From: an uncultured Nitrososphaerota archaeon
GTDB lineage: Archaea; Thermoproteota; Nitrososphaeria; Nitrososphaerales; Nitrosopumilaceae
Length of the DNA: 64,000 nt
Direction of reading: 5' to 3'
Assembly: GCA_963701075.1 (NCBI GenBank)
Contig: OY969559.1
Location: forward strand, 32,001 to 96,000
Every line of letters starts with the position of its first letter. The first letter of the stretch is position 1. Shown piece by piece: positions 1 to 64,000 of this stretch. Under the pieces are notes generated by a model. The model saw only the letters and a list, made by a program, of their open reading frames with translations, ran no database searches and had not been told where the DNA came from. The translations under genes were made by a program, and so were the position numbers.

Positions 1-880
1 ACAGGAAGGCACATAATGAAATTTGAGCACGGTATAGATGATAAGAAAGATTTTGACCCAGATTATTGCATCATACATTTAGACCAAGACATTGCTCCTG
101 GAGGATATGGCTGGGTCTTTCCCAAGGGCCAAAATAAAGTAAACATAGGATTGGGGGTACAGCAAAAAGAGCTACAGAAAAGGAATCAAAGATTAGGAAA
201 AAACGATGATGTTACCAAATTGATAAACGATTATGTCAAGATTAACAAGGCGATGAAGAATCCCAGATTATCTGACGACCCAAGCGATTCAGTAAATGTA
301 ACAGGCAATTGGCAAGTCTCAGTAAGAAGACAAAATGATTGCTTGGTTGCAAATGGATACATGTTGGTAGGCGATTCTGCGTGGATGCCAAAACCACTAG
401 ATGCGGGAGGAATCGGTCCTGCAATAGTTGCTGCAACAATAATTGGAAAGAATGCTGTCGAGTCAATCGAAGCAGGAGACGTCAGTGAACGAGGATTATG
501 GCAATACAACATAGATTTCATTAATGATTACGGCTACAAAACTGCAGGACTGGAGATCTTCCGAAGATTACTTCAAACTCTTACAAATGAACAGATAAAC
601 TATGGAATGAAACACTTTTTGTCAAAGACTAGATGTTGAGGCCATAAGTAAAGGAGAGCATCCCGACTTTGGAACAGTTGGAAAACTTGGAATGATGATA
701 AGAGGAGCTTTGAACAAGAAATTAGCCGAAGGGTTGAGGTTTACTGCGCAACAAAACAAGGCTTTGACAGAGCATTACCGCAGTTTTCCAAAGACGCCAG
801 ATGGTTACGATGTATGGCATAAGACGCTACATAAGATCCTAGATGAGTCTTATGCAAGACTTGAAAATCAGATTCAGTGA
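1..880 (+). CDS. Digeranylgeranylglycerophospholipid reductase / geranylgeranyl reductase family, 5'-truncated by the window edge; +1 frameshift at ~628 joins ORFs 16-639 and 692-880
   Basis: GYGWVFPKG and LVGDSA...PLDAGGI motifs; removing one base in AG[A]CT (626-630) gives SKLDVEAISKG..., which continues into the 692-880 ORF. Confidence 0.85.
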
Positions 881-927
881 TAATTATTTAAGACAGTCTT
901 AAATTAAGGAAAAAAGAGTTACTAATT

Positions 928-1725
928 ATGCTAGCAGAGCAGTTGTATATAGATTGGAATAATTCCTTTGAAGTTTTAGATAAAGCCTATGCCTCGGGTC
1001 TGTTTGTTCTCATAATAGGTCCAAAGGGAACTGGCAAAACTACACTTGTAAGAGAATTTGCTGCAAGAAAAGGAATGAAGCTTGAATCAATTAACTTTAG
1101 TTTAAGAACTCGTGAGAGTCACCTAGTAGGTTCAAAAACTCTAGAAAGTGGGACAGTAGGCTTTGAAGAAGGCATACTGGTAAAATCCATGAAAGAAGGC
1201 AGCATGCTTTATCTTGATGAAGTAAACTCGGCTGAAGCAGATGTATTGCTTAGACTAGATGAAGCGTTGGATGATAGAAGACAGCTAGTACTCAAAGAAG
1301 CCAGTGGTGAGTTAATTGAAGCAGCAAAGGGATGGTTTGTGATTGCAACTATAAATCCACTATCACATGTCGGTACCAAAGAACTTCCGCCCCAATTGCT
1401 CAGTAGATTCCCAGTAAGGATCAGGCTTGATTACCCGCCAGAAGAGGTTGAGTTGCAGATAGTAAAAAAATATGTAAAAGGCTCTCATGAAAATGAGATC
1501 TCTCAAGGAATTAGGCTTGCAAGTACCTTGCGACAAGCAGCCGCAGTTGAAGAACTGTATTATTCACCCAGTTTACGTGAAACCATAGCATTTGGCAAGA
1601 TACTTGATTCTGGCATGAAACCAAGACAAGCTGCTGATATTGTCTTTGCAAATGTATACGCACAATGGGGCAATGTTGAATATCAAAAGGTAAATGATAT
1701 CATAACATCGATGTTTGGAAATTGA
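928..1725 (+). CDS. MoxR/CbbQ/NirQ-type AAA+ ATPase
   Basis: Walker A GPKGTGKT, Walker B LYLDEVN, ATINP, LLSRF, SPSLRE motifs. Confidence 0.9.
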   Translation: MLAEQLYIDWNNSFEVLDKAYASGLFVLIIGPKGTGKTTLVREFAARKGMKLESINFSLRTRESHLVGSKTLESGTVGFEEGILVKSMKEGSMLYLDEVNSAEADVLLRLDEALDDRRQLVLKEASGELIEAAKGWFVIATINPLSHVGTKELPPQLLSRFPVRIRLDYPPEEVELQIVKKYVKGSHENEISQGIRLASTLRQAAAVEELYYSPSLRETIAFGKILDSGMKPRQAADIVFANVYAQWGNVEYQKVNDIITSMFGN

Positions 1726-3290
1726 TGCGTTCACTGCAACTAAGAAATGACACAATACTTGAAATAGGCACTTTTCTAGTTCGACGATGGTCTGGAAGAG
1801 AAAATATTACTTTAAACATAAGAGATCAAAAAGAAATCCAAACAAAGTTGCGGGAAAACAAAGTTACGATTTTTCCATTAGAAAAATATCAAGGCACAGA
1901 TTTTCAAAAATATAGACAGTTCAGAACTGCTCTCTGGTATGAATCAATGAGGATAAGACATTCAAGCAAAATTCTAAGCAATGACCACGCATTTGGGTTT
2001 ATACTAAATACATTAGAGACAAGGAGGATAGAGACCATAGGCAGAGATTATTGGCAAGGAATGGATGAAGAAATAATATTCAATTACGGATTTGCGTGGT
2101 TGTACAGACCATTACTCAATTCATTATATGGTCATAATAGAATTGTCGAGGGATTCATACAGTATTTCCTGCTTGGTGACATGAAGGGAGAAATCCCCCC
2201 AAGCGCATTTGAGAAAATTCAGAAGGCAGTCAAAATAGCTAATGAGGCAGTAAAAGAAGCGGTAGAGAAAAAATATGGAACTGACTGGCTTGAAAAGAAA
2301 GTTTCCGAAATTATCAAGGCTTTAGAAATTGATCCGCTTCTTACCATTCCCATCTCTATACCAAAAATTTCTTCAGGAATTGCCATGTCTGAGCAGGAAT
2401 TCATGAGAACACTGAACAAAATTTCAAAATACAGAGAAAGCGATTTTGGCGAATTAGATTCGACAAAAATCACAGAAGGAAAGCAGATATTTGATGAATT
2501 CAAGGTCTTGCTTGAAGAAGCAAAAAGGAGCGAAAACAAGGGCCTAACAACTGATGTGGTAGGCATTAGCATTCCAGCTTTAACAAATGTAGATGAAACT
2601 AAGATCTACGATACCGATTTAATCAATAATCTAAAAGCTAAATTCAAGGAATGGAAATCAGGTTGGAAAGAACAGCATTTGATTACAGGAGACGAATTTG
2701 ACCAAGAGACTTACATTGAAGGACACAAACCGTTCATGACAGACAAGAAAATAGCAATCAAGACAAGAATATTCATACTTCTTGATCACTCTTCTAGCAT
2801 AGCTGAACAAGAAACACAGTACAAAAAGGCAACGTTGGCGCTTTGTGAAGTTTTAGACTTTTTGAAAGTAAAGTTTTCAGTGTATGCGTTTAACACAGAA
2901 CAAAAACAAGTAACGTGTTGGCTGATAAAACCTGAAAACTTGCAATGGAACAATACAGCTGCAAAGAGGCTTGCACAAATAAGGGCCAACGGTAGTACTC
3001 CATTAGCTGAAGTTTACAATCTCTTATTGCCCACAGTACGTTCAAAAAAACCTGACATCTTTCTTACACTGACCGACGGAGAACCATCAGATCCAGATGC
3101 TGTCAGATCAGTAATGAGAGATTTCAAGCTACTAGGCATAAAGATGGTGGCAATAGGTGTCGGTCATGACACTGGATATGCAATCACAATAGCAAACAAC
3201 TTGAGAAGGTTGGGCTACGAACGTACCCTTGCCGTGAGCAGGTTAAATGAGATTCCAAAGCGAGTCCTAAACGTGCTAGGAACGGACTGA
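1722..3290 (+). CDS. von Willebrand factor A domain protein (CbbO/NorD/CobT-like partner of the MoxR ATPase)
   Basis: C-terminal MIDAS elements LLDHSSS, GSTP, LTDGEP; overlaps the ATPase stop. Confidence 0.85.
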   Translation: MMRSLQLRNDTILEIGTFLVRRWSGRENITLNIRDQKEIQTKLRENKVTIFPLEKYQGTDFQKYRQFRTALWYESMRIRHSSKILSNDHAFGFILNTLETRRIETIGRDYWQGMDEEIIFNYGFAWLYRPLLNSLYGHNRIVEGFIQYFLLGDMKGEIPPSAFEKIQKAVKIANEAVKEAVEKKYGTDWLEKKVSEIIKALEIDPLLTIPISIPKISSGIAMSEQEFMRTLNKISKYRESDFGELDSTKITEGKQIFDEFKVLLEEAKRSENKGLTTDVVGISIPALTNVDETKIYDTDLINNLKAKFKEWKSGWKEQHLITGDEFDQETYIEGHKPFMTDKKIAIKTRIFILLDHSSSIAEQETQYKKATLALCEVLDFLKVKFSVYAFNTEQKQVTCWLIKPENLQWNNTAAKRLAQIRANGSTPLAEVYNLLLPTVRSKKPDIFLTLTDGEPSDPDAVRSVMRDFKLLGIKMVAIGVGHDTGYAITIANNLRRLGYERTLAVSRLNEIPKRVLNVLGTD

Positions 3291-3291
3291 C

Positions 3292-3747
3292 ATGAAATGC
3301 CTGTCAGTTTCTCAACCATATGCTGATCTCATAATTCAGGGCAAGAAAACTATCGAGTTGAGAACGTGGAATACCAAATTCAGAGGCGAATTTCTTGTTC
3401 ATGCCCCACTTAGAATAAAAACAGAGGTTTGCAAAAAACTAGGAATTGACAAAGAAAATCTTAGGACTGGAGTAATAATAGGCAGAGCAGAACTTTATGA
3501 TGTTAAGGTATACAGTACCGCAAATGAGTTAAAGTCTGATTATAGTAAGCACTTTGCAAGTAAAGAATTTCTTGACCACAAGTACGGGTTTTTATTGAAA
3601 AACCCAAAAGAGCTTAGAGTACCAATCCCATACAAAGGAAGTCTAGGATTTTTTGAGGCCAAGCTGCATTCCAAAACAGACTACAATGACATCAAATCAG
3701 AATTGTTTGACGAAGAATATCGATATCAATGGATTGGAAAACACTAA
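3292..3747 (+). CDS. ASCH domain protein
   Basis: LSVSQPYADLIIQGKKTIELRTW (GxKxxExR) signature. Confidence 0.85.
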   Translation: MKCLSVSQPYADLIIQGKKTIELRTWNTKFRGEFLVHAPLRIKTEVCKKLGIDKENLRTGVIIGRAELYDVKVYSTANELKSDYSKHFASKEFLDHKYGFLLKNPKELRVPIPYKGSLGFFEAKLHSKTDYNDIKSELFDEEYRYQWIGKH

Positions 3748-3767
3748 CAATTGTCTATTAGTTCTAT

Positions 3768-4433
3768 CTAGATTCTGATGCTTGGGTTTTCTTTCTTGAG
3801 TTTTTCCCAGTCTGCAAGAAAATTCTTTAGTCCTATGTCAGTTAGAGGATGTTTCAACATCTTTCCTAATACATCTGGAGGTAAGGTCACTACATCTGCT
3901 CCAATCTTTGCTGCCTCTACAACATGCATAGGATGCCTTACACTTGCAACTAGAATCTGTGTGCTGAATTTGTAATTTTGAAACACTTCATGAATTTCTT
4001 TAATTAGATGAATTCCATCCTGCCCATTATCATCTAATCTTCCTATAAACGGACTCACATATTTTGCACCTGCCTTTGCAGATAATATGGCCTGATTTAC
4101 GGAAAAACATAGAGTCACATTAACAGGTATTCCCTCAGATGTTAGAATTTTGCATGCCTTGAGCCCTTCTGCAGTTAATGGACATTTTACAACAACATTT
4201 TTGCCATATTTTTGAAGACGTCTTCCTTCTTCTACCATTCCCAGAGTCTCCGTGCTAACTACCTCCAGGCTAACATCACCTTTTATGATTCGAACAATCT
4301 CTTCCATAGTTTTTTGTGGATCTCCTCCCTCCTTTGCCAAGAGTGATGGATTGGTTGTGATTCCATCTACAAGACCCATGTCATTGTACATTTTTATCGA
4401 AGCAAGATTTGCAGTATCAAGGAATATTTTCAT
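3768..4433 (-). CDS. tal: Transaldolase / fructose-6-phosphate aldolase family
   Basis: IFLDTAN, GITTNPSL, VNVTL, YVSPFIGR, ASVR motifs. Confidence 0.92.
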   Translation of the reverse strand: MKIFLDTANLASIKMYNDMGLVDGITTNPSLLAKEGGDPQKTMEEIVRIIKGDVSLEVVSTETLGMVEEGRRLQKYGKNVVVKCPLTAEGLKACKILTSEGIPVNVTLCFSVNQAILSAKAGAKYVSPFIGRLDDNGQDGIHLIKEIHEVFQNYKFSTQILVASVRHPMHVVEAAKIGADVVTLPPDVLGKMLKHPLTDIGLKNFLADWEKLKKENPSIRI

Positions 4434-5398
4434 TGTTTCTTACTCCTGATATCCTTAACAGCATTAGATATATGAATTGATGTCATGCCATGTTTTTCTA
4501 ATAATAGCGAAATTTCGCTGTCTCGAGCAGATTCACCAAATTGGTCTCTTACACCTATTCGTCTCATGTGTACAGGATATTTCTCAGAGATGACCTCAGA
4601 GACGGCAGAACCAAAGCCTGCCATAATATTGTGCTCTTCGCATGTAACAATACCGCCCGTCTCACGTGCTGCTTTTTCCAAAAGATCAGAATCTATCGGT
4701 TTTATTGAGAACATGTCTATTACTCTGCATGAGATTCCTTCCTGTTTTAACGCATCAGCGGCATCAAGTGCCATCTGTACTGTTATTCCACACGCTGCAA
4801 TGGTACAATCAGAGCCATCGCGCAATACAATTCCTTTGCCCAGTTGAAATTCTTGTTCTTGTGAATGTATGATTGGCGTTTTTGACCTTGTCATTCTCAT
4901 GTAAAACGGTCCATATAGTTGTGAAATTAGTCGTGTGAGTTTCTCTACGGCAATTGTGTCTGCCGGAATTAGGACCTTAATGTTTGGGATGGCTCGCATT
5001 ATTGCAATGTCTTCAATTTGTTGGTGAGATCCTCCATCAGCGCCCACGCTCAGACCACCGTGAGAAACAACCATCTTCACATTTAGTCCATTTTTTCCAT
5101 TTCTTGTAGGATATGCAATTGCATTTCTTATCTGATCAACACACCTGCCAGGCAGAAAGGCAGCATATGTACTGGCAAAAGGAATTTTTCCTTCATTGGC
5201 AAGACCTGCGGCGATGGTTACCAGGTTTCCTTCTGCAATACCCACATTGAAGAATCTATTTGGAAATTTTTTACCAAATGGCTTGGTTTTAAGCGAATCA
5301 GTAGTGTCTGCGCCTACCACAACCACGTTTGGGTTTTCTTCTCCAATCTTGATCAAAGTTTCTCCGTAAACTGTTCGCATATCTGCAAACTCTGTCAC
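4430..5398 (-). CDS. Transketolase C-terminal subunit
   Basis: NVGIAE, DGGSHQ, EEH motifs; likely GTG start at 5398 overlapping the upstream stop (ORF track extends to 5470). Confidence 0.9.
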   Translation of the reverse strand: MTEFADMRTVYGETLIKIGEENPNVVVVGADTTDSLKTKPFGKKFPNRFFNVGIAEGNLVTIAAGLANEGKIPFASTYAAFLPGRCVDQIRNAIAYPTRNGKNGLNVKMVVSHGGLSVGADGGSHQQIEDIAIMRAIPNIKVLIPADTIAVEKLTRLISQLYGPFYMRMTRSKTPIIHSQEQEFQLGKGIVLRDGSDCTIAACGITVQMALDAADALKQEGISCRVIDMFSIKPIDSDLLEKAARETGGIVTCEEHNIMAGFGSAVSEVISEKYPVHMRRIGVRDQFGESARDSEISLLLEKHGMTSIHISNAVKDIRSKKQ

Positions 5399-7062
5399 GT
5401 AAAGCCTGCCTCCTTTGCAATCTGAAGAAGTTCTGTTTTCTTCTTTCCCACTTCGTGTAGATCTATCCATTTAGTTACAAGTTCTGTACCGCCAAGACTG
5501 TGAGCTTTATTTATCAAAAGTTTTCTCCTTGCATGCATCAGGTGCTTTCGGAATTCCATCATGGTTAAACGCACATCTTTTTGTCCGATTATGGCGCTGC
5601 CTCCAACAAACACCCTAGCACCGTCCAAGAAGCACGATTCCACGTTTGATAAATCCACGCCACCGTCTGCCTCAATCAGGCCTTGGAAGTTTCGTTCTGC
5701 AAGGAATTTCGATATTCTTTGAGTTTTTTCGTGAGTTGATTCGATGTATTTTTGGCCTGACTTTCCAGGAATGACTGACATTATTACCAATTGATCCAAA
5801 TCTAGAATGAACTTTTCAGCCCAAGAGGGCAATTCTGTGTCAGGATTAATTGCAAGACCAAGACCTACCTCATTTGATCGTAGAATGTCATGAATTTCTC
5901 CAAAGCTTGATTCATCACAAACTTCTGCATGGACTGTGATAATATCGCTGCCAGCATTAGCATAGTCTCTAACATGCTTTACTGGTTCATTTATCATGAG
6001 ATGAGTGTCAAATGGAATTTGAGTGATTGGTCTTAGTTGCTTTATTTTTTCATGATCAAATGTTTTGTTAGGAACAAACTGGCCATCCATTACATCAAGA
6101 TGTATAAAGTCAGCTCTGCCATGAGATGCTCTTTTTACTTCATTTTCTAGATTGGCCATGTATCCTGCAATAATAGACGGCGCAATAAGAAACTGACAAT
6201 CAAGTTCGAGTTCAATTATTGGAGAGATTTTCGGATTTGGTGCAACACCATGCCATTTTGGATTATCCTCCATATGTTCAACGGATTTTCCTTTAATGGT
6301 TCGTGCCACAATTAGTGACGGTGTACCTCTAGTCTGTAGTGCAGAGTGTATTGCCTTTACAACCTGTTCTATGCGATGACCATCTATTTCTATAACATTC
6401 CATCCAAAGGCTCTCCATTTATCACCCACTTTCCATCTTGCTGCGTTTTTCCACATTTCAGAAATATCATCACCGACTAGTTCTTCGTCAAGGGGCATGA
6501 CTCGTTCAGTGTAATCGTCTTGTTGGATGAAATTTCTGTCCAGGAAAACTGTCAAGTTATCAAGCTTAAATTTCGAGCCTGCCATGGCTGCCTCCCATAC
6601 TTGTCCCTCATCGGATTCGCCATCGCCGACTATAGTGTAAATGTGATGAGTTTTGCTGTCCATTTTTGCTGCAAGTGCCATACCAATTGAAAATGACAGT
6701 CCCAAGCCAAGCGAACCACCACAGAACTCAACTCCAGGACACTTGAAATCTGGATGGCCTTGCAGCCTGCTTCCAAATTTTCGTAAAGTTTCCATTTCAG
6801 GTTTATCAAAGTATCCTGCAACTGCTAAATTTGAAAAGAGTCCAGGAGACGCATGGCCTTTTGATAGGACTAACCTATCCCTGTCCTGCCAAAGAGGGTC
6901 TTTTGGATCATAATGAAGGAACTTGGAGTACACACATCCCATGATTTCGGCCATAGAAAATGACCCTCCAGGATGACCAGAACCTGCAGCTGTTGTCCCT
7001 TTGATAACAAGTTTTCGGGCTTCTCGTACTCTTTTGAGAATATGATAGTAATTTAGGCCCAT
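5395..7062 (-). CDS. Transketolase N-terminal domain fused to ribulose-phosphate 3-epimerase
   Basis: GSGHPGGS, LSKGH, GDGESDEG (TPP motif), followed by IAPSII, HLDVMDGQFVPN, DTHLMI, EADGG (Rpe). Confidence 0.9.
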   Translation of the reverse strand: MGLNYYHILKRVREARKLVIKGTTAAGSGHPGGSFSMAEIMGCVYSKFLHYDPKDPLWQDRDRLVLSKGHASPGLFSNLAVAGYFDKPEMETLRKFGSRLQGHPDFKCPGVEFCGGSLGLGLSFSIGMALAAKMDSKTHHIYTIVGDGESDEGQVWEAAMAGSKFKLDNLTVFLDRNFIQQDDYTERVMPLDEELVGDDISEMWKNAARWKVGDKWRAFGWNVIEIDGHRIEQVVKAIHSALQTRGTPSLIVARTIKGKSVEHMEDNPKWHGVAPNPKISPIIELELDCQFLIAPSIIAGYMANLENEVKRASHGRADFIHLDVMDGQFVPNKTFDHEKIKQLRPITQIPFDTHLMINEPVKHVRDYANAGSDIITVHAEVCDESSFGEIHDILRSNEVGLGLAINPDTELPSWAEKFILDLDQLVIMSVIPGKSGQKYIESTHEKTQRISKFLAERNFQGLIEADGGVDLSNVESCFLDGARVFVGGSAIIGQKDVRLTMMEFRKHLMHARRKLLINKAHSLGGTELVTKWIDLHEVGKKKTELLQIAKEAGFT

Positions 7063-7188
7063 ATCTGTTCTAAAATTTGAATTTCTAGACAATCATTGTG
7101 CGAACTCAAACCCATGATTTTTAACGTACTTGGAGCCAATAAAAAGTTATTTCACAAAATTTTAATCTAAAGCAAGTCAATTAAAGAC

Positions 7189-7581
7189 ATGAAGATCAGA
7201 GATCTCTTGCCTATATTGATTTATGACGATAGTTGTTATCATTGCTCAAAATTTGCAAGTATTGCCAAGTCTCTTGCGGGAAAAAATATCCTAATTGTCG
7301 GTCACTATACTGATATCGGTAAAGAAATTAAATCAGAGATCTTTCCAAAGGATTATGATTCAACAAGAATGTTTTGGTTTGTGACAGACAAAATAGCATA
7401 TGGAGGAAGAGCAGGAGTTTTACCATTAATTTCCTTCATCCTCACGGGAAAATCTAGAAAAATTCCTGTGAAGGATATTCCTCTAATATACGGAAACGAT
7501 TGCAAGACTACAAGGGCGTTTTTTATGCGAGTAAGAACCCTTCTTTCAAACAGCCAAAAGATACCATTAAAGCAACTTTAG
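7189..7581 (+). CDS. DCC1/DUF393-like thiol-disulfide oxidoreductase-like protein
   Basis: N-terminal LIYDDSCYHC (DxxCxxC) motif. Confidence 0.6.
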   Translation: MKIRDLLPILIYDDSCYHCSKFASIAKSLAGKNILIVGHYTDIGKEIKSEIFPKDYDSTRMFWFVTDKIAYGGRAGVLPLISFILTGKSRKIPVKDIPLIYGNDCKTTRAFFMRVRTLLSNSQKIPLKQL

Positions 7582-7588
7582 AATTGAA

Positions 7589-7717
7589 CTAGTATCCCCG
7601 ACTGTTTCTATCAGTAGTGCCAACATTTGGATTCCTAAATCCGTGTTTTTCCATCATGTGGTTGAGAAATCTGATATCATCAGTAAATTTTTCGCCGCAG
7701 ATTGCGCAGTTGGTCAT
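7589..7717 (-). CDS. 42-aa C2H2 zinc-finger microprotein (absent from ORF track)
   Basis: Hand translation MTNCAICGEKFTDDIRFLNHMMEKHGFRNPNVGTTDRNSRGY*; C-x2-C-x3-F-x5-F-x2-H-x4-H. Confidence 0.75.
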   Translation of the reverse strand: MTNCAICGEKFTDDIRFLNHMMEKHGFRNPNVGTTDRNSRGY

Positions 7718-7768
7718 AGATCTATCAAATAAACAGAGATCTTTTTAGTCTTTGTTACAATATAGAAT

Positions 7769-8029
7769 ATGATGGTAGGAATTCAAAAGTTACCTAAACT
7801 AACTTTTACCATAGATCCTAACGCCAACGGATACGTAGTAGGTTGCAACGAGATACCATATCTTTTCACGGATACGGATTCGGTCGAAGAGATTGACCAG
7901 ACTATAAGGGCGCTGATATCAGATTACGTAGAAAACTTTCCTGATGACGCCCAAAAGAGAGGCATTGACAAAAGTATTGCTACACAGGCAGTATGGAAAG
8001 GCTCTCCCAACTCGGTTGCATTAGAATAG
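7769..8029 (+). CDS. Small HicB-like / DUF1902-like protein
   Basis: GYVVGCNEIPYLFTDTDSVEE resembles the HicB N-terminal fold. Confidence 0.5.
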   Translation: MMVGIQKLPKLTFTIDPNANGYVVGCNEIPYLFTDTDSVEEIDQTIRALISDYVENFPDDAQKRGIDKSIATQAVWKGSPNSVALE

Positions 8030-8032
8030 AAA

Positions 8033-8150
8033 GGGCGCCAGCACTACTGCTTCCCAAGGGCTCTCGCACCTTAGTAACACAGTAGCGACATTGGGTTTGA
8101 CTTCCGGGTTCGGAATGGGACCGGGTCGGACCCCAACGCTATGGCCGGCT
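8033..8150 (-). rRNA. rrf: 5S rRNA (standalone)
   Basis: GCCGGCCATAGCG...CCCATTCCGAACCCGGAAGTCAAACC...GTAGTGCTGGC conserved 5S segments; ends approximate. Confidence 0.93.
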
Positions 8151-8225
8151 TGATAGTTTGGCAAATAATGTCCTGTATTAATCTTGCTTGATAGAGATAT
8201 AAATTCAGGATGGCGTTTGTTAGTC

Positions 8226-10010
8226 ATGACTCATCGAGTAGCAGTTCTTGATAAGGAAGCCTGCCAGCCAAAAAAGTGCGGGCTTGAGTGTATCAAATAT
8301 TGCCCCGTAAACAAATCAGGGGCAGACTGCATAATACAAAATCAAGAGACTGGAAAGGCCCAGATCGATGAGAACATCTGCAACGGATGCGGAATTTGCG
8401 TAAAGGTTTGTCCTTTTGATGCAATAACAATTGTCAATCTTGCAGAGGAATTAAAATCTGATAAGATTCATCAATATGGATTAAACTCATTTAGACTATA
8501 TCGAATTCCTGCCTTAAAGAAAGGCCAAGTGATGGGCTTACTTGGAAGAAACGGAATAGGAAAAAGTACTGTGGTGAACATTTTGTCTGGAAATCTCAGG
8601 CCAAATCTTGGTAATTATTCTTCACCTCCAGAATGGAGCGATGTTTTGAAACATTTCCAAGGTACGGAATTAAAGTTGCATTTCGAAAAAATTTCAAATA
8701 ATGATTTAAAGGCTTCTATAAAACCACAACAAGTCTACAATCTTGCAAAGGTCTTTGATGGAACTGCAAAAGAGTTGCTTGAAAAATATGATGAACGAAA
8801 TAAGGTTCCTGAGCTTGTGCAAGAACTTGGTTTGCAAAATGCTCTTGATACCAGGATAGCTGAGTTGAGCGGTGGAGAATTACAGAGGATTGCAGTAGCA
8901 GTAGCAGCCTCAAGAGAGGCCGATTTTTACTTTTTTGACGAGCCTTCTTCATACAATGATGTTTTTCAGAGAATGGGTGTAGCACGCGTTATACAGAACC
9001 TTGCAAAGATTGAAAAAAGCGTCATGGTAGTAGAGCACGACCTGACCTTGCTTGATTATCTCAGCGACTTTATTGAGATCGTCTATGGAGAGCCTGCAGC
9101 ATATGGAATAGTTGCAAACATGCTTTCAACAAAAGTTGGGATAAACGTCTTCTTGGACGGTTACTTACCCAACGAAAATGTAAGGTTTAGAGATGTAGCA
9201 TTTAGATTCGATGCATCCACATCAGCAGATGAATTTGTCATGATAGAAAATATTATTGAATATCCTGTCTTGGAGAAGAAATTTGCTAATTTTTCTCTAA
9301 CAATTGATGCAGGCAGAATCCGAAAGAGCGAAGTACTTGGAATAGTAGGTGCAAATGCGTTAGGAAAAACAACTATGATGAAGATGATAGCTGGTGTTGA
9401 GAAAATAGATTCTGGAGTGATCGATACCAAAATCAAGATAGCATACAAGCCACAATATCTTTCAAACGATTATGACGTTGAGGTGGTTTCATTATTAGAA
9501 AGGGCAAACAATGGAGGTATCGACGGAACAACAGAGGAAGAACTTATTGTTCATCCTATGAAAATAAAAAAACTATACAATAAATCAGTTAAAAACTTGT
9601 CAGGCGGTGAACTTCAGAAAGTAGCAATTGCCACATGTTTATTACAAAAAGTTGATCTGTATGCACTTGATGAGCCTTCTGCGTTTCTTGATGTAGAAGA
9701 TAGAATTGCAATAGCAAAATTAATTCAGAGATTTGTTCGTTCTTATGGAAAATCAGCAATAATAATTGATCATGATATACAGCTTATGGATTTGATTTCA
9801 GATTCTCTTGTAATATTCCATGGTAACCCCGGTAGAGAAGGACATGCGACATCCCCAATGTCAAAAGCTGAAGGAATGAATCAATTTTTGAGGTCACTAG
9901 ATATTACTTATCGAAGAGATGAAACAAGTATGAGGCCACGAGTAAACAAATCAGAAAGCAGATTAGATAGAGGACAGAAACAATCGGGGCATTTCTATTA
10001 TAGAAATTGA
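8226..10010 (+). CDS. rli: ABCE1/Rli1 ribosome recycling ATPase
   Basis: N-terminal 2x[4Fe-4S] cysteines, two ABC cassettes (GRNGIGKS, GANALGKT, LSGGELQ). Confidence 0.95.
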   Translation: MTHRVAVLDKEACQPKKCGLECIKYCPVNKSGADCIIQNQETGKAQIDENICNGCGICVKVCPFDAITIVNLAEELKSDKIHQYGLNSFRLYRIPALKKGQVMGLLGRNGIGKSTVVNILSGNLRPNLGNYSSPPEWSDVLKHFQGTELKLHFEKISNNDLKASIKPQQVYNLAKVFDGTAKELLEKYDERNKVPELVQELGLQNALDTRIAELSGGELQRIAVAVAASREADFYFFDEPSSYNDVFQRMGVARVIQNLAKIEKSVMVVEHDLTLLDYLSDFIEIVYGEPAAYGIVANMLSTKVGINVFLDGYLPNENVRFRDVAFRFDASTSADEFVMIENIIEYPVLEKKFANFSLTIDAGRIRKSEVLGIVGANALGKTTMMKMIAGVEKIDSGVIDTKIKIAYKPQYLSNDYDVEVVSLLERANNGGIDGTTEEELIVHPMKIKKLYNKSVKNLSGGELQKVAIATCLLQKVDLYALDEPSAFLDVEDRIAIAKLIQRFVRSYGKSAIIIDHDIQLMDLISDSLVIFHGNPGREGHATSPMSKAEGMNQFLRSLDITYRRDETSMRPRVNKSESRLDRGQKQSGHFYYRN

Positions 10011-10015
10011 CAAAG

Positions 10016-10844
10016 ATGCTAAAACAAGCAATGGCAAGCATACTGACATCAGAGGAAACTGAAGAGTCTATACGGTGCATTTGACCAGATAGGAAGCATA
10101 ATAATATTAAGAATTCCAGACACCCTACTTTCCAAAAGAAAGCTAATAGGTGAAATTCTCTTGGAAAAGGTAAAAACTGCCAAGTCAATCTTTTATCAAT
10201 CATCGCCAGTAGAAGGAGATTACCGAATTCGTCAACTAGAATTGCTTGCCGGAGAAGACAATACGGTAACAGAGTACAAAGAACATGGTTGCAGATTCAA
10301 GGTGGACGTTGAAAAGACATTCTTTTCACCCAGGCTTGCAACGGAACGTCTCAGAATAGCGGATTTAGTAAAAGAGGGCGAAATAATCATCAATATGTTC
10401 GGTGGAGTAGGGATGTTTTCCATAGTAGCTGCAAAAAAGAAAAAATGTCATGTCTATAACATAGACATAAACCCACATGCAGCAAAACTCTGTTCAGAAA
10501 ATGTCATTCTTAACAAGTTAAAGGGCACAGTAGAGTCAATAGAAGGAGACGCTGTAGACATTATAGAAAAAAAACTAGTTAACAGTGGAGATAGAGTTCT
10601 AATGTTACTTCCCGAGAGATCAGACGAATTCTTGGATGTTGCCATAAAGGCATTAAAACAAAAAGGGATTCTGCATTATTATTGTCACATACATTCAGAT
10701 AAAAAAAGTCAGGTCTCAGAAGTAGTCACTAATCATTTCTTATCAGTTGTAAAATTCAAATCAGAAATACTTGGTGCAAAAATTGTCAGACCAGTAGGTC
10801 CAAGGTTTTACCAAGCCGTAGTAGATGCTGTAATATCTAAATGA
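10016..10844 (+). CDS. Trm5/TYW2 (Met-10+) family tRNA methyltransferase; +1 frameshift at ~10067
   Basis: EHGCRFKVD, FFSPRL, NMFGGVG; the N-terminus MLKQAM...ELYGAFDQIG joins after removing one base in AG[T]CT. Confidence 0.85.
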
Positions 10845-11081
10845 TTATTTTTTATCGTCGGTAATAAAAGAAGATGGTGACGGCCGAGATGTTGCCATGT
10901 TATATCCTATCCAAGATATTACTCCCAAAATTCCTCCCACTGCCATAAGTACTGAGAGTTGAAGCACTATTGGGCTCCATTCTGAAAGCATCAACAGATA
11001 TGCATATACAAAGAATCCCCCTATTGATAAGACGAAAATCATTATTCCCATAGAACGTCGTTTTGCCATAACGCTAAACAC
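10845..11081 (-). CDS. Small membrane protein with two TM helices
   Basis: Two hydrophobic stretches; fills the gap between genes. Confidence 0.6.
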   Translation of the reverse strand: MFSVMAKRRSMGIMIFVLSIGGFFVYAYLLMLSEWSPIVLQLSVLMAVGGILGVISWIGYNMATSRPSPSSFITDDKK

Positions 11082-11105
11082 TTTTGCAGAGTTATTTATT
11101 TTAAT

Positions 11106-11606
11106 CTAGTATGAGAATTCAATTGTCATAAGATAAGCGTCCTCGCCATCTCGGTAGTATGCCTTCAGCCTCTGTTTTATTATAAAACCAAGTTTCTCAT
11201 ACAGTTTTATTGCTTCATTATTACTACATCTCACCTCAAGATACAGTTCGTCTGATTTCTTTAGTTTTACACCTACTATGGCCTCTTCAACTAGTGCCCT
11301 ACCAATTCCCTTCTGCCTATGTTCAGGCAAAACTGCAATAGAGACAACATGGCCTTTTTTCACAAACCCGAGTTTTTTGAAATTTGAAAAGCCATATTCA
11401 ATTTTACACATTATGTATCCAACTAATTTTTGCTCAGCCTCAGCCACAAGAAATGCCTCTGGCAACTCAGCAAGTAGGCTTTCATAGAAATAATCCGAAT
11501 AGTGTTCGGGGAGGGTTTTTAGGTTGATCTCCATTACAGGGATTATATCAGAGGGATCACATCTTCGAATTACGCAGTTACCAATGTCTCTGAGAGCCAC
11601 TTGCAT
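11106..11606 (-). CDS. rimI: N-terminal acetyltransferase, RimI/Ard1 family (GNAT)
   Basis: LPEHY, GHVVSIAV, RQKGIG, LEVRCSN, YYRDGEDA. Confidence 0.9.
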   Translation of the reverse strand: MQVALRDIGNCVIRRCDPSDIIPVMEINLKTLPEHYSDYFYESLLAELPEAFLVAEAEQKLVGYIMCKIEYGFSNFKKLGFVKKGHVVSIAVLPEHRQKGIGRALVEEAIVGVKLKKSDELYLEVRCSNNEAIKLYEKLGFIIKQRLKAYYRDGEDAYLMTIEFSY

Positions 11607-11684
11607 ACGAGAATACTTGAATTATTAATTATTTAACTTTAAGCAAATAAAAGAATTAATGTAAATGGATTATAGTAGTATTGA

Positions 11685-12767
11685 TTGAGCGCGCCAACTA
11701 TAGATGAAGTCATATCTACTGTTTCTACTTTTTGCACCATAAAAGGAATAAACCAAACTACTGCATCTTTGGAAATTGAGATAAATGAAACAATTGTAAC
11801 AGAAAAATTCAGAGATCTTGCACAAAACATGGAACAGAGAAATCTCATTGCAAGACTAGAGAAAAATTCGAAAGGTACGTTTATCATAATATCAAGATTC
11901 CAACCTCCTACAGCTAGAAGGGCATGGATTCCCCGTGTACTGTTTGCTGGAACCATCATGACGGTAATGATAGATGGATACTATCGTGCAGTATCAACAA
12001 ATTCGATCGCAAAGGTTGGAGACCCGCTTTCCATAGCAATTTTTTATACAATATCATTGATGGGAATTCTTGGCATCCATGAATTAGGCCACATCATAGC
12101 ATCAAAAAAACATAAACTCAAAGTAAGCTGGCCATATTTTATTCCAGGAATTCCAATAATTGGATTCATTCCTACATTTGGTGCTCTTATCATGTCACGC
12201 GGCCTAATCATAAATAGAAACATGCTCTTTGATGTTGGAATATCAGGACCCATAGCAGGTCTTGTTGTTGCGATACTTGTTTCAACCTATGGTGCATCCA
12301 TTTCTCCTTTGATACCAATTTCGTCTGTTCAGGAATTATCCGCAAAACAAGGACTTGTGGATATCCACTCAAGTGTTCTCATGGATGCGACAATTGCTCT
12401 TGCAGGCAAACACATACCAGGAAAAGAACTCGTCATGTCACCAGTTTTGTTAGCAGCTTGGTTTGGATTTCTCATTACTTTCTTGAATCTTCTTCCAGCA
12501 TGGCAGCTTGATGGTGGTCACATGGCACGAGCAACGTTTGGAATAAAATGGCACCGGCTTCTCACTTATGTTAGCATAGGAATACTTGCAGTTACTGGGT
12601 ATTTCATAATGGCATTTTTGGTATTGACGTTGAGCATGAGAAGTCCAGATGCAAAACCCCTAGATGACATATCACCACTTTCCTCAAAAAGAAAAAAAAT
12701 ATTTGTATTTGTTATGATTCTAGCTTTTCTTTGTGCGCCTCTTCCGTTTTCAATATTACCTCAGTAG
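11685..12767 (+). CDS. Site-2 protease family (M50) membrane metalloprotease
   Basis: HELGH and NLLPAWQLDGG motifs; multiple TM helices. Confidence 0.9.
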   Translation: MSAPTIDEVISTVSTFCTIKGINQTTASLEIEINETIVTEKFRDLAQNMEQRNLIARLEKNSKGTFIIISRFQPPTARRAWIPRVLFAGTIMTVMIDGYYRAVSTNSIAKVGDPLSIAIFYTISLMGILGIHELGHIIASKKHKLKVSWPYFIPGIPIIGFIPTFGALIMSRGLIINRNMLFDVGISGPIAGLVVAILVSTYGASISPLIPISSVQELSAKQGLVDIHSSVLMDATIALAGKHIPGKELVMSPVLLAAWFGFLITFLNLLPAWQLDGGHMARATFGIKWHRLLTYVSIGILAVTGYFIMAFLVLTLSMRSPDAKPLDDISPLSSKRKKIFVFVMILAFLCAPLPFSILPQ

Positions 12768-13844
12768 AACACGCGAGCCATCTGATACTATGACGGCTTT
12801 TTGTCTCTCACCATATGTTTTGAGCACATATTCCATTGATTCTTTGGTTCCTCCAAACGGAATCATTGCAAGCTTGTCTTTGCTATAGTAATGCGGCAAT
12901 ACAGAGACGATCCCAATTTTGATTAGTTTTTGAATCTCAGTTAAGAAAAGAAGGTTTTCCATACCATCAACATACTTGGCAGGACTCTTTAGCCGGTCCA
13001 AGCTCATACTGCCTTCGGCATATTGAAGAAGGGCTTCTGCCCCCAGTCCATTTTTACACTCAGCCAATAGTATTGCAAGACCTTCTTCTTTTACAGCATT
13101 TGCACAATTCCATAATGCAGAAAGTGATCTGCTCAATGTTTCATTGCTTGCTTCCTTGCCAGTGCTGATAAACAACACTCTATGTTTACCTACGTCATTT
13201 ATCATTGCAGAAGACAGAGATTTGGAGAGTGCTATTGTAGAAGATGGATGTCCTACAGATACATCAACTACCCCTGATGAATTTGCAACCACTTCAAGTG
13301 ATGATATCTCAAACCCATCTGTGAATTTTTTTGCCACCTCAATAGTTGACAAATCCTCTCCTGGATGTGGCATGTTTCCAGTTTTCTTTTCATATGCCTC
13401 CAACATCTGTTCTTTTCCAAATCTTCGCAATAATTTTGTAGATACTGTGCTATATCCAAATAATCCATCAAATTCCATTTCACCAACAAACATAAGATTG
13501 GTACCTGTTAGCTGAGAATTGTTAAATTCAGAAATTAATATGGAAGGATCGGAGAACATGTTTTTGACAAGATGTAGATTTGATTTATCTACAAGAATTC
13601 GGGGTTTGGGAAGTGATTTTTGATTACAAATTTCCAATAGACCAGAGATTACTTTTTGAACAGCTTTTGTGGATTCCAAAATAACAATCTCGGTTGGTTT
13701 TGTAAGATCTATTGACTGCAATTTTGAGGCAATGCCAGAATCACTCAAATTTGTGCCCTCTAGTCCTATTTGTCTCTCAAGGTTCTCAGCCTTTATGTCC
13801 AATACAACCTCTGTTGGACCGTAGCTAAGCCAAATCTCAGGCAT
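12756..13844 (-). CDS. LarA/DUF2088-like domain protein
   Basis: IWLSYG start and AVKEEGLAILLAECKNGLG resemble the lactate-racemase-like fold. Confidence 0.55.
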   Translation of the reverse strand: MPEIWLSYGPTEVVLDIKAENLERQIGLEGTNLSDSGIASKLQSIDLTKPTEIVILESTKAVQKVISGLLEICNQKSLPKPRILVDKSNLHLVKNMFSDPSILISEFNNSQLTGTNLMFVGEMEFDGLFGYSTVSTKLLRRFGKEQMLEAYEKKTGNMPHPGEDLSTIEVAKKFTDGFEISSLEVVANSSGVVDVSVGHPSSTIALSKSLSSAMINDVGKHRVLFISTGKEASNETLSRSLSALWNCANAVKEEGLAILLAECKNGLGAEALLQYAEGSMSLDRLKSPAKYVDGMENLLFLTEIQKLIKIGIVSVLPHYYSKDKLAMIPFGGTKESMEYVLKTYGERQKAVIVSDGSRVLLR

Positions 13845-13893
13845 ACCATACCGATGGGACAGTTAAAATAAATCTAGTTCGGTAAATTTTGCT

Positions 13894-14503
13894 GTGGATT
13901 TTGTCAAAGAATTTGCAATATTTTTACAGGAAAGTACTGCCATAAAGTTTGGAGATTTCAACCTTTCTAGCGGAAAGAAGAGTGCATATTACATTGATCT
14001 TCGAATAATACCGAGTTTTCCACACCAATTTAGGAAGATGATAAAACATCTTCAAAACACCATTGCTGAAAAAATCGGCCTGGATAGCTTTGATTGTATT
14101 GCATCAGTACCAACATCTGGACTTGTGATAGACTTCTGCATTAGCAATAGAAACAGTGAAGCCACTTGTATACATCAGACAAAAACCAAAAGACTATGGT
14201 ACAGGCAGCCTAATCGAGGGGAAGATAATGCAAGGAACAAAGGTATTACTTGTTGATGACGTGGGAACAACAGGACAGTCCCTAGTTAGTGCCATCAGAG
14301 CACTAAAGGATGCTAAAATGATCGTAACTGACGCGTTTGTGATAGTAAATAGATTCGAAGGCGCAAGAGAACTTTTGGCATCAGAAGGTGTAAGATTACA
14401 TGAAGTCATGGATGTGATACAGATCTCAAGTATATTATATCATGAAAAATTACTTGACGAACAAACGTTTGAACGAATTAAAAAACAAATGAATGTGGCC
14501 TAA
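13894..14503 (+). CDS. pyrE: Orotate phosphoribosyltransferase; +1 frameshift at ~14132
   Basis: FGDFNLSSGKKSAYYIDLR, KDYG, LLVDDVGTTG; the two ORFs join across AG[A]CT. Confidence 0.9.
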
Positions 14504-14523
14504 TCCAAAAAAAACTTGTACAT

Positions 14524-15087
14524 TTAGCTTTCATAGATCATTAGTTCTTTTTCTTCAAGTAGTGTGTGTAGATTATGTACCGCACGGTATACATCAGACT
14601 CTTTCTTTGCTCCGGTACAGACCAATTTTCCTGATGCAAATAACAAGATAACTGTCTTGGGATCAAGCATTCTGTGTATCAGACCAGGAAATTGTTCTGG
14701 CTCATACATGCTCCTAGACAAGCTTCTTGCTGCCTGTTCTAGATGTATTCTTCCTCCAAGACTGGCTGAGGCCACTATGTTTTGGATGACTATTACCGCA
14801 TCTTTTTTTATCTTGATTCCTCCTTTTCTTAATTTTTGGACTACACTTCGCACTGCTTTGATTGCCTGTTCTTCAGATTTTGCACCGGTGCAAACCATTT
14901 TACCTGAGCTAAAGATCAGTGTTGCAGTCTTGGGAGATTTTATTCTAAAGACAAGACCTGGAAATTGATCAGGATGATATTCAACATCAGGAAAAGTTTG
15001 AGTGATAACGTTAAGATCAATGCGTTGATCAACTGAAGCAGAAGCCACAACATTTTCAATGCTAACGATAGGTTTTGTTTGAGGCAT
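14524..15087 (-). CDS. tbp: TATA-binding protein
   Basis: Two repeats, NVVAS...FPGL...IFSSGKMVCTGAK and NIVAS...FPGL...LFASGKLVCTGAK. Confidence 0.97.
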   Translation of the reverse strand: MPQTKPIVSIENVVASASVDQRIDLNVITQTFPDVEYHPDQFPGLVFRIKSPKTATLIFSSGKMVCTGAKSEEQAIKAVRSVVQKLRKGGIKIKKDAVIVIQNIVASASLGGRIHLEQAARSLSRSMYEPEQFPGLIHRMLDPKTVILLFASGKLVCTGAKKESDVYRAVHNLHTLLEEKELMIYES

Positions 15088-15367
15088 TCCGCTGTTTATA
15101 TATGGGCTTTATATATACTCTGTAACGTTTCATGACGGTGTTCTTTGTGTCAAATTTATCAGATCACTTTTAGATTTTTGGCAGCTCAGACAAATGCCTT
15201 TACATCATTCATTTCAGCCATAACTCTGATTCCTCATTGCAGCCAAATCAAGATAGTTAACTGATTATTTTAAAATTGGTTTCATGGTTTAAACAAGTGT
15301 GAAAGTAGAATTACTAAACCGAGTTTTCCTTTAGAACACAACAAAAATTGATTGAGAGTTAAATTGA

Positions 15368-15441
15368 TGGGCCCAAAGGGCTTCGATCCCTTGGCTCACC
15401 GGTTATGAGCCGGTTACTCTACCAAGCTGAGTTATGGGCCC
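15368..15441 (-). tRNA. tRNA with CAU anticodon, probably tRNA-Ile2 (agmatidine type); tRNA-Met possible
   Basis: GGGCCCA...CCGG CTCATAA CCGG...TGGGCCCA cloverleaf; the GGGCCC acceptor stem resembles archaeal Ile tRNAs. Confidence 0.85.
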
Positions 15442-15483
15442 AACGACAGAACAATTCGGTATGTAATATAAAATGGTATAGAG

Positions 15484-16122
15484 CTAGCAATATGCTTGAT
15501 AGCAACTGTCCAGTAAGAGATTCTGAGCTTCCATTGACTTGCTAGCAATTTGAACTAGATCATCTTCTTTGGATGCTGATGACTTTTCAAGGACTTTTCT
15601 CCATAATGCCGCGTGTCTAATATCGGCCTCAGTATGAATTCTGAAATATTCAATTGCGTCGTCATCTGATATACCATAGAATTTCCTCAGACCATCAATC
15701 TTTGAAAGGCTGATCTTTGGAATTTCTTGTTCTAGCGCATACATTGCTGCTGCACCTTCTTCAAAGGGAGTCATCAATGCAGATAGATTAGATACTGCCT
15801 GTCTTGTCTTATCAAGACCCACGTAATTTTGTATTTCGTCATGTGAGATTCCTAAGGAACCTGCAAATTTTGTCCAAGGTTCAATATGCTCATATTCTTC
15901 ATTTTGGTTTACTGATATTTTTCCCCTTAGGTCAGATGGGCTGTTTTTCATTATTGCTCCAACAAAGGAAGGAACAGATTTTACTAACTGAAAGTATTCT
16001 TTGGAATAACCACTAAGGGATTCAAGTGATAATTGGCCCTCATTCCACATTACATAGAATTTGTGTTTTAGGAGACTTTGTTCTTCAATGATTTTATCAA
16101 TTCTTTGAATGAGGGTGCTCAT
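15484..16122 (-). CDS. CADD/PqqC/TenA heme-oxygenase-like dimetal protein
   Basis: HKFYVMW, EEYEH, ALEQEIP, HTEADIRH metal-ligand pattern. Confidence 0.8.
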   Translation of the reverse strand: MSTLIQRIDKIIEEQSLLKHKFYVMWNEGQLSLESLSGYSKEYFQLVKSVPSFVGAIMKNSPSDLRGKISVNQNEEYEHIEPWTKFAGSLGISHDEIQNYVGLDKTRQAVSNLSALMTPFEEGAAAMYALEQEIPKISLSKIDGLRKFYGISDDDAIEYFRIHTEADIRHAALWRKVLEKSSASKEDDLVQIASKSMEAQNLLLDSCYQAYC

Positions 16123-16206
16123 GCGATTTATCAAAATTCAGTACTAAAAAAATCTTTTGAATGACTCCAAAAGGATTTTATGGATAAGAAACAGGATGCA
16201 GGTCAG

Positions 16207-16297
16207 GCTCCAGTGGTGTAGACCGGTCAAGCATGGGGGACTTTCAATCCTCCGACCCGGGTTCAAATTCTATTCGATGAAAATCCCGGCTGGAGCA
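16207..16297 (+). tRNA. tRNA-Glu(UUC) with a 16-nt intron at 59/60 (16268-16283)
   Basis: GCTCCAG/CTGGAGC acceptor stem, anticodon TTC; BHB motif with TTCA/TGAA helix and AAT bulges. Confidence 0.9.
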
Positions 16298-16352
16298 CCT
16301 ATACAAAAGCATTAATATTCTTACCATTTCCTACGCACGATAGTGCAGTTTT

Positions 16353-17204
16353 TTGGATAGAAAAAACTTTGAGATCAATCCGTTAATCAAAGACTACAAA
16401 AACTATATTGATTCAATAAATCAAGCACTTAAAAAAGAACTAGAACTTTATTCCGCTTCAGAATTTTTTGAGCCTCTGCAATATGCACTTGAGGGAGGAA
16501 AAAGAATAAGACCCATCATTCTTGTCTTGGCTGCTGAAAGTGTTGGCAAGTGTAATGAACATGCGTTCATTGCTGCTTGCGCAGTAGAACTATTACACAC
16601 TGAATCCGTAATTCACGATGATATAATCGATAATGAGATTCTAAGGAGACGAAAGGATCCATTTCACATCAAGTATGGATATAATACAAGTATAATGACT
16701 GGCGATTTTGTTCTTGGATTGATTCTGAACATATCTTCACGTCTTGACAACTCACGAATAGCAAGAGAACTTGCAAATACAGCCATGATGATGAGCGATG
16801 GTGAGATGATAGAAACGAGACTAGAGACAAGCGAGGATATCACCTTTGATGACTATCTCAAAGTCATTGAATACAAGACTGCAACCGCATTTGAGGCAGC
16901 AACAAAGATTGGCGCCATTCTAGGAGGCGGCAATGAGGAGCAGATCATGGCATTTGCTGAATATGGCAAGAACATGGGAATTGCCTACCAGATTCGTGAT
17001 GATTTACAGGATTGGAATAACGAGGATAAGCTATTCAATACGCTGATTAAGAAAAGCTCAGATCCACGCAATGTTTTTGATCACATGGACATGTTACTAA
17101 ACAACTACTCAAAGAAAGCCAAGATAGCACTTAGGAAAATGGATGACGGTCCAGCAAGAAGAAGACTCGATAGTCTACTAGATCTTACTATGCTTAATGT
17201 ATAG
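16353..17204 (+). CDS. Polyprenyl (geranylgeranyl) diphosphate synthase
   Basis: GGKRIRP, HDDIID (FARM), YKTA, QIRDD (SARM). Confidence 0.92.
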   Translation: MDRKNFEINPLIKDYKNYIDSINQALKKELELYSASEFFEPLQYALEGGKRIRPIILVLAAESVGKCNEHAFIAACAVELLHTESVIHDDIIDNEILRRRKDPFHIKYGYNTSIMTGDFVLGLILNISSRLDNSRIARELANTAMMMSDGEMIETRLETSEDITFDDYLKVIEYKTATAFEAATKIGAILGGGNEEQIMAFAEYGKNMGIAYQIRDDLQDWNNEDKLFNTLIKKSSDPRNVFDHMDMLLNNYSKKAKIALRKMDDGPARRRLDSLLDLTMLNV

Positions 17205-18681
17205 TAGAAAGATTTGCGAGAACTGGAACAGCTGATTTTGCAAATTCAATAAATGGACCTGGATACACTCCAATTCCAACCATGAAGATTATTGAAAATA
17301 TCATGACAGCTATTATGGATCTTGGTTCTTTTACTCTCTTTTCAGATTCGCCTTCTTCAAAGTACATCTTTCGTATTATCCAACCATAGTATGCAAGAGA
17401 CAGCGCACTGTTTAGTACTCCTGCCACAGCCAAGTATGGCGCCCATGGTATAGAGGCACCAGCATTTATCGCGGCACCAAATAACATGAGCTTACTCCAA
17501 AATCCATTGAGGGGTGGAACTCCTGCCAAAGCTAAAAGCGATATGACTAGTCCAAGCGAAGTAATCGGCATTCGTTTTCCAAGTCCACGAAGCTTGTCAA
17601 TGTGAGTGATAGATAGTGTTACAGCTATTCCTGCTACAGCTATGAACGCAGCAGCTTTCATGACAGCGTGATTTAGAATATGAAAGAGTGCAGCTGCAAT
17701 ACCAATTGCAGAAAATGGCGCGATACTCAAACCAATCAGAATGTACCCAGCATGGCTGATGCTAGAGTATGCAAGCATTCTTGAGATATTCTTCTGCCTT
17801 ATGGCTGCCAAGTTTCCCCAAGTCATAGTGACTATAGCTATTACAGCAAGGGCAAGAGACCAGTTGAGATTAAGGGCTATTGCGCCCATTACTATTACAC
17901 GCAGGGCTGCGGCAAAGCCAGCTTTTTTCGTTCCTGCTGCAAGCAATGCAGCGATTGTTGGTGGCGCTCCCTCATACGTATCTGGAAGCCACATGTGGAA
18001 AGGCACCAAGCCAATTTTGAATCCAAATCCAGCTATGAACATTCCAACTGCGAGTATGGCCAGTGGTGCCATGTCTGGGCTTAGATGTGAAAAGCCAGCT
18101 ATCACTTGTCCTATGTTAGTTGAACCCGTAAGGCCGTATGCTATTGATATTCCCCAGAGTATTATTCCTGAAGATAGGGCTCCAAATAGAAAGTATTTGA
18201 TAGCTGCTTCGTTTGAACTTGGATCTTTTTTGTTAAATCCAGCCAGTACATAAGTTGGAATACTCATCAATTCCCAGGCAACAAACAACATTACTAGATC
18301 AGTAGAATATGCAATCAGTACCATTCCTATTGCCGATAATATTATCAGGGAATAGTAGACAGCAGGATTTGCTTTTCCTCGCATGTAGCTGAATGAACCA
18401 ACTGTTGTCATTACACTGACTATCAACATTGCAATTGCAAAGAAAGATCCAAACATGTCGTTTGAAAGCACGCCTTTTGAGAAAATTGCTCCAGGCGTAA
18501 CATGGTTTGAAACTATTTGATATACAACAAATGCGATTGCTGCAGCCAGTGCGGCAAATGCAATCCCACCATAAAGGGAATCATTCTTCTCTTTTCTTAC
18601 TACACTAATTACTGGAATTATTACTCCGACGGCTCCTAGCATCAGAGTTAGAATGATTGGTGTTGAGGTAAAGTCCATCAT
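17194..18681 (-). CDS. nuoN: Complex I subunit N
   Basis: EAAIKYF, FKIGLVPFHMWLPD, RMLAYSSISHAGY. Confidence 0.93.
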   Translation of the reverse strand: MMDFTSTPIILTLMLGAVGVIIPVISVVRKEKNDSLYGGIAFAALAAAIAFVVYQIVSNHVTPGAIFSKGVLSNDMFGSFFAIAMLIVSVMTTVGSFSYMRGKANPAVYYSLIILSAIGMVLIAYSTDLVMLFVAWELMSIPTYVLAGFNKKDPSSNEAAIKYFLFGALSSGIILWGISIAYGLTGSTNIGQVIAGFSHLSPDMAPLAILAVGMFIAGFGFKIGLVPFHMWLPDTYEGAPPTIAALLAAGTKKAGFAAALRVIVMGAIALNLNWSLALAVIAIVTMTWGNLAAIRQKNISRMLAYSSISHAGYILIGLSIAPFSAIGIAAALFHILNHAVMKAAAFIAVAGIAVTLSITHIDKLRGLGKRMPITSLGLVISLLALAGVPPLNGFWSKLMLFGAAINAGASIPWAPYLAVAGVLNSALSLAYYGWIIRKMYFEEGESEKRVKEPRSIIAVMIFSIIFMVGIGVYPGPFIEFAKSAVPVLANLSTIH

Positions 18682-18691
18682 ATTTTTTCAC

Positions 18692-20770
18692 CTAAATAAA
18701 CAGTAGTAACACTACTATCAATATGCCAGCACCAAATACATACAAGTAAGATTGAGAAATTCCTGTTTGTGTAGATTGTAATATTCTTGCACCGCCTGCC
18801 ATAGTTTTTTCAGGTATCAGGTTAAACCCTTCCATTACTTTATCTTCAAAGTAGCGATAGGCTCCTCTTGCAAGATACAATGGGCCTACAACAAATGTCC
18901 AGTTGATCAGTGCGTCAAGATACCACCTGTTGAGGAAAAACTTGTGTATTGCGTAAAATACAATATTTGAATTTACAAATTTTGCAGGATCTACAAATCG
19001 TCCAATGTAGAAAATATATCCTAGCACAAATCCAATCGCAAATGCGGAAAGAGAGGCGACTAGTGCAATTGGGTTAACGCCCTCTAGAAATCCCCCAAGT
19101 AGTTGCGAGGATCCAGTAGCAACTGCTCCTACTTGAGACTGGATTCCAAATGTTGAGGATAGATATGCTGTGAAAATGCTGTGTAGTTTACGTTCAAACG
19201 CCAAGCCCAGAACACCAACTCCAATCGTAAGAGCTGCTAGAATGCCATATGGAATCCACATCACAGGACTTGCCTCGTGTATATGGTATCCTTCCTTCTC
19301 CAAGTGCTCTACGTGTTTGCTCTTGTTACCAAAAAAGACCATTCCAATCATCCTAGTAGTGTAGAATGTTGTCATCACAGCAGTAATCACTGCCATGATA
19401 AATATCGGCATAGCCCAGGTATTACCCGATTGATATACAGCTGCAAAAATGGCATCTTTGCTCCAGAAACCTGATGTAATAAACGGAGCAGCCATTAATC
19501 CTAGTCCTGCGGCCCACATGAAGACATACGTCTTTGGCATGAGTCTTCGAAGTCCTCCCATGTCAGTCATAAATCTAGACCCAACTACATGCAGTAATGA
19601 GCCTGCGGCCATGAACAAGGAAGCTTTGAACATTGCATGTGAAATAAGCTGGAAGAAACCTGCAGTATAACCATCTACAAATTGCCTTGAAAGCCCAGCT
19701 ATGCCAAAGGCCATCATCATGTAACCAATTTGTGAGCCTGTTGAATATGCAAGTACTTTCTTTATTTCGGTTTGAACCATTCCTTGAGTAGCTAGAAGAA
19801 ATGCAGTGATTGCTCCAACCCAGGTTATTACTTCGAAGAATTGATCCATACTGATGCCAGCTGCTGCCAAGGCAAAGAACAGTGGACCTAACCTTGCTAC
19901 CAAAAATACACCAGCCTTTACCATTGTGGCTGCATGAATGAGTGCAGAAACTGGAGTAGGACCAGTCATTGCCTCAAGTAACCATTCGTTTAGTGGAAAT
20001 TGTGCTGATTTTCCTATAGCTCCTCCAAATAACAAAATTGCAGCCGGGACCAACAGGTTTTGAGAAGACATGGCAGTTGCCCAGCCTGTATTTGCCGCCA
20101 ATTCTTTAAATCCAAAAGTTCCTGCAAATGCAAAGATTAGGAACATTCCAGCTAACATCATAACGTCTCCAACTTTGGTCATGATGAATGCCTTCATTCC
20201 CGCTTGAGTAGGAGAGTAATAATCCAACAAGCCAAGAACTGTACGCCCTTCGATTCCTACATGATCCTTCTTTTTGTCCCTATACCAAAATCCTACTAGC
20301 GCGTATGATGCAAGACCCACACCCTCCCAACCAAAGAAGAGTTGCAGGAAATTGTCTGATAATACTATTAGTTGCATAGAGCCAATGAAGAAAGACATCC
20401 AGAAAAAGAACCTCATTAGATCCTTGTCGCCTTTCATGTAACCCGTGCTGTATATGAAAATCAAAAGTGATATCCATGCAACTACGTTGGTCATTATTGC
20501 AGCCAATGGGTCTGCCAAGATACCGGCTTTCAGTCCGATTGACGATATCCATGGAATTTGATTATGAATTTCTTGATTATGTAATGCAAGTGGAATTAGT
20601 GTTGCAGCTGAAATAGCGCTGACCAGAGCAAATGCTACTGCCACATATCCTGGAGATTTTTTTGATACTTTTGCCACAGCAGGTATTACCAATGCGCCAA
20701 CAAACGGCAATATCCAAATTGCCCATACGTTTAACGCGCTAGCACTAAGACCAAGAGAACTAAAATCCAT
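18692..20770 (-). CDS. nuoL: Complex I subunit L
   Basis: GKSAQFPL, PTPVSALIHAATMV, HAMFKASLF. Confidence 0.93.
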   Translation of the reverse strand: MDFSSLGLSASALNVWAIWILPFVGALVIPAVAKVSKKSPGYVAVAFALVSAISAATLIPLALHNQEIHNQIPWISSIGLKAGILADPLAAIMTNVVAWISLLIFIYSTGYMKGDKDLMRFFFWMSFFIGSMQLIVLSDNFLQLFFGWEGVGLASYALVGFWYRDKKKDHVGIEGRTVLGLLDYYSPTQAGMKAFIMTKVGDVMMLAGMFLIFAFAGTFGFKELAANTGWATAMSSQNLLVPAAILLFGGAIGKSAQFPLNEWLLEAMTGPTPVSALIHAATMVKAGVFLVARLGPLFFALAAAGISMDQFFEVITWVGAITAFLLATQGMVQTEIKKVLAYSTGSQIGYMMMAFGIAGLSRQFVDGYTAGFFQLISHAMFKASLFMAAGSLLHVVGSRFMTDMGGLRRLMPKTYVFMWAAGLGLMAAPFITSGFWSKDAIFAAVYQSGNTWAMPIFIMAVITAVMTTFYTTRMIGMVFFGNKSKHVEHLEKEGYHIHEASPVMWIPYGILAALTIGVGVLGLAFERKLHSIFTAYLSSTFGIQSQVGAVATGSSQLLGGFLEGVNPIALVASLSAFAIGFVLGYIFYIGRFVDPAKFVNSNIVFYAIHKFFLNRWYLDALINWTFVVGPLYLARGAYRYFEDKVMEGFNLIPEKTMAGGARILQSTQTGISQSYLYVFGAGILIVVLLLFI

Positions 20771-20773
20771 GTT

Positions 20774-22333
20774 CTAAACTCCCACCAGTCCTTTCATGAA
20801 CGGAATTATTTGATTGAAAAATATATCGGGATCTATTCCAATAACAACTGTAAATCCTGACAATACCATCATAGGACCTGTTACGTACCAGTTTGCTTCT
20901 TTAGTATTTTCAAGATGCACTGGAAGTTTTCCAAGGAAGACTCTTTTTATCATCCACAAAGAATATGCCATGGTAATAACGGTCGCAATCAGCCCAAGCC
21001 CAAAGGAGATCATCCTAATTGTTGACCCTTCTTGAATTGCTGTCTGTAATGCACCATTGAACATAGTCCATTCTGCCATGAATCCACTTGTTGGAGGAAC
21101 GCCCACTATGGTGAGTACTCCAATCATTGCACAAGTTGCAGTGATTGGCATTTTTCCTGCAAGTCCACCCATCTTTGTAATGCTTCTAGTGCCAACCTGA
21201 AGAATAATTGCGCCAACCATCATGAAGAGAATTACTTTACCCAAGCTGTGCGATACAAACAACATTTCAGCGCCAGAAAGTCCCAAGGCCGAGGCAGAAC
21301 CTATTCCAAAAAGGATATACCCCATTTGACTAATACTTGAATAAGCAAAGAATTTTTTGATGTCATCTTGGACTAGTGCCATTATTCCACCATAGAGCAT
21401 GGTTCCAACTCCCCACAGGTTCAAAAACAAAGCAAAATGAGCATACTCTCCTGGCAAGAGCGCTATTAACAGTCTGAAGAAACCGTAAGCACCAACACCT
21501 AGCATTGCTCCAGATGATAGTGCGTTAAGTGGAGTCGGAGCTGCCCTATACGTATGTGGCAACCAGATATGCACAACAAATGCAGCCATCTTTACACCAA
21601 GCCCCACAATTATTGCCACCGCAGCAAGTGCCAAAAGACGATGTGGTATTCCATGTTCATGAATGTCAGCATAGTTGAAGCTGCCTGCATTGAATCCTAT
21701 TGTAAGAAAGCCAAGAAGTAGAATTACTGCTCCAACATGAGTCCAGAAGAAGAACAGTAGAGCAACCCTTCTTTTTGCCTCATAGCCCCAGAGTGCAATC
21801 ATAAAGAATCCTGGAATCAACATAACCTCAAAGAAGACATAAAATTCAATCAGATTTGTTGCAAGTATTGAGCCCAGCATGCCCATCGCCATAACAAGAA
21901 GAAGTGCATAGTAAATGCCGATCTGATGATTCACATAATTTTTCAATGATGATGCTTCTACCATTGCAGTTGGTCCATCACCAACTACCTGTTTTTGGGC
22001 ATGCATTTTTTCTTCATATTGTGCTGTGAGCTTGGCAACCATGTAGGGTTTTGAAAATAGAACCACGACTGTAGAGATTACATATATTATGATTGCAAAT
22101 GGTGATGCAAGACCATCCAACAATAGTCCAAATTCTCCAAATTGTTGTGTCCATGGATAATGTTCTTCGTATGTACCTGATAATGACGCCAGTGTAACTA
22201 GCGCAGTGCAATAAGTTAGTATTCCAAAACTGAACCATGTTGCAGCGTTTGGTCCTGATTTTTTTCCAAGATAATATGCTATTGGAGACAGTAACAGTGG
22301 CAGAAAAATTGCCTGAAGTAAAAGGTACTGCAT
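20774..22333 (-). CDS. nuoM: Complex I subunit M
   Basis: FYVFFE, HIWLP, AYSSISQMG antiporter-like motifs; operon position. Confidence 0.92.
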   Translation of the reverse strand: MQYLLLQAIFLPLLLSPIAYYLGKKSGPNAATWFSFGILTYCTALVTLASLSGTYEEHYPWTQQFGEFGLLLDGLASPFAIIIYVISTVVVLFSKPYMVAKLTAQYEEKMHAQKQVVGDGPTAMVEASSLKNYVNHQIGIYYALLLVMAMGMLGSILATNLIEFYVFFEVMLIPGFFMIALWGYEAKRRVALLFFFWTHVGAVILLLGFLTIGFNAGSFNYADIHEHGIPHRLLALAAVAIIVGLGVKMAAFVVHIWLPHTYRAAPTPLNALSSGAMLGVGAYGFFRLLIALLPGEYAHFALFLNLWGVGTMLYGGIMALVQDDIKKFFAYSSISQMGYILFGIGSASALGLSGAEMLFVSHSLGKVILFMMVGAIILQVGTRSITKMGGLAGKMPITATCAMIGVLTIVGVPPTSGFMAEWTMFNGALQTAIQEGSTIRMISFGLGLIATVITMAYSLWMIKRVFLGKLPVHLENTKEANWYVTGPMMVLSGFTVVIGIDPDIFFNQIIPFMKGLVGV

Positions 22334-22638
22334 TATCCTTTCAAGCTCCTAAAGTCCTCGATATCGATATTCTTGTACATTCTATACGCGACAATAATTA
22401 GTGCAAGTCCAACTGCAACTTCGGCTGCCGCAATTGCGATGGAAAAGAGGGCCAGTGTTTGACCTTGGCTGTTTGGAATGAATCTTGCAAATGCTACTAA
22501 ATTTAGATTTGCAGAATTGATTATCATTTCTATTCCAAATAACATTCTAATTGCATTTCGCTTTACTGCCATGCCATAAATCCCAATGGCCAAAAGAGCC
22601 ACTGAAACTAGAACAAAATCAATTAGCCCGTTGGTCAT
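22333..22638 (-). CDS. nuoK: Complex I subunit K
   Basis: GIEMIIN, AAAEVAVGLA. Confidence 0.92.
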   Translation of the reverse strand: MTNGLIDFVLVSVALLAIGIYGMAVKRNAIRMLFGIEMIINSANLNLVAFARFIPNSQGQTLALFSIAIAAAEVAVGLALIIVAYRMYKNIDIEDFRSLKG

Positions 22639-23131
22639 TTGTTATATCCTCCCTTTTTGCCAAAGTCAGAGCACCAATTACTGATGCAGCCAAAACCAGC
22701 GCCATAACTATAAGGGCTGGTGAATAATATGTAAGAAAGTCTGAGCCTATTTTCTTGTAGTCTACTGTCGGAGAGTTTGTTTCCATTGATTTTATACCAG
22801 AGCCAATAATTATCATACCAATGCCAAGCATCAATGCAAGCATGAGTCCTATTCCTGCATATCGCCTTCGCTTATCCTCGATCTTGTTGAATATCAGCTC
22901 ACGTCTTACTAACATCACAGTGAACAAAATTAGTACTGCAACAGAGCCTACATAAACCGAGAGTTGAAACATTGCTACAAAAGGCGCATCAAGTAGCAAG
23001 AAAAATCCAGCTATGCCAGATAATGTTATCATGAGCGCTATTGAACCATAAATCAGTGAACGAATCTCAAGTGCCACTATAGCACTGCCAATTGTTAAAA
23101 CAGAAAGAGCGAGAAATACCGCATCAACCAT
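22619..23131 (-). CDS. nuoJ: Complex I subunit J
   Basis: QLSVYVGSVAVLILF. Confidence 0.9.
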   Translation of the reverse strand: MVDAVFLALSVLTIGSAIVALEIRSLIYGSIALMITLSGIAGFFLLLDAPFVAMFQLSVYVGSVAVLILFTVMLVRRELIFNKIEDKRRRYAGIGLMLALMLGIGMIIIGSGIKSMETNSPTVDYKKIGSDFLTYYSPALIVMALVLAASVIGALTLAKREDITNDQRAN

Positions 23132-23621
23132 GTGTTGCACCCCTGTCAGTGATTTTTATTTCCACATCCTGTGATATCTTTGGCTTGAGAGCAAGCTGAG
23201 CAGGGGTGTAAATCAAAGCAGACTTGGTAAAAGATGAAAGCTCGTAATCATTTGTCATGTATAACGCATAGAACGGGCATGCATCAACACATAGACCACA
23301 AAATACACATTTGCCATAATCTATCTGTGGCATTATTGCCTTTTTGTTTTGTTTCCAAGTTTCATTTACCTTGACCATGCCAATGGCCTCTGCTATTCCT
23401 TCACATGCCACTGCACAAAGCTGACAACCTGTACAGTGTTCGTGGTACAGTATATGTCGACCTCGCAGCCCGGCTATTCCTACTCCTGTCTCTGGGTTAA
23501 ATTGAAAGCCATCACCTACGAATTTTAGCTTCTGCTCAGGATAGCGTAGCGTAAATCTTCTAACTGCAAGGTGTTTTACTCCTGAATTCAGTGCTTTTAT
23601 AATTCCGCCAGCAGTGCTCAT
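23124..23621 (-). CDS. nuoI: Complex I subunit I
   Basis: TLRYPEQ, CTGCQLCAVAC and CVFCGLCVDACP. Confidence 0.93.
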   Translation of the reverse strand: MSTAGGIIKALNSGVKHLAVRRFTLRYPEQKLKFVGDGFQFNPETGVGIAGLRGRHILYHEHCTGCQLCAVACEGIAEAIGMVKVNETWKQNKKAIMPQIDYGKCVFCGLCVDACPFYALYMTNDYELSSFTKSALIYTPAQLALKPKISQDVEIKITDRGATHG

Positions 23622-24919
23622 TGAATCAATCCTCCAGGCCCCAAGACACCTGCGTATAGCAATCCAAGAGCTATAAAGATGTTAATGAAGGCCAGACCTA
23701 TCAATTTGTACCAGCCAGTATGCAGTAACATGTCTATTCTAATTCTTGGGAACACACCACGTGGTAATAGAATTACAAGTATAACTCCGACAGTTTTTAT
23801 TACAAACCAGAGGGTTCCGTTGAGCATCTCTTGATCAAAGAGAGGAAGACCAGCTATCTTTGCTGTTATTGGCCCTATAGTGATTCCATTGGTTATCAGA
23901 TCTGGTGAAAGCGGTGGCCAAACCGAAGGTCCATTCCATCCGCCAAGGAATAATACGGTAAACAGTCCAGCGAATGCATATAACTTCAGGTATGTTCCAA
24001 GCTGAATAAGTCCATACATCATACCTGAAAATTCAGTTAACCATCCTGCTACTATCTCACTTTCTGCTTCTGGAAGATCAAATGGAACTCTCTCAAGCTC
24101 CGCAATTATACAAATGAAAAACACAATAGCGCTAATAGGTGCAAAGATAATCCACCAGTAATGTTGCTGTGATTCAACAATTTGTGAAAGATTCAGTGTG
24201 CCTGTTAAGATAACAATACTGAGCAAAGAAAGAATCAATGGGATTTCAAATGCGATCATTTGATGTAGTGCTCTCAGGCCACCAATGAACGTCCACTTGT
24301 TATTTGCAGCCCAAGCGGTAAGAACAGTGATTATTGGAAAGAATCCTATTGTAGCAAAAACTGCAAGTAATCCTACACTGGGATTTGCAACGACCCATCC
24401 AGGTGCAACTGGAATTAATGATACAAAAGCTGCTGCAGTGCCAAGAAACAGCAATGGCCCCACCCAGAAGATGGGCTTATCTGCTTTCGCCGGAATTATG
24501 ATTTCCTTTGATATCAATTTCAAGCCATCGCCCATCAGCTGAAGTATACCCTCTATTTTACCACAATAAAGAGGCCCAACCCTAAGCTGTATTTTGGCCA
24601 AGAATTTTCGCTCAATAAATATGGTAGCTGCTGCAAGAAGTGCAGCGAACCCAAATCCTGGAAATGCAACAACATGGAAGAATGTAGTGTGAAGTAGCGT
24701 CTTGATTATAGGCAACGTACGTGAGGGATCGGCCATCCACGTCATGGCCAGATACGGCGTCAATAATTGATGATTAACGATTGGCATTTTGATGTAAAAT
24801 AGTATGATAAAGACAATTGGAAGTCCAACAAGCGAGAATAGCAGTAGAATCCAGAATATTATATCAAATAGTGAACCAACGAATCTGCTGAATCTAAACT
24901 GCGGTGCAATTGTTGACAT
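23618..24919 (-). CDS. nuoH: Complex I subunit H
   Basis: ERKFLAKIQLRVGP, PFDLPEAESE. Confidence 0.93.
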   Translation of the reverse strand: MSTIAPQFRFSRFVGSLFDIIFWILLLFSLVGLPIVFIILFYIKMPIVNHQLLTPYLAMTWMADPSRTLPIIKTLLHTTFFHVVAFPGFGFAALLAAATIFIERKFLAKIQLRVGPLYCGKIEGILQLMGDGLKLISKEIIIPAKADKPIFWVGPLLFLGTAAAFVSLIPVAPGWVVANPSVGLLAVFATIGFFPIITVLTAWAANNKWTFIGGLRALHQMIAFEIPLILSLLSIVILTGTLNLSQIVESQQHYWWIIFAPISAIVFFICIIAELERVPFDLPEAESEIVAGWLTEFSGMMYGLIQLGTYLKLYAFAGLFTVLFLGGWNGPSVWPPLSPDLITNGITIGPITAKIAGLPLFDQEMLNGTLWFVIKTVGVILVILLPRGVFPRIRIDMLLHTGWYKLIGLAFINIFIALGLLYAGVLGPGGLIQ

Positions 24920-26053
24920 TTACCTGTCTGCCTCCACAGGCCAATAGTTAAGTCCCCAGTAAACAGCTGGCATGTTTCCCAACAGCTCGCCTTTTAACAA
25001 GTATGGCATACAAATCAAATTTCTAAAGGAACCAACACTAATCTTGACTCTGTACGGTTCTGGTCTGTTGTTTGACACTATGTAATATCCAAGTGATCCT
25101 CTGCCAGATTCTACCCTTTTGTACACTTCGTCGTTTCCGCCTTTTGGGTTTGGTTTTAGTTTTGTGCGTACAGAGCCTGACTTTGGCATCTTTCTTATTG
25201 CGTCTCTAATTATTCTACAACTTTCAAACATCTCAAGGTATGGAATGTAAGACCTTGCGTAAGAGTCACCTTCCTTCCTTACTACAGTTTCAAAATCCAA
25301 ATTTTCATAGACATCATATGGTTCCTTCTTTCGTAAATCAAAGTCCACACCTGAGGCCCTCAGAACAGAACCAGTAGTGCCAAGCCTTATTGCATCCGTT
25401 CTTGATAATATGCCGGTTCCTTCTGTTCTGCTTATTAAAAGTGGATTTTTGTAAAATATAGCTTGATACTCTTTCAATCTCTTTTCAAAATAGTCTACTT
25501 GTCTGAGGCATCTTTCTTCAAAGTTAGCAGGCAGATCATTTCGTATTCCACCTGGCACAAGATATGCATGAGTTACCCGTGCACCAGACATTGCCTCCAA
25601 AAGATCAATGAATAACTCACGATCTCCGGCTGGCCACATGAACATTGTAGAGTGACCCAAGAAGATGCCATAGATTGCAAGCCAGTAAAGTGTATAGACA
25701 CACCTATTGAGCTCAGATGCTATGACCCGAATGTACTTTGCTCGCTCCGGAACTTCAATTCCCAATAGTTCTTCAACAGCTAGACAATACGGATACAAAA
25801 TATTACATGAATCGTGAATTACTGGTCTTTCGAGGTGGGGAATGTTTTGAATGTAATTTCTGTACTCTGCCATTTTTTCTTCGCCGCGATGAACGTATCC
25901 TGGATCTGGATCGCATGAAACGATGTAATCCCCGTCTACCTTTATGATAAGTCTCATGTGACCTGAACCTGGATGTTGTGGTCCAACGTTGAGCGTCATT
26001 ATTCTATCATCTACTTTTTCAAGTTGGATTCCTGGAGGCAGTGGTGTTGTCAT
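24920..26053 (-). CDS. nuoD: Complex I subunit D
   Basis: LNVGPQHP, GYVHRGEEK, C-terminal EADR. Confidence 0.94.
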   Translation of the reverse strand: MTTPLPPGIQLEKVDDRIMTLNVGPQHPGSGHMRLIIKVDGDYIVSCDPDPGYVHRGEEKMAEYRNYIQNIPHLERPVIHDSCNILYPYCLAVEELLGIEVPERAKYIRVIASELNRCVYTLYWLAIYGIFLGHSTMFMWPAGDRELFIDLLEAMSGARVTHAYLVPGGIRNDLPANFEERCLRQVDYFEKRLKEYQAIFYKNPLLISRTEGTGILSRTDAIRLGTTGSVLRASGVDFDLRKKEPYDVYENLDFETVVRKEGDSYARSYIPYLEMFESCRIIRDAIRKMPKSGSVRTKLKPNPKGGNDEVYKRVESGRGSLGYYIVSNNRPEPYRVKISVGSFRNLICMPYLLKGELLGNMPAVYWGLNYWPVEADR

Positions 26054-26054
26054 C

Positions 26055-26699
26055 TTATCTTCCCTTTATCTTGAAATCTTTTCTAAATGGAGGAATGTCT
26101 GCCCAATCCTCTGGTAAAAGTAATCTCCTATTATCGGGGTGACCTTCAAAGTATACACCAAACATTTCAAAACATTCTCTTTCATGAAATTCAACGCTGT
26201 AAAACACCTCTCTTAGTGATGTCATTCTCGTGCTATCTTTTCCCGGATTTGGAATTTCCTCGCGCGGTACGCGGGTAGCAAGTGTTAGAACATGAGTAGC
26301 GAGTTTGTCATCGGTGTAAGACCCCAGATGATATACAACTTCAATTTCTTTCGAATCGGGATAATCTACACCAGAAACTGATTCAGCGTGATCATATCCT
26401 AATTCATCACGGATGAAAAAGGCTACATCTAAGATATTTTCTTTCTTTGTAGAGATTCGAATTCTACTTGATCTTACATAGTCTACATTTATTTTTGAAC
26501 CAAATTTTGAAGCAATTTTATCAGAAATAGATTTTTCAAATTCAGGTATTGGCTTAGGGCGAACGGGAGAGTCTGGAGAGAAATCGATGCCTTGTTCTTC
26601 ATACGATTTTTTTGTTTCATCTTTTGATAGAGACTCGGCATCTTCAGATGTCGCCGCAGTCTCACTGGGCTGTTCGTCCTTTTCAGTCTCCGAGCTCAT
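26055..26699 (-). CDS. nuoC: Complex I subunit C
   Basis: ERECFEMFGVYFEGHP, PPFRKDF. Confidence 0.92.
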   Translation of the reverse strand: MSSETEKDEQPSETAATSEDAESLSKDETKKSYEEQGIDFSPDSPVRPKPIPEFEKSISDKIASKFGSKINVDYVRSSRIRISTKKENILDVAFFIRDELGYDHAESVSGVDYPDSKEIEVVYHLGSYTDDKLATHVLTLATRVPREEIPNPGKDSTRMTSLREVFYSVEFHERECFEMFGVYFEGHPDNRRLLLPEDWADIPPFRKDFKIKGR

Positions 26700-26701
26700 T
26701 T

Positions 26702-27229
26702 TTATGCGCCCTTCATCCGTTTAATTTTTTCTTGAAGCAACATACATCCTTGAATGAGAGTTTCTGGTCTTGGTGGGCAGCCTGGAACATAGACGTCTAC
26801 TGGAAGTACACCGTCAATGCCAGGAAGCACATTGTATGAATCAAAATATAATCCTCCAGTAATTGCACATGCGCCCATAGCTATTACGTACTTTGGATCA
26901 GGCATTTGATCATAAACCATTCTTAACCTGGGCGCCATTTTTCTTGTAATAGTCCCCATTACTACGATTAGATCACATTGTCGAAGAGAACCAAATGCCT
27001 CTATAATCCCAAATCGCTCTACGTCATATCTAGGGCTTGAGGCAGCGCCGAATTCTACACTACAACATGCAGTCTCAAGGTGCACAGGCCATAACGACCA
27101 AATTCTGCCCCAATTTATAGCATAATCCAAAGGTTTGCCAATAGCCTTCACAAGTACTTCGCCTAGTTTTCCAACTAGCACATTAGTAGCATGCGGCGCA
27201 GTATCTTGATTAAAGAATTCTTTTAGCAT
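26702..27229 (-). CDS. nuoB: Complex I subunit B
   Basis: ACCSVE, MGACA, VPGCPPRP. Confidence 0.94.
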   Translation of the reverse strand: MLKEFFNQDTAPHATNVLVGKLGEVLVKAIGKPLDYAINWGRIWSLWPVHLETACCSVEFGAASSPRYDVERFGIIEAFGSLRQCDLIVVMGTITRKMAPRLRMVYDQMPDPKYVIAMGACAITGGLYFDSYNVLPGIDGVLPVDVYVPGCPPRPETLIQGCMLLQEKIKRMKGA

Positions 27230-27272
27230 TTCTCTTTCCTACCTCGAACTTCTTCAATATTTGATTTAAGAG

Positions 27273-27689
27273 TTACCAAATGTTTTTCCTTCCTGCTTGA
27301 TTCAAAGCATAGGCAAAAGCCGCAAACATTATCCCAAGAAAAGCAATAATTGGAAGAGTTGCCGTTTTTGGCAACCCAATAAGACTACTGCCCCATGCAT
27401 ATAGAAAAATCGACATCACGTCAAAGACAACAAACATCAAGACATAGGAATAATATTGCATCATGAAATGTGTACGTCCTTCTTCTTTTGGAACTTGACC
27501 GGATTCCATAGGAAGGAACTTCACTGGACTGCTAGTTTTTCTAGGCGCAATCATTCGAGAAAGAATCAAAGCTGGTCCTGTTGCTACAACTGCAAATCCA
27601 AACATTAGTAGAACTGGACTAAAACTACTCGCAACTTCTCCTACCAAAGTAGCTAACAAGCCAATCGGAGAGTATAAAAAGCTATGCAC
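27273..27689 (-). CDS. nuoA: Complex I subunit A (true start may be further downstream)
   Basis: ESGQ, QYYSYVLMFVVFDV; first gene of the operon. Confidence 0.9.
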   Translation of the reverse strand: MHSFLYSPIGLLATLVGEVASSFSPVLLMFGFAVVATGPALILSRMIAPRKTSSPVKFLPMESGQVPKEEGRTHFMMQYYSYVLMFVVFDVMSIFLYAWGSSLIGLPKTATLPIIAFLGIMFAAFAYALNQAGRKNIW

Positions 27690-27851
27690 ATTCTGCGATC
27701 ATTATTTTAATTTGAGAGGAATTTTTCATCGATTTTTTATAAATTAATCAATAATCTCTATTAATTAATTGGATAAAAATTTCTAAAAAAATTAAGCATG
27801 CATATGAATTCTTGAAGATGATTGATATATGACCATGGTCGAATTCTTTTC

Positions 27852-28322
27852 ATGGTAAACGTTGGAGACAAAGCACCATCTTTTACCTTGGTAGACACAA
27901 ACCTTAAGATGCAAAATCTAGACGACTTTAAAGGAAAGAAAGTAGTTCTTTCATTTTTTGTTGCTGCAAGTTCTCCTGTATGCACCAAAGAAATGTGTAC
28001 TTTCAGAGACAGTTGGGATGAGATCTCAAAACTTGGCGCCCAAGTAATTGGCATAAGCAATGATGGACCGTTTGCCAATAAGGCATTTGCAGAAATACAT
28101 CATCTCAATTTTCCTGTGCTTGGAGATTACAAAAGCCAAACTATCCGAGACTATGGAATACTAATGCCTGATTTGTTACATGTCAAAGGATACGATGCAG
28201 CTAAGCGATCTGTCTTTATTGTAGACGAGAAAGGGAATATTGTGTACAAGTGGGTTTCTGACAATCCCTTGATAGAACCAAACTACCAAGAAATAATTGA
28301 CTTCCTAAAGAAAGGAAAATAA
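27852..28322 (+). CDS. Peroxiredoxin (Bcp/AhpC-TSA family)
   Basis: VGDKAPSFTL, SPVCTKEMC, KRSVFIVD. Confidence 0.9.
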   Translation: MVNVGDKAPSFTLVDTNLKMQNLDDFKGKKVVLSFFVAASSPVCTKEMCTFRDSWDEISKLGAQVIGISNDGPFANKAFAEIHHLNFPVLGDYKSQTIRDYGILMPDLLHVKGYDAAKRSVFIVDEKGNIVYKWVSDNPLIEPNYQEIIDFLKKGK

Positions 28323-28360
28323 TTTTTCCTTAATTTTATTTTCGGATTTTTAACAATACA

Positions 28361-28873
28361 TTATTCTATTTCTGCAAGAACATCATTTTTTGCAACTGAT
28401 GCCCCTTGTTTTATTTTTAGAGATTTTACCACACCATCCTTGTGTGATTTAATTGAAACCTGCATCTTCATGGACTCTAAAACGCACACTACATCACCTT
28501 TCTTTACATTGTCACCTTGAGATACATTTATCGAAACAACCCTTCCAGGAATTTGGCTTTTCAAACTCACTTGTGAATCAGTAGCAGACTCTATACCAGA
28601 ATTTTTGTAAACGACCTTGTCTAAATCTGGATGTTTGTTAAAGGTTAGTTTGACTCCGTCTACCACCACCGTAATCTTTGATGTACTGTTTTCCAAGTAT
28701 TTTGTAATATGAAATGAATTATCTAGCATGAATTCAATTTTATCATGACCCATGTTTAGGATCTTTAGGTTGCGTTCATTATTTCCGAGTTTTATAACAA
28801 ATTCGTTATTTCCAAGCGACTTTACTATTGCGCCCTCTAGAGTTTCACCAGTATTTTCAAGTTTGAATTTCAT
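28361..28873 (-). CDS. accB: Biotin carboxyl carrier subunit of acetyl-/propionyl-CoA carboxylase
   Basis: LESMKM biotinylation motif. Confidence 0.9.
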   Translation of the reverse strand: MKFKLENTGETLEGAIVKSLGNNEFVIKLGNNERNLKILNMGHDKIEFMLDNSFHITKYLENSTSKITVVVDGVKLTFNKHPDLDKVVYKNSGIESATDSQVSLKSQIPGRVVSINVSQGDNVKKGDVVCVLESMKMQVSIKSHKDGVVKSLKIKQGASVAKNDVLAEIE

Positions 28874-28875
28874 CT

Positions 28876-30376
28876 CTAATTCCTATCCAAATGTGTTTTC
28901 CAGTGAGGGCTGTGTTCTTTGTGTGATCTTATCCTATTTTTTAGAAATTCAGAGTGTATTAGTGTAGCGGCTAGGGCAACCTCAGATTTTTGTGACGCTT
29001 CTTTTTTAAGATCATCGCGCAACCTGTCAAGAATCTTGAATCTATCAAGGAAATCAGTTGATAGATCTCCTGAAATGAATTCTTTACTATCAAGTATAGT
29101 CCTATAGAGCGGAATTGCAGTTTCCACTCCCTCTATGTAAAAGTCAGCGAGCGAAGTTTGCATTCTTTGTCTTGCCTCCTCAAAGTTTTGCCCCCATGTG
29201 ATAAGTTTTCCCATCAATGAATCATAATATGGCGAGACAGTGCATCCCGGATATAGGTAAGTATCCACCCTAACTCCCGGACCTGATGGAATGTTGACGT
29301 CGTAAATCCTTCCTGTGGATGGAGCAAAGTCAAGAAATGTGTCTTCTGCATTTATCCTACATTCTATTGCACAGCCATTTACCTTCAGGTCTTTTTGTTT
29401 GAATGGAATTTCTTTTCCATTTGCAATATCAATTTGCAATTTTACAAGATCAAGTCCCGAAACAAACTCGGTTACTGGGTGCTCTACTTGAAGTCTGGCA
29501 TTTATTTCTATGAAATAAAATGTACCGTCATCCAGTCTAAGAAATTCGGCAGTACCTGCATTAAGATAATCTACAGCAACTGCAGCGTTTACAGCTGAGC
29601 TGGCCTATTTCGTCACGTACTTTTTGATCAACCACGGGAGATGGCGACATCTCGATTAATTTCTGATGTCGTCTCTGAATAGAACATTCTCTTTCAAAAA
29701 TATGTACTGCGTTTCCGTGTTTATCTCTAGCTAATTGAAATTCAATATGTCTTATTTTTGGCAGAAACTTTTCAACAAAAAGTGCAGACTTGCCAAAGGC
29801 AGCTTTTGATTCACCTGACGCAAGTTCAAACGCCTGCTTGAGTTCATTGTCATCATGTACAAGTCTAATTCCCCTACCTCCACCACCAAATACTGATTTG
29901 AGCATAACTGGGTATCCTATATCATGTGCTATGTCAAGAGCTTTTTCTACCTCTTCAACAATTCCTGGGCTACCTGGAACGGTTGGCACTTTTGCTTTTA
30001 TCATTGCTGCTTTACACAACATCTTGTCTCCACAAAGCCTCATTGATTTTCCAGAAGGCCCTATGAAGTTGAGCTTCTTTTTTTCACAAAGATCAGCAAA
30101 GTCAGCATTTTCTGAGAGAAACCCATATCCCGGATGAATTGCATCAGCTCCACAACTTAATGCCGTCTCGACTATCTTTTCCATGTTAAGATAACTTTGT
30201 GCTGGAGAGGGAGGACCTATGTGGTATGACTCTGAAGCCATCTTGACATGTTTTGAATTTACATCTTCATCAGAATAGACTGCTACTGATTTTATTCCTA
30301 GAGCGTTACATGTCTTGATTACACGGATGGCAATTTCTCCCCTGTTTGCGATAAGAATTTTTTCTATCATATCCAA
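28876..30376 (-). CDS. accC: Biotin carboxylase subunit; frameshift at ~29597
   Basis: IANRGEIA, HPGYGFLSEN, GGGGRG, ECRINAED; halves join across AGCT[G]AGCT. Confidence 0.92.
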
Positions 30377-30377
30377 G

Positions 30378-31925
30378 TCAGAGATTTATGTTTCCATGTT
30401 TACGTGGAATTCTTCTCTCGCGTTTGTTTGCAAGAGCTTCTAAAGCACGAATGATAACAGGCCTGGTTTCAGCGGGATCAATCACCGTATCAATGGTACC
30501 ATAGGATGCAGCCACATATGGATTTGCAAATTTTTCAGTGAAATTATCAACAAGTTGCTTTTTGAGTGCCACGGGATCCTTTGCAGTCTCAATCTCCTTT
30601 CTATTCATAATTCGTACTGCGGCTTCCGAACCCAATACTGCGATTTGAGCCGTTGGCCATGCATAATTCATATCAGTGCCCAAGTTCTTGCTGCCCATCG
30701 CAATGTAAGCACCTCCATAGGCTTTTCCAATTATAATAGTGATTTTAGGTACGGTCGCTTCACAATATGCATACAAGAGTTTGCTTCCATGTCTGATTAT
30801 ACCGCCATGCTCTTGATGTGTTCCAGGCATGTATCCTGGCGTGTCAACAAGAGTGATAATTGGAATGTTGTAACAATCACAAAGTCTAACAAATCTTGAT
30901 GCCTTGTTTGATGAATCAATATCTAGTGCACCTGCCAACACCATGGGCTGGTTTGCTACAATTCCTACAGTTCTTCCATGCAACCTGCCAAATCCCACAA
31001 CAACGTTTGGAGCAAACAGTTCGTGAATTTCAAAGAACTGGTGATTGTCAACAATTGAGTGTATGATTTCTTTCATGTCATAAGGTTGCAATGCATTCTC
31101 AGGAACTATGTTTATCAAATTATTATCAAGTCTGTTTGGATCATCACCAGTATCTACTACAGGTGGTTCTTCAGTACTGTTTTGAGGCATGTATGACAAT
31201 ATGGATTTGACAATATCCATGCATTGATATTCATTCTTGGCAACGAAATGGGAAACACCGCTAATTTTTCCGTGCGACATTGCACCCCCAAGTTCGTCAA
31301 ATGAGACTTCTTCTCCAAGAACAGTCTTGACTACTTCTGGACCAGTTACAAACATGGTTGCAATCTTGTCTACCATTATAACAAAATCTGTCATGGCAGG
31401 AGAATATACCGCCCCACCAGCAGAGGGGCCTACACTACAAGTAATTTGAGGAACTACACCGGAAGCAAGTTGATTGCGATAGAATATACTGGCAAATCCA
31501 TCGAGACTTAGAATTCCTTCCTGAATTCTAGCACCTCCTGAATCTGCTATTCCAATTATTGGGCACCCTGCACGTATTGCATGTTCCATGATTTTGGTTA
31601 TTTTTTTGGCTCCCATCTCGCTTAATGTTCCACCAAGAACTGTAAAATCATAGGCAAAAAGGAAAACTTTACGACCATTTATTGTTCCATAGCCAGTCAA
31701 TACACCATCTCCAAAGAATTTTTTATTTTGCATGTCAAATTCATGATAATGGTGTGTCGCAAGAGCATCAATCTCTGTGAAACTGCCTTCGTCAAGTAAA
31801 AGATCTACTCTCTCTCTTGCAGTAAGCTTACCTTTTTCATGCTGAGATTGAATTTTTTCTTCTCCGCCACCCTGTTCTGCTTTTCGCTTCTTCTGTAAAA
31901 AATTTTTCAATTTTTCAGAGTGCAT
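30378..31925 (-). CDS. pccB: Carboxyltransferase subunit of acetyl-/propionyl-CoA carboxylase (3HP/4HB cycle)
   Basis: GKLTARER, DSGGARIQEG, GKAYGGAY, KHGNINL. Confidence 0.93.
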   Translation of the reverse strand: MHSEKLKNFLQKKRKAEQGGGEEKIQSQHEKGKLTARERVDLLLDEGSFTEIDALATHHYHEFDMQNKKFFGDGVLTGYGTINGRKVFLFAYDFTVLGGTLSEMGAKKITKIMEHAIRAGCPIIGIADSGGARIQEGILSLDGFASIFYRNQLASGVVPQITCSVGPSAGGAVYSPAMTDFVIMVDKIATMFVTGPEVVKTVLGEEVSFDELGGAMSHGKISGVSHFVAKNEYQCMDIVKSILSYMPQNSTEEPPVVDTGDDPNRLDNNLINIVPENALQPYDMKEIIHSIVDNHQFFEIHELFAPNVVVGFGRLHGRTVGIVANQPMVLAGALDIDSSNKASRFVRLCDCYNIPIITLVDTPGYMPGTHQEHGGIIRHGSKLLYAYCEATVPKITIIIGKAYGGAYIAMGSKNLGTDMNYAWPTAQIAVLGSEAAVRIMNRKEIETAKDPVALKKQLVDNFTEKFANPYVAASYGTIDTVIDPAETRPVIIRALEALANKRERRIPRKHGNINL

Positions 31926-31961
31926 GTTTCGAATTAGAAGCGACTTTCAACCTATATTAAT

Positions 31962-32234
31962 TTACTCAGGTTTGACTTCTCGAATTCCGTCACGGCCACC
32001 TTTTGCATTTCTAAAAACGTTCATTCCAATGTGATAGTTCTCCCATAAACCCTCCAAGACCTGCAATTGTTCAGCTGCTTCTTGCATGGTCTCTTGGCTC
32101 GTATTTGGATCGGATTGTAGTTTTCTGACCTTTTCTTTAGTCTCTGCAAGTAAGGTTTCAAGTCCTACCTCATAGTTTGACTCCCCGTGGAATATCGGAT
32201 CAACTGGAGTGATCTTCGTTGTACTTTCTGGCAT
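31962..32234 (-). CDS. Hypothetical protein
   Basis: 90-aa ORF filling the gap, co-oriented with neighbours. Confidence 0.6.
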   Translation of the reverse strand: MPESTTKITPVDPIFHGESNYEVGLETLLAETKEKVRKLQSDPNTSQETMQEAAEQLQVLEGLWENYHIGMNVFRNAKGGRDGIREVKPE

Positions 32235-32303
32235 TGATCACACTCTATTGAGGGTAAATTTTAACTTTTTACTCTTGACTGATCAAAGCACTGGCCAATG
32301 AGT

Positions 32304-32621
32304 TCAATCCTTTAGATTCAGGAGTGGAAAGCGGTTTGAAATGGCCTTTTGATAGAGAACAAAAACTTCCTTTCCCTCATGACATTTTTTGCATATGCAC
32401 ATCTGCGAGACTTTGCTTCTGTCACAGTCATCTGTGAATTCACATTGTTGGCATCCTGCCGGCCCTCCACAGATAGCACATTTTAGATCTACAACTTCAG
32501 CACATGCCTGATGTTTGACTCCTAATCCTTTTGCCCACAAGGCAATTTCATTTACTTCGATCTTCTTCTTGCAAACTATGCAAGTTCCCGGAAATCTCAT
32601 CGGCATGGTGCGCCAGCTCAT
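32304..32621 (-). CDS. Cys-rich putative zinc-binding protein (MSWRTMPMRFPGTCIVC...)
   Basis: Several CxxC pairs; its ATG overlaps the corrected rfcL stop (ATGA). Confidence 0.7.
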   Translation of the reverse strand: MSWRTMPMRFPGTCIVCKKKIEVNEIALWAKGLGVKHQACAEVVDLKCAICGGPAGCQQCEFTDDCDRSKVSQMCICKKCHEGKEVFVLYQKAISNRFPLLNLKD

Positions 32622-33782
32622 TTTATGATAGACTATCTCCTTTTGGATAATTTCATTTTCAGCATCATTGAAATCCATTACTAGTGTCTTGTTTTTGATA
32701 CACATCAAAAGATATGGAAGATAAAAAGTTGCAAAAACACTTCTAGAGACATGCATGCGTTTTGCTAGACCTGCTTCAAGTTCCTTTATTGCCTTACCAT
32801 CCCATCTCAATCGAGTTATTAGAGGCCAAGGAAGGTTATATTGTGAATATCTAACCGGAGTATCATTCTTGTAGAGTCTAACAAGAATTGAATCCAGATA
32901 TCGTAAAAGTCTCCACTGTTGTTCTCTCATTATTTTTCCGTAAAGCATGTCAGCTTCTGAGATTACATCCAACATCTCTTGCATGTCTTCTTTTGAGAGC
33001 TGGCTTGTTATTACACTTGAATAAAATGCGTCAATTTTTTCTCGCGGATCAATCCTTAAAGAATAAAGTATCATCATTGCTTCCTGGTACGATTTTGCTT
33101 TGAAAAATGCATTTATTGCAGATTCTATGTCTGTTGTTTCAAAGGACTTGTCGGTTTGCGGTTCAAATCCAGATACAAGAGCTTGAGAAGAATTTAGAAT
33201 GGACCTAATGTCGCCTCTTGAATCAAGAACTAATTTTATCATGGTTCCAATCTTAAGGGAAGCACCTTCCCGTCTCAAAATCTCTTCCAGATAAAATCGC
33301 AAAAGCCTAGGCGGAATAGGCCTCATTCGTATTGTTGTTGTAGCTTTCTTAATGTCCTTCATTTTATCAGAATTATCAGAGTTTGCAGCCAAGATTATTG
33401 GAACTGTTGGTTCCTTTAGAATGTCTACAAGTGCTCCCACTCCCCCAAAATCAGACCTTCCATGAATTCCATCCACTTCATCCACAAAGATCATCATGGC
33501 TTTGCCAAGGACACCGGCATTTCCCATAACCGGATTAAGTATCTCTTGTATGCGTTGTTTATTTCTGACATCACTTGCGTTGAGGCTTATCATATCATAT
33601 CCAAATTGTTTAGCACAAAGCATAGCCATGGTAGTCTTTCCAATTCCCGGAGGCCCAACCAAGAGCAGGGGTTTTGTTCCCTTGACCCACTTGGCAATCC
33701 ACTTGACAAACGATTCCTTTGCTTCGTCATTGCCAATCATTTCAAGAAGATTTTTTGGCCTATATTTTTCAGACCACATCAT
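32618..33782 (-). CDS. rfcL: Replication factor C large subunit; apparent fusion to the downstream gene is caused by a +1 indel at ~32632
   Basis: WSEKYRP, GPPGIGKT, LNASD, FVDEVD. Confidence 0.9.
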
Positions 33783-33788
33783 TTTCTA

Positions 33789-34908
33789 TCACTTGGGTAG
33801 TTTTGAATCAAATTCTGACCAAAGTTTCTGTTTTTGTAGTTGATTAAACCAGAACGAATTGTAATGCTCTACAGTAAGAAATAAAAATTCAAGAAAGTCC
33901 CTGTGTGAAAAGTTTTCAGGTAAAAGTTCCAAAGCCAGTCTTGCTTCACTTAGATACAGTTCACTCTTTTTCATTGTAAATTCAAATCCCTTCTGTACAT
34001 CATTTGTCAGGATTGTATAATAGAGCGGCCAAGAAGGAACTTTTACAAACTTGTTCTTTATCGAGTCTTCGATCTCGTTGCCACATCCCACCGACTCGGC
34101 TGCCTTTGCCATTCCCAGATAGAAAATCTCACCCAGAGGAAGACGTGCAAGTGCCATGTTCTTTCCTGCTGTACCCATTACGGCTCTGTATTTTTTATAA
34201 CATTCAATCATGGATTCCTCTGTTATGCCCTTTGGTTTCATTTTCAGTTTAAAATCAACATACTGACCTATTCTTGCATCTTTGAATCCTCGTTCAAATT
34301 CCTCCAATACCTGCTGCCCCCCACTTCCAATCTTAGATCTGGCAAGTTGCAAAATGTATGGATTCATTAGCTTGTAGTCATCCAGATACTCTACATCCTC
34401 ATCTTTGTCCATTATCCTATCCATTGGCTCACTTAGATCTATTGCGATAATGTGTCCATCTATGATGTCGGTTTTCTTTTTGGTATCATTTGTATCCCCA
34501 AAGTATTGCGATGAAGCATCGTACAGAGCACTAAAAACTGGAAACGTCATTTTAACAAAGTTGGAATTGAGAATTCTGGTCACCCTATCAAGCAAGGTAT
34601 CATAGTCTTCAAGCCTCTTTTTGACCGAATCTATTTGGGATTTCTCTAGAGTTATCTCGCTTGAACCTACTTCAGCGGCGAACTTTTCTTGAGTTTCATT
34701 AGGAGCATTGTCAGACTTTATTTGCCTCAACAAGTCTTCAGCAAATCTCTTTGTAAATTTTGGAAGTTCATCTTCTGCTTCCTTTTTGTATTTATCAAAT
34801 TGTTTGTAACCCTTACTTTTGAACAAAGACTTGTTTTACTATGTCCTTTCCAGGTTTTGTTGACATCAAAGCCTCCTTGCTAAAAATTGATTCGTCTTTG
34901 CTGCTCAC
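33789..34908 (-). CDS. Conserved hypothetical protein; N-terminus (GTG 34908) separated by a frameshift at ~34829
   Basis: 345-aa ORF plus an upstream segment SSKDESIFSKEALMSTKPGKDIVKQ that joins across AG[A]CT. Confidence 0.7.
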
Positions 34909-34994
34909 ATATTGGCACAACTTCTTTTGCTATTTATGCATTGAGATGTTTTTCTGATTACTTGGAATAAATTAGGATCGAAGATAAAAAATAC

Positions 34995-35806
34995 ATGGAA
35001 AAAATTGAGATTTTAGAGCAAGCTGCAAAAAGAGTCTATGAGAGTGTCAAGCACCTTCCCGGAACAGAAGATGCTGCTGGAGATTTTGGCAGAGGGGCAG
35101 GCGGAGACATATCACGACGAATAGACATAGTAGCAGAGAAAACAGTTTTGGATTACCTAAGAGAGGTTAATTTTCCATGCATAGTTCTTGGCGAAGAATG
35201 CGGTAAGATTGAACTTTCAAAAAATCCTGAAGGCATCATAATAATGGATGCCGTCGACGGATCTACAAATGCAGTAAGGGGTATTCCCTTTTCGTGTTGT
35301 TCTCTTGCATTTGCCACAAAGGATAAGCTCAGCTCTGTTACTGACGCAGCAATCATTGATCTGTACACTGGTGATCTGTATTCTGCATCAAGAGGCAAAG
35401 GAGCTTTTATGAATGGAAAAAAAATCACAGTTCACAAGAAAAAGCCGCTTTACTTTGTGGTAGGATTGGATTTGTCTGGGATATCGCTAGACTCCCTGCA
35501 GAAATTATCCCCCATCATTTCAGCATCTAACCATATCAGGCATTTTGGTGCCGTTGCACTAGAGCTTGCAATATTTGCTCGTGGACTGGTAGACCTGTTT
35601 GTAGACCTCAGAGAAAGCTGCGAGTCACAGATGTTGCTGCTGGGTACCTTATCGCACTAGAGGCCGGCGGAATCATAGTTGACAAAAATGCAACCCCACT
35701 TGATTCAGATCTTGGCTATGACCAAAGAATTTCCTTTATCGCTGCAGCCAGCGAGGAAATACTTGATGAAACTCTTGAGAAATTGAATTTACCAAAGCGA
35801 CTCTAA
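34995..35806 (+). CDS. Inositol monophosphatase / FBPase class IV; -1 frameshift at ~35615
   Basis: LGEECG, DAVDGSTN; the C-terminus LRVTDVAAGYLIALEAGG lies in another frame. Confidence 0.88.
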
Positions 35807-35846
35807 CAAAAGATCGACATTTGATTTTGGGTGAAAAAAGTGTAAG

Positions 35847-35954
35847 CGCCCTTGGCGGGATTTGAACTCGCGTCGAGGCCGTGACAGGGCCCCATTCTAG
35901 ACCGGGCTATACAAGGATTGGATTTTACCCCAAGCCTCTCTATACTACAAGGGC
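35847..35954 (-). tRNA. tRNA-Asp(GUC) with a 33-nt D-loop intron at 15/16 (35907-35939)
   Basis: GCCCTTG/CAAGGGC acceptor stem, anticodon GTC; the intron forms a hairpin with a relaxed BHB. Confidence 0.88.
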
Positions 35955-36013
35955 GTTGAAATATTGGGAACAAAAATCTGAGTTTAAAGCTTTCTTTTCA
36001 TCTAAAAATTTTG

Positions 36014-36021
36014 TAAAAGAC
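36014..36021 (+). repeat. Left copy of the 8-bp direct repeat (putative TSD) TAAAAGAC
   Basis: Identical to 37269-37276; abuts the left inverted repeat. Confidence 0.7.
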
Positions 36022-37268
36022 GTCTTTGCCAACATATGGGAGATATATATCATAATTACCCTGCTCTTTTAAGAAAACCAGCATGTGAATGCATATTGCA
36101 AAAGTAATAAAATGCGTCTGGCAATTTCATGATAAAAAAGACGATCTCAGACAAGTTTTTGATTATTTTAGATATTGTGCAAACGAGGCAATCAGAATAG
36201 GTATAGAAAAAGATCTCACGTCAAAATACAAGTTACATTACCAATTATATCATACACTGCGTCTACATTCACAGTTTCATTCCAAGTATGTCTATGGAGC
36301 ACTAGAATGTGCGGCGTCAAAGTTAAAGATGTATAAAAAGACATTGAAGAAAAAACTAGATGCTAAAAGGCCATACATTACAAGAAATCATCTCATACTT
36401 GACAATCAGTCATACAAAATTGAACATGATACAATCAGGATACCAATTAAGGCTACAAAATATCTATCCATTAAACTGACTAGTTATGTTTTAGAGAAGA
36501 TAAAGCATACAAAACTTGGTAGTCTTGTTATCACAGATGATAAGATCATAATCTCATATTCAAAAGAGATTCCAGAACAGAGACATGGTAATTTTATTGG
36601 TGTTGATAGAAACTTGAACAATGTAACCATATGGGATTCCAAAGGAGATTGTATTGTACACGATCTGTCTAGTGCCCAGAGAATAATCACTTTATATAGT
36701 ACAGTAAAAAGCAAATTCAGACGCAATGATTCCAGAATAAGAAAAAAGATTTTCCAAAAATATGGCAGACTACAGAAGAATAGAGTACAAAATATCTTAC
36801 ACTGTACATCCAAGAAGACAGTATCTCAAAATTCTGGAATTGTCATGGAAAACCTGAAAGGAATACGCAAACTGTATAGACGAGGAAACTGGCAGGGAAG
36901 AAAGTACCGGAGAAGATTGAACTCTTGGTCATTTTATGAACTGCAACGACAGATCGAGTATAAAGCAAGATGGCTTGGTCTGCCGGTAGAATATGTCAAA
37001 GCAGGTGGGACAAGCACAAGGTGTGCGGTATGTGGGTCAAGACTAGTACCCGAAGAGCACCGAAAGATGTTCTGTCCTACTTGCAAGAGTAGTGTTGACC
37101 GAGACATCAACGCTGCTCACAACATCTTGCTTCGAGGCACATGGGTCGTGCCAGACGGGACTGCAGGTGAAGCGGTGATGACAGAATCTGGTAGCAAGGA
37201 ACCGGTAATCTGTCGAGTCGATGCAGTCAAGTCAGGTCATCGGCATCTGCCGATAACTTGTCAGAGCC
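36022..37268 (+). mobile_element. Non-autonomous tnpB-only element with imperfect IS6-like TIRs and an 8-bp TSD
   Basis: Left end GTCTTTGCCAACATATGGG-AGAT vs reverse complement of right end GGCTCTGACAAGTTATCGGCAGAT (17/24); flanked by TAAAAGAC on both sides. Confidence 0.7.
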
Positions 37269-37279
37269 TAAAAGACTAA
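36089..37279 (+). CDS. tnpB: RNA-guided endonuclease TnpB (Cas12f-like)
   Basis: RuvC I GVDRN, RuvC II VMENL, WSFYELQRQIEYKA, zinc finger CAVC/CPTC, RuvC III DRDINAAHNI. Confidence 0.93.
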   Translation: MHIAKVIKCVWQFHDKKDDLRQVFDYFRYCANEAIRIGIEKDLTSKYKLHYQLYHTLRLHSQFHSKYVYGALECAASKLKMYKKTLKKKLDAKRPYITRNHLILDNQSYKIEHDTIRIPIKATKYLSIKLTSYVLEKIKHTKLGSLVITDDKIIISYSKEIPEQRHGNFIGVDRNLNNVTIWDSKGDCIVHDLSSAQRIITLYSTVKSKFRRNDSRIRKKIFQKYGRLQKNRVQNILHCTSKKTVSQNSGIVMENLKGIRKLYRRGNWQGRKYRRRLNSWSFYELQRQIEYKARWLGLPVEYVKAGGTSTRCAVCGSRLVPEEHRKMFCPTCKSSVDRDINAAHNILLRGTWVVPDGTAGEAVMTESGSKEPVICRVDAVKSGHRHLPITCQSLKD

Positions 37280-37290
37280 ATTATACACAA
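37130..37290 (+). ncRNA. Putative omegaRNA (scaffold overlapping the tnpB 3' end; guide from ~37269)
   Basis: TnpB loci generally encode omegaRNA at the right end; hairpin CAGGTCATCGGC-ATCT-GCCGATAACTTG at 37233-37260; boundaries approximate. Confidence 0.6.
37269..37276 (+). repeat. Right copy of the 8-bp direct repeat (putative TSD) TAAAAGAC
   Basis: Identical to 36014-36021; abuts the right inverted repeat. Confidence 0.7.
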
Positions 37291-37306
37291 CTATGACCTT
37301 TCGCGT

Positions 37307-37380
37307 GGGTTCGTAGCTCAGCCAGGTAGAGTACCGGACTTTTAATCCGGCTGTCCGGGGTCCGAATCCCCGCGAACCCG
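37307..37380 (+). tRNA. tRNA-Lys(UUU); integration target
   Basis: GGGTTCG/CGAACCC acceptor stem, CCGGA CTTTTAA TCCGG anticodon arm. Confidence 0.93.
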
Positions 37381-37448
37381 CTTCTTCATTGGTCTCTTTT
37401 TGGGACTCAAGTAGCTGAAAACCCGTCCGCATTTCTCAATTCCAATGG

Positions 37449-38703
37449 ATGGTATGGGATATCATGAGCGGCAACATTAGGCTCTCAGCAGACGAGATAA
37501 AATCAGGACATGAAAATGCCCTTGACATCTTCTACTCCGGGATAAGATCTTCTGAGACTCGCAGAACAATGAACGGCAACCTCGAAAAGTTTCTTCTGGA
37601 CGCATGTGCCGATATATTCAGTGGAGATTACAGGGAGAGGGCAAGACAGTTTGCAGAGATGGCAAAGGAAGACCAGGAAAAGGCCACAAGTCTTGTCTTG
37701 GCATATGCGCGAAAGCTAAGGGAGAGGACTATGCTGGATAAATCAAATCCCGGCTATCTCAACCCCTCTACTCTGCCAAACAAGGTAAAGGCAGTCAAAA
37801 AGTTCCTTGACATGAACGGCCTCGGCCTTGGCTGGAAGAGGGTCTATGTGACATTTCCAGATAAAGACAATACCCACAAGGGAAGGGGATACACAAGACA
37901 CGAGTTGCAAAAGATGCTAGAGTATTCTCGTTCAATCGAGACTGATTTTGTAATACTTGCATCAGAGCTCTGGAGGTTTCAGGTCGGGCTCATGGAATGG
38001 CCAGAGATGGGAGAACGTATTTCCCATCTATGAAGTAAACGGTACATACAAGATAGAGATTGAAAAAGATGATGCCGCAAATGTTGTCTGCGCCGGCATG
38101 GTAATCTACAAGGGAACACCAGACGAGTATGTCTGTCTTATCTCACTTGAGGCCTGGAATAAGCTTGTAGAGTACAAAAAGATCTGGACCGAGAGGATGA
38201 AGAGGCCTCCGACAAGCTCTGATTATCTGGTACTTGCAAGATACGTCAAGCCAACACCGATAACGGATCTGGCAATAAAAAGAAGAATATGGGTGCTGCT
38301 TCTAAGGACTGGCCTTAGGAGTCCGCTCACAGAAGGTCGCAGAAGACACCAAGTTCCTATCACCAACGGGTTTAGACGATACTGGGATAGAATAATGATG
38401 GAGAACGGAAAGAGGCGCGGCACGCTCTCTGCCCTTGTGATAAAGGAGAGACTAATGGGCCATACAGGCGTGGTTACAACAGACAAGAACTATTTCTGGA
38501 CCGATATACTGGACCTTGTCCCAGAATACTTGGATGCCATGCCGGAGCTTGTGGTAGGCGAGGAGATGAGGTTGAGGCACAAGCTTGAGATTGAAAAACG
38601 GGAAAAGGAAAAGCTTGCCGCATCAAACAATGAAAAGGAACAAGCGCTGCAAAAGTTGGCAGAACTAGAGGCCAAGGTACGACGGATGGAAAAGTACAGC
38701 TAG
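37449..38703 (+). CDS. int: Tyrosine integrase; +1 frameshift at ~37965
   Basis: SSGGFR (R), YKG (K), NGFRR (HxxR variant), LMGH, DKNY (Y); C-terminal coiled coil. Confidence 0.85.
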
Positions 38704-38709
38704 ATAAGA

Positions 38710-39753
38710 CTAGGACCTTTTCCCAGTTTTCTTTTTGTTTGACTTGTTAATTCTTCGCCGGTTTGAATGGTATACCGTGGGCTTGCCGTAATCTGCTTTT
38801 AAAAAATCCCTATCCATCAAGAGCGATATGTCTGAAGCATTAATCCAAGCATGAGCACTTTCTTTGACTAGTAGTCTGTACCATCTTTCATATTCTTTCT
38901 CTCCTATACCATGAAATAATTTGATCCTGTTGCCAATCTGTTTCATTGATATCTTTGATTTCTGAGATGCATCCTTTTTTGTTTCTAATGCGTTTACAAG
39001 AAATGTAGACAGTAACTCTTGAGCGTAAAGTCGATTAGTCAAGAGTTTGTTATAAAACTCGATGTCTTCGCGGTGGTCCCTGTTCAGATCGTCAGAGAGT
39101 TCTTTAAAACTTGAAAAAACCCTTGAATGAAAATTTAGTTCCTCGCCATATCTTGACAGAAAGTCTCTAAAGTTGGCCAGAAAGTTGACGATCTGCCCTT
39201 CTCTGAGTTCTTTTCTACGAATGGCAATGTAATCTCCAAACTTTTTATTCCTGCTGTATTCCATCAGCAAAATCTTCACTTTTAGGATATACATGATGAC
39301 GAGTTTTCTTAGAATTTGCTCAAATGGCAGCAGGCCAGAATTAATTTTCCATTTATACACCATCAATCCTCTTCTTAATGCTCCTTTCTTCATGCGTGCC
39401 ATTCCTCCTTTGAGGCCATAATAGGCGACAAATTTACTGTAAAAGTTACTCTTTGAAATCTGCTCATTTGATTCCATAAGTGAAGAGACCGCATCTTTTA
39501 GCAACAAATGATTGGCTGTGGTGGTTTGAAAAGGCTCCAAATGTCTGGGAACAAAATAGACTTCAGACGCCCACCAATTCCTCTTTTTCATGGTATTGTG
39601 TTTAGTAAAATATTCCAGGTCTGCTTTTACATCCTCCCAGTTTTTTGAAGCACGGCTTTTCTTGTGTATTTCATACAAGGTTGAAAAGGGATTAGCTATA
39701 ACATAATCGAGAACTCTTGACCGTCTGTAAGATAACCCGTCAGTGGGTATCAT
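38710..39753 (-). CDS. Hypothetical basic protein, possible N-terminal winged helix
   Basis: 347-aa ORF; RVLDYVIANPFSTLYEIHKKS...DLEYF resembles a wHTH. Confidence 0.6.
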   Translation of the reverse strand: MIPTDGLSYRRSRVLDYVIANPFSTLYEIHKKSRASKNWEDVKADLEYFTKHNTMKKRNWWASEVYFVPRHLEPFQTTTANHLLLKDAVSSLMESNEQISKSNFYSKFVAYYGLKGGMARMKKGALRRGLMVYKWKINSGLLPFEQILRKLVIMYILKVKILLMEYSRNKKFGDYIAIRRKELREGQIVNFLANFRDFLSRYGEELNFHSRVFSSFKELSDDLNRDHREDIEFYNKLLTNRLYAQELLSTFLVNALETKKDASQKSKISMKQIGNRIKLFHGIGEKEYERWYRLLVKESAHAWINASDISLLMDRDFLKADYGKPTVYHSNRRRINKSNKKKTGKRS

Positions 39754-39890
39754 AGGTCAATTTCACATATGACCATAAAGAAGGATCGTTTTTGTAAAAA
39801 GATACAAAGCAGATCACTTTGGTTTACCAAAATGAGGGTGACTAACCGCAGAACAGCGTTCCCTATCTAACTTTATGCTGTTTTACATTC

Positions 39891-40052
39891 ATGGCAAACG
39901 AGTTTTCACACAAAAAGATCTGCATCAGCCTGCCAGTATGGCAGATAAAGATGCTACAGGAAGAACAAGGAAATCTTTCCATGTCAAAGCTCATCTCTGG
40001 ACTTGTTAACAGGGAACTCATGGAGCAGAGAAAAAAGAGGAAACAAGATTGA
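39891..40052 (+). CDS. CopG/ribbon-helix-helix protein, 53 aa (absent from ORF track)
   Basis: MANEFSHKKICISLPVWQIKMLQEEQGNLSMSKLISGLVNRELMEQRKKRKQD*. Confidence 0.65.
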   Translation: MANEFSHKKICISLPVWQIKMLQEEQGNLSMSKLISGLVNRELMEQRKKRKQD

Positions 40053-40201
40053 TAACACTTGGATGTACTCATACACCAAAGAGTTACAGGATGACCTTTG
40101 CCTGCAAGACAACAGGAGATTATGTCCTTGAACTTTGTGGGAACTGTCATGATTCTGAGAGCAGGGATTTCCTCATAAATGAGGAAGAAATTAAAAATTG
40201 A
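40049..40201 (+). CDS. 50-aa putative zinc-binding protein (absent from ORF track)
   Basis: MITLGCTHTPKSY...LELCGNCHDSESRDFLINEEEIKN*; TTG start overlaps the RHH stop (TTGA). Confidence 0.55.
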   Translation: MITLGCTHTPKSYRMTFACKTTGDYVLELCGNCHDSESRDFLINEEEIKN

Positions 40202-40209
40202 ATCACTTT

Positions 40210-40719
40210 TTACTTCCAAGTTTCTGGGTTTTCACAAAAGTCGCATAGATCGCCGGATACCAGTTCCAGAAAGTGACAAACTGCAGTCTCCAAATATCTC
40301 TGAAGTTCATGTATTCCAGTTATTTTGCCGTCCTTCATCCATCCTGCCATCTCGAACAGAACCTTGATGAACCCTGCTGGAAGTACTGTCATTTTTTTCA
40401 TCTCGCAAAATTTGTCGTACATTTCCTTTACATATTCGGGACTGAGTTGAGTTTTTACAACTATATCACATAGAGATTCTCCTTCCTCAAATAGTTTGAA
40501 TAGAAGAGCCGCATTGGGGTCCTTATTTTCGGAGTCACTTGCCTGACTTGTGAATTTCTGCTTTATTTTGCTTATCCCGCTTATGTTGAATTTCTTGATT
40601 CTGCCGTCAATTCTGTATCTTGTCTTTACAATTTCACTGTAACTTTCTCCGCGTTGTATTCTTCTGAATATGTCCTTTTCTACCTCATCGAGTGTCATGT
40701 CTTTCTGTATTTTCTTCAT
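40210..40719 (-). CDS. Hypothetical protein with HTH-like segments and a C-terminal CxxC
   Basis: IQRGESYSEI and LFEEGESLCDIVVKTQLSPEYV; CDFC. Confidence 0.6.
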   Translation of the reverse strand: MKKIQKDMTLDEVEKDIFRRIQRGESYSEIVKTRYRIDGRIKKFNISGISKIKQKFTSQASDSENKDPNAALLFKLFEEGESLCDIVVKTQLSPEYVKEMYDKFCEMKKMTVLPAGFIKVLFEMAGWMKDGKITGIHELQRYLETAVCHFLELVSGDLCDFCENPETWK

Positions 40720-40767
40720 TAAAGATTTGGACGGAAGTATGAAGTAGATAAGTTTTTGAATGATCTT

Positions 40768-40814
40768 CTTGTTTTCTCTTGTTTTCTCTTATTCTCGCTT
40801 GTTTTTCTTGTTCC
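40768..40814. repeat. Five degenerate ~10-bp tandem repeats (CTTGTTTTCT)
   Basis: CTTGTTTTCT CTTGTTTTCT CTTATTCTCG CTTGTTTTT CTTGTTCC. Confidence 0.7.
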
Positions 40815-40977
40815 TAGTGGTACTTTACACTACAATTAATCTTGAAATTAGTTGCCTAGTGCCGCATATAGTATCTACTAGGTAGTGGAACGTAGCAGAA
40901 CCGGTTTCAAACTATACTCTTAGAAGTCTATTTTAGTAAATACCTATTCCATTATACAGAATTTTCAGTTTAAAATC

Positions 40978-41785
<808 letters not shown>

Positions 41786-42190
41786 CTATATCACTCCTCA
41801 ATTTCTGGCACGACTATCTGACTAATAAATAGGCAAGTGAGTGAATCGCAAGTTATGAGAGACCAGTTGCTGAACTGTAATAATCCTCATCCACTAATAG
41901 AAATTAACAAGTGGCGGTCTACAAGATCGTACAGCCAGTAGTTCCAATGCACAAAATACGTAGACCGCTGGATGAAAATTCATTTCACATTATCTAAGGA
42001 TTTACTATTGTTTTTCCATATGCTATATGATAGTACGGTATAATCATTTTAAGAATAAAAAGTCAATACAAGTTTCTAAAGTGAGGATCAGAATTTTAGG
42101 CCATGGCAAACTTTACTATGAAGACTGTGTTCTCAATGTAATAATAAATCAGATACTTTGAAAAAAATACTGGCAATGAAAAAAATTATT

Positions 42191-42204
42191 CCCGCGAACC
42201 CGCT
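42191..42204 (+). repeat. attR, a duplicate of the tRNA-Lys 3' end
   Basis: CCCGCGAACCCGCT in otherwise AT-rich context. Confidence 0.85.
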
Positions 42205-42302
42205 ATATTACAATTTGACTAAGAATTCACATTATCCCAAAATTGTAAATTTTGCCCAATAGTTTTCACTGCAAACTCCCTCTAAAAAGAAGGGAATTCT
42301 AA

Positions 42303-42515
42303 CTAGTGCAGATGCAGTTCTGGAAATTCTGCTTGTTTTATTCCCAAGTCATTCTGAAGAGTTCTTATTTTCTTGGCATATTCTGACATTCTGGCGTGAT
42401 CACTTTGCACTTTGGCAATTTTGTATCCTCGCCATGCCTTCTTCAAAGCTCCCCACGTCTGACCTGCAGTGTAGTTAGGTTTATTGTCTGATTGTGGCTG
42501 TACGAATTGGTACAT
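42303..42515 (-). CDS. Small conserved hypothetical protein
   Basis: MYQFVQPQ...YTAGQTWGALKKAWRGYKIAK; ATG at 42515 preferred over the ORF-track start. Confidence 0.65.
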   Translation of the reverse strand: MYQFVQPQSDNKPNYTAGQTWGALKKAWRGYKIAKVQSDHARMSEYAKKIRTLQNDLGIKQAEFPELHLH

Positions 42516-42851
42516 ACTTGTATCTCGTCGCAGAAATTTTTTATCTATAGTGATGTGAAGTAAAATCAATGAAAAAGTCAAGAATGCTCCATTAAAATCA
42601 CGTCTTTAGGCATCATAGTTTGCAAAAAATTTTAGTTAAACTTGACTTTATCAATTTTTTTGGTTCTGTATCATAATCGGTTGTTCTCTACGGTTGTTTC
42701 AGAGTGGCGATATGAAATGCAAACCTTGTTCAAGCAAGATCTTGCCACTTTAGTAATTACAGTATAACCACCTGTTAATATTCCCCACAATGATCTGTTG
42801 ATGATTCATCATTAGATTACGCATTTTCATTTAGAAAAATATTCCAGTACA

Positions 42852-42889
42852 ATTATACTACAAAATTTAAATAATACTAATAGTATAAT
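42852..42889 (+). promoter_or_regulatory. TATA box flanked by ATACTA boxes (candidate RHH operator)
   Basis: ATTATACTA (42852-60) and TAGTATAAT (42881-89) inverted pair; extra ATACTA at 42874-79; TTTAAATA between. Confidence 0.55.
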
Positions 42890-42895
42890 GATCCT

Positions 42896-43093
42896 ATGAA
42901 GATTAAGTTGGATCCAACTGTAAAAAGAGAAACAACATCAATCAAGATAGACCCTACAATATGGAAGGAAGCAAAAAAAGATGCAATAGACAGAGATGTC
43001 GATTTGTCACAATTAGTAGAGATTGCGTTAAAGACATGGTTAGAAGACGAAGATCCAAAAAGAGTCAAAAATGAATTGAGGGAAAAAGAATAG
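42896..43093 (+). CDS. Ribbon-helix-helix protein
   Basis: ETTSIKIDPTIWKEAKKDAIDRDVDLSQLVEIALK. Confidence 0.75.
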   Translation: MKIKLDPTVKRETTSIKIDPTIWKEAKKDAIDRDVDLSQLVEIALKTWLEDEDPKRVKNELREKE

Positions 43094-43465
43094 ATGCTTT
43101 ACCCAATAGAATATAGACAGAATCTAAAATTCATAGGAGACAAGGTACGCAAGTATTCTGATATGCTGCATCAGTATGGTGATGAAGAAAACGATATCGA
43201 TATGAAAATACAGTGGTATGCACTAGGCATGCTTTGTGAGTCAGTAGGTTACCAATATCAGATTACTACTAGCCACTTACAAGATCTTAACTCCTTATCT
43301 GACGCCATAGAAAAATTACCAAAGAGTGCAGAATTTGATGATCTCAAGGAAGCGTTACGTAAAACAAGTGAAAGGGTGAAGCAAACGCTAGAGCCTATCA
43401 AAGAGGCTTACGACAAGGCACGAGCTTTTGAAAAGAGGATGATTGAGAATGGAGTCTACACATAA
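43094..43465 (+). CDS. Hypothetical helical protein (paralog 1)
   Basis: 123-aa ORF translationally coupled to the RHH gene. Confidence 0.65.
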   Translation: MLYPIEYRQNLKFIGDKVRKYSDMLHQYGDEENDIDMKIQWYALGMLCESVGYQYQITTSHLQDLNSLSDAIEKLPKSAEFDDLKEALRKTSERVKQTLEPIKEAYDKARAFEKRMIENGVYT

Positions 43466-43805
43466 TCAAATCATAAGCAAAGAAACGTTATCAAATCTAA
43501 AAGATTTGCGCAAGGATTGCAAATGTATGAAGGATGCATTCCTAAAGGAATCAACTCACGAGTCAGATCCGCTAGTAAAAACATTCTACAAGTCTATCGC
43601 AGCTTCGTTTGTGAATGCGGAATTGATATCTTCGTGGGTAGAATTATCGCTTGTTGCGATTAATAATCTGGGCAAGGCCATAGACAAATTACCTAACAAA
43701 CAGAGGTGTGACACCCCAAGAAAAGAACTGGGGAATCAAAAAAAGAGAGCCAGAACAGAACTAATAGAAAAATCATTCAAAAAGACGAAAAATAACAAGA
43801 AATAA
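43443..43805 (+). CDS. Hypothetical helical protein (paralog 2)
   Basis: Shares an LxxAIxKLP segment with the upstream ORF. Confidence 0.6.
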   Translation: MRMESTHNQIISKETLSNLKDLRKDCKCMKDAFLKESTHESDPLVKTFYKSIAASFVNAELISSWVELSLVAINNLGKAIDKLPNKQRCDTPRKELGNQKKRARTELIEKSFKKTKNNKK

Positions 43806-43879
43806 GTCAAATATCAAAGATGCTTATAACATAAACGACTAGAGCATTAGCAAACTAAATCAGAAAAACCCGACTTGCA

Positions 43880-45349
43880 TTAGCCTTTGTTTTTTATCAA
43901 TGACAGTACCTTGCTATTCAACACTTCAATAACTTCTCTTGTCTCATTAGTCCTTTTGTTGGTGCCTGTAATGTAGGCTTGGACTTTGCGTTTCCTATCA
44001 GCAATCATGCGTTGTTGTTCGTGTTTTCCTGCAGAGCCTTGTGATTTCCTAGTTTCAAGTGAAGATTCAGGTGTTGTTGACTGGATTATTTTATACAATT
44101 CCCTTGGGTCTATTTCATTACTTGAGATCACATTTTTTATCTCACTAGTTGAAAGGGCAGAGAGTGGCTTTTTTGAATTGGAAGCAATTTGAACTAGATT
44201 ACCAACAATTTTGTGTGCAGCCCTGAAAGGAATTCCTTTTCTTACCAGAGCTTCTGCAATATCAAGAGATATTGAATATCCACCATCTATTGCTTGACGC
44301 AATTTCTTTTCATTTACTTTCATAGTCTTAAGAAGCGAGTTTGCAACCAAGAGTGATGATATTATTATTTTAGATGTTGGCCATATTGAGACCTTGATTT
44401 GTTGCAAGTCCCTATTGTATCCAGATGGCAATCCCTTGAGGTTTGACAATACTGCCATCTGGTACCCAATAACCTGTGATGTCTTTCCGCGAATCAACTC
44501 CAGTACGTCTGGATTTTTCTTTTGTGGCATCACGCTAGAAGTCGAAGTAAACCTATCAGAGAGTTCAATGAAAGAAAACTCGGATGTAGACCAGATAATG
44601 AAATCCTCTGCCATTCGGCTCAGGTTTGTCATCAGTATTGCCGCGTTTCCAAGATATTCAGCAACAAAGTCACGGGAAGTTGTTGCATCAATAGAATTTT
44701 CCACCAGGCCCTTGAAGCCAAGCATCTTGGCAGTATATTGCCTATCAATAGGAATACTGGTTCCACCTACAGGACCAGCCCCTAGTGGAGACTCGTTGAC
44801 TCGTCCGTATGCCACATAGAACCTATCAAGATCCCGGAAGAGCGCATCTGCATATGCAAGAAGAAAGTGAGAAAACAACCCAACCTGGGCCTGCTGTGTG
44901 TGAGTATACAATGGCATTATAACACGTTGGTTCTTCTCTGCCAGATCAATGAGAGTCTCTATTGTCTGATTCAGACAAAAGCAGACCATATTGATATCAT
45001 CGCGAATCTTCATTCGAATATCAAGTGCCACTTGATCATTTCTTGATCTTGCCGTATGCATCTTTCCTCCAACTTCCTTTCCTGCCTTCTTTATAACCAG
45101 GGATTCTATGAGCTCATGAATATCTTCTGCTTCAGATTTTTCTGAAATATCTTCTTTTTTTAACTTTTCAAGTGCACTTAGAATCTTGATTGTCTCTTTC
45201 CTGTTGATAATTTTATTTTCTAAAAGCATCAGTGTGTGGGCCTGACTTCCCAGAATATCATACGAGGCAATTGCAAAGTCGTCAGAAATTGATGAAAGAA
45301 ATTCTAATGTGACATCGTCTAACTTTCCGTCTAATCTAGACCTGTACAT
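43880..45349 (-). CDS. argH: Argininosuccinate lyase
   Basis: HTARSRNDQ, SSVMPQKKNPD, YNRDLQ. Confidence 0.95.
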   Translation of the reverse strand: MYRSRLDGKLDDVTLEFLSSISDDFAIASYDILGSQAHTLMLLENKIINRKETIKILSALEKLKKEDISEKSEAEDIHELIESLVIKKAGKEVGGKMHTARSRNDQVALDIRMKIRDDINMVCFCLNQTIETLIDLAEKNQRVIMPLYTHTQQAQVGLFSHFLLAYADALFRDLDRFYVAYGRVNESPLGAGPVGGTSIPIDRQYTAKMLGFKGLVENSIDATTSRDFVAEYLGNAAILMTNLSRMAEDFIIWSTSEFSFIELSDRFTSTSSVMPQKKNPDVLELIRGKTSQVIGYQMAVLSNLKGLPSGYNRDLQQIKVSIWPTSKIIISSLLVANSLLKTMKVNEKKLRQAIDGGYSISLDIAEALVRKGIPFRAAHKIVGNLVQIASNSKKPLSALSTSEIKNVISSNEIDPRELYKIIQSTTPESSLETRKSQGSAGKHEQQRMIADRKRKVQAYITGTNKRTNETREVIEVLNSKVLSLIKNKG

Positions 45350-45399
45350 CAATTTAGGAAATAGAATGGTTATATATAGCATAGACGCTTTTTTGATTT

Positions 45400-45720
45400 A
45401 TGGCTCAGGCATCTACAGATTTGAGAAGACAGATCTTCGATGAGTTGACAAAAGTAGTTGATCCAGAAATCAATGTCTCAATAATGGAGCTTGAATTGAT
45501 AGATAATATTGATATTGTAGGTCCAGATGTCAAAGTAGATTTGCACCTTACCAGTCCTTTCTGTCCTGCAATATTTGGATTTAAGATTGCCCAAGATGTT
45601 CATGACAACTTGTTGAAGATAGATGGAGTAAGCGATGTGAAAGTGAATGTCTCAAATCATTTCATGGCCGAAGCCATCAACAATCAGGTAAACTCTAGTA
45701 AAAACCCTAAAAAGCCTTAG
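45400..45720 (+). CDS. DUF59/SufT Fe-S cluster assembly protein
   Basis: VVDPEI, LTSPFCP. Confidence 0.88.
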   Translation: MAQASTDLRRQIFDELTKVVDPEINVSIMELELIDNIDIVGPDVKVDLHLTSPFCPAIFGFKIAQDVHDNLLKIDGVSDVKVNVSNHFMAEAINNQVNSSKNPKKP

Positions 45721-45733
45721 AGAGAGAAAAAGA

Positions 45734-46513
45734 CTATTTTCTAAATCCTAACAGATATCCTCTGAGTAGTTGTATTGCCATTGCTGGGTCCACTCCCTTG
45801 GGGCACACATTGCTACACGAGCCGGCAAAATGACATCTCCATATTCCATGAGACTGATCAACTATTTTGAGCCTCTCCTTTTTCCCTTGATCTCTATTAT
45901 CTGCGGTGTATCGGTAGGCTTGGGCAAGACCTTGCGGTCCAACAAATGACTTGTCTGTTGCCATGGTTGGGCAGGCAGAGTTGCATAAACCGCATTTGAT
46001 ACAATATGAGAATTGCAAAAACTTTTCAAGATCTTGCGGAGTCTGGATGAATTCCTTGGTACCCGGTAGTACCTCCGATTCCTCGTTTACAATGAATGGT
46101 TTCATCTTCTTATGGGTAGAGAAGAGCTGCTTGAAGTCAACTGCCAAATCTCTAATTATAGGAAAATTGTTCATCGGCTCTACTGTAATAACATTTGATT
46201 CAAGTTCAGAGACCTTGGTATAGCAAGCAAGGCGAGGCTTGCCATTAATTTTCATCCCACATGAACCACATGATGCCTGTCTACAAGAGTATCTAACAGC
46301 AACGGAATGATCAAGGCTCTGTTTTACATATAGAATTGCTTCAAGTACAGTGGTCCATTTTTGGACCGGGATCTTGAACTCTTCAAATTTTGCTTCTGCA
46401 TTCTCTGATGGGTTTGACCTAGATATTCGAAGTGTTATTGTCTTTGGCTTTGACGGTGCAGGAGCGGGAGTAATTGTTTCTGCTTGTTCCTTTGGAACCT
46501 CTACTGTTGCCAT
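45734..46513 (-). CDS. sdhB: Succinate dehydrogenase Fe-S subunit
   Basis: SCRQASCGSC, CIKCGLCNSACP, CHFAGSCSNVCP. Confidence 0.95.
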   Translation of the reverse strand: MATVEVPKEQAETITPAPAPSKPKTITLRISRSNPSENAEAKFEEFKIPVQKWTTVLEAILYVKQSLDHSVAVRYSCRQASCGSCGMKINGKPRLACYTKVSELESNVITVEPMNNFPIIRDLAVDFKQLFSTHKKMKPFIVNEESEVLPGTKEFIQTPQDLEKFLQFSYCIKCGLCNSACPTMATDKSFVGPQGLAQAYRYTADNRDQGKKERLKIVDQSHGIWRCHFAGSCSNVCPKGVDPAMAIQLLRGYLLGFRK

Positions 46514-46515
46514 GG

Positions 46516-46856
46516 TTAGAGCCCCACTCCAGCCATCAATATAGTTCTTGAACCATAGGCTACCAAAACAATCATTGCTACAATCGAACCATAGTTAATT
46601 GCTCTTTCATATACAACACCTTGCTTTACTCCAATAGAATAACCCGCAGTCCATTGAATCCATGTACGGATAACAAGATCAGTATCACTTCAAGCATAAG
46701 CGCATACGGTAAAAAGTGATAATTTGCAATTACATTTTGATATTGTAACGAATCAGAGAATTTCTGTGACAGTCTCATGAGAATGTGTACAGCTACTAGT
46801 GCCACTGCTCCAAGCGCAGTTCCATAATGTATCTTCATGATTATGCTTTCTCGCAT
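46516..46856 (-). CDS. sdhD: Succinate dehydrogenase membrane anchor; -1 frameshift at ~46629
   Basis: HGFNGLRVILLE continues as LKQGVVYERAINY... once AGCT is restored. Confidence 0.85.
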
Positions 46857-46857
46857 C

Positions 46858-47292
46858 TTAATCACCAAATAATACTCCAGCACCATACATCATTGCCAAT
46901 GCTGCAAGTGCTATTGAGACCCAAATGCAAAGCCTCTGCTTGGAGTTCAGCGAAGAAGCGCGATACGGATATTCAGGTTGTCCAGGCTTTCCTACACCCT
47001 TTCCACCTTCGCTTATCATAAGTCGTATTCCATTTCCAGTATGAAAAACACACATTCCTATTACAAGTACAAGTACCATATGACCCCCTGGAGTCTCCGT
47101 TAGTGACAGCATATTGTTCCATGCAGCCTTTCCGTTGAGAATTGTACTTGTCTCGTAAATGTGGCCAATCAGATATGCAAGCAGGCCAAGCCCACTCAGC
47201 CTTTGCATCCAATATGCAACTCTTTCTAACCCATAACGAGTTGGATTTATCATTCCCTTGATGCCTTCACGGTTGGAGAATTGTTTGGCCAT
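46858..47292 (-). CDS. sdhC: Succinate dehydrogenase cytochrome b subunit
   Basis: QRLSGL, FHTGNGIR; operon position. Confidence 0.88.
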   Translation of the reverse strand: MAKQFSNREGIKGMINPTRYGLERVAYWMQRLSGLGLLAYLIGHIYETSTILNGKAAWNNMLSLTETPGGHMVLVLVIGMCVFHTGNGIRLMISEGGKGVGKPGQPEYPYRASSLNSKQRLCIWVSIALAALAMMYGAGVLFGD

Positions 47293-49004
47293 CAGTATTT
47301 TCTCTCCACTGGCTTGTATTTAGTAATAGTGACAGGATGAGTCTTGATAACTGGCTCTTTTGTGTCAAAGTAAACTAGAGTGTGAGCCAAAAAGTTCTTG
47401 TCGTCTCTGTCAGGATAGTCAGTTCTTGCGTGAGCTCCTCGAGATTCTTTTCTCCAAATTGCACCCATCAAAATTACTTCAGATACCCGAAACATGGAAT
47501 CAAGTTCCATCACATTTGTAAAGTTTGTATTGTACTCTTTAGCTTTGTCGTCTACATGTTTCCATGTTTTTTGTCTTAATGCTCTTACCAACTTGAGGCC
47601 ATCAACAAGATCAGTTTCATTTCTAAAAACGTAAGACTTGTTATTCATTATCTCTGTTAGTTCCTGTCTAACCTCGTATGGATTTACACTGCCTGTGCCT
47701 CGAAATATTCCATCATAGATCCTTTTTTCCTCAGTCGCAACCAAATGCAATGGAAATGGCGGAGAGGATGTTTCTTCTAAAATGTATTTAGCGGCAAGTT
47801 CACCTGTAATTTTACCCCATACAAGACACTCGGCAGTAGAGTTTGCACCTAACCTGTTTGCTCCATGAACGCTGTTGCATGCAGCTTCTCCTGCTGCCCA
47901 TATGCCTTGAATTTCAGTTGCCCCGTCTATGTTACTGTGAATTCCGCCCATCATGTAATGGCATACTGGTCGGACATCTACCGGCTCATTAGCCGGGTCA
48001 ATTCCTGAGAATTTCAGTGATATCTCGCGTATTGCAGGAAGTTTTCTTATAATCAATTCTTTTCCCAGATGCCTCAAATCTAGTTTTAGGCAATCCACTC
48101 CAGTATCGTGTTTGAAGCCATGTCCTTGGTTGATTTCAGTAATCATGGCACGTGATACGACATCTCTTGATGCAAGCTCTAGTTTGCTTGGGGCATACTT
48201 TTTCATAAAACGCTCACCCTTGTTGTTAAGAAGATACCCACCTTCCCCTCTGGCACCCTCTGTAATCAAAATTCCCGAAGGCAGTATGCCAGTAGGATGG
48301 AATTGAACAAACTCCATGTCCTTTAGCGCCATTCCAGCCCGGTATGCCATATCCAGACCATCAGGAGTTGAAGCTAGCGCATAAGTTGAAAAACTGTATA
48401 CCCTTCCTGCTCCGCCGGTAGCAATAATCAATGCCTTTGCCTTGAATGTATAGAAAGTGCCACTTGAGATCTCGATGGCGGTAATACCACAAAACTTTTG
48501 GCCATCATGAACTATTGACGTAACAAACCATTCGTTATAGAACTCAATGTTGTCAAATTTTTGGCATGTATCATACAAAGTCTGCATTTCATAAAATCCT
48601 ACTTTGTCTTGAGCATACGTTGCCCTTGGAAAGCTATATCCTCCAAAGTTTCTCTGGCCAATTCTTCCATCATCTCTCCTTGACCATGGCATTCCCCAAT
48701 GTTCAAGTTGATAGACCTCAGATGGCATCTCATTGACGAGTCTCTCAATTACATCTTGATCGCCAAGAAAATCGCTCCCCTTTACAGTGTCATAAACATG
48801 AGACTCTATTGTGTCACCATCTTCAGGATATAGAACAGCTGCAGTGCCACCTTCAGCAGAAACAGAATGTGAACGCATAACTTGTAGTTTTGAGATAACG
48901 GTGATTTTGATATGCGGGGCAATCCTTGCTGCCTGAATCGCTGCTCTCAGTCCAGCAAGACCAGAACCTACGATTAGAAGATCACTGTCAATACTGTTAA
49001 CCAT
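47292..49004 (-). CDS. sdhA: Succinate dehydrogenase flavoprotein
   Basis: GSGLAG, RSHSVSAEGG, QFHPTG, HGANRLG, ESRGAH. Confidence 0.96.
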   Translation of the reverse strand: MVNSIDSDLLIVGSGLAGLRAAIQAARIAPHIKITVISKLQVMRSHSVSAEGGTAAVLYPEDGDTIESHVYDTVKGSDFLGDQDVIERLVNEMPSEVYQLEHWGMPWSRRDDGRIGQRNFGGYSFPRATYAQDKVGFYEMQTLYDTCQKFDNIEFYNEWFVTSIVHDGQKFCGITAIEISSGTFYTFKAKALIIATGGAGRVYSFSTYALASTPDGLDMAYRAGMALKDMEFVQFHPTGILPSGILITEGARGEGGYLLNNKGERFMKKYAPSKLELASRDVVSRAMITEINQGHGFKHDTGVDCLKLDLRHLGKELIIRKLPAIREISLKFSGIDPANEPVDVRPVCHYMMGGIHSNIDGATEIQGIWAAGEAACNSVHGANRLGANSTAECLVWGKITGELAAKYILEETSSPPFPLHLVATEEKRIYDGIFRGTGSVNPYEVRQELTEIMNNKSYVFRNETDLVDGLKLVRALRQKTWKHVDDKAKEYNTNFTNVMELDSMFRVSEVILMGAIWRKESRGAHARTDYPDRDDKNFLAHTLVYFDTKEPVIKTHPVTITKYKPVERKY

Positions 49005-49074
49005 GGTTCGACATCTTCCTTTTCACACTTCATAAATATGTCTTGTGAAGGACTGATGTCAGAATCGTTAATAT

Positions 49075-49090
49075 ATATCGCTAGCGATAT
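49075..49090. promoter_or_regulatory. Perfect 16-bp palindrome, candidate PadR operator
   Basis: ATATCGCTAGCGATAT between a TATA-like element and the padR start, divergent from sdhA. Confidence 0.6.
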
Positions 49091-49095
49091 CACTA

Positions 49096-49608
49096 GTGAT
49101 GATTTCGGATTGGTTTCAAAGAGTAGGAAGTTCAATTCCTAGAGGATTTTCAAGATACTTCATTTTAGAGGCATTAAAGAAGAAACCAAGTACTGGAAAG
49201 GAGATAATAGATGTAGCAACTGCTCAAAGTGGAGGAAAGTGGAAACCCTCTCCTGGACTGATATATCCTCTACTTGGGAGATTGCTAGATGAAGGACTCA
49301 TAGAGGAGACAAAAGATGGCAAATATCAGATAACCAAGAAAGGAAGAATAGTTTCAGAAGACCTTGAGGCTTTGGATAAGATAGTCAAGAACCAACTTGA
49401 TGTAATTTTTAGAATAGGCGATATTGGCAAATTTGTAGCCATGGATCTGATAGAACGAATCAATACAATTGGGAACTCGCTTAGTTCAAACGTTTCATAC
49501 ATGACCAAGGATGAGACCCAGCGATACAGAAAATTCCTAGAATCCGAGCTGCGAAAGATGGAATCTGCTGAAAAAAAGTCCCAGGGCAAGGAAATCAGGA
49601 TCAATTAA
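49096..49608 (+). CDS. PadR family transcriptional regulator
   Basis: WKPSPGLIYPLLGRLLDEGLI...YQITKKG. Confidence 0.9.
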   Translation: MMISDWFQRVGSSIPRGFSRYFILEALKKKPSTGKEIIDVATAQSGGKWKPSPGLIYPLLGRLLDEGLIEETKDGKYQITKKGRIVSEDLEALDKIVKNQLDVIFRIGDIGKFVAMDLIERINTIGNSLSSNVSYMTKDETQRYRKFLESELRKMESAEKKSQGKEIRIN

Positions 49609-49641
49609 GCAATAAATAATTGTAAAACATTATAGCGACAG

Positions 49642-50505
49642 TTGAAAAGCATTAGAAAATTAGTATATGACAAGTCAAAGCCTCTTGTTTTTCCTGGCGT
49701 GTATGATGCAATTACGGCCAGAATAGCCCAAAAAGCAGGGTTTGAGGCTATGTTTCAAACGGGATATGGAACTTCAGCCGCGTTGCTTGGGATGCCCGAT
49801 TATGGTTTTATTGGATCCACGGAAACTATTGAAAATGCAAGACGAATTTGCAAATCTGTTTCAGTTCCAGTAATAGTTGATGCTGATACAGGGTATGGAA
49901 ACCCTTTGAGTGTATGGAAACTTGTTAACGAATTAGAAGCGGTTGGAGCCGCCGGTATTTTCCTAGAAGATCAGAAATGGCCAAAGAGGTGCGGGCACAT
50001 GTCAGGAAAGGAAGTAATTGCCAAGGAGGAATACAGTGAAAAACTCAGGGCGGCAGTAGATGCTAGAAAAAGTAACGACTTCATGATAGTAGCAAGGACC
50101 GATGCTCGCGCAACTGAGGGCTTGGATGCTGCAATTGAGCGGGGCCTTTTGTACAAGGATATAGGAGCAGATGCCATATTCGTAGAAGCCCCCAAATCAG
50201 TTGATGAAATGAAAAAGATAGGAAGATCGATAAAGGCACCATTGGTAGCAAACATGATAGAAGGAGGAGCTACGCCGCTACTTTCTTCAAGCGAGATACA
50301 CAAGATGGGGTTCAATCTCATTCTTTACCCACTATCCGTATTGTATGCCAATACATTTGCAACAATGCAAATTCTAAAGGAGTTAAGAAAGAGCGGAACT
50401 ACTGCAAAGCTAAGAGACAGGCTTGTTGATTTCGATCAGTTCAATGAAATTGTAGAATTATCGAAATTCAAAAAGATGGAAGACAAGTACGAAACAAAGT
50501 CATAG
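49642..50505 (+). CDS. Isocitrate lyase/PEP mutase family enzyme (methylisocitrate lyase-like)
   Basis: VDADTGYG, EDQKWPKRCGH, ARTDAR. Confidence 0.88.
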   Translation: MKSIRKLVYDKSKPLVFPGVYDAITARIAQKAGFEAMFQTGYGTSAALLGMPDYGFIGSTETIENARRICKSVSVPVIVDADTGYGNPLSVWKLVNELEAVGAAGIFLEDQKWPKRCGHMSGKEVIAKEEYSEKLRAAVDARKSNDFMIVARTDARATEGLDAAIERGLLYKDIGADAIFVEAPKSVDEMKKIGRSIKAPLVANMIEGGATPLLSSSEIHKMGFNLILYPLSVLYANTFATMQILKELRKSGTTAKLRDRLVDFDQFNEIVELSKFKKMEDKYETKS

Positions 50506-50541
50506 AAAATAACAAAAAAGAAAGGTTTCCGTCAAGGCTTC

Positions 50542-50823
50542 CTAAGAGTTTCTCTTTACTTCTATGTCTATAGTAGAAACATTCCTAGAGCGTCCATCTT
50601 GTGATTGAAGTTGTTCTGATCCAATCTTGATGTTTCCTATTGAGTAACCAGCATTTTCTGTCTTTCGTGCAATTATTTGTGCTACGTCAACTGCACGGCC
50701 AATGCTTAGCCCTCTTGCCTTGATAGATATCCTTGGTTGATTTGCCAACTGTATGAGCGAAGAAGTAACGTACGCCATCAGTGGCTTCTTGCCGATGTAG
50801 ATAGTTTCTCTAGATTCGGACAT
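50542..50823 (-). CDS. albA: Chromatin protein Alba
   Basis: IYIGKKPLMAYV, KARGLSIGRAVDVA, VSTIDI. Confidence 0.93.
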   Translation of the reverse strand: MSESRETIYIGKKPLMAYVTSSLIQLANQPRISIKARGLSIGRAVDVAQIIARKTENAGYSIGNIKIGSEQLQSQDGRSRNVSTIDIEVKRNS

Positions 50824-50876
50824 GCGTTCCCTGTCTCTTGGGATAATTTAAATCTAAGAATGCAAGAATTGCAGCA

Positions 50877-51284
50877 ATGAAGTTTCTCCTCGTATTACTT
50901 TTTGCTCTTGCAATAATTGGAATTAATTCGGCATATGGATATGGCGAAGTTTCTGTATCTAATTTCAAGGTAGTTAATTCTCTTGGAGAAGAGATCAATT
51001 CTCCGGTAGTAGACCAACAACTTAACTTACAAACATCGCTGCAAAATGTGAGCCAAAACGAGGTAGACTGGGCATATGTTGTTCAGGTAATTGATTCAAG
51101 CGGAGCTATATCAGATCTAAATTATGCCACAGGTTCCCTTGTTGCCAATCAAACTCTTACCGCAGCTCTTTCTTGGACGCCACATGCAAGCGGAACATAC
51201 GAAATTCAGATACTGGTCTGGGATAATTTACGCGATATAGATCCGCTTGCACCTGTGTCAACATTTAACATGACCGTGACTTGA
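50877..51284 (+). CDS. Secreted Ig-like/CARDB-like hypothetical protein
   Basis: Signal peptide; SWTP...GTYEIQILVW. Confidence 0.7.
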   Translation: MKFLLVLLFALAIIGINSAYGYGEVSVSNFKVVNSLGEEINSPVVDQQLNLQTSLQNVSQNEVDWAYVVQVIDSSGAISDLNYATGSLVANQTLTAALSWTPHASGTYEIQILVWDNLRDIDPLAPVSTFNMTVT

Positions 51285-51296
51285 TTTTTAAAAAAG

Positions 51297-51370
51297 TGGA
51301 CCGGGTGGGATTTGAACCCACGATCTCACCCATGCCAAGGGCGTATCCTACTAGGCTAGACGACCGGCCC
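51297..51370 (-). tRNA. tRNA-Ala(GGC)
   Basis: GGGCCGG/CCGGTCC acceptor stem with G3:U70; anticodon GGC. Confidence 0.93.
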
Positions 51371-51502
51371 GATTTTAATCAGAGTAGGAATCTGATTTGC
51401 ATTAACTTTTTTTGTGAGGTTATTAACGTTTAGCGTGACTCAGAAAATTAGCTTGACCAAAATAGCATAAGATATTTAACTATCAAGAATGGAATTCTTC
51501 GC

Positions 51503-52342
51503 GTGGTAGTAGAAAGTAAAGCAATAATTTCCTACATTCAAATTCAAAAAGAAGACTTGGCAGTTTTCAGATTTAAACCAAAAGAAGGAGAACTGCCCCA
51601 ATACAAGTCAGGCCAATTTTTAACTCTAGGTGCCCATATACAATCAGAGAATAAAGTAATCAGAAGAGCTTACTCGATTGCCTCAAATCCAGAAAACAGA
51701 AAGTACATTGAACTATACATAAGATGGGTCAGAAAACCGCTTCCTGGTCGCCTTACAACAGTTTTGTTTAGCGCAAAAGAAGGAGATGAAATTACTTGGA
51801 TAAAGCCTACCGGGGCCTTTACCATTGAAGAAAAGAAACCCAACGGAGACCCAGACGACAGAAGAATTGTTTGCTTAGGGGGCGGTACAGGTCTAGCCCC
51901 GTTTGTCAGTTATGCACGTCATCTTCATGATACTGGAAGCAAGAGAGAGATAGTTGTTTTGCATGGAGCAAGCTATGTAGATGAGCTTGGCTACAGGGAG
52001 GAACTGACTCAGCTTGAAGAAGAAAGTCTAGACCGAGGCAAAGACAAGTTCAACTTTAGGTATAGATCAGCTATCAGTCGACCCGATGAATGGTTCAACA
52101 GAACTTGGAACGGGCAAAAAGGAAGAGTAGAGACTTTCTTGCAGTCAAAAAATGGAGAGATGTCACCACTTGAGAAACTGGTTGGAGAGAAAATTACCAA
52201 GGATAATACAGTGTTTTTCATTTGTGGCTGGCAGGGAACCATAGATGGATGTCTCGACGTGTTGACTCCAAAAGGATTTGTAACTGAGAGAACCAAAAGA
52301 CCTGACAAAAGCTTTGAGATAAAATACGAGTCCTACGGATAG
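51503..52342 (+). CDS. fpr: Ferredoxin-NADP+ reductase
   Basis: RRAYSIAS, GRLT, GGTGLAPF, FICG. Confidence 0.9.
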   Translation: MVVESKAIISYIQIQKEDLAVFRFKPKEGELPQYKSGQFLTLGAHIQSENKVIRRAYSIASNPENRKYIELYIRWVRKPLPGRLTTVLFSAKEGDEITWIKPTGAFTIEEKKPNGDPDDRRIVCLGGGTGLAPFVSYARHLHDTGSKREIVVLHGASYVDELGYREELTQLEEESLDRGKDKFNFRYRSAISRPDEWFNRTWNGQKGRVETFLQSKNGEMSPLEKLVGEKITKDNTVFFICGWQGTIDGCLDVLTPKGFVTERTKRPDKSFEIKYESYG

Positions 52343-52390
52343 TCAAATTTCATTTGAAAAGATAATATTCTATCATTCTGGCCAGACTAC

Positions 52391-52464
52391 GGGGACGTAG
52401 GTTAGCTTGGCAGACTGCCAGCCTCGGGCGCTGGATGTCGTGGGTTCAAGTCCCATCGTCCCCA
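52391..52464 (+). tRNA. tRNA-Pro(CGG)
   Basis: GGGGACG/CGTCCCC acceptor stem; CCAGC CTCGGGC GCTGG anticodon arm. Confidence 0.92.
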
Positions 52465-52534
52465 TTTTCAAATTGGAATATTTTGATCAAATTCAGTCAA
52501 GGATTGAAATATACCAGACAAATATAGAAGGCAA

Positions 52535-53131
52535 TTGACAATCGCAATCTACCTTGCTCATCTCAATCCTGTTACCAAAGCTCACGTTGAAATCATCAAC
52601 GAATTAAAAAATGGCAATGACGTGAGGGTTCTTCCAGTCATATTCAGAATCGATGGCAATGAAATCAACAGTAAGAGTTTTCCATTCAGTTATGAGTTGA
52701 GAAAAAAAATGCTTGAATCAGTGTTTGGAGACTCTATATCCATAGTATCAAATTACACATTTTATTCGCCATTTTCAAAATACATGCCTCCATTACTTTC
52801 ACCTTATTCGTGGAACATCAAAAAGCAAATTTTGGACGGAATTAAAACAGATTACTTTACGTATACTGGAGACAAGGCAGAAGCCTTTGTGCTAAGGATT
52901 TACGGATTGAATCCAAAGGTCGGTCAAAGAAAAGAAACATCAGCTTCATTTGTAAAACAAAAAATGTTTGAATCTGCAATGGGAAAGGATACTGACTGGG
53001 AACAGTATGTGGAACCTGAAATTGTAAAGATCATACATGAGAATTGGGATGTTGTGAAGAAATTTGCAAATTCTCCTGACCTGACATATAGAGTACTTGG
53101 CATGAAATTTCCAAGTACTGGGTTTTGGTAG
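52535..53131 (+). CDS. HxGH-like nucleotidyltransferase-fold protein
   Basis: LAHLNPVTKAH, PFSYELRKKML, SASFVK. Confidence 0.65.
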   Translation: MTIAIYLAHLNPVTKAHVEIINELKNGNDVRVLPVIFRIDGNEINSKSFPFSYELRKKMLESVFGDSISIVSNYTFYSPFSKYMPPLLSPYSWNIKKQILDGIKTDYFTYTGDKAEAFVLRIYGLNPKVGQRKETSASFVKQKMFESAMGKDTDWEQYVEPEIVKIIHENWDVVKKFANSPDLTYRVLGMKFPSTGFW

Positions 53132-53166
53132 AAATAGATTAATTATAGGCAGAATGGGTTTTGTAT

Positions 53167-54084
53167 ATGAAAACTTTTGTTCCCAAGTTTGTTTGGTTTG
53201 ATGGCAAGTTTGTAAAGGACGATGAAGCGAAAGTTTCTGTAATGACCCATGCCGTTCATTATGGAACTTCTGTTTTTGAGGGATTACGGGGTTATTGGAA
53301 TTCAAAAAATCTTTACATTTTCAGATTGCAGGATCATATCAAAAGATTTAGGAATTCTGGAAGGGTGTATTCCATTTCACTGAGATTTACAGACAAGCAA
53401 ATAGCTGACGCAATAACAGGACTCTGTAAGAAAAACAATGTAAGAGAATCATGTTACATACGACCGTTTTATTTTGTAGGACGATATGGGATAAATCTTC
53501 ATGTGACAGAAAGCAGCCCAACTCATGCAGCAGTTGTAATGTTTCCCTTCGGAGATCTATTCAATAAAAATGGAATCAGTGCAGGTATTTCATCATGGAG
53601 AAGAATTCATGACATTTCTACTCCTCCCCTTGCAAAGATGGGCGGTAATTATTTGAATTCAATATTGGCAACCCAAGAGTGTAAGAGAAATGGATATGAT
53701 GAAGCAATCCTGCTAGATCATCTCGGGAACATCAGTGAAGCTCCTGGCGAGAACATATTCATTATAAGAGATAAGAAATTACTGACACCGTCTTCTAGTT
53801 CTTCGGCATTAGAAGGAATTACAAAAGATTCTGTGATTAAAATAGCAAAAGATCTTGGTTACGAAACAGTAGAACGTGACATTCCAAGAACAGAGATTTA
53901 TTTTGCAGATGAAGTGTTTTTGACTGGCACCGCAGCCGAGATAACACCTATTGTTTCCGTCGATGGCAAAAGCGTTGGAGATGGCAAAGTCGGAAAAATA
54001 ACACAGAAACTACAGAGCACATATTCAGAAATTACAATGGGAAGAAACAAAAGGTATTCCAGATGGATAACACCGGTGTATTAA
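53167..54084 (+). CDS. ilvE: Branched-chain amino acid aminotransferase
   Basis: HYGTSVFEG, AKMGGNY, EAPGENIF, LEGIT, GTAAEITP. Confidence 0.95.
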   Translation: MKTFVPKFVWFDGKFVKDDEAKVSVMTHAVHYGTSVFEGLRGYWNSKNLYIFRLQDHIKRFRNSGRVYSISLRFTDKQIADAITGLCKKNNVRESCYIRPFYFVGRYGINLHVTESSPTHAAVVMFPFGDLFNKNGISAGISSWRRIHDISTPPLAKMGGNYLNSILATQECKRNGYDEAILLDHLGNISEAPGENIFIIRDKKLLTPSSSSSALEGITKDSVIKIAKDLGYETVERDIPRTEIYFADEVFLTGTAAEITPIVSVDGKSVGDGKVGKITQKLQSTYSEITMGRNKRYSRWITPVY

Positions 54085-54085
54085 A

Positions 54086-55021
54086 ATGAAAATTGTACAA
54101 ATCGGAGTTGGAGGTTTTGGCAAGAACCACACAAGAATTCTTTCCCAACTTGGAGTTCTTTCAGCAATCTGTGACGCAGATTTATCAAGAGCCAAGGAAT
54201 TTGGAACAAAGTACTCTGTTAATCACTACTCAAGCATCGATTCTCTTTTAGGATCAGAGCAATTTGATGCCGCCTTTGTTTGTACCCCTACATCAACTCA
54301 TTTTGGAATTGCCAAGACATTGCTACAAAAGAAGAAAAATGTATTTGTCGAAAAACCCATGACATATCTCTCTCTTGAGGGTGATGAACTGCTAGAATTA
54401 GCAAAGAAGAACAAGGTAACCCTAACATCAGGATATATCGAGAGATTCAACCCAGCAGTCTCACTTGTAAAGGAATACGTCAAGACAAAAAAATACGGAG
54501 AGCTGATAATGTTAGAATTTCATCGAGAAAACAGAATGCCTCCCCACATCAAAGATGTTGGGATAATTTACGACACTTCAGTTCACGATATAGATACAGC
54601 CATGTGGCTTTTTGATGATGTTCCTGAAGTGGTCTTTGCAAGATCCGGTAGAATAAGACATGAGCATGAAGATTTTGCTACAATAATGCTAGGTTTTAGA
54701 GAAAACAAAGTAGCCATTATTTCATCAAACTGGATAACTCCAATTAAAGTTAGAAGATTCAATGCTGTTTGTGGAGATGCAATAATTTCTTCTGATTTTA
54801 TCACACAAGAAGTAAAGATAGAAACCAATTCAGGAGCCGAGATTCCACGAAAAGACGTAGAAGAACCACTTCTTTTGGAAATTAAAAATTTCATTGCTGC
54901 GTCAGAGGGCAAAGAAAACATAAGGGTAAGGCCGGAAGACGCATTAAATACAACAAAGATAGCTGAGGCGGCACTTTTATCTAGTCACAAAGGGACTCCA
55001 ATTTATCTAGATCTCAAATGA
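54086..55021 (+). CDS. Gfo/Idh/MocA oxidoreductase (WbpB-like sugar-nucleotide dehydrogenase)
   Basis: GVGGFG, VEKPM, ERFNPAV, HDID. Confidence 0.85.
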   Translation: MKIVQIGVGGFGKNHTRILSQLGVLSAICDADLSRAKEFGTKYSVNHYSSIDSLLGSEQFDAAFVCTPTSTHFGIAKTLLQKKKNVFVEKPMTYLSLEGDELLELAKKNKVTLTSGYIERFNPAVSLVKEYVKTKKYGELIMLEFHRENRMPPHIKDVGIIYDTSVHDIDTAMWLFDDVPEVVFARSGRIRHEHEDFATIMLGFRENKVAIISSNWITPIKVRRFNAVCGDAIISSDFITQEVKIETNSGAEIPRKDVEEPLLLEIKNFIAASEGKENIRVRPEDALNTTKIAEAALLSSHKGTPIYLDLK

Positions 55022-55288
55022 ACAAAAAAATGATGGAAATTCTTGCATGTCCAATAGACAAACATTTCCCACTTGATATTTTCGAGATTTTATCAAAAGA
55101 AGACGTTATTTCAGAAGGTGCAATATTTTGTTCCAAGTGTTCTAGATTTTATCCCATAATAGATGAGATTCCCATCATGCTACCAGATGAACTAAGAGAC
55201 AAAAATCAGGAGATAGAATTCTTGAAAAAGTACAAAGACAAACTACCCGAAAAGATTGTCAACAAGAGCCTCTCCTTGGCATTTGTGA
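55018..55288 (+). CDS. Trm112 family protein; +1 indel at ~55270 extends the ORF artificially
   Basis: MEILACPIDK...CSKCSRFYPIIDEIPIMLP. Confidence 0.85.
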
Positions 55289-55294
55289 TGAAAA

Positions 55295-55772
55295 ATGGTT
55301 ACAAATTTTGTATCAGAGAAGGCAAAATTGGGCAAGAATGTGAAAATATGGCATTTTGCATACGTGGGTGACAACGCAGAGATCGGAGACAATGTAAAGA
55401 TTGGTTCTCTTGCTCATGTGGATTACAATGTAAAAATTGGTGACAATACAATGATAGAAGGCATGGTATACATACCTCCTCTCTCCAGAATAGGAAAAAA
55501 TGTTTTCATCGGACCTGCTGCTGCTCTGACAAATGACCCATATCCGGCAAGTAAGAAAATGATCGGAGTTACCATAGAAGATGGTGCAGTGATAGGCTCA
55601 AGAGTCTGTCATAAAAGCTGGAGTAACAATTGGAAAAAATAGTGTAGTGGCAATGGGGGCAGTAGTTATCAAAGATGTTCCTGCAAATACAGTAGTTGTC
55701 GGAGTTCCAGCCAAAATCAAGTATTCTCGTGAAGAATATGATAAAAAGAAGAAAGATTGGGAAGATAGCTAA
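55295..55772 (+). CDS. Hexapeptide-repeat N-acetyltransferase (WbpD/WxcM-like); +1 frameshift at ~55605
   Basis: IWHFA, FIGP...TNDPYP; continues [21 protein letters not shown]...VVGVPAK after correction. Confidence 0.87.
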
Positions 55773-55999
55773 TTTCTGATTTGCTTGTGAAATATCCAGT
55801 TCTTTATCTTTGACATGATAAAGATCCAGAGCACTACAAGAAATACAGCAATGATTGCCTTTATGCCTGAATCTAAAAATTCACTATATTTTCCAAAACC
55901 TTGTATCGAGATTGGCGCAATTGTTAAAACAAGAAGGCCTCCACCGGCTAGAATCATTAGCCACATTATGAAGACATATACAAAGATCTGCCCTTTCAT
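55769..55999 (-). CDS. Small membrane protein with two TM helices
   Basis: Hydrophobic 76-aa ORF coupled to the upstream gene. Confidence 0.6.
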
Positions 56000-56991
56000 A
56001 TCTTAATACCTGTCATAAATGCCGTAATGATTGCAAGTGCAGCTGAAAACAGCGCTAGCTTGAAAATTGTAAATCCTACCTCTTTTTCTGTCATAGGTCC
56101 ATTAGCTAAAATCAAACGCACCAACGTCACTGGAGCGTCTTTGTGTTCAGTAGCTTTGAGTTTGAAATCTTCGGTATGTTCCACAGGATTTGATTTTAGT
56201 TGCCTGTGTTCAACTATTCGTTTTACGCTTGATAGAAATAGAAATGAGTTTATCACTGCGGGCAACAAAGCAACCGCAGCGATTATTTCTACATGACCTA
56301 CTATAGCAATTGTTCCATACATAGCACCTAAGGTGAGTGCTCCTGAATCACCAGGAAATATTCTGCTAGGAAACTTGTGGTATTTGTAAAAAGCAAGAGA
56401 TACAAAACCTAGAGGCAAACTTGCTATACCTATATCATAATGATGAACGATAAACAATGATATCGTGAGCGCAAAACTAGCAATTGTCATAAATCCACTT
56501 GCAACACCATTTAGCACATCAATAGAATTTACCGTATTTCCCGTAATTGGAATCATGAGAATTATCAAGGCCAGATACAATTCAGGAATGTGAACAGAGC
56601 CAAATAGTGGAAAATCCAAATGTGAACCATGTGCTCCTAACAAAATTATTGGAATTGCAGTAGCTGCTAGAGCAAGAGGTTTGAACCACCCACCCAATAC
56701 TTTTCTATCATCTGCCAAACCTACAAGAAATGCCAGAAAAGTGGTAAGAATTATTGCCAATACATCTACTGAAGAAAAGAACGCATAAAGAACAAGTTCT
56801 GAGACCAAGATTCCTGCAAGAAGGGATGGACCCCCAGGCCTTGCCACCATTGCACCTCCAACTCTATTGTAATCTTTGACTACAAGTTTTCTTTTTTCTA
56901 GGTTTTTGATAAGAATTGGAGTAATGGCGTAAACAGTAACAAATGCTATGGCTGAAACTACTATAGCCGCTATTGTTTTGTCAAACATCAT
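55996..56991 (-). CDS. MraY/GPT-family UDP-GlcNAc:polyprenyl-phosphate GlcNAc-1-P transferase (AglH-like)
   Basis: GLADD, NTVNSIDVLNG, IFPGDSG. Confidence 0.88.
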   Translation of the reverse strand: MMFDKTIAAIVVSAIAFVTVYAITPILIKNLEKRKLVVKDYNRVGGAMVARPGGPSLLAGILVSELVLYAFFSSVDVLAIILTTFLAFLVGLADDRKVLGGWFKPLALAATAIPIILLGAHGSHLDFPLFGSVHIPELYLALIILMIPITGNTVNSIDVLNGVASGFMTIASFALTISLFIVHHYDIGIASLPLGFVSLAFYKYHKFPSRIFPGDSGALTLGAMYGTIAIVGHVEIIAAVALLPAVINSFLFLSSVKRIVEHRQLKSNPVEHTEDFKLKATEHKDAPVTLVRLILANGPMTEKEVGFTIFKLALFSAALAIITAFMTGIKI

Positions 56992-59114
56992 CTTATCTTT
57001 TTGAGTTGTGTCTTTATGTTTTCTGCAATTCCAGGCCCAATCTTATCAATTTTGGCAAGTTTTTCAACAGGAATCGATGCTAATTCGTCTAGGTTCTTGA
57101 TTCCATTTTTGTACAGAATTCTTGCACGTATTCTTCCAATGCCCCGTACTTTGACAAGATCAACAAGTTCTTCCTTTATTCCATATGCCATTCTAGTTCG
57201 TAAGACGTCTAGTTCGTCCATTACGTTATTTGACTTTTCAAGCTTTGCAATCTCATAAAATGCATGAATGAGCCAGTCTGCTGTTTCAGACATTCTATGC
57301 ATGTCCCCTGATTCGATACCCAGATTATCAGAAAGAGAGATCTCGCTTGATTCAGTGATCCAAGCATGCATTGCAAGTAGGCTTCGATTGCAATCATATT
57401 CTGAAATGCTTTCAATCAATTGATCAGAATAGTTTTCAAGAAGCGTACTGAGTAATTCATAATCTTTGTTCCTTAATGAAAACTTGGGGAAAAAATCCTC
57501 ACAGCTTGTGATAATGTGTAATATCCCAAGAGTGTGTTTTCTGCCTTTTGAAATTTGCTGAAGTGTTTTTCTGAAATAAACAGCTGTTAGTGGATCTATG
57601 TACAAAGTTGAAGTCTTTTTGCCAAATTCTGTTGCGATGAATCTACCTCCTTTTTGTTTCAAGAGTTCTTCCAGTTCAAGATAGCGTAATGCTATCTGAA
57701 TCTTGAATTTTATAGTTGATTTTCTTTCCTGAAATCCCGAAAGTGTTTTTGAAAAAAAATCAACAATTTCTTCATTTTTTATTCCAGGAGTAGTTGAAAC
57801 TAGGCTCAATATGTGAATTCGTAGTGCCTTGTCATCTGTAAGTTTTGAAGAAATTGGCTCCGGCATGCCATTGATGTAATAATCAAAGAGATCATTACTG
57901 TTAGAGCTTCCAACGATAATAGATTCTCCATATTCATCATATTGAGGCCTCCCTGCTCTTCCAGAAAGCTGTTTGTATTCAAGAATGCTGATAGGTTTGT
58001 TGACTCCATATTTTCCGTCATATCTATTGATGCTAGAAATTATTACTCTTCTTGCTGGAAGATTTACTCCAGCAGCCAGTGTAGGCGTAGAAGTCAGGAT
58101 CTTTATTCTCCTATTCCTAAATTCTAACTCTACAATGTCTCTGCAGTTCTGGTTCAGCCCTGCATGGTGAAATGCAACACCTTTTTTCACTAACGTTGCT
58201 AGATTTCTAATGAGTTCTGTATGTTCATTGTTTTCAAGAAGTCTTTGTGAGATTTGTTCTAGAATTTTCTTCTCTTCTTCTGTGATATGTTTTGAAACTG
58301 CATCAGATGCCTTTGTTGCAAGAGATACAGATCGTGCTCTAGTTTCAGCAAACAGGATTGCTTGGCCTCCATTTTTGAGAGAATCCAAGCCCAAGTCAAC
58401 TGGCGCTCCCCTAATGCTTGTCTCAATTTGAAAATTCTTCTTGTTCTGCATTGTTACCATACCCTGATCGTAAACTCCTTCCCAGAGCGGAACTGGCCTC
58501 CAGTCGCTTTCTACAAGTTTGCAATCAAGCCACTTCGATATCTCATCAGCATTAGTCACGGTTGCACTAAGTGCAAGTATCTGCGGTTTTTTCTGGAGTG
58601 ACATTAGTTTGGTGAGCACAATATCAAGGGTTGGTCCCCTATCCTCATCCCCCAGTAAATGGACCTCGTCTGCAATAACAAGACTGATTTCATTTAGCCA
58701 TTCAGCGCCTTGCCTCATTACAGAGTCCATCTTCTCATTGGTAAGAACAAGAATATCGTTTGATCCTAGATTTTTATCAGTCTGATCATAATCACCTGTT
58801 GAAATCTGAATCTTAATTTTTTTATCAAGGTCTACAGATTCTAGTTTTTTAAATTCAGAAAATTTTTCAGAAGCGAGTGCTTTGAGAGGACTGAGATACA
58901 CTACTTTGCCCTTTTTCTCAGAGATGTGCTTTATTATGGCAAGCATGGCAATTAGCGTCTTTCCGCTTGCAGTTGGAGCAGAAACAAGGATGCTTTTTCC
59001 ATCTAATAACCCAGCCTTTACACTCTTTTCTTGCGGTGGATAAAGAGTAACAAATCCACTATCGCAAAGAAATTTGATTGCAGTTTTGGGGATATCTAGT
59101 TCCGATACTTTCAT
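56988..59114 (-). CDS. hel308: Ski2-like helicase Hel308
   Basis: APTASGKT, DEVH, FHHAGL, GVNLPAR, GRAGRP, C-terminal HhH. Confidence 0.92.
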   Translation of the reverse strand: MKVSELDIPKTAIKFLCDSGFVTLYPPQEKSVKAGLLDGKSILVSAPTASGKTLIAMLAIIKHISEKKGKVVYLSPLKALASEKFSEFKKLESVDLDKKIKIQISTGDYDQTDKNLGSNDILVLTNEKMDSVMRQGAEWLNEISLVIADEVHLLGDEDRGPTLDIVLTKLMSLQKKPQILALSATVTNADEISKWLDCKLVESDWRPVPLWEGVYDQGMVTMQNKKNFQIETSIRGAPVDLGLDSLKNGGQAILFAETRARSVSLATKASDAVSKHITEEEKKILEQISQRLLENNEHTELIRNLATLVKKGVAFHHAGLNQNCRDIVELEFRNRRIKILTSTPTLAAGVNLPARRVIISSINRYDGKYGVNKPISILEYKQLSGRAGRPQYDEYGESIIVGSSNSNDLFDYYINGMPEPISSKLTDDKALRIHILSLVSTTPGIKNEEIVDFFSKTLSGFQERKSTIKFKIQIALRYLELEELLKQKGGRFIATEFGKKTSTLYIDPLTAVYFRKTLQQISKGRKHTLGILHIITSCEDFFPKFSLRNKDYELLSTLLENYSDQLIESISEYDCNRSLLAMHAWITESSEISLSDNLGIESGDMHRMSETADWLIHAFYEIAKLEKSNNVMDELDVLRTRMAYGIKEELVDLVKVRGIGRIRARILYKNGIKNLDELASIPVEKLAKIDKIGPGIAENIKTQLKKIR

Positions 59115-61192
59115 ACCCGGTTATAATGACCGGGTTTTGATTCATAAATAGCTGACTCTCGTTGCAATTTCTTGATGTATTTTCTTGCTTCCTCTTCAGT
59201 GAATTTGCCTGTCTTGACTAGTTCTTTTACGAAGGTTTTTTCTTCGACAGGTCTTTTCTCATCTCCTTCCAATGATTTCATTACATCCATGAATAGTTGC
59301 ATCTTTGATACTTCACTGTGAGGCCTACCTTGAAGAACTCCAAGGTCCACCTTTCCAGTGTTCACGTCGACTCCTGCGTCTTGAAGCATGCTTTGTATTA
59401 GAAATATTGCCCTTTCTGCATCTTCGCTCTCAACTTGTGTCTTCATCAATAGCCTTGCTCTAGCAGTAGCTAATCTCACAAGCCCTTCTAATTGTCTTGG
59501 GGTTACTGTAATCATTCCCTCAGATTCTACGTTTCTCATTGTCATATAATATTCTAGAATCTTTTCCTCTGCTTCTGATGTAAGTATCGGATCAAATCTT
59601 TTCGTATATGTCAGATACTTTGTAAGAATATCTACGTCAATTAGTGATTTAATGTCAGTTCCTGAAGTTCGATGTAGATTCAATATGTGTCGTGCTATTC
59701 TTGTATCTCTTTCTTTTGATGGGATATCCCTAACGACAAAGATGAGATCAAAACGTGTTAAAAGTGGGACTGGCAGGTTAACATTTTCCGTTATGTTCTT
59801 GAATGGATCATATTTTCCATACATTGGGTTTGCAGCAGCCAAAATTGAGGTTCTTGCGTTCAACGTTGCAACAATTCCACCTTTTGCAATGCTTACTGAC
59901 TGTTGTTCCATAGTTTCATGCAATGCACTTCTGTCTTCTGGCTTCATTTTATCAAATTCATCTATGCAAACAAGGCCTTGATCGCCCAGAACAACCGCTC
60001 CTGCTTCAAGCATCATTATACCAATCTTATCTCTCACTACAGCTGCTGTGAGTCCTGCTGCAGTGGAACCTCTTCCTGATGTGTAGAGTCCTCTTGGAGC
60101 AATTCTTGCACAGAACTTTAACATCTCGCTTTTTGCCGTACCAGGATCACCCACCAAAAAGACGTTGATATCTCCACGAATTTTAGCACCATCAGCAAGA
60201 AGTTTCTGAGTAGAACCTACAATCAACAACAAGATTGACTCTTTGATGATATCATGACCATGAACGTGAGGAGCAAATGAAGCTACAAGCCTGTCGTAAA
60301 TGTCTGCATTTTTTCCAAGCGATTTGATTATCTTCTCTTCATCTGGAGAGATTTCTTCCCTTTCAGTGCTCCTAGAGCTCTTGTTTCCCCTACCACCTAG
60401 AAACTCTATATTATTTCCCTGAATTCTTAATCTGTAAATCCCGCTCTTTCCTCTCATAGAAGGTATGTGCTCTTGTTCAATCCTTACAATTCCCGTAAGA
60501 ATTACACGGTCTCCTGGTCTTGCGTTGTCAACCAAGTCTTGAAGCACTGTAACGTCAAGATAATGAGGTAATTGACCTGGAGGTAGATCTTCAGGTAGTT
60601 CCTGGAGTCGCACCATTTGAAAATCAATGAATTTGCTTTGTTCAGGATTTAATTCTAGATCTCTATGAGTACATTTTCCATTATCACATTTTAGGGGTTC
60701 CTTGAATTCAAGACCTTTTTCCTGAATTCTTTTAGTCTGATGTCCATCTGGACAGATGTAAACTAGTTCTTTTGCAAGTGGTTTAATCTCAGAAGATCTT
60801 ACAACCATTCCCGAAACACTTATCATTTTTCCTATAACCTCTGCATTTACTTCACGCAGACTTCGCTGTGCTGGATAGTTTGAAATCCTGACTCTAATAT
60901 CATGACGGATTTTTTCTGCATATTGCGGAAATCTTTCCTTGAGAATGTCCTTGATTGCCCCGCTGAAAGCATGAAGAATTTCATCTGGATCCACATTGAA
61001 AACAGATTCAATTTCGTGGTATGATACCAGTTCGTTGTAATCTACCACAATGTATTGAATTTTCTTTGCCATCATCTGGTCAATTTCGTCAACATACTTG
61101 TATGAACCCGATTTATCTTTGAATTGACTTAGGAATTCCCTTACCTGATCCTGAAGCTTGCTTGATGAAATAGATTCAGACTGTACGGTCAT
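59111..61192 (-). CDS. mcm: MCM replicative helicase
   Basis: GDPGTAKS, IDEFDKM, AAANP, TRFD; no intein. Confidence 0.96.
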   Translation of the reverse strand: MTVQSESISSSKLQDQVREFLSQFKDKSGSYKYVDEIDQMMAKKIQYIVVDYNELVSYHEIESVFNVDPDEILHAFSGAIKDILKERFPQYAEKIRHDIRVRISNYPAQRSLREVNAEVIGKMISVSGMVVRSSEIKPLAKELVYICPDGHQTKRIQEKGLEFKEPLKCDNGKCTHRDLELNPEQSKFIDFQMVRLQELPEDLPPGQLPHYLDVTVLQDLVDNARPGDRVILTGIVRIEQEHIPSMRGKSGIYRLRIQGNNIEFLGGRGNKSSRSTEREEISPDEEKIIKSLGKNADIYDRLVASFAPHVHGHDIIKESILLLIVGSTQKLLADGAKIRGDINVFLVGDPGTAKSEMLKFCARIAPRGLYTSGRGSTAAGLTAAVVRDKIGIMMLEAGAVVLGDQGLVCIDEFDKMKPEDRSALHETMEQQSVSIAKGGIVATLNARTSILAAANPMYGKYDPFKNITENVNLPVPLLTRFDLIFVVRDIPSKERDTRIARHILNLHRTSGTDIKSLIDVDILTKYLTYTKRFDPILTSEAEEKILEYYMTMRNVESEGMITVTPRQLEGLVRLATARARLLMKTQVESEDAERAIFLIQSMLQDAGVDVNTGKVDLGVLQGRPHSEVSKMQLFMDVMKSLEGDEKRPVEEKTFVKELVKTGKFTEEEARKYIKKLQRESAIYESKPGHYNRV

Positions 61193-61704
61193 TTCTTATC
61201 GCCTATAACTTGTTTTTTAAATTCTGCACTGTTATCATGAATATAATCAAATAGGGCTCGCTCTTCAACTGTCAATTTCTTTGCTAATTCAGTAGCCATC
61301 TTGGATGAATCTGCCAATCTAATGATCTTTCCTTGTCTTTTACGAACAAGGGAATTTAGCATGCTTTCTATTTTATCACGGTCTTGCTGGGGCAGTCTTT
61401 GCATGAATGAATTCATTTTTATGTAAAATTCTGGCTCTAGGGTAGAAAGATCAAAATCTCCCTGTACGTTTTCTTTCACAATGGCTTGCTTCAAAGCTAC
61501 TACCATATCGGTGTCCTGTACTTCAGCAAGTTTTTCTGACGATAATACCTCAGCTACCCATCGCGGTATACTCAAAATTTCACCATGTTTGGCATCAATT
61601 GATACTTCAGGTGCATCGATTTTGAGATCATACCCAAAGTTGACTTTGACCTCCTGTAAGCGATACCCTATACTATGCATCTGTATTAGTTCCGATATAT
61701 CCAA
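61189..61704 (-). CDS. GINS subunit (Gins23-like)
   Basis: IPRWVA, LEPEFY, LTVEE; immediately upstream of mcm. Confidence 0.8.
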   Translation of the reverse strand: MDISELIQMHSIGYRLQEVKVNFGYDLKIDAPEVSIDAKHGEILSIPRWVAEVLSSEKLAEVQDTDMVVALKQAIVKENVQGDFDLSTLEPEFYIKMNSFMQRLPQQDRDKIESMLNSLVRKRQGKIIRLADSSKMATELAKKLTVEERALFDYIHDNSAEFKKQVIGDKK

Positions 61705-61996
61705 TTTACTTCATGATCCTCCATTAGGCCCTAAAGCTGATCGATCAATTCTGTTAACAATTTACTCTGATCATTTGATCTAGTTACTCGTACATTACTT
61801 TCTATCATGATTTGCCTCGTGATATTTAATATAAAGTTCATCGGATGATCGCTCTAGTAATAATCCATTCTACCCCTTCTTAATAGATGGGTATTATGGC
61901 ATTACCAATAGCCCACATCAGATCGGCATCAAGAACAATGCATCCATGCAAGATCATAGACTTAATTTTATTAGTAGGGCAAAGAGGTAGGACCAT

Positions 61997-62950
61997 ATGA
62001 CCGAATCCTCCATGTGGGTTGAAAAATACCGCCCGATGAAACTATCATCCATAATAAATCAGAAAGAGATAGTAGGCAGTTTGAAATCACTTTTAAAAAA
62101 TACATCCGAGATGCCACACCTGATGTTCTCTGGATCGGCAGGCGTAGGTAAGACCACCACTGCCCTATGTCTTGCAAGAGAGATTCTGGGGGATTCATGG
62201 AAAGAATACACCTTAGAGTTGAACGCTTCAGATGAAAGAGGAATAAACATGGTAAGAGACAGAGTAAAAAAGTTTGCAAGGTTCTCAGGACTTGACACCA
62301 AAATACCGTTTAAGCTTGTCATACTAGACGAAGCTGATGAAATGACCTCTGACGCTCAGACTGCCCTTAGGAGAATCATAGAAGATACAGCTGGTCATTG
62401 CAGGTTTATCATGATTGCAAATAACATATCAAAAATTATAGAACCACTTCAAAGTAGATGCGCCGTATTCAAATTCACCAGGATCTCTGAAGAAGAGATA
62501 ATAGGACATCTAGAAGAGATTTGCAAAAAAGAAAAAATCAAGTACAACAAGGAAGGCCTGAAATCGCTATATTCGTATTCAGAAGGCGATATGCGCCATT
62601 CTATCAATATGCTACAAGCAACTGCAAGTCTTGGAATAATAAATGAAGATAATGTAAAGGCATCTGCCGGGCTTACAAAGATTAGTGATGTAGGAGATAT
62701 CCTGAAGATTGCACTATCTGGAAAGTTGACAGAGGCAAGAAACAAGATGGTTGAACTCATCAAGATATATGGAATGTCGGAATCGGATTTCCTAAAATAC
62801 CTTAATGAAGAATGCTACAAACTAAAGACGGATAATCTTTCAGATATTTTGGAATCCATCGCCAAATACGATTATCGGCTCATAATAGGTGCCAATCCCG
62901 AGATTCAACTTTCCGCCCTTTTGGCAGAGCTAGGAAAAATAGGTAAATAG
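61997..62950 (+). CDS. rfcS: Replication factor C small subunit
   Basis: WVEKYRP, GVGKTT, LNASDERG, LDEAD, QSRC. Confidence 0.95.
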   Translation: MTESSMWVEKYRPMKLSSIINQKEIVGSLKSLLKNTSEMPHLMFSGSAGVGKTTTALCLAREILGDSWKEYTLELNASDERGINMVRDRVKKFARFSGLDTKIPFKLVILDEADEMTSDAQTALRRIIEDTAGHCRFIMIANNISKIIEPLQSRCAVFKFTRISEEEIIGHLEEICKKEKIKYNKEGLKSLYSYSEGDMRHSINMLQATASLGIINEDNVKASAGLTKISDVGDILKIALSGKLTEARNKMVELIKIYGMSESDFLKYLNEECYKLKTDNLSDILESIAKYDYRLIIGANPEIQLSALLAELGKIGK

Positions 62951-63034
62951 CGCAGAGAGAGGGATTTGAACCCCCGCGTGCTTGCGCACATAGGCTCTCA
63001 AGGCCCACGCCATGCCGGGCTAGGCGACCTCTGC
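62951..63034 (-). tRNA. tRNA-Ser(UGA)
   Basis: GCAGAGG/TCTCTGC acceptor stem, TGGGC CTTGAGA GCCTA anticodon arm, long variable arm, G73. Confidence 0.92.
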
Positions 63035-63151
63035 AATACTTTTTCAGAAAAGACTTGTTAAAATTTGTTTAAGAACAAACGTTATCTGGCAAATAACAAG
63101 TATTTGTACAATATATCAGATAATTAAGAAAAATAAAAAAGTCGAAAAATT

Positions 63152-63709
<558 letters not shown>

Positions 63710-63735
63710 TTAAACCTAGACAAAGTTAGTTTAAA

Positions 63736-64000
63736 CTAAGATAGGTTAGCAAACTCTTTTTCGTGAATTTCTTGATTTGCCTGATCAACTTTGATTGCTT
63801 TTGTGGGGCAAACTTCTACGCATGCCATACACCAAATGCAGTTAGCTTCCTGTACAGGGCTTGCCTTATCAGTAAAGTCCTTTCTATCGTTTCTGCCTGT
63901 TTCTCCTGGATTTTTGTACCACTCAAATACTTTTACTGGACAACTCAATAGACATATTCCGTCAGCAACACAGGAATCCCAATCTACTGCGACATATGTC
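63736..64000 (-). CDS. Paralogous dicluster ferredoxin, 5'-truncated by the window edge
   Basis: [19 protein letters not shown] and [12 protein letters not shown]. Confidence 0.88.
   Translation of the reverse strand, partial: TYVAVDWDSCVADGICLLSCPVKVFEWYKNPGETGRNDRKDFTDKASPVQEANCIWCMACVEVCPTKAIKVDQANQEIHEKEFANLS

Follow-up and report, generated by a model that had tools for sequence, protein, structure and literature searches.

The stretch of DNA analysed here, referred to below as the window, comprises 64,000 nucleotides (G000:C1:32001-96000) of an archaeal genome, G000, which is assembled as a single contig of 1.92 Mb with 38.6% G+C and a completeness of 95%. Between the genes for tRNA-Asp (minus strand) and tRNA-Lys (plus strand) the window carries a discrete insert of 1,247 bp, bounded by two copies of the 8-mer TAAAAGAC, the only credible open reading frame of which is tnpB, no transposase being encoded (Table 1). 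With a single gap, the ends of the insert pair as an imperfect inverted repeat at 17 of 24 columns, an alignment score reached by none of 20,000 random pairs of equal spacing from the genome, and a direct repeat identical at all eight positions was met by chance at the insert's spacing in 63 of 2,000,000 trials (~3e-5). The left repeat is unchanged in the copy of the insert present in G052. The boundaries, the duplication and the inverted repeat are established, and the preliminary description of this DNA, which had delimited the same unit between its 8-mers, paired its ends in the same way and seen tnpB without a transposase, was correct on these points.

Table 1 Features of the insert (positions in the window) and of further TnpB copies of the same genome (positions in G000)
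Feature	Position	Strand	Remarks
Window TnpB copy	36022-37268		8/8 duplication TAAAAGAC
Target-site duplication, left copy, TAAAAGAC	36014..36021		single copy at 8/8 empty orthologous sites
Left terminal inverted repeat, degenerate, GTCTTTGCCAACATATGGGAGAT	36022..36045	+	tip GT, not GG
tnpB, 396 aa; RuvC nuclease, predicted to be active, with a zinc finger	36089..37279	+	Pfam PF07282, E 6.1e-19
Predicted omegaRNA scaffold, extent inferred	36929..37268	+	overlaps the 3' third of tnpB, reaches the right end
Terminal stem-loop (helix 10) of the predicted fold	37226..37262	+	7 pairs, GTCAAGT (37226-37232) with ACTTGTC (37256-37262)
Right terminal inverted repeat, read from its outer end GGCTCTGACAAGTTATCGGCAGAT	37245..37268	-	closest match in the genome: left end of the IS240-type element
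Target-site duplication, right copy, TAAAAGAC	37269..37276		single copy at 8/8 empty orthologous sites
Predicted omegaRNA guide	37269..37290	+	duplication plus tRNA-Lys upstream flank; analogy with known TnpB elements
TnpB copy in G000	1776729-1778006		8/8 duplication TTATTGTC
TnpB copy in G000	243783-245058		8/8 duplication TATTTGAC
TnpB copy in G000	1209216-1210506		8/8 duplication TGCTTTAA
TnpB copy in G000	170124-171403		7/8 flanking repeat

Concerning the site without the insert, a search of 40 relatives with window positions 35500-37800 as the query returned, from many genomes of the same genus, left- and right-flank matches overlapping by exactly 8 bases. All eight loci read base by base (L020, L027-L032 and L039) are empty alleles with a single TAAAAGAC, their flanks being collinear with those of the window apart from a few substitutions; this is the spacer with one 8-mer that had been predicted earlier for relatives. 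With the empty locus of G006 as the query, one unbroken match runs across the site in 46 of the 60 other genus genomes, a count that takes in four unpublished genomes (G012, G019, G044 and G050), with seven genomes not scorable. The same insert is found in G052, identical in its ends and duplication at ~96% identity; since the two copies differ by ~4%, the insertion is not recent and is older than the split between G000 and G052. G008 retains just the 3' 211 bp of the insert, with the same right junction. It should be pointed out here that unpublished genomes, G168 among them, are counted in the tallies of relatives, of IS240-type transposases, of TnpB co-occurrence and of empty sites, and that they lie behind the same-site element of G011 described below and L016, as well as behind L015, L040 and L066 (G019), L023 (G012), and L059 and L065 (G050, G044).

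Some further alleles of this site were observed. The unpublished genome G011 carries a different TnpB element at exactly the same nucleotide and with the same TAAAAGAC duplication, its TnpB being 37% identical in amino acid sequence to that of the window and its repeats being other ones. In G049 the site consists of TAAAAGAC, 16 bp and TAAAAGAC again, a footprint that hints at loss events. Unrelated inserts are present in G020, G043 and G065, all of them ending at the same right junction as the window element, and that of G020 matched no Rfam family. A single nucleotide on the left flank of the IS240-type element described below likewise marks the start of different IS6-type left ends, those of G006 and G048 as well as those of the unpublished G019 and G050. 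Such reuse of sites could reflect a target preference, RNA-guided homing or, in the manner of IS26, the targeting of resident ends.

The protein encoded by the insert matches the Pfam family Cas12f1-like_TNB (Table 1) as well as solved TnpB/Cas12f chains. The three acidic residues noticed at the outset, D173, E254 and D339—which we take, by their motifs GVDRN, MENL and DRDIN, to be those of RuvC-I, II and III—are invariant among 15 relatives, together with the cysteines C312, C315, C329 and C332. With dN/dS of 0.10-0.20 against eight copies, tnpB is, judging from these ratios, under purifying selection. The reading frame extends across the right repeat and beyond the duplicated 8-mer, its last three codons and the stop being made of duplication or flank DNA, with the stop codon itself (37277-37279) contributed by the flank. 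TnpB is present in at least 13 of the 64 sampled genera of the order.

The 3' part of tnpB differs from the rest of the gene in its divergence. The proportion of synonymous sites differing falls from 0.61-0.74 over codons 1-280 to 0.13-0.43 over codons 281-381 in five of five pairs, the non-synonymous divergence over the latter codons hardly changing in four pairs and decreasing in the fifth. A constraint other than that on the protein acts on positions 36929-37231. The consensus fold of 37037-37268, predicted from 12 published copies, is 95.8% paired and shows 13 double-change cells, compared with 5.4 +/- 2.4 after shuffling, with the pairing falling to 26-52% when the partners are slid, all of this support being counted on the same alignment from which the structure was predicted. 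The many switches between G-U, G-C and A-U pairs are consistent with an RNA of the plus strand. In helix 10 the first pair changes from G-C to A-U on both sides in three of the 12 sequences, the 3' arm coincides with the inner half of the right repeat, and a further 6-bp hairpin, ATCGGC/GCCGAT at 37239-37254, lies inside the terminal stem-loop. The 3' region of tnpB matched no Rfam family. The collapse of synonymous divergence and the conserved fold running into the right repeat fit a predicted omegaRNA. The idea of the preliminary description that the omegaRNA scaffold ends in the right repeat, which would then serve both functions, finds backing, of an indirect kind only, in the conserved terminal stem with its compensatory changes and in the suppressed synonymous change.

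Since the omegaRNA would run through the right repeat, the inner half of which would serve as the 3' arm of its last stem, the guide would, by analogy with known TnpB elements, start at 37269, i.e. begin with the duplicated 8-mer and continue into the flank. In four family-C copies no internal variable segment separates the scaffold from the repeat. Bases 37269-37290 are identical in the eight empty sites read. The target of the predicted guide is TAAAAGACTAAATTATAC, preceded on its 5' side by ATTTTG at the empty site versus AGAGCC at the filled junction. No TAM-like motif is conserved 5' of the duplications across the sites, family C showing RTGY in 3/3 cases. A search of sequencing runs yielded only two runs, at 0.06-0.07 of the sampled words, and carries no evidential weight.

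The window element is one of nine TnpB loci of G000, which belong to several families, four of them having flanking repeats identical at 8/8 positions, one at 7/8 and four having none (Table 1). Conservation among the homologous copies ends, as had been anticipated, at ...CAG(A/T)(A/G)CC with 8-bp repeats that differ from locus to locus (TAATATAT at L017 and L018, TAATTTAA at L019, as well as GAAAACCG and others), the family-A copies of the relatives ending in ...AACTTGACAGTACC. A 7/8 flanking repeat is found at L015 (unpublished G019), and further perfect 8-mers flank L090, L091, L092 and L093; within family A, L002, L021 and L033 have no clean flanking duplication, and L014 and L034 have repeats of 12 and 10 nt, respectively, instead of 8. 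Other TnpB families of the genome, the genus and the order have repeat tips GG(T/C)TCTG and locus-specific 8-bp duplications, family C possessing a perfect 22-nt inverted repeat, GGTTCTGTCAACTTGATGGCTC, and the sister families GGTTCTGTCAAC at both ends. It should be noted that the scan with the consensus repeat at up to 3 mismatches gave 259 matches that are mostly due to chance, only the paired ones with few mismatches being kept. Among the 23 loci examined in other genera of the order, five (L098, L100, L102, L103 and L110) have an 8/8 duplication, two more a 7/8 one, and four have inverted repeats without a duplication. Recurring in many copies and genera, the architecture belongs to a TnpB clade and not to one copy.

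These data bear on a conventional account, in which a Y1 or serine TnpA would have moved an ordinary TnpB element of the IS200/IS605 (IS1341-group) or IS607 type and the repeats would result from a chance resemblance of target and end sequence. Most solo TnpBs do belong to IS200/IS605 (PMC10691335), and the perfect 6-bp hairpin near the right end resembles those of IS605-type ends. The flanking 8-mers vary by locus, however, which identifies them as derived from the target and not from the element, and the ends have inverted repeats of 22-30 nt, which IS200/IS605 elements lack (PMC13565253; PMC3119063). Moreover, neither the Y1 transposase family PF01797 nor the resolvase-type serine recombinase family PF00239, a linked Y1 TnpA having been named earlier as the observation that would speak for such an element, has a single match in this single-contig, 95%-complete genome. 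We therefore regard the conventional account as very improbable.

The search for transposases pointed to another enzyme. The domain DDE_Tnp_IS240 (PF13610) has matches in 37 of 61 genus genomes and at exactly one place in G000, in an element of 2,278 bp (G000:C1:1816906-1819183) that comprises two open reading frames but no tnpB, has the ends GGCTCTGTAAAGTTATCGGC and GGCTCTGTACAATCAACGGC and is flanked by a perfect 8-bp duplication, TGTTTGAA. Its transposase of 456 aa, encoded at G000:C1:1817801-1819171, scores 67-69 bits in this domain, the cut-off being 27, and carries an InsA-like zinc ribbon and N-terminal zinc-finger extensions; the second reading frame encodes 265 aa to which no function is assigned. 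The right end of the window element, GGCTCTGACAAGTTATCGGC, agrees with the left end of the IS240-type element at 18/20 bases, the best match on both strands of the genome (the next best has 4 mismatches) and a closer one than that between the IS240-type element's own two ends (16/20). An IS6-type transposase with matching repeats, which the preliminary description had proposed to look for, is thus encoded in the same genome. The left repeat of the window element agrees with the same end at 12/20 bases by manual count. As far as the features of IS6-type repeats are concerned, the right end GGCTCTGACAAG has the GG tip and the cTGT core, the left end GTCTTTGCCAAC being degenerate. The 13 IS4/IS5-type copies of G000 have unrelated ends, CTCATCCTAAAAC and GAGTTACGCAGTTGA, and flank repeats of only a few bp; IS256-type and ISL3-type transposases (PF00872 and PF01610) were not found in the genome. 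When ten IS240 loci were scanned by the GGNNCTG..AA motif and the reading-frame ends, the ends could be defined for L045, L048 and L050 only, the remaining elements being larger and their ends not located. The IS240-type element of G000, the right flank of which is a variable island, yielded no clean empty site.

The joint distribution of TnpB and the IS240 domain supports a link between them: both are found in 22 genomes of the genus, TnpB only in six, IS240 only in 15 and neither in 18, and in the order IS240 is present in 16 of 18 TnpB-positive versus 60 of 133 TnpB-negative genomes. These counts include relatives, which are not independent of one another, as well as some incomplete or unpublished genomes. 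Among the matches listed, TnpB and IS240 never occur in the same contig neighbourhood, so the TnpB elements are solo. A different transposase that also makes 8-bp duplications, the IS240-type element just sharing end motifs with it, would account for the six TnpB-positive genus genomes without an IS240 match (G004, 99% complete, G007, G020, G047, G051 and G058) and for G014, where the repeats of the active TnpB family turned up at TnpB elements alone and not near any of the three IS240 matches; the search, too, covered only a handful of transposase families. Against such an enzyme stand the 18/20 end match, unique in the genome, the duplication length of 8 bp common to the TnpB and IS240-type elements, the different ends of the IS4/IS5 copies, and the related repeat variants common to transposase loci of relatives (L042, L046 and L049) and to TnpB elements, in the comparison with family F and the mini-elements, and we consider it improbable.

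Direct repeats of variable length could also arise if TnpB itself inserted the element, a staggered RNA-guided cut being filled in around the incoming copy and the repeat-like ends representing omegaRNA or DNA structure. The 10-12-nt flanking repeats of L014 and L034, the footprint of G049 and the different elements at exactly the same site—the last resting on the unpublished G011—would suit such a process. On the other hand, most of the clean cases, and also the tnpB-free transposase element, have a duplication of exactly 8 bp, and the left end bears the same repeat even though there is no omegaRNA at that end. To our knowledge, no TnpB integrates DNA, and insertion by TnpB itself is hardly credible here.

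Based on the above results, we consider it likely that the unit was inserted with an 8-bp stagger by an IS240/IS6-type DDE transposase acting in trans, in line with what had been proposed from the window at the beginning; the end match, the duplication and the missing Y1 and serine enzymes all support it. The IS6-type ends and the 8-bp duplication make a transposase encoded elsewhere the most likely mover, rather than IS605 or IS607 enzymes. According to this mechanism, the element would be a non-autonomous transposon with IS6/IS26-type terminal inverted repeats and tnpB, overlapped by the omegaRNA, as its sole gene; the DDE transposase would bind both repeats and cut the DNA between tRNA-Asp and tRNA-Lys with a stagger of 8 bp, so that TAAAAGAC would become duplicated. 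The likeliest enzyme would be that of G000:C1:1816906-1819183, or a close relative, and we infer that this transposase acts on the ends of the window element. With no internal transposase and a length of 1,247 bp, the element is placed among non-autonomous derivatives that carry cargo, outside IS6 proper. Some observations go against the IS240 model: the left tip is GT and the left repeat resembles the transposase element's end poorly, the six TnpB-positive genus genomes named above have no IS240 match, the G014 repeats were not seen at IS240 loci, some flanking repeats are missing or deviate from 8 bp, the duplications have no conserved motif on their 5' side that could act as a TAM, and the partner is atypical for IS6 in its length, its two reading frames and the size of its transposase. 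The poor left repeat also means that the window copy may no longer be mobile.

By the accepted view, TnpB brings back a transposon that a Y1 or serine transposase has excised without leaving a scar, whereas the IS6-type family is thought to move replicatively, without excision, so that this view is not obviously applicable to a target-duplicating DDE family of this kind. A broader reading, which we put forward as doubtful, would be that an archaeal TnpB/omegaRNA clade as a whole is the cargo of IS6-type DDE transposition, with the right repeat built into the last stem and the guides beginning with the duplication, and that TnpB, as IS6-type movement leaves behind no scar of excision, does not repair the donor site but cuts the empty alleles—TAM, duplication and flank—and drives the element into them by recombination after an exchange of DNA between strains. 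If true, such a drive would explain why the same-junction insert is present in G000 and G052, with a remnant of it in G008, closer relatives being empty, and why one nucleotide position is reused by different elements.

Irrespective of that broader reading, the probable insertion by a DDE transposase makes it unsafe to annotate solo tnpB genes as IS200/IS605 by default. In this system the ends are exactly defined, the partner transposase has a candidate and both filled and empty sites occur many times in nature, and together these make the role of an RNA-guided nuclease for a TIR/DDE transposon testable, as well as the start of the guide relative to the duplication.

Among the known systems, Fanzor proteins—the eukaryotic TnpB homologues—are reported by Bao and Jurka in 2013 to lie inside TIR/DDE transposons. 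They represent the same kind of RNA-guided RuvC nuclease carried as DDE cargo with target duplications (PMC13565253), but their hosts are eukaryotic or viral and the transposons belong to other superfamilies, the window element being prokaryotic and IS6-type. The IS1341-group TnpB-only elements and PATEs of archaea share with it the solo tnpB, a length of ~1.2-1.5 kb, many diverged copies and frequent decay; they differ in that their ends bear subterminal palindromes instead of inverted repeats, in that they do not duplicate the target and in that they depend on a Y1 TnpA (PMC3119063). The window element falls outside IS200/IS605 by its inverted repeats, its duplication and the zero matches to PF01797, and outside IS607, which is characterized by a serine recombinase TnpA, by the zero matches to PF00239.

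The pairing of TnpB with DDE transposases is not new as such, and the caution of the preliminary description concerning novelty was justified. Six TnpB branches (DDE-1 to DDE-6) with DDE transposases, all of them with inverted terminal repeats, have been published, together with solo TnpBs that have nearly identical ends and were interpreted as being mobilised in trans (Altae-Tran et al. 2023, PNAS; PMC10691335). According to the text of that paper, these branches resemble the window element in having TnpB within an inverted-repeat transposon and the 3' end of tnpB near the transposon end; here, in contrast, no element containing both a transposase and tnpB was seen among the matches listed. 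The main text of PMC10691335 names IS630 only, with IS6, IS26 and IS240 absent from it, and a 2026 review lists ISL2, IS630 and IS1031 as linked to TnpB (PMC13565253). The literature on TnpB and IS6 contained nothing about the pairing by title or abstract, that on TnpB and IS240 returned no paper, and that on TnpB and Thaumarchaeota nothing relevant. The TnpB/IS6-type pairing is thus not named in the literature searched, and the supplements of PMC10691335 may include the group.

As regards the IS6/IS26 family itself, its hallmarks in the part of the review by Varani et al. (2021; PMC7986276) drawn on here are 8-bp target repeats and terminal inverted repeats of 15-20 bp with GG tips and a cTGT motif, the classical members being ~800 bp long with one transposase reading frame of ~230-250 aa; in the same part one member with a passenger gene is counted and TnpB is not mentioned. 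The window element shares with this family (PMC7986276, the same part) the 8-bp duplication, the short inverted repeats that are tipped with GG and have CTGT at their core and, through its partner, the DDE_Tnp_IS240 transposase. It differs in that its cargo is TnpB with the predicted omegaRNA and without a transposase, and the partner in turn departs from the classical members by its transposase of 456 aa with zinc-finger extensions and by its two-ORF element of 2.3 kb.

The spacer between tRNA-Asp and tRNA-Lys, occupied in the window by the tnpB element, is an insertion hot spot. At one locus (L119, G049:C155) of the related genomes, two copies of TAAAAGAC, the 8-mer flanking the tnpB element, are separated by 16 bp, an arrangement that might perhaps be a footprint, and an additional insert of 1.55 kb lies 3' of GCTTTCT. 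The same heptamer is repeated on either side of an insert of ~310 bp in L121 (G061:C3), and inserts of 259 bp in L026 (G020:C19) and of 312 bp in L120 (G043:C11) extend from GCTTTCT to the junction with TAAAAGAC, the former being rich in G+C and without a match in Rfam. The locus L122 (G065:C56) is also grouped here.

Concerning the two tRNA genes, ARAGORN predicted a tRNA-Asp of 70 nt, at which the Rfam tRNA model stayed below threshold. The acceptor stem appears, from a reading of 35846-35957, to close at ~35957; if so, the gene would span ~112 nt and be interrupted by a non-canonically placed intron. Immediately 3' of tRNA-Lys there is an insert of ~4.8 kb, beyond which the empty-site query (the empty G006 locus) resumes at G000:C1:74188 (window 42188). 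About 16 nt of the tRNA-Lys 3' end are repeated there, and several relatives (G047, G052 and G055) carry inserts of 2.6-4.8 kb at the equivalent position; it is probably an integrative element targeting tRNA-Lys. The two ORFs at its start have no match in Pfam.

Features around the two tRNA genes (window coordinates)
Feature	Position	Remark
tRNA-Asp	35848-35917	ARAGORN prediction
Insert 3' of tRNA-Lys	37382-42187	
ORF 1 of insert	37449-38033	overlaps ORF 2 at insert start
ORF 2 of insert	37957-38703	C-terminus tyrosine-recombinase-like by eye

The family-A tnpB copies of L014 (G008:C93) and of L034 and L035 (G004:C73 and G007:C18), with provisional boundaries, are flanked by direct repeats not of 8 bp, but of 12 nt (TTTTTTAATAAC) and 10 nt (TTAAACATAG), respectively. 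On the left side of the IS240-type element (G000:C1:1816898-1816905) and in the orthologous L062 and L063, differing IS6-type left ends start at the identical nucleotide after ...ATTGTTTGA(A/T), as they also do in L059, L061 and L066, from unpublished genomes; 3' of this nucleotide lies a variable island with fragments of IS240-type transposase genes.

Two IS4/IS5-type insertion sequences occupy 13 loci in G000:C1 (e.g. 452246 and 456100), none within the region of the tnpB element, the first (~880 bp) with nine and the second (~1,090 bp) with four copies by Pfam matches. Their recent activity is suggested, because the aligned copies (five and four, respectively) are nearly identical.

Finally, a 55-bp unit (G000:C1:113330-113384), consisting of two inverted GGTTCTGTCAA-type ends with no DNA between them, and a lone remnant resembling the right end (G000:C1:1252801-1252852) could each be a miniature derivative of the transposon type to which the tnpB element belongs. 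A unit of 2,386 bp (G014:C1:1611586-1613971), bounded by inverted GGTTCTGTCGAGTTGAC ends, contains a partial tnpB together with ~1.6 kb of other DNA.
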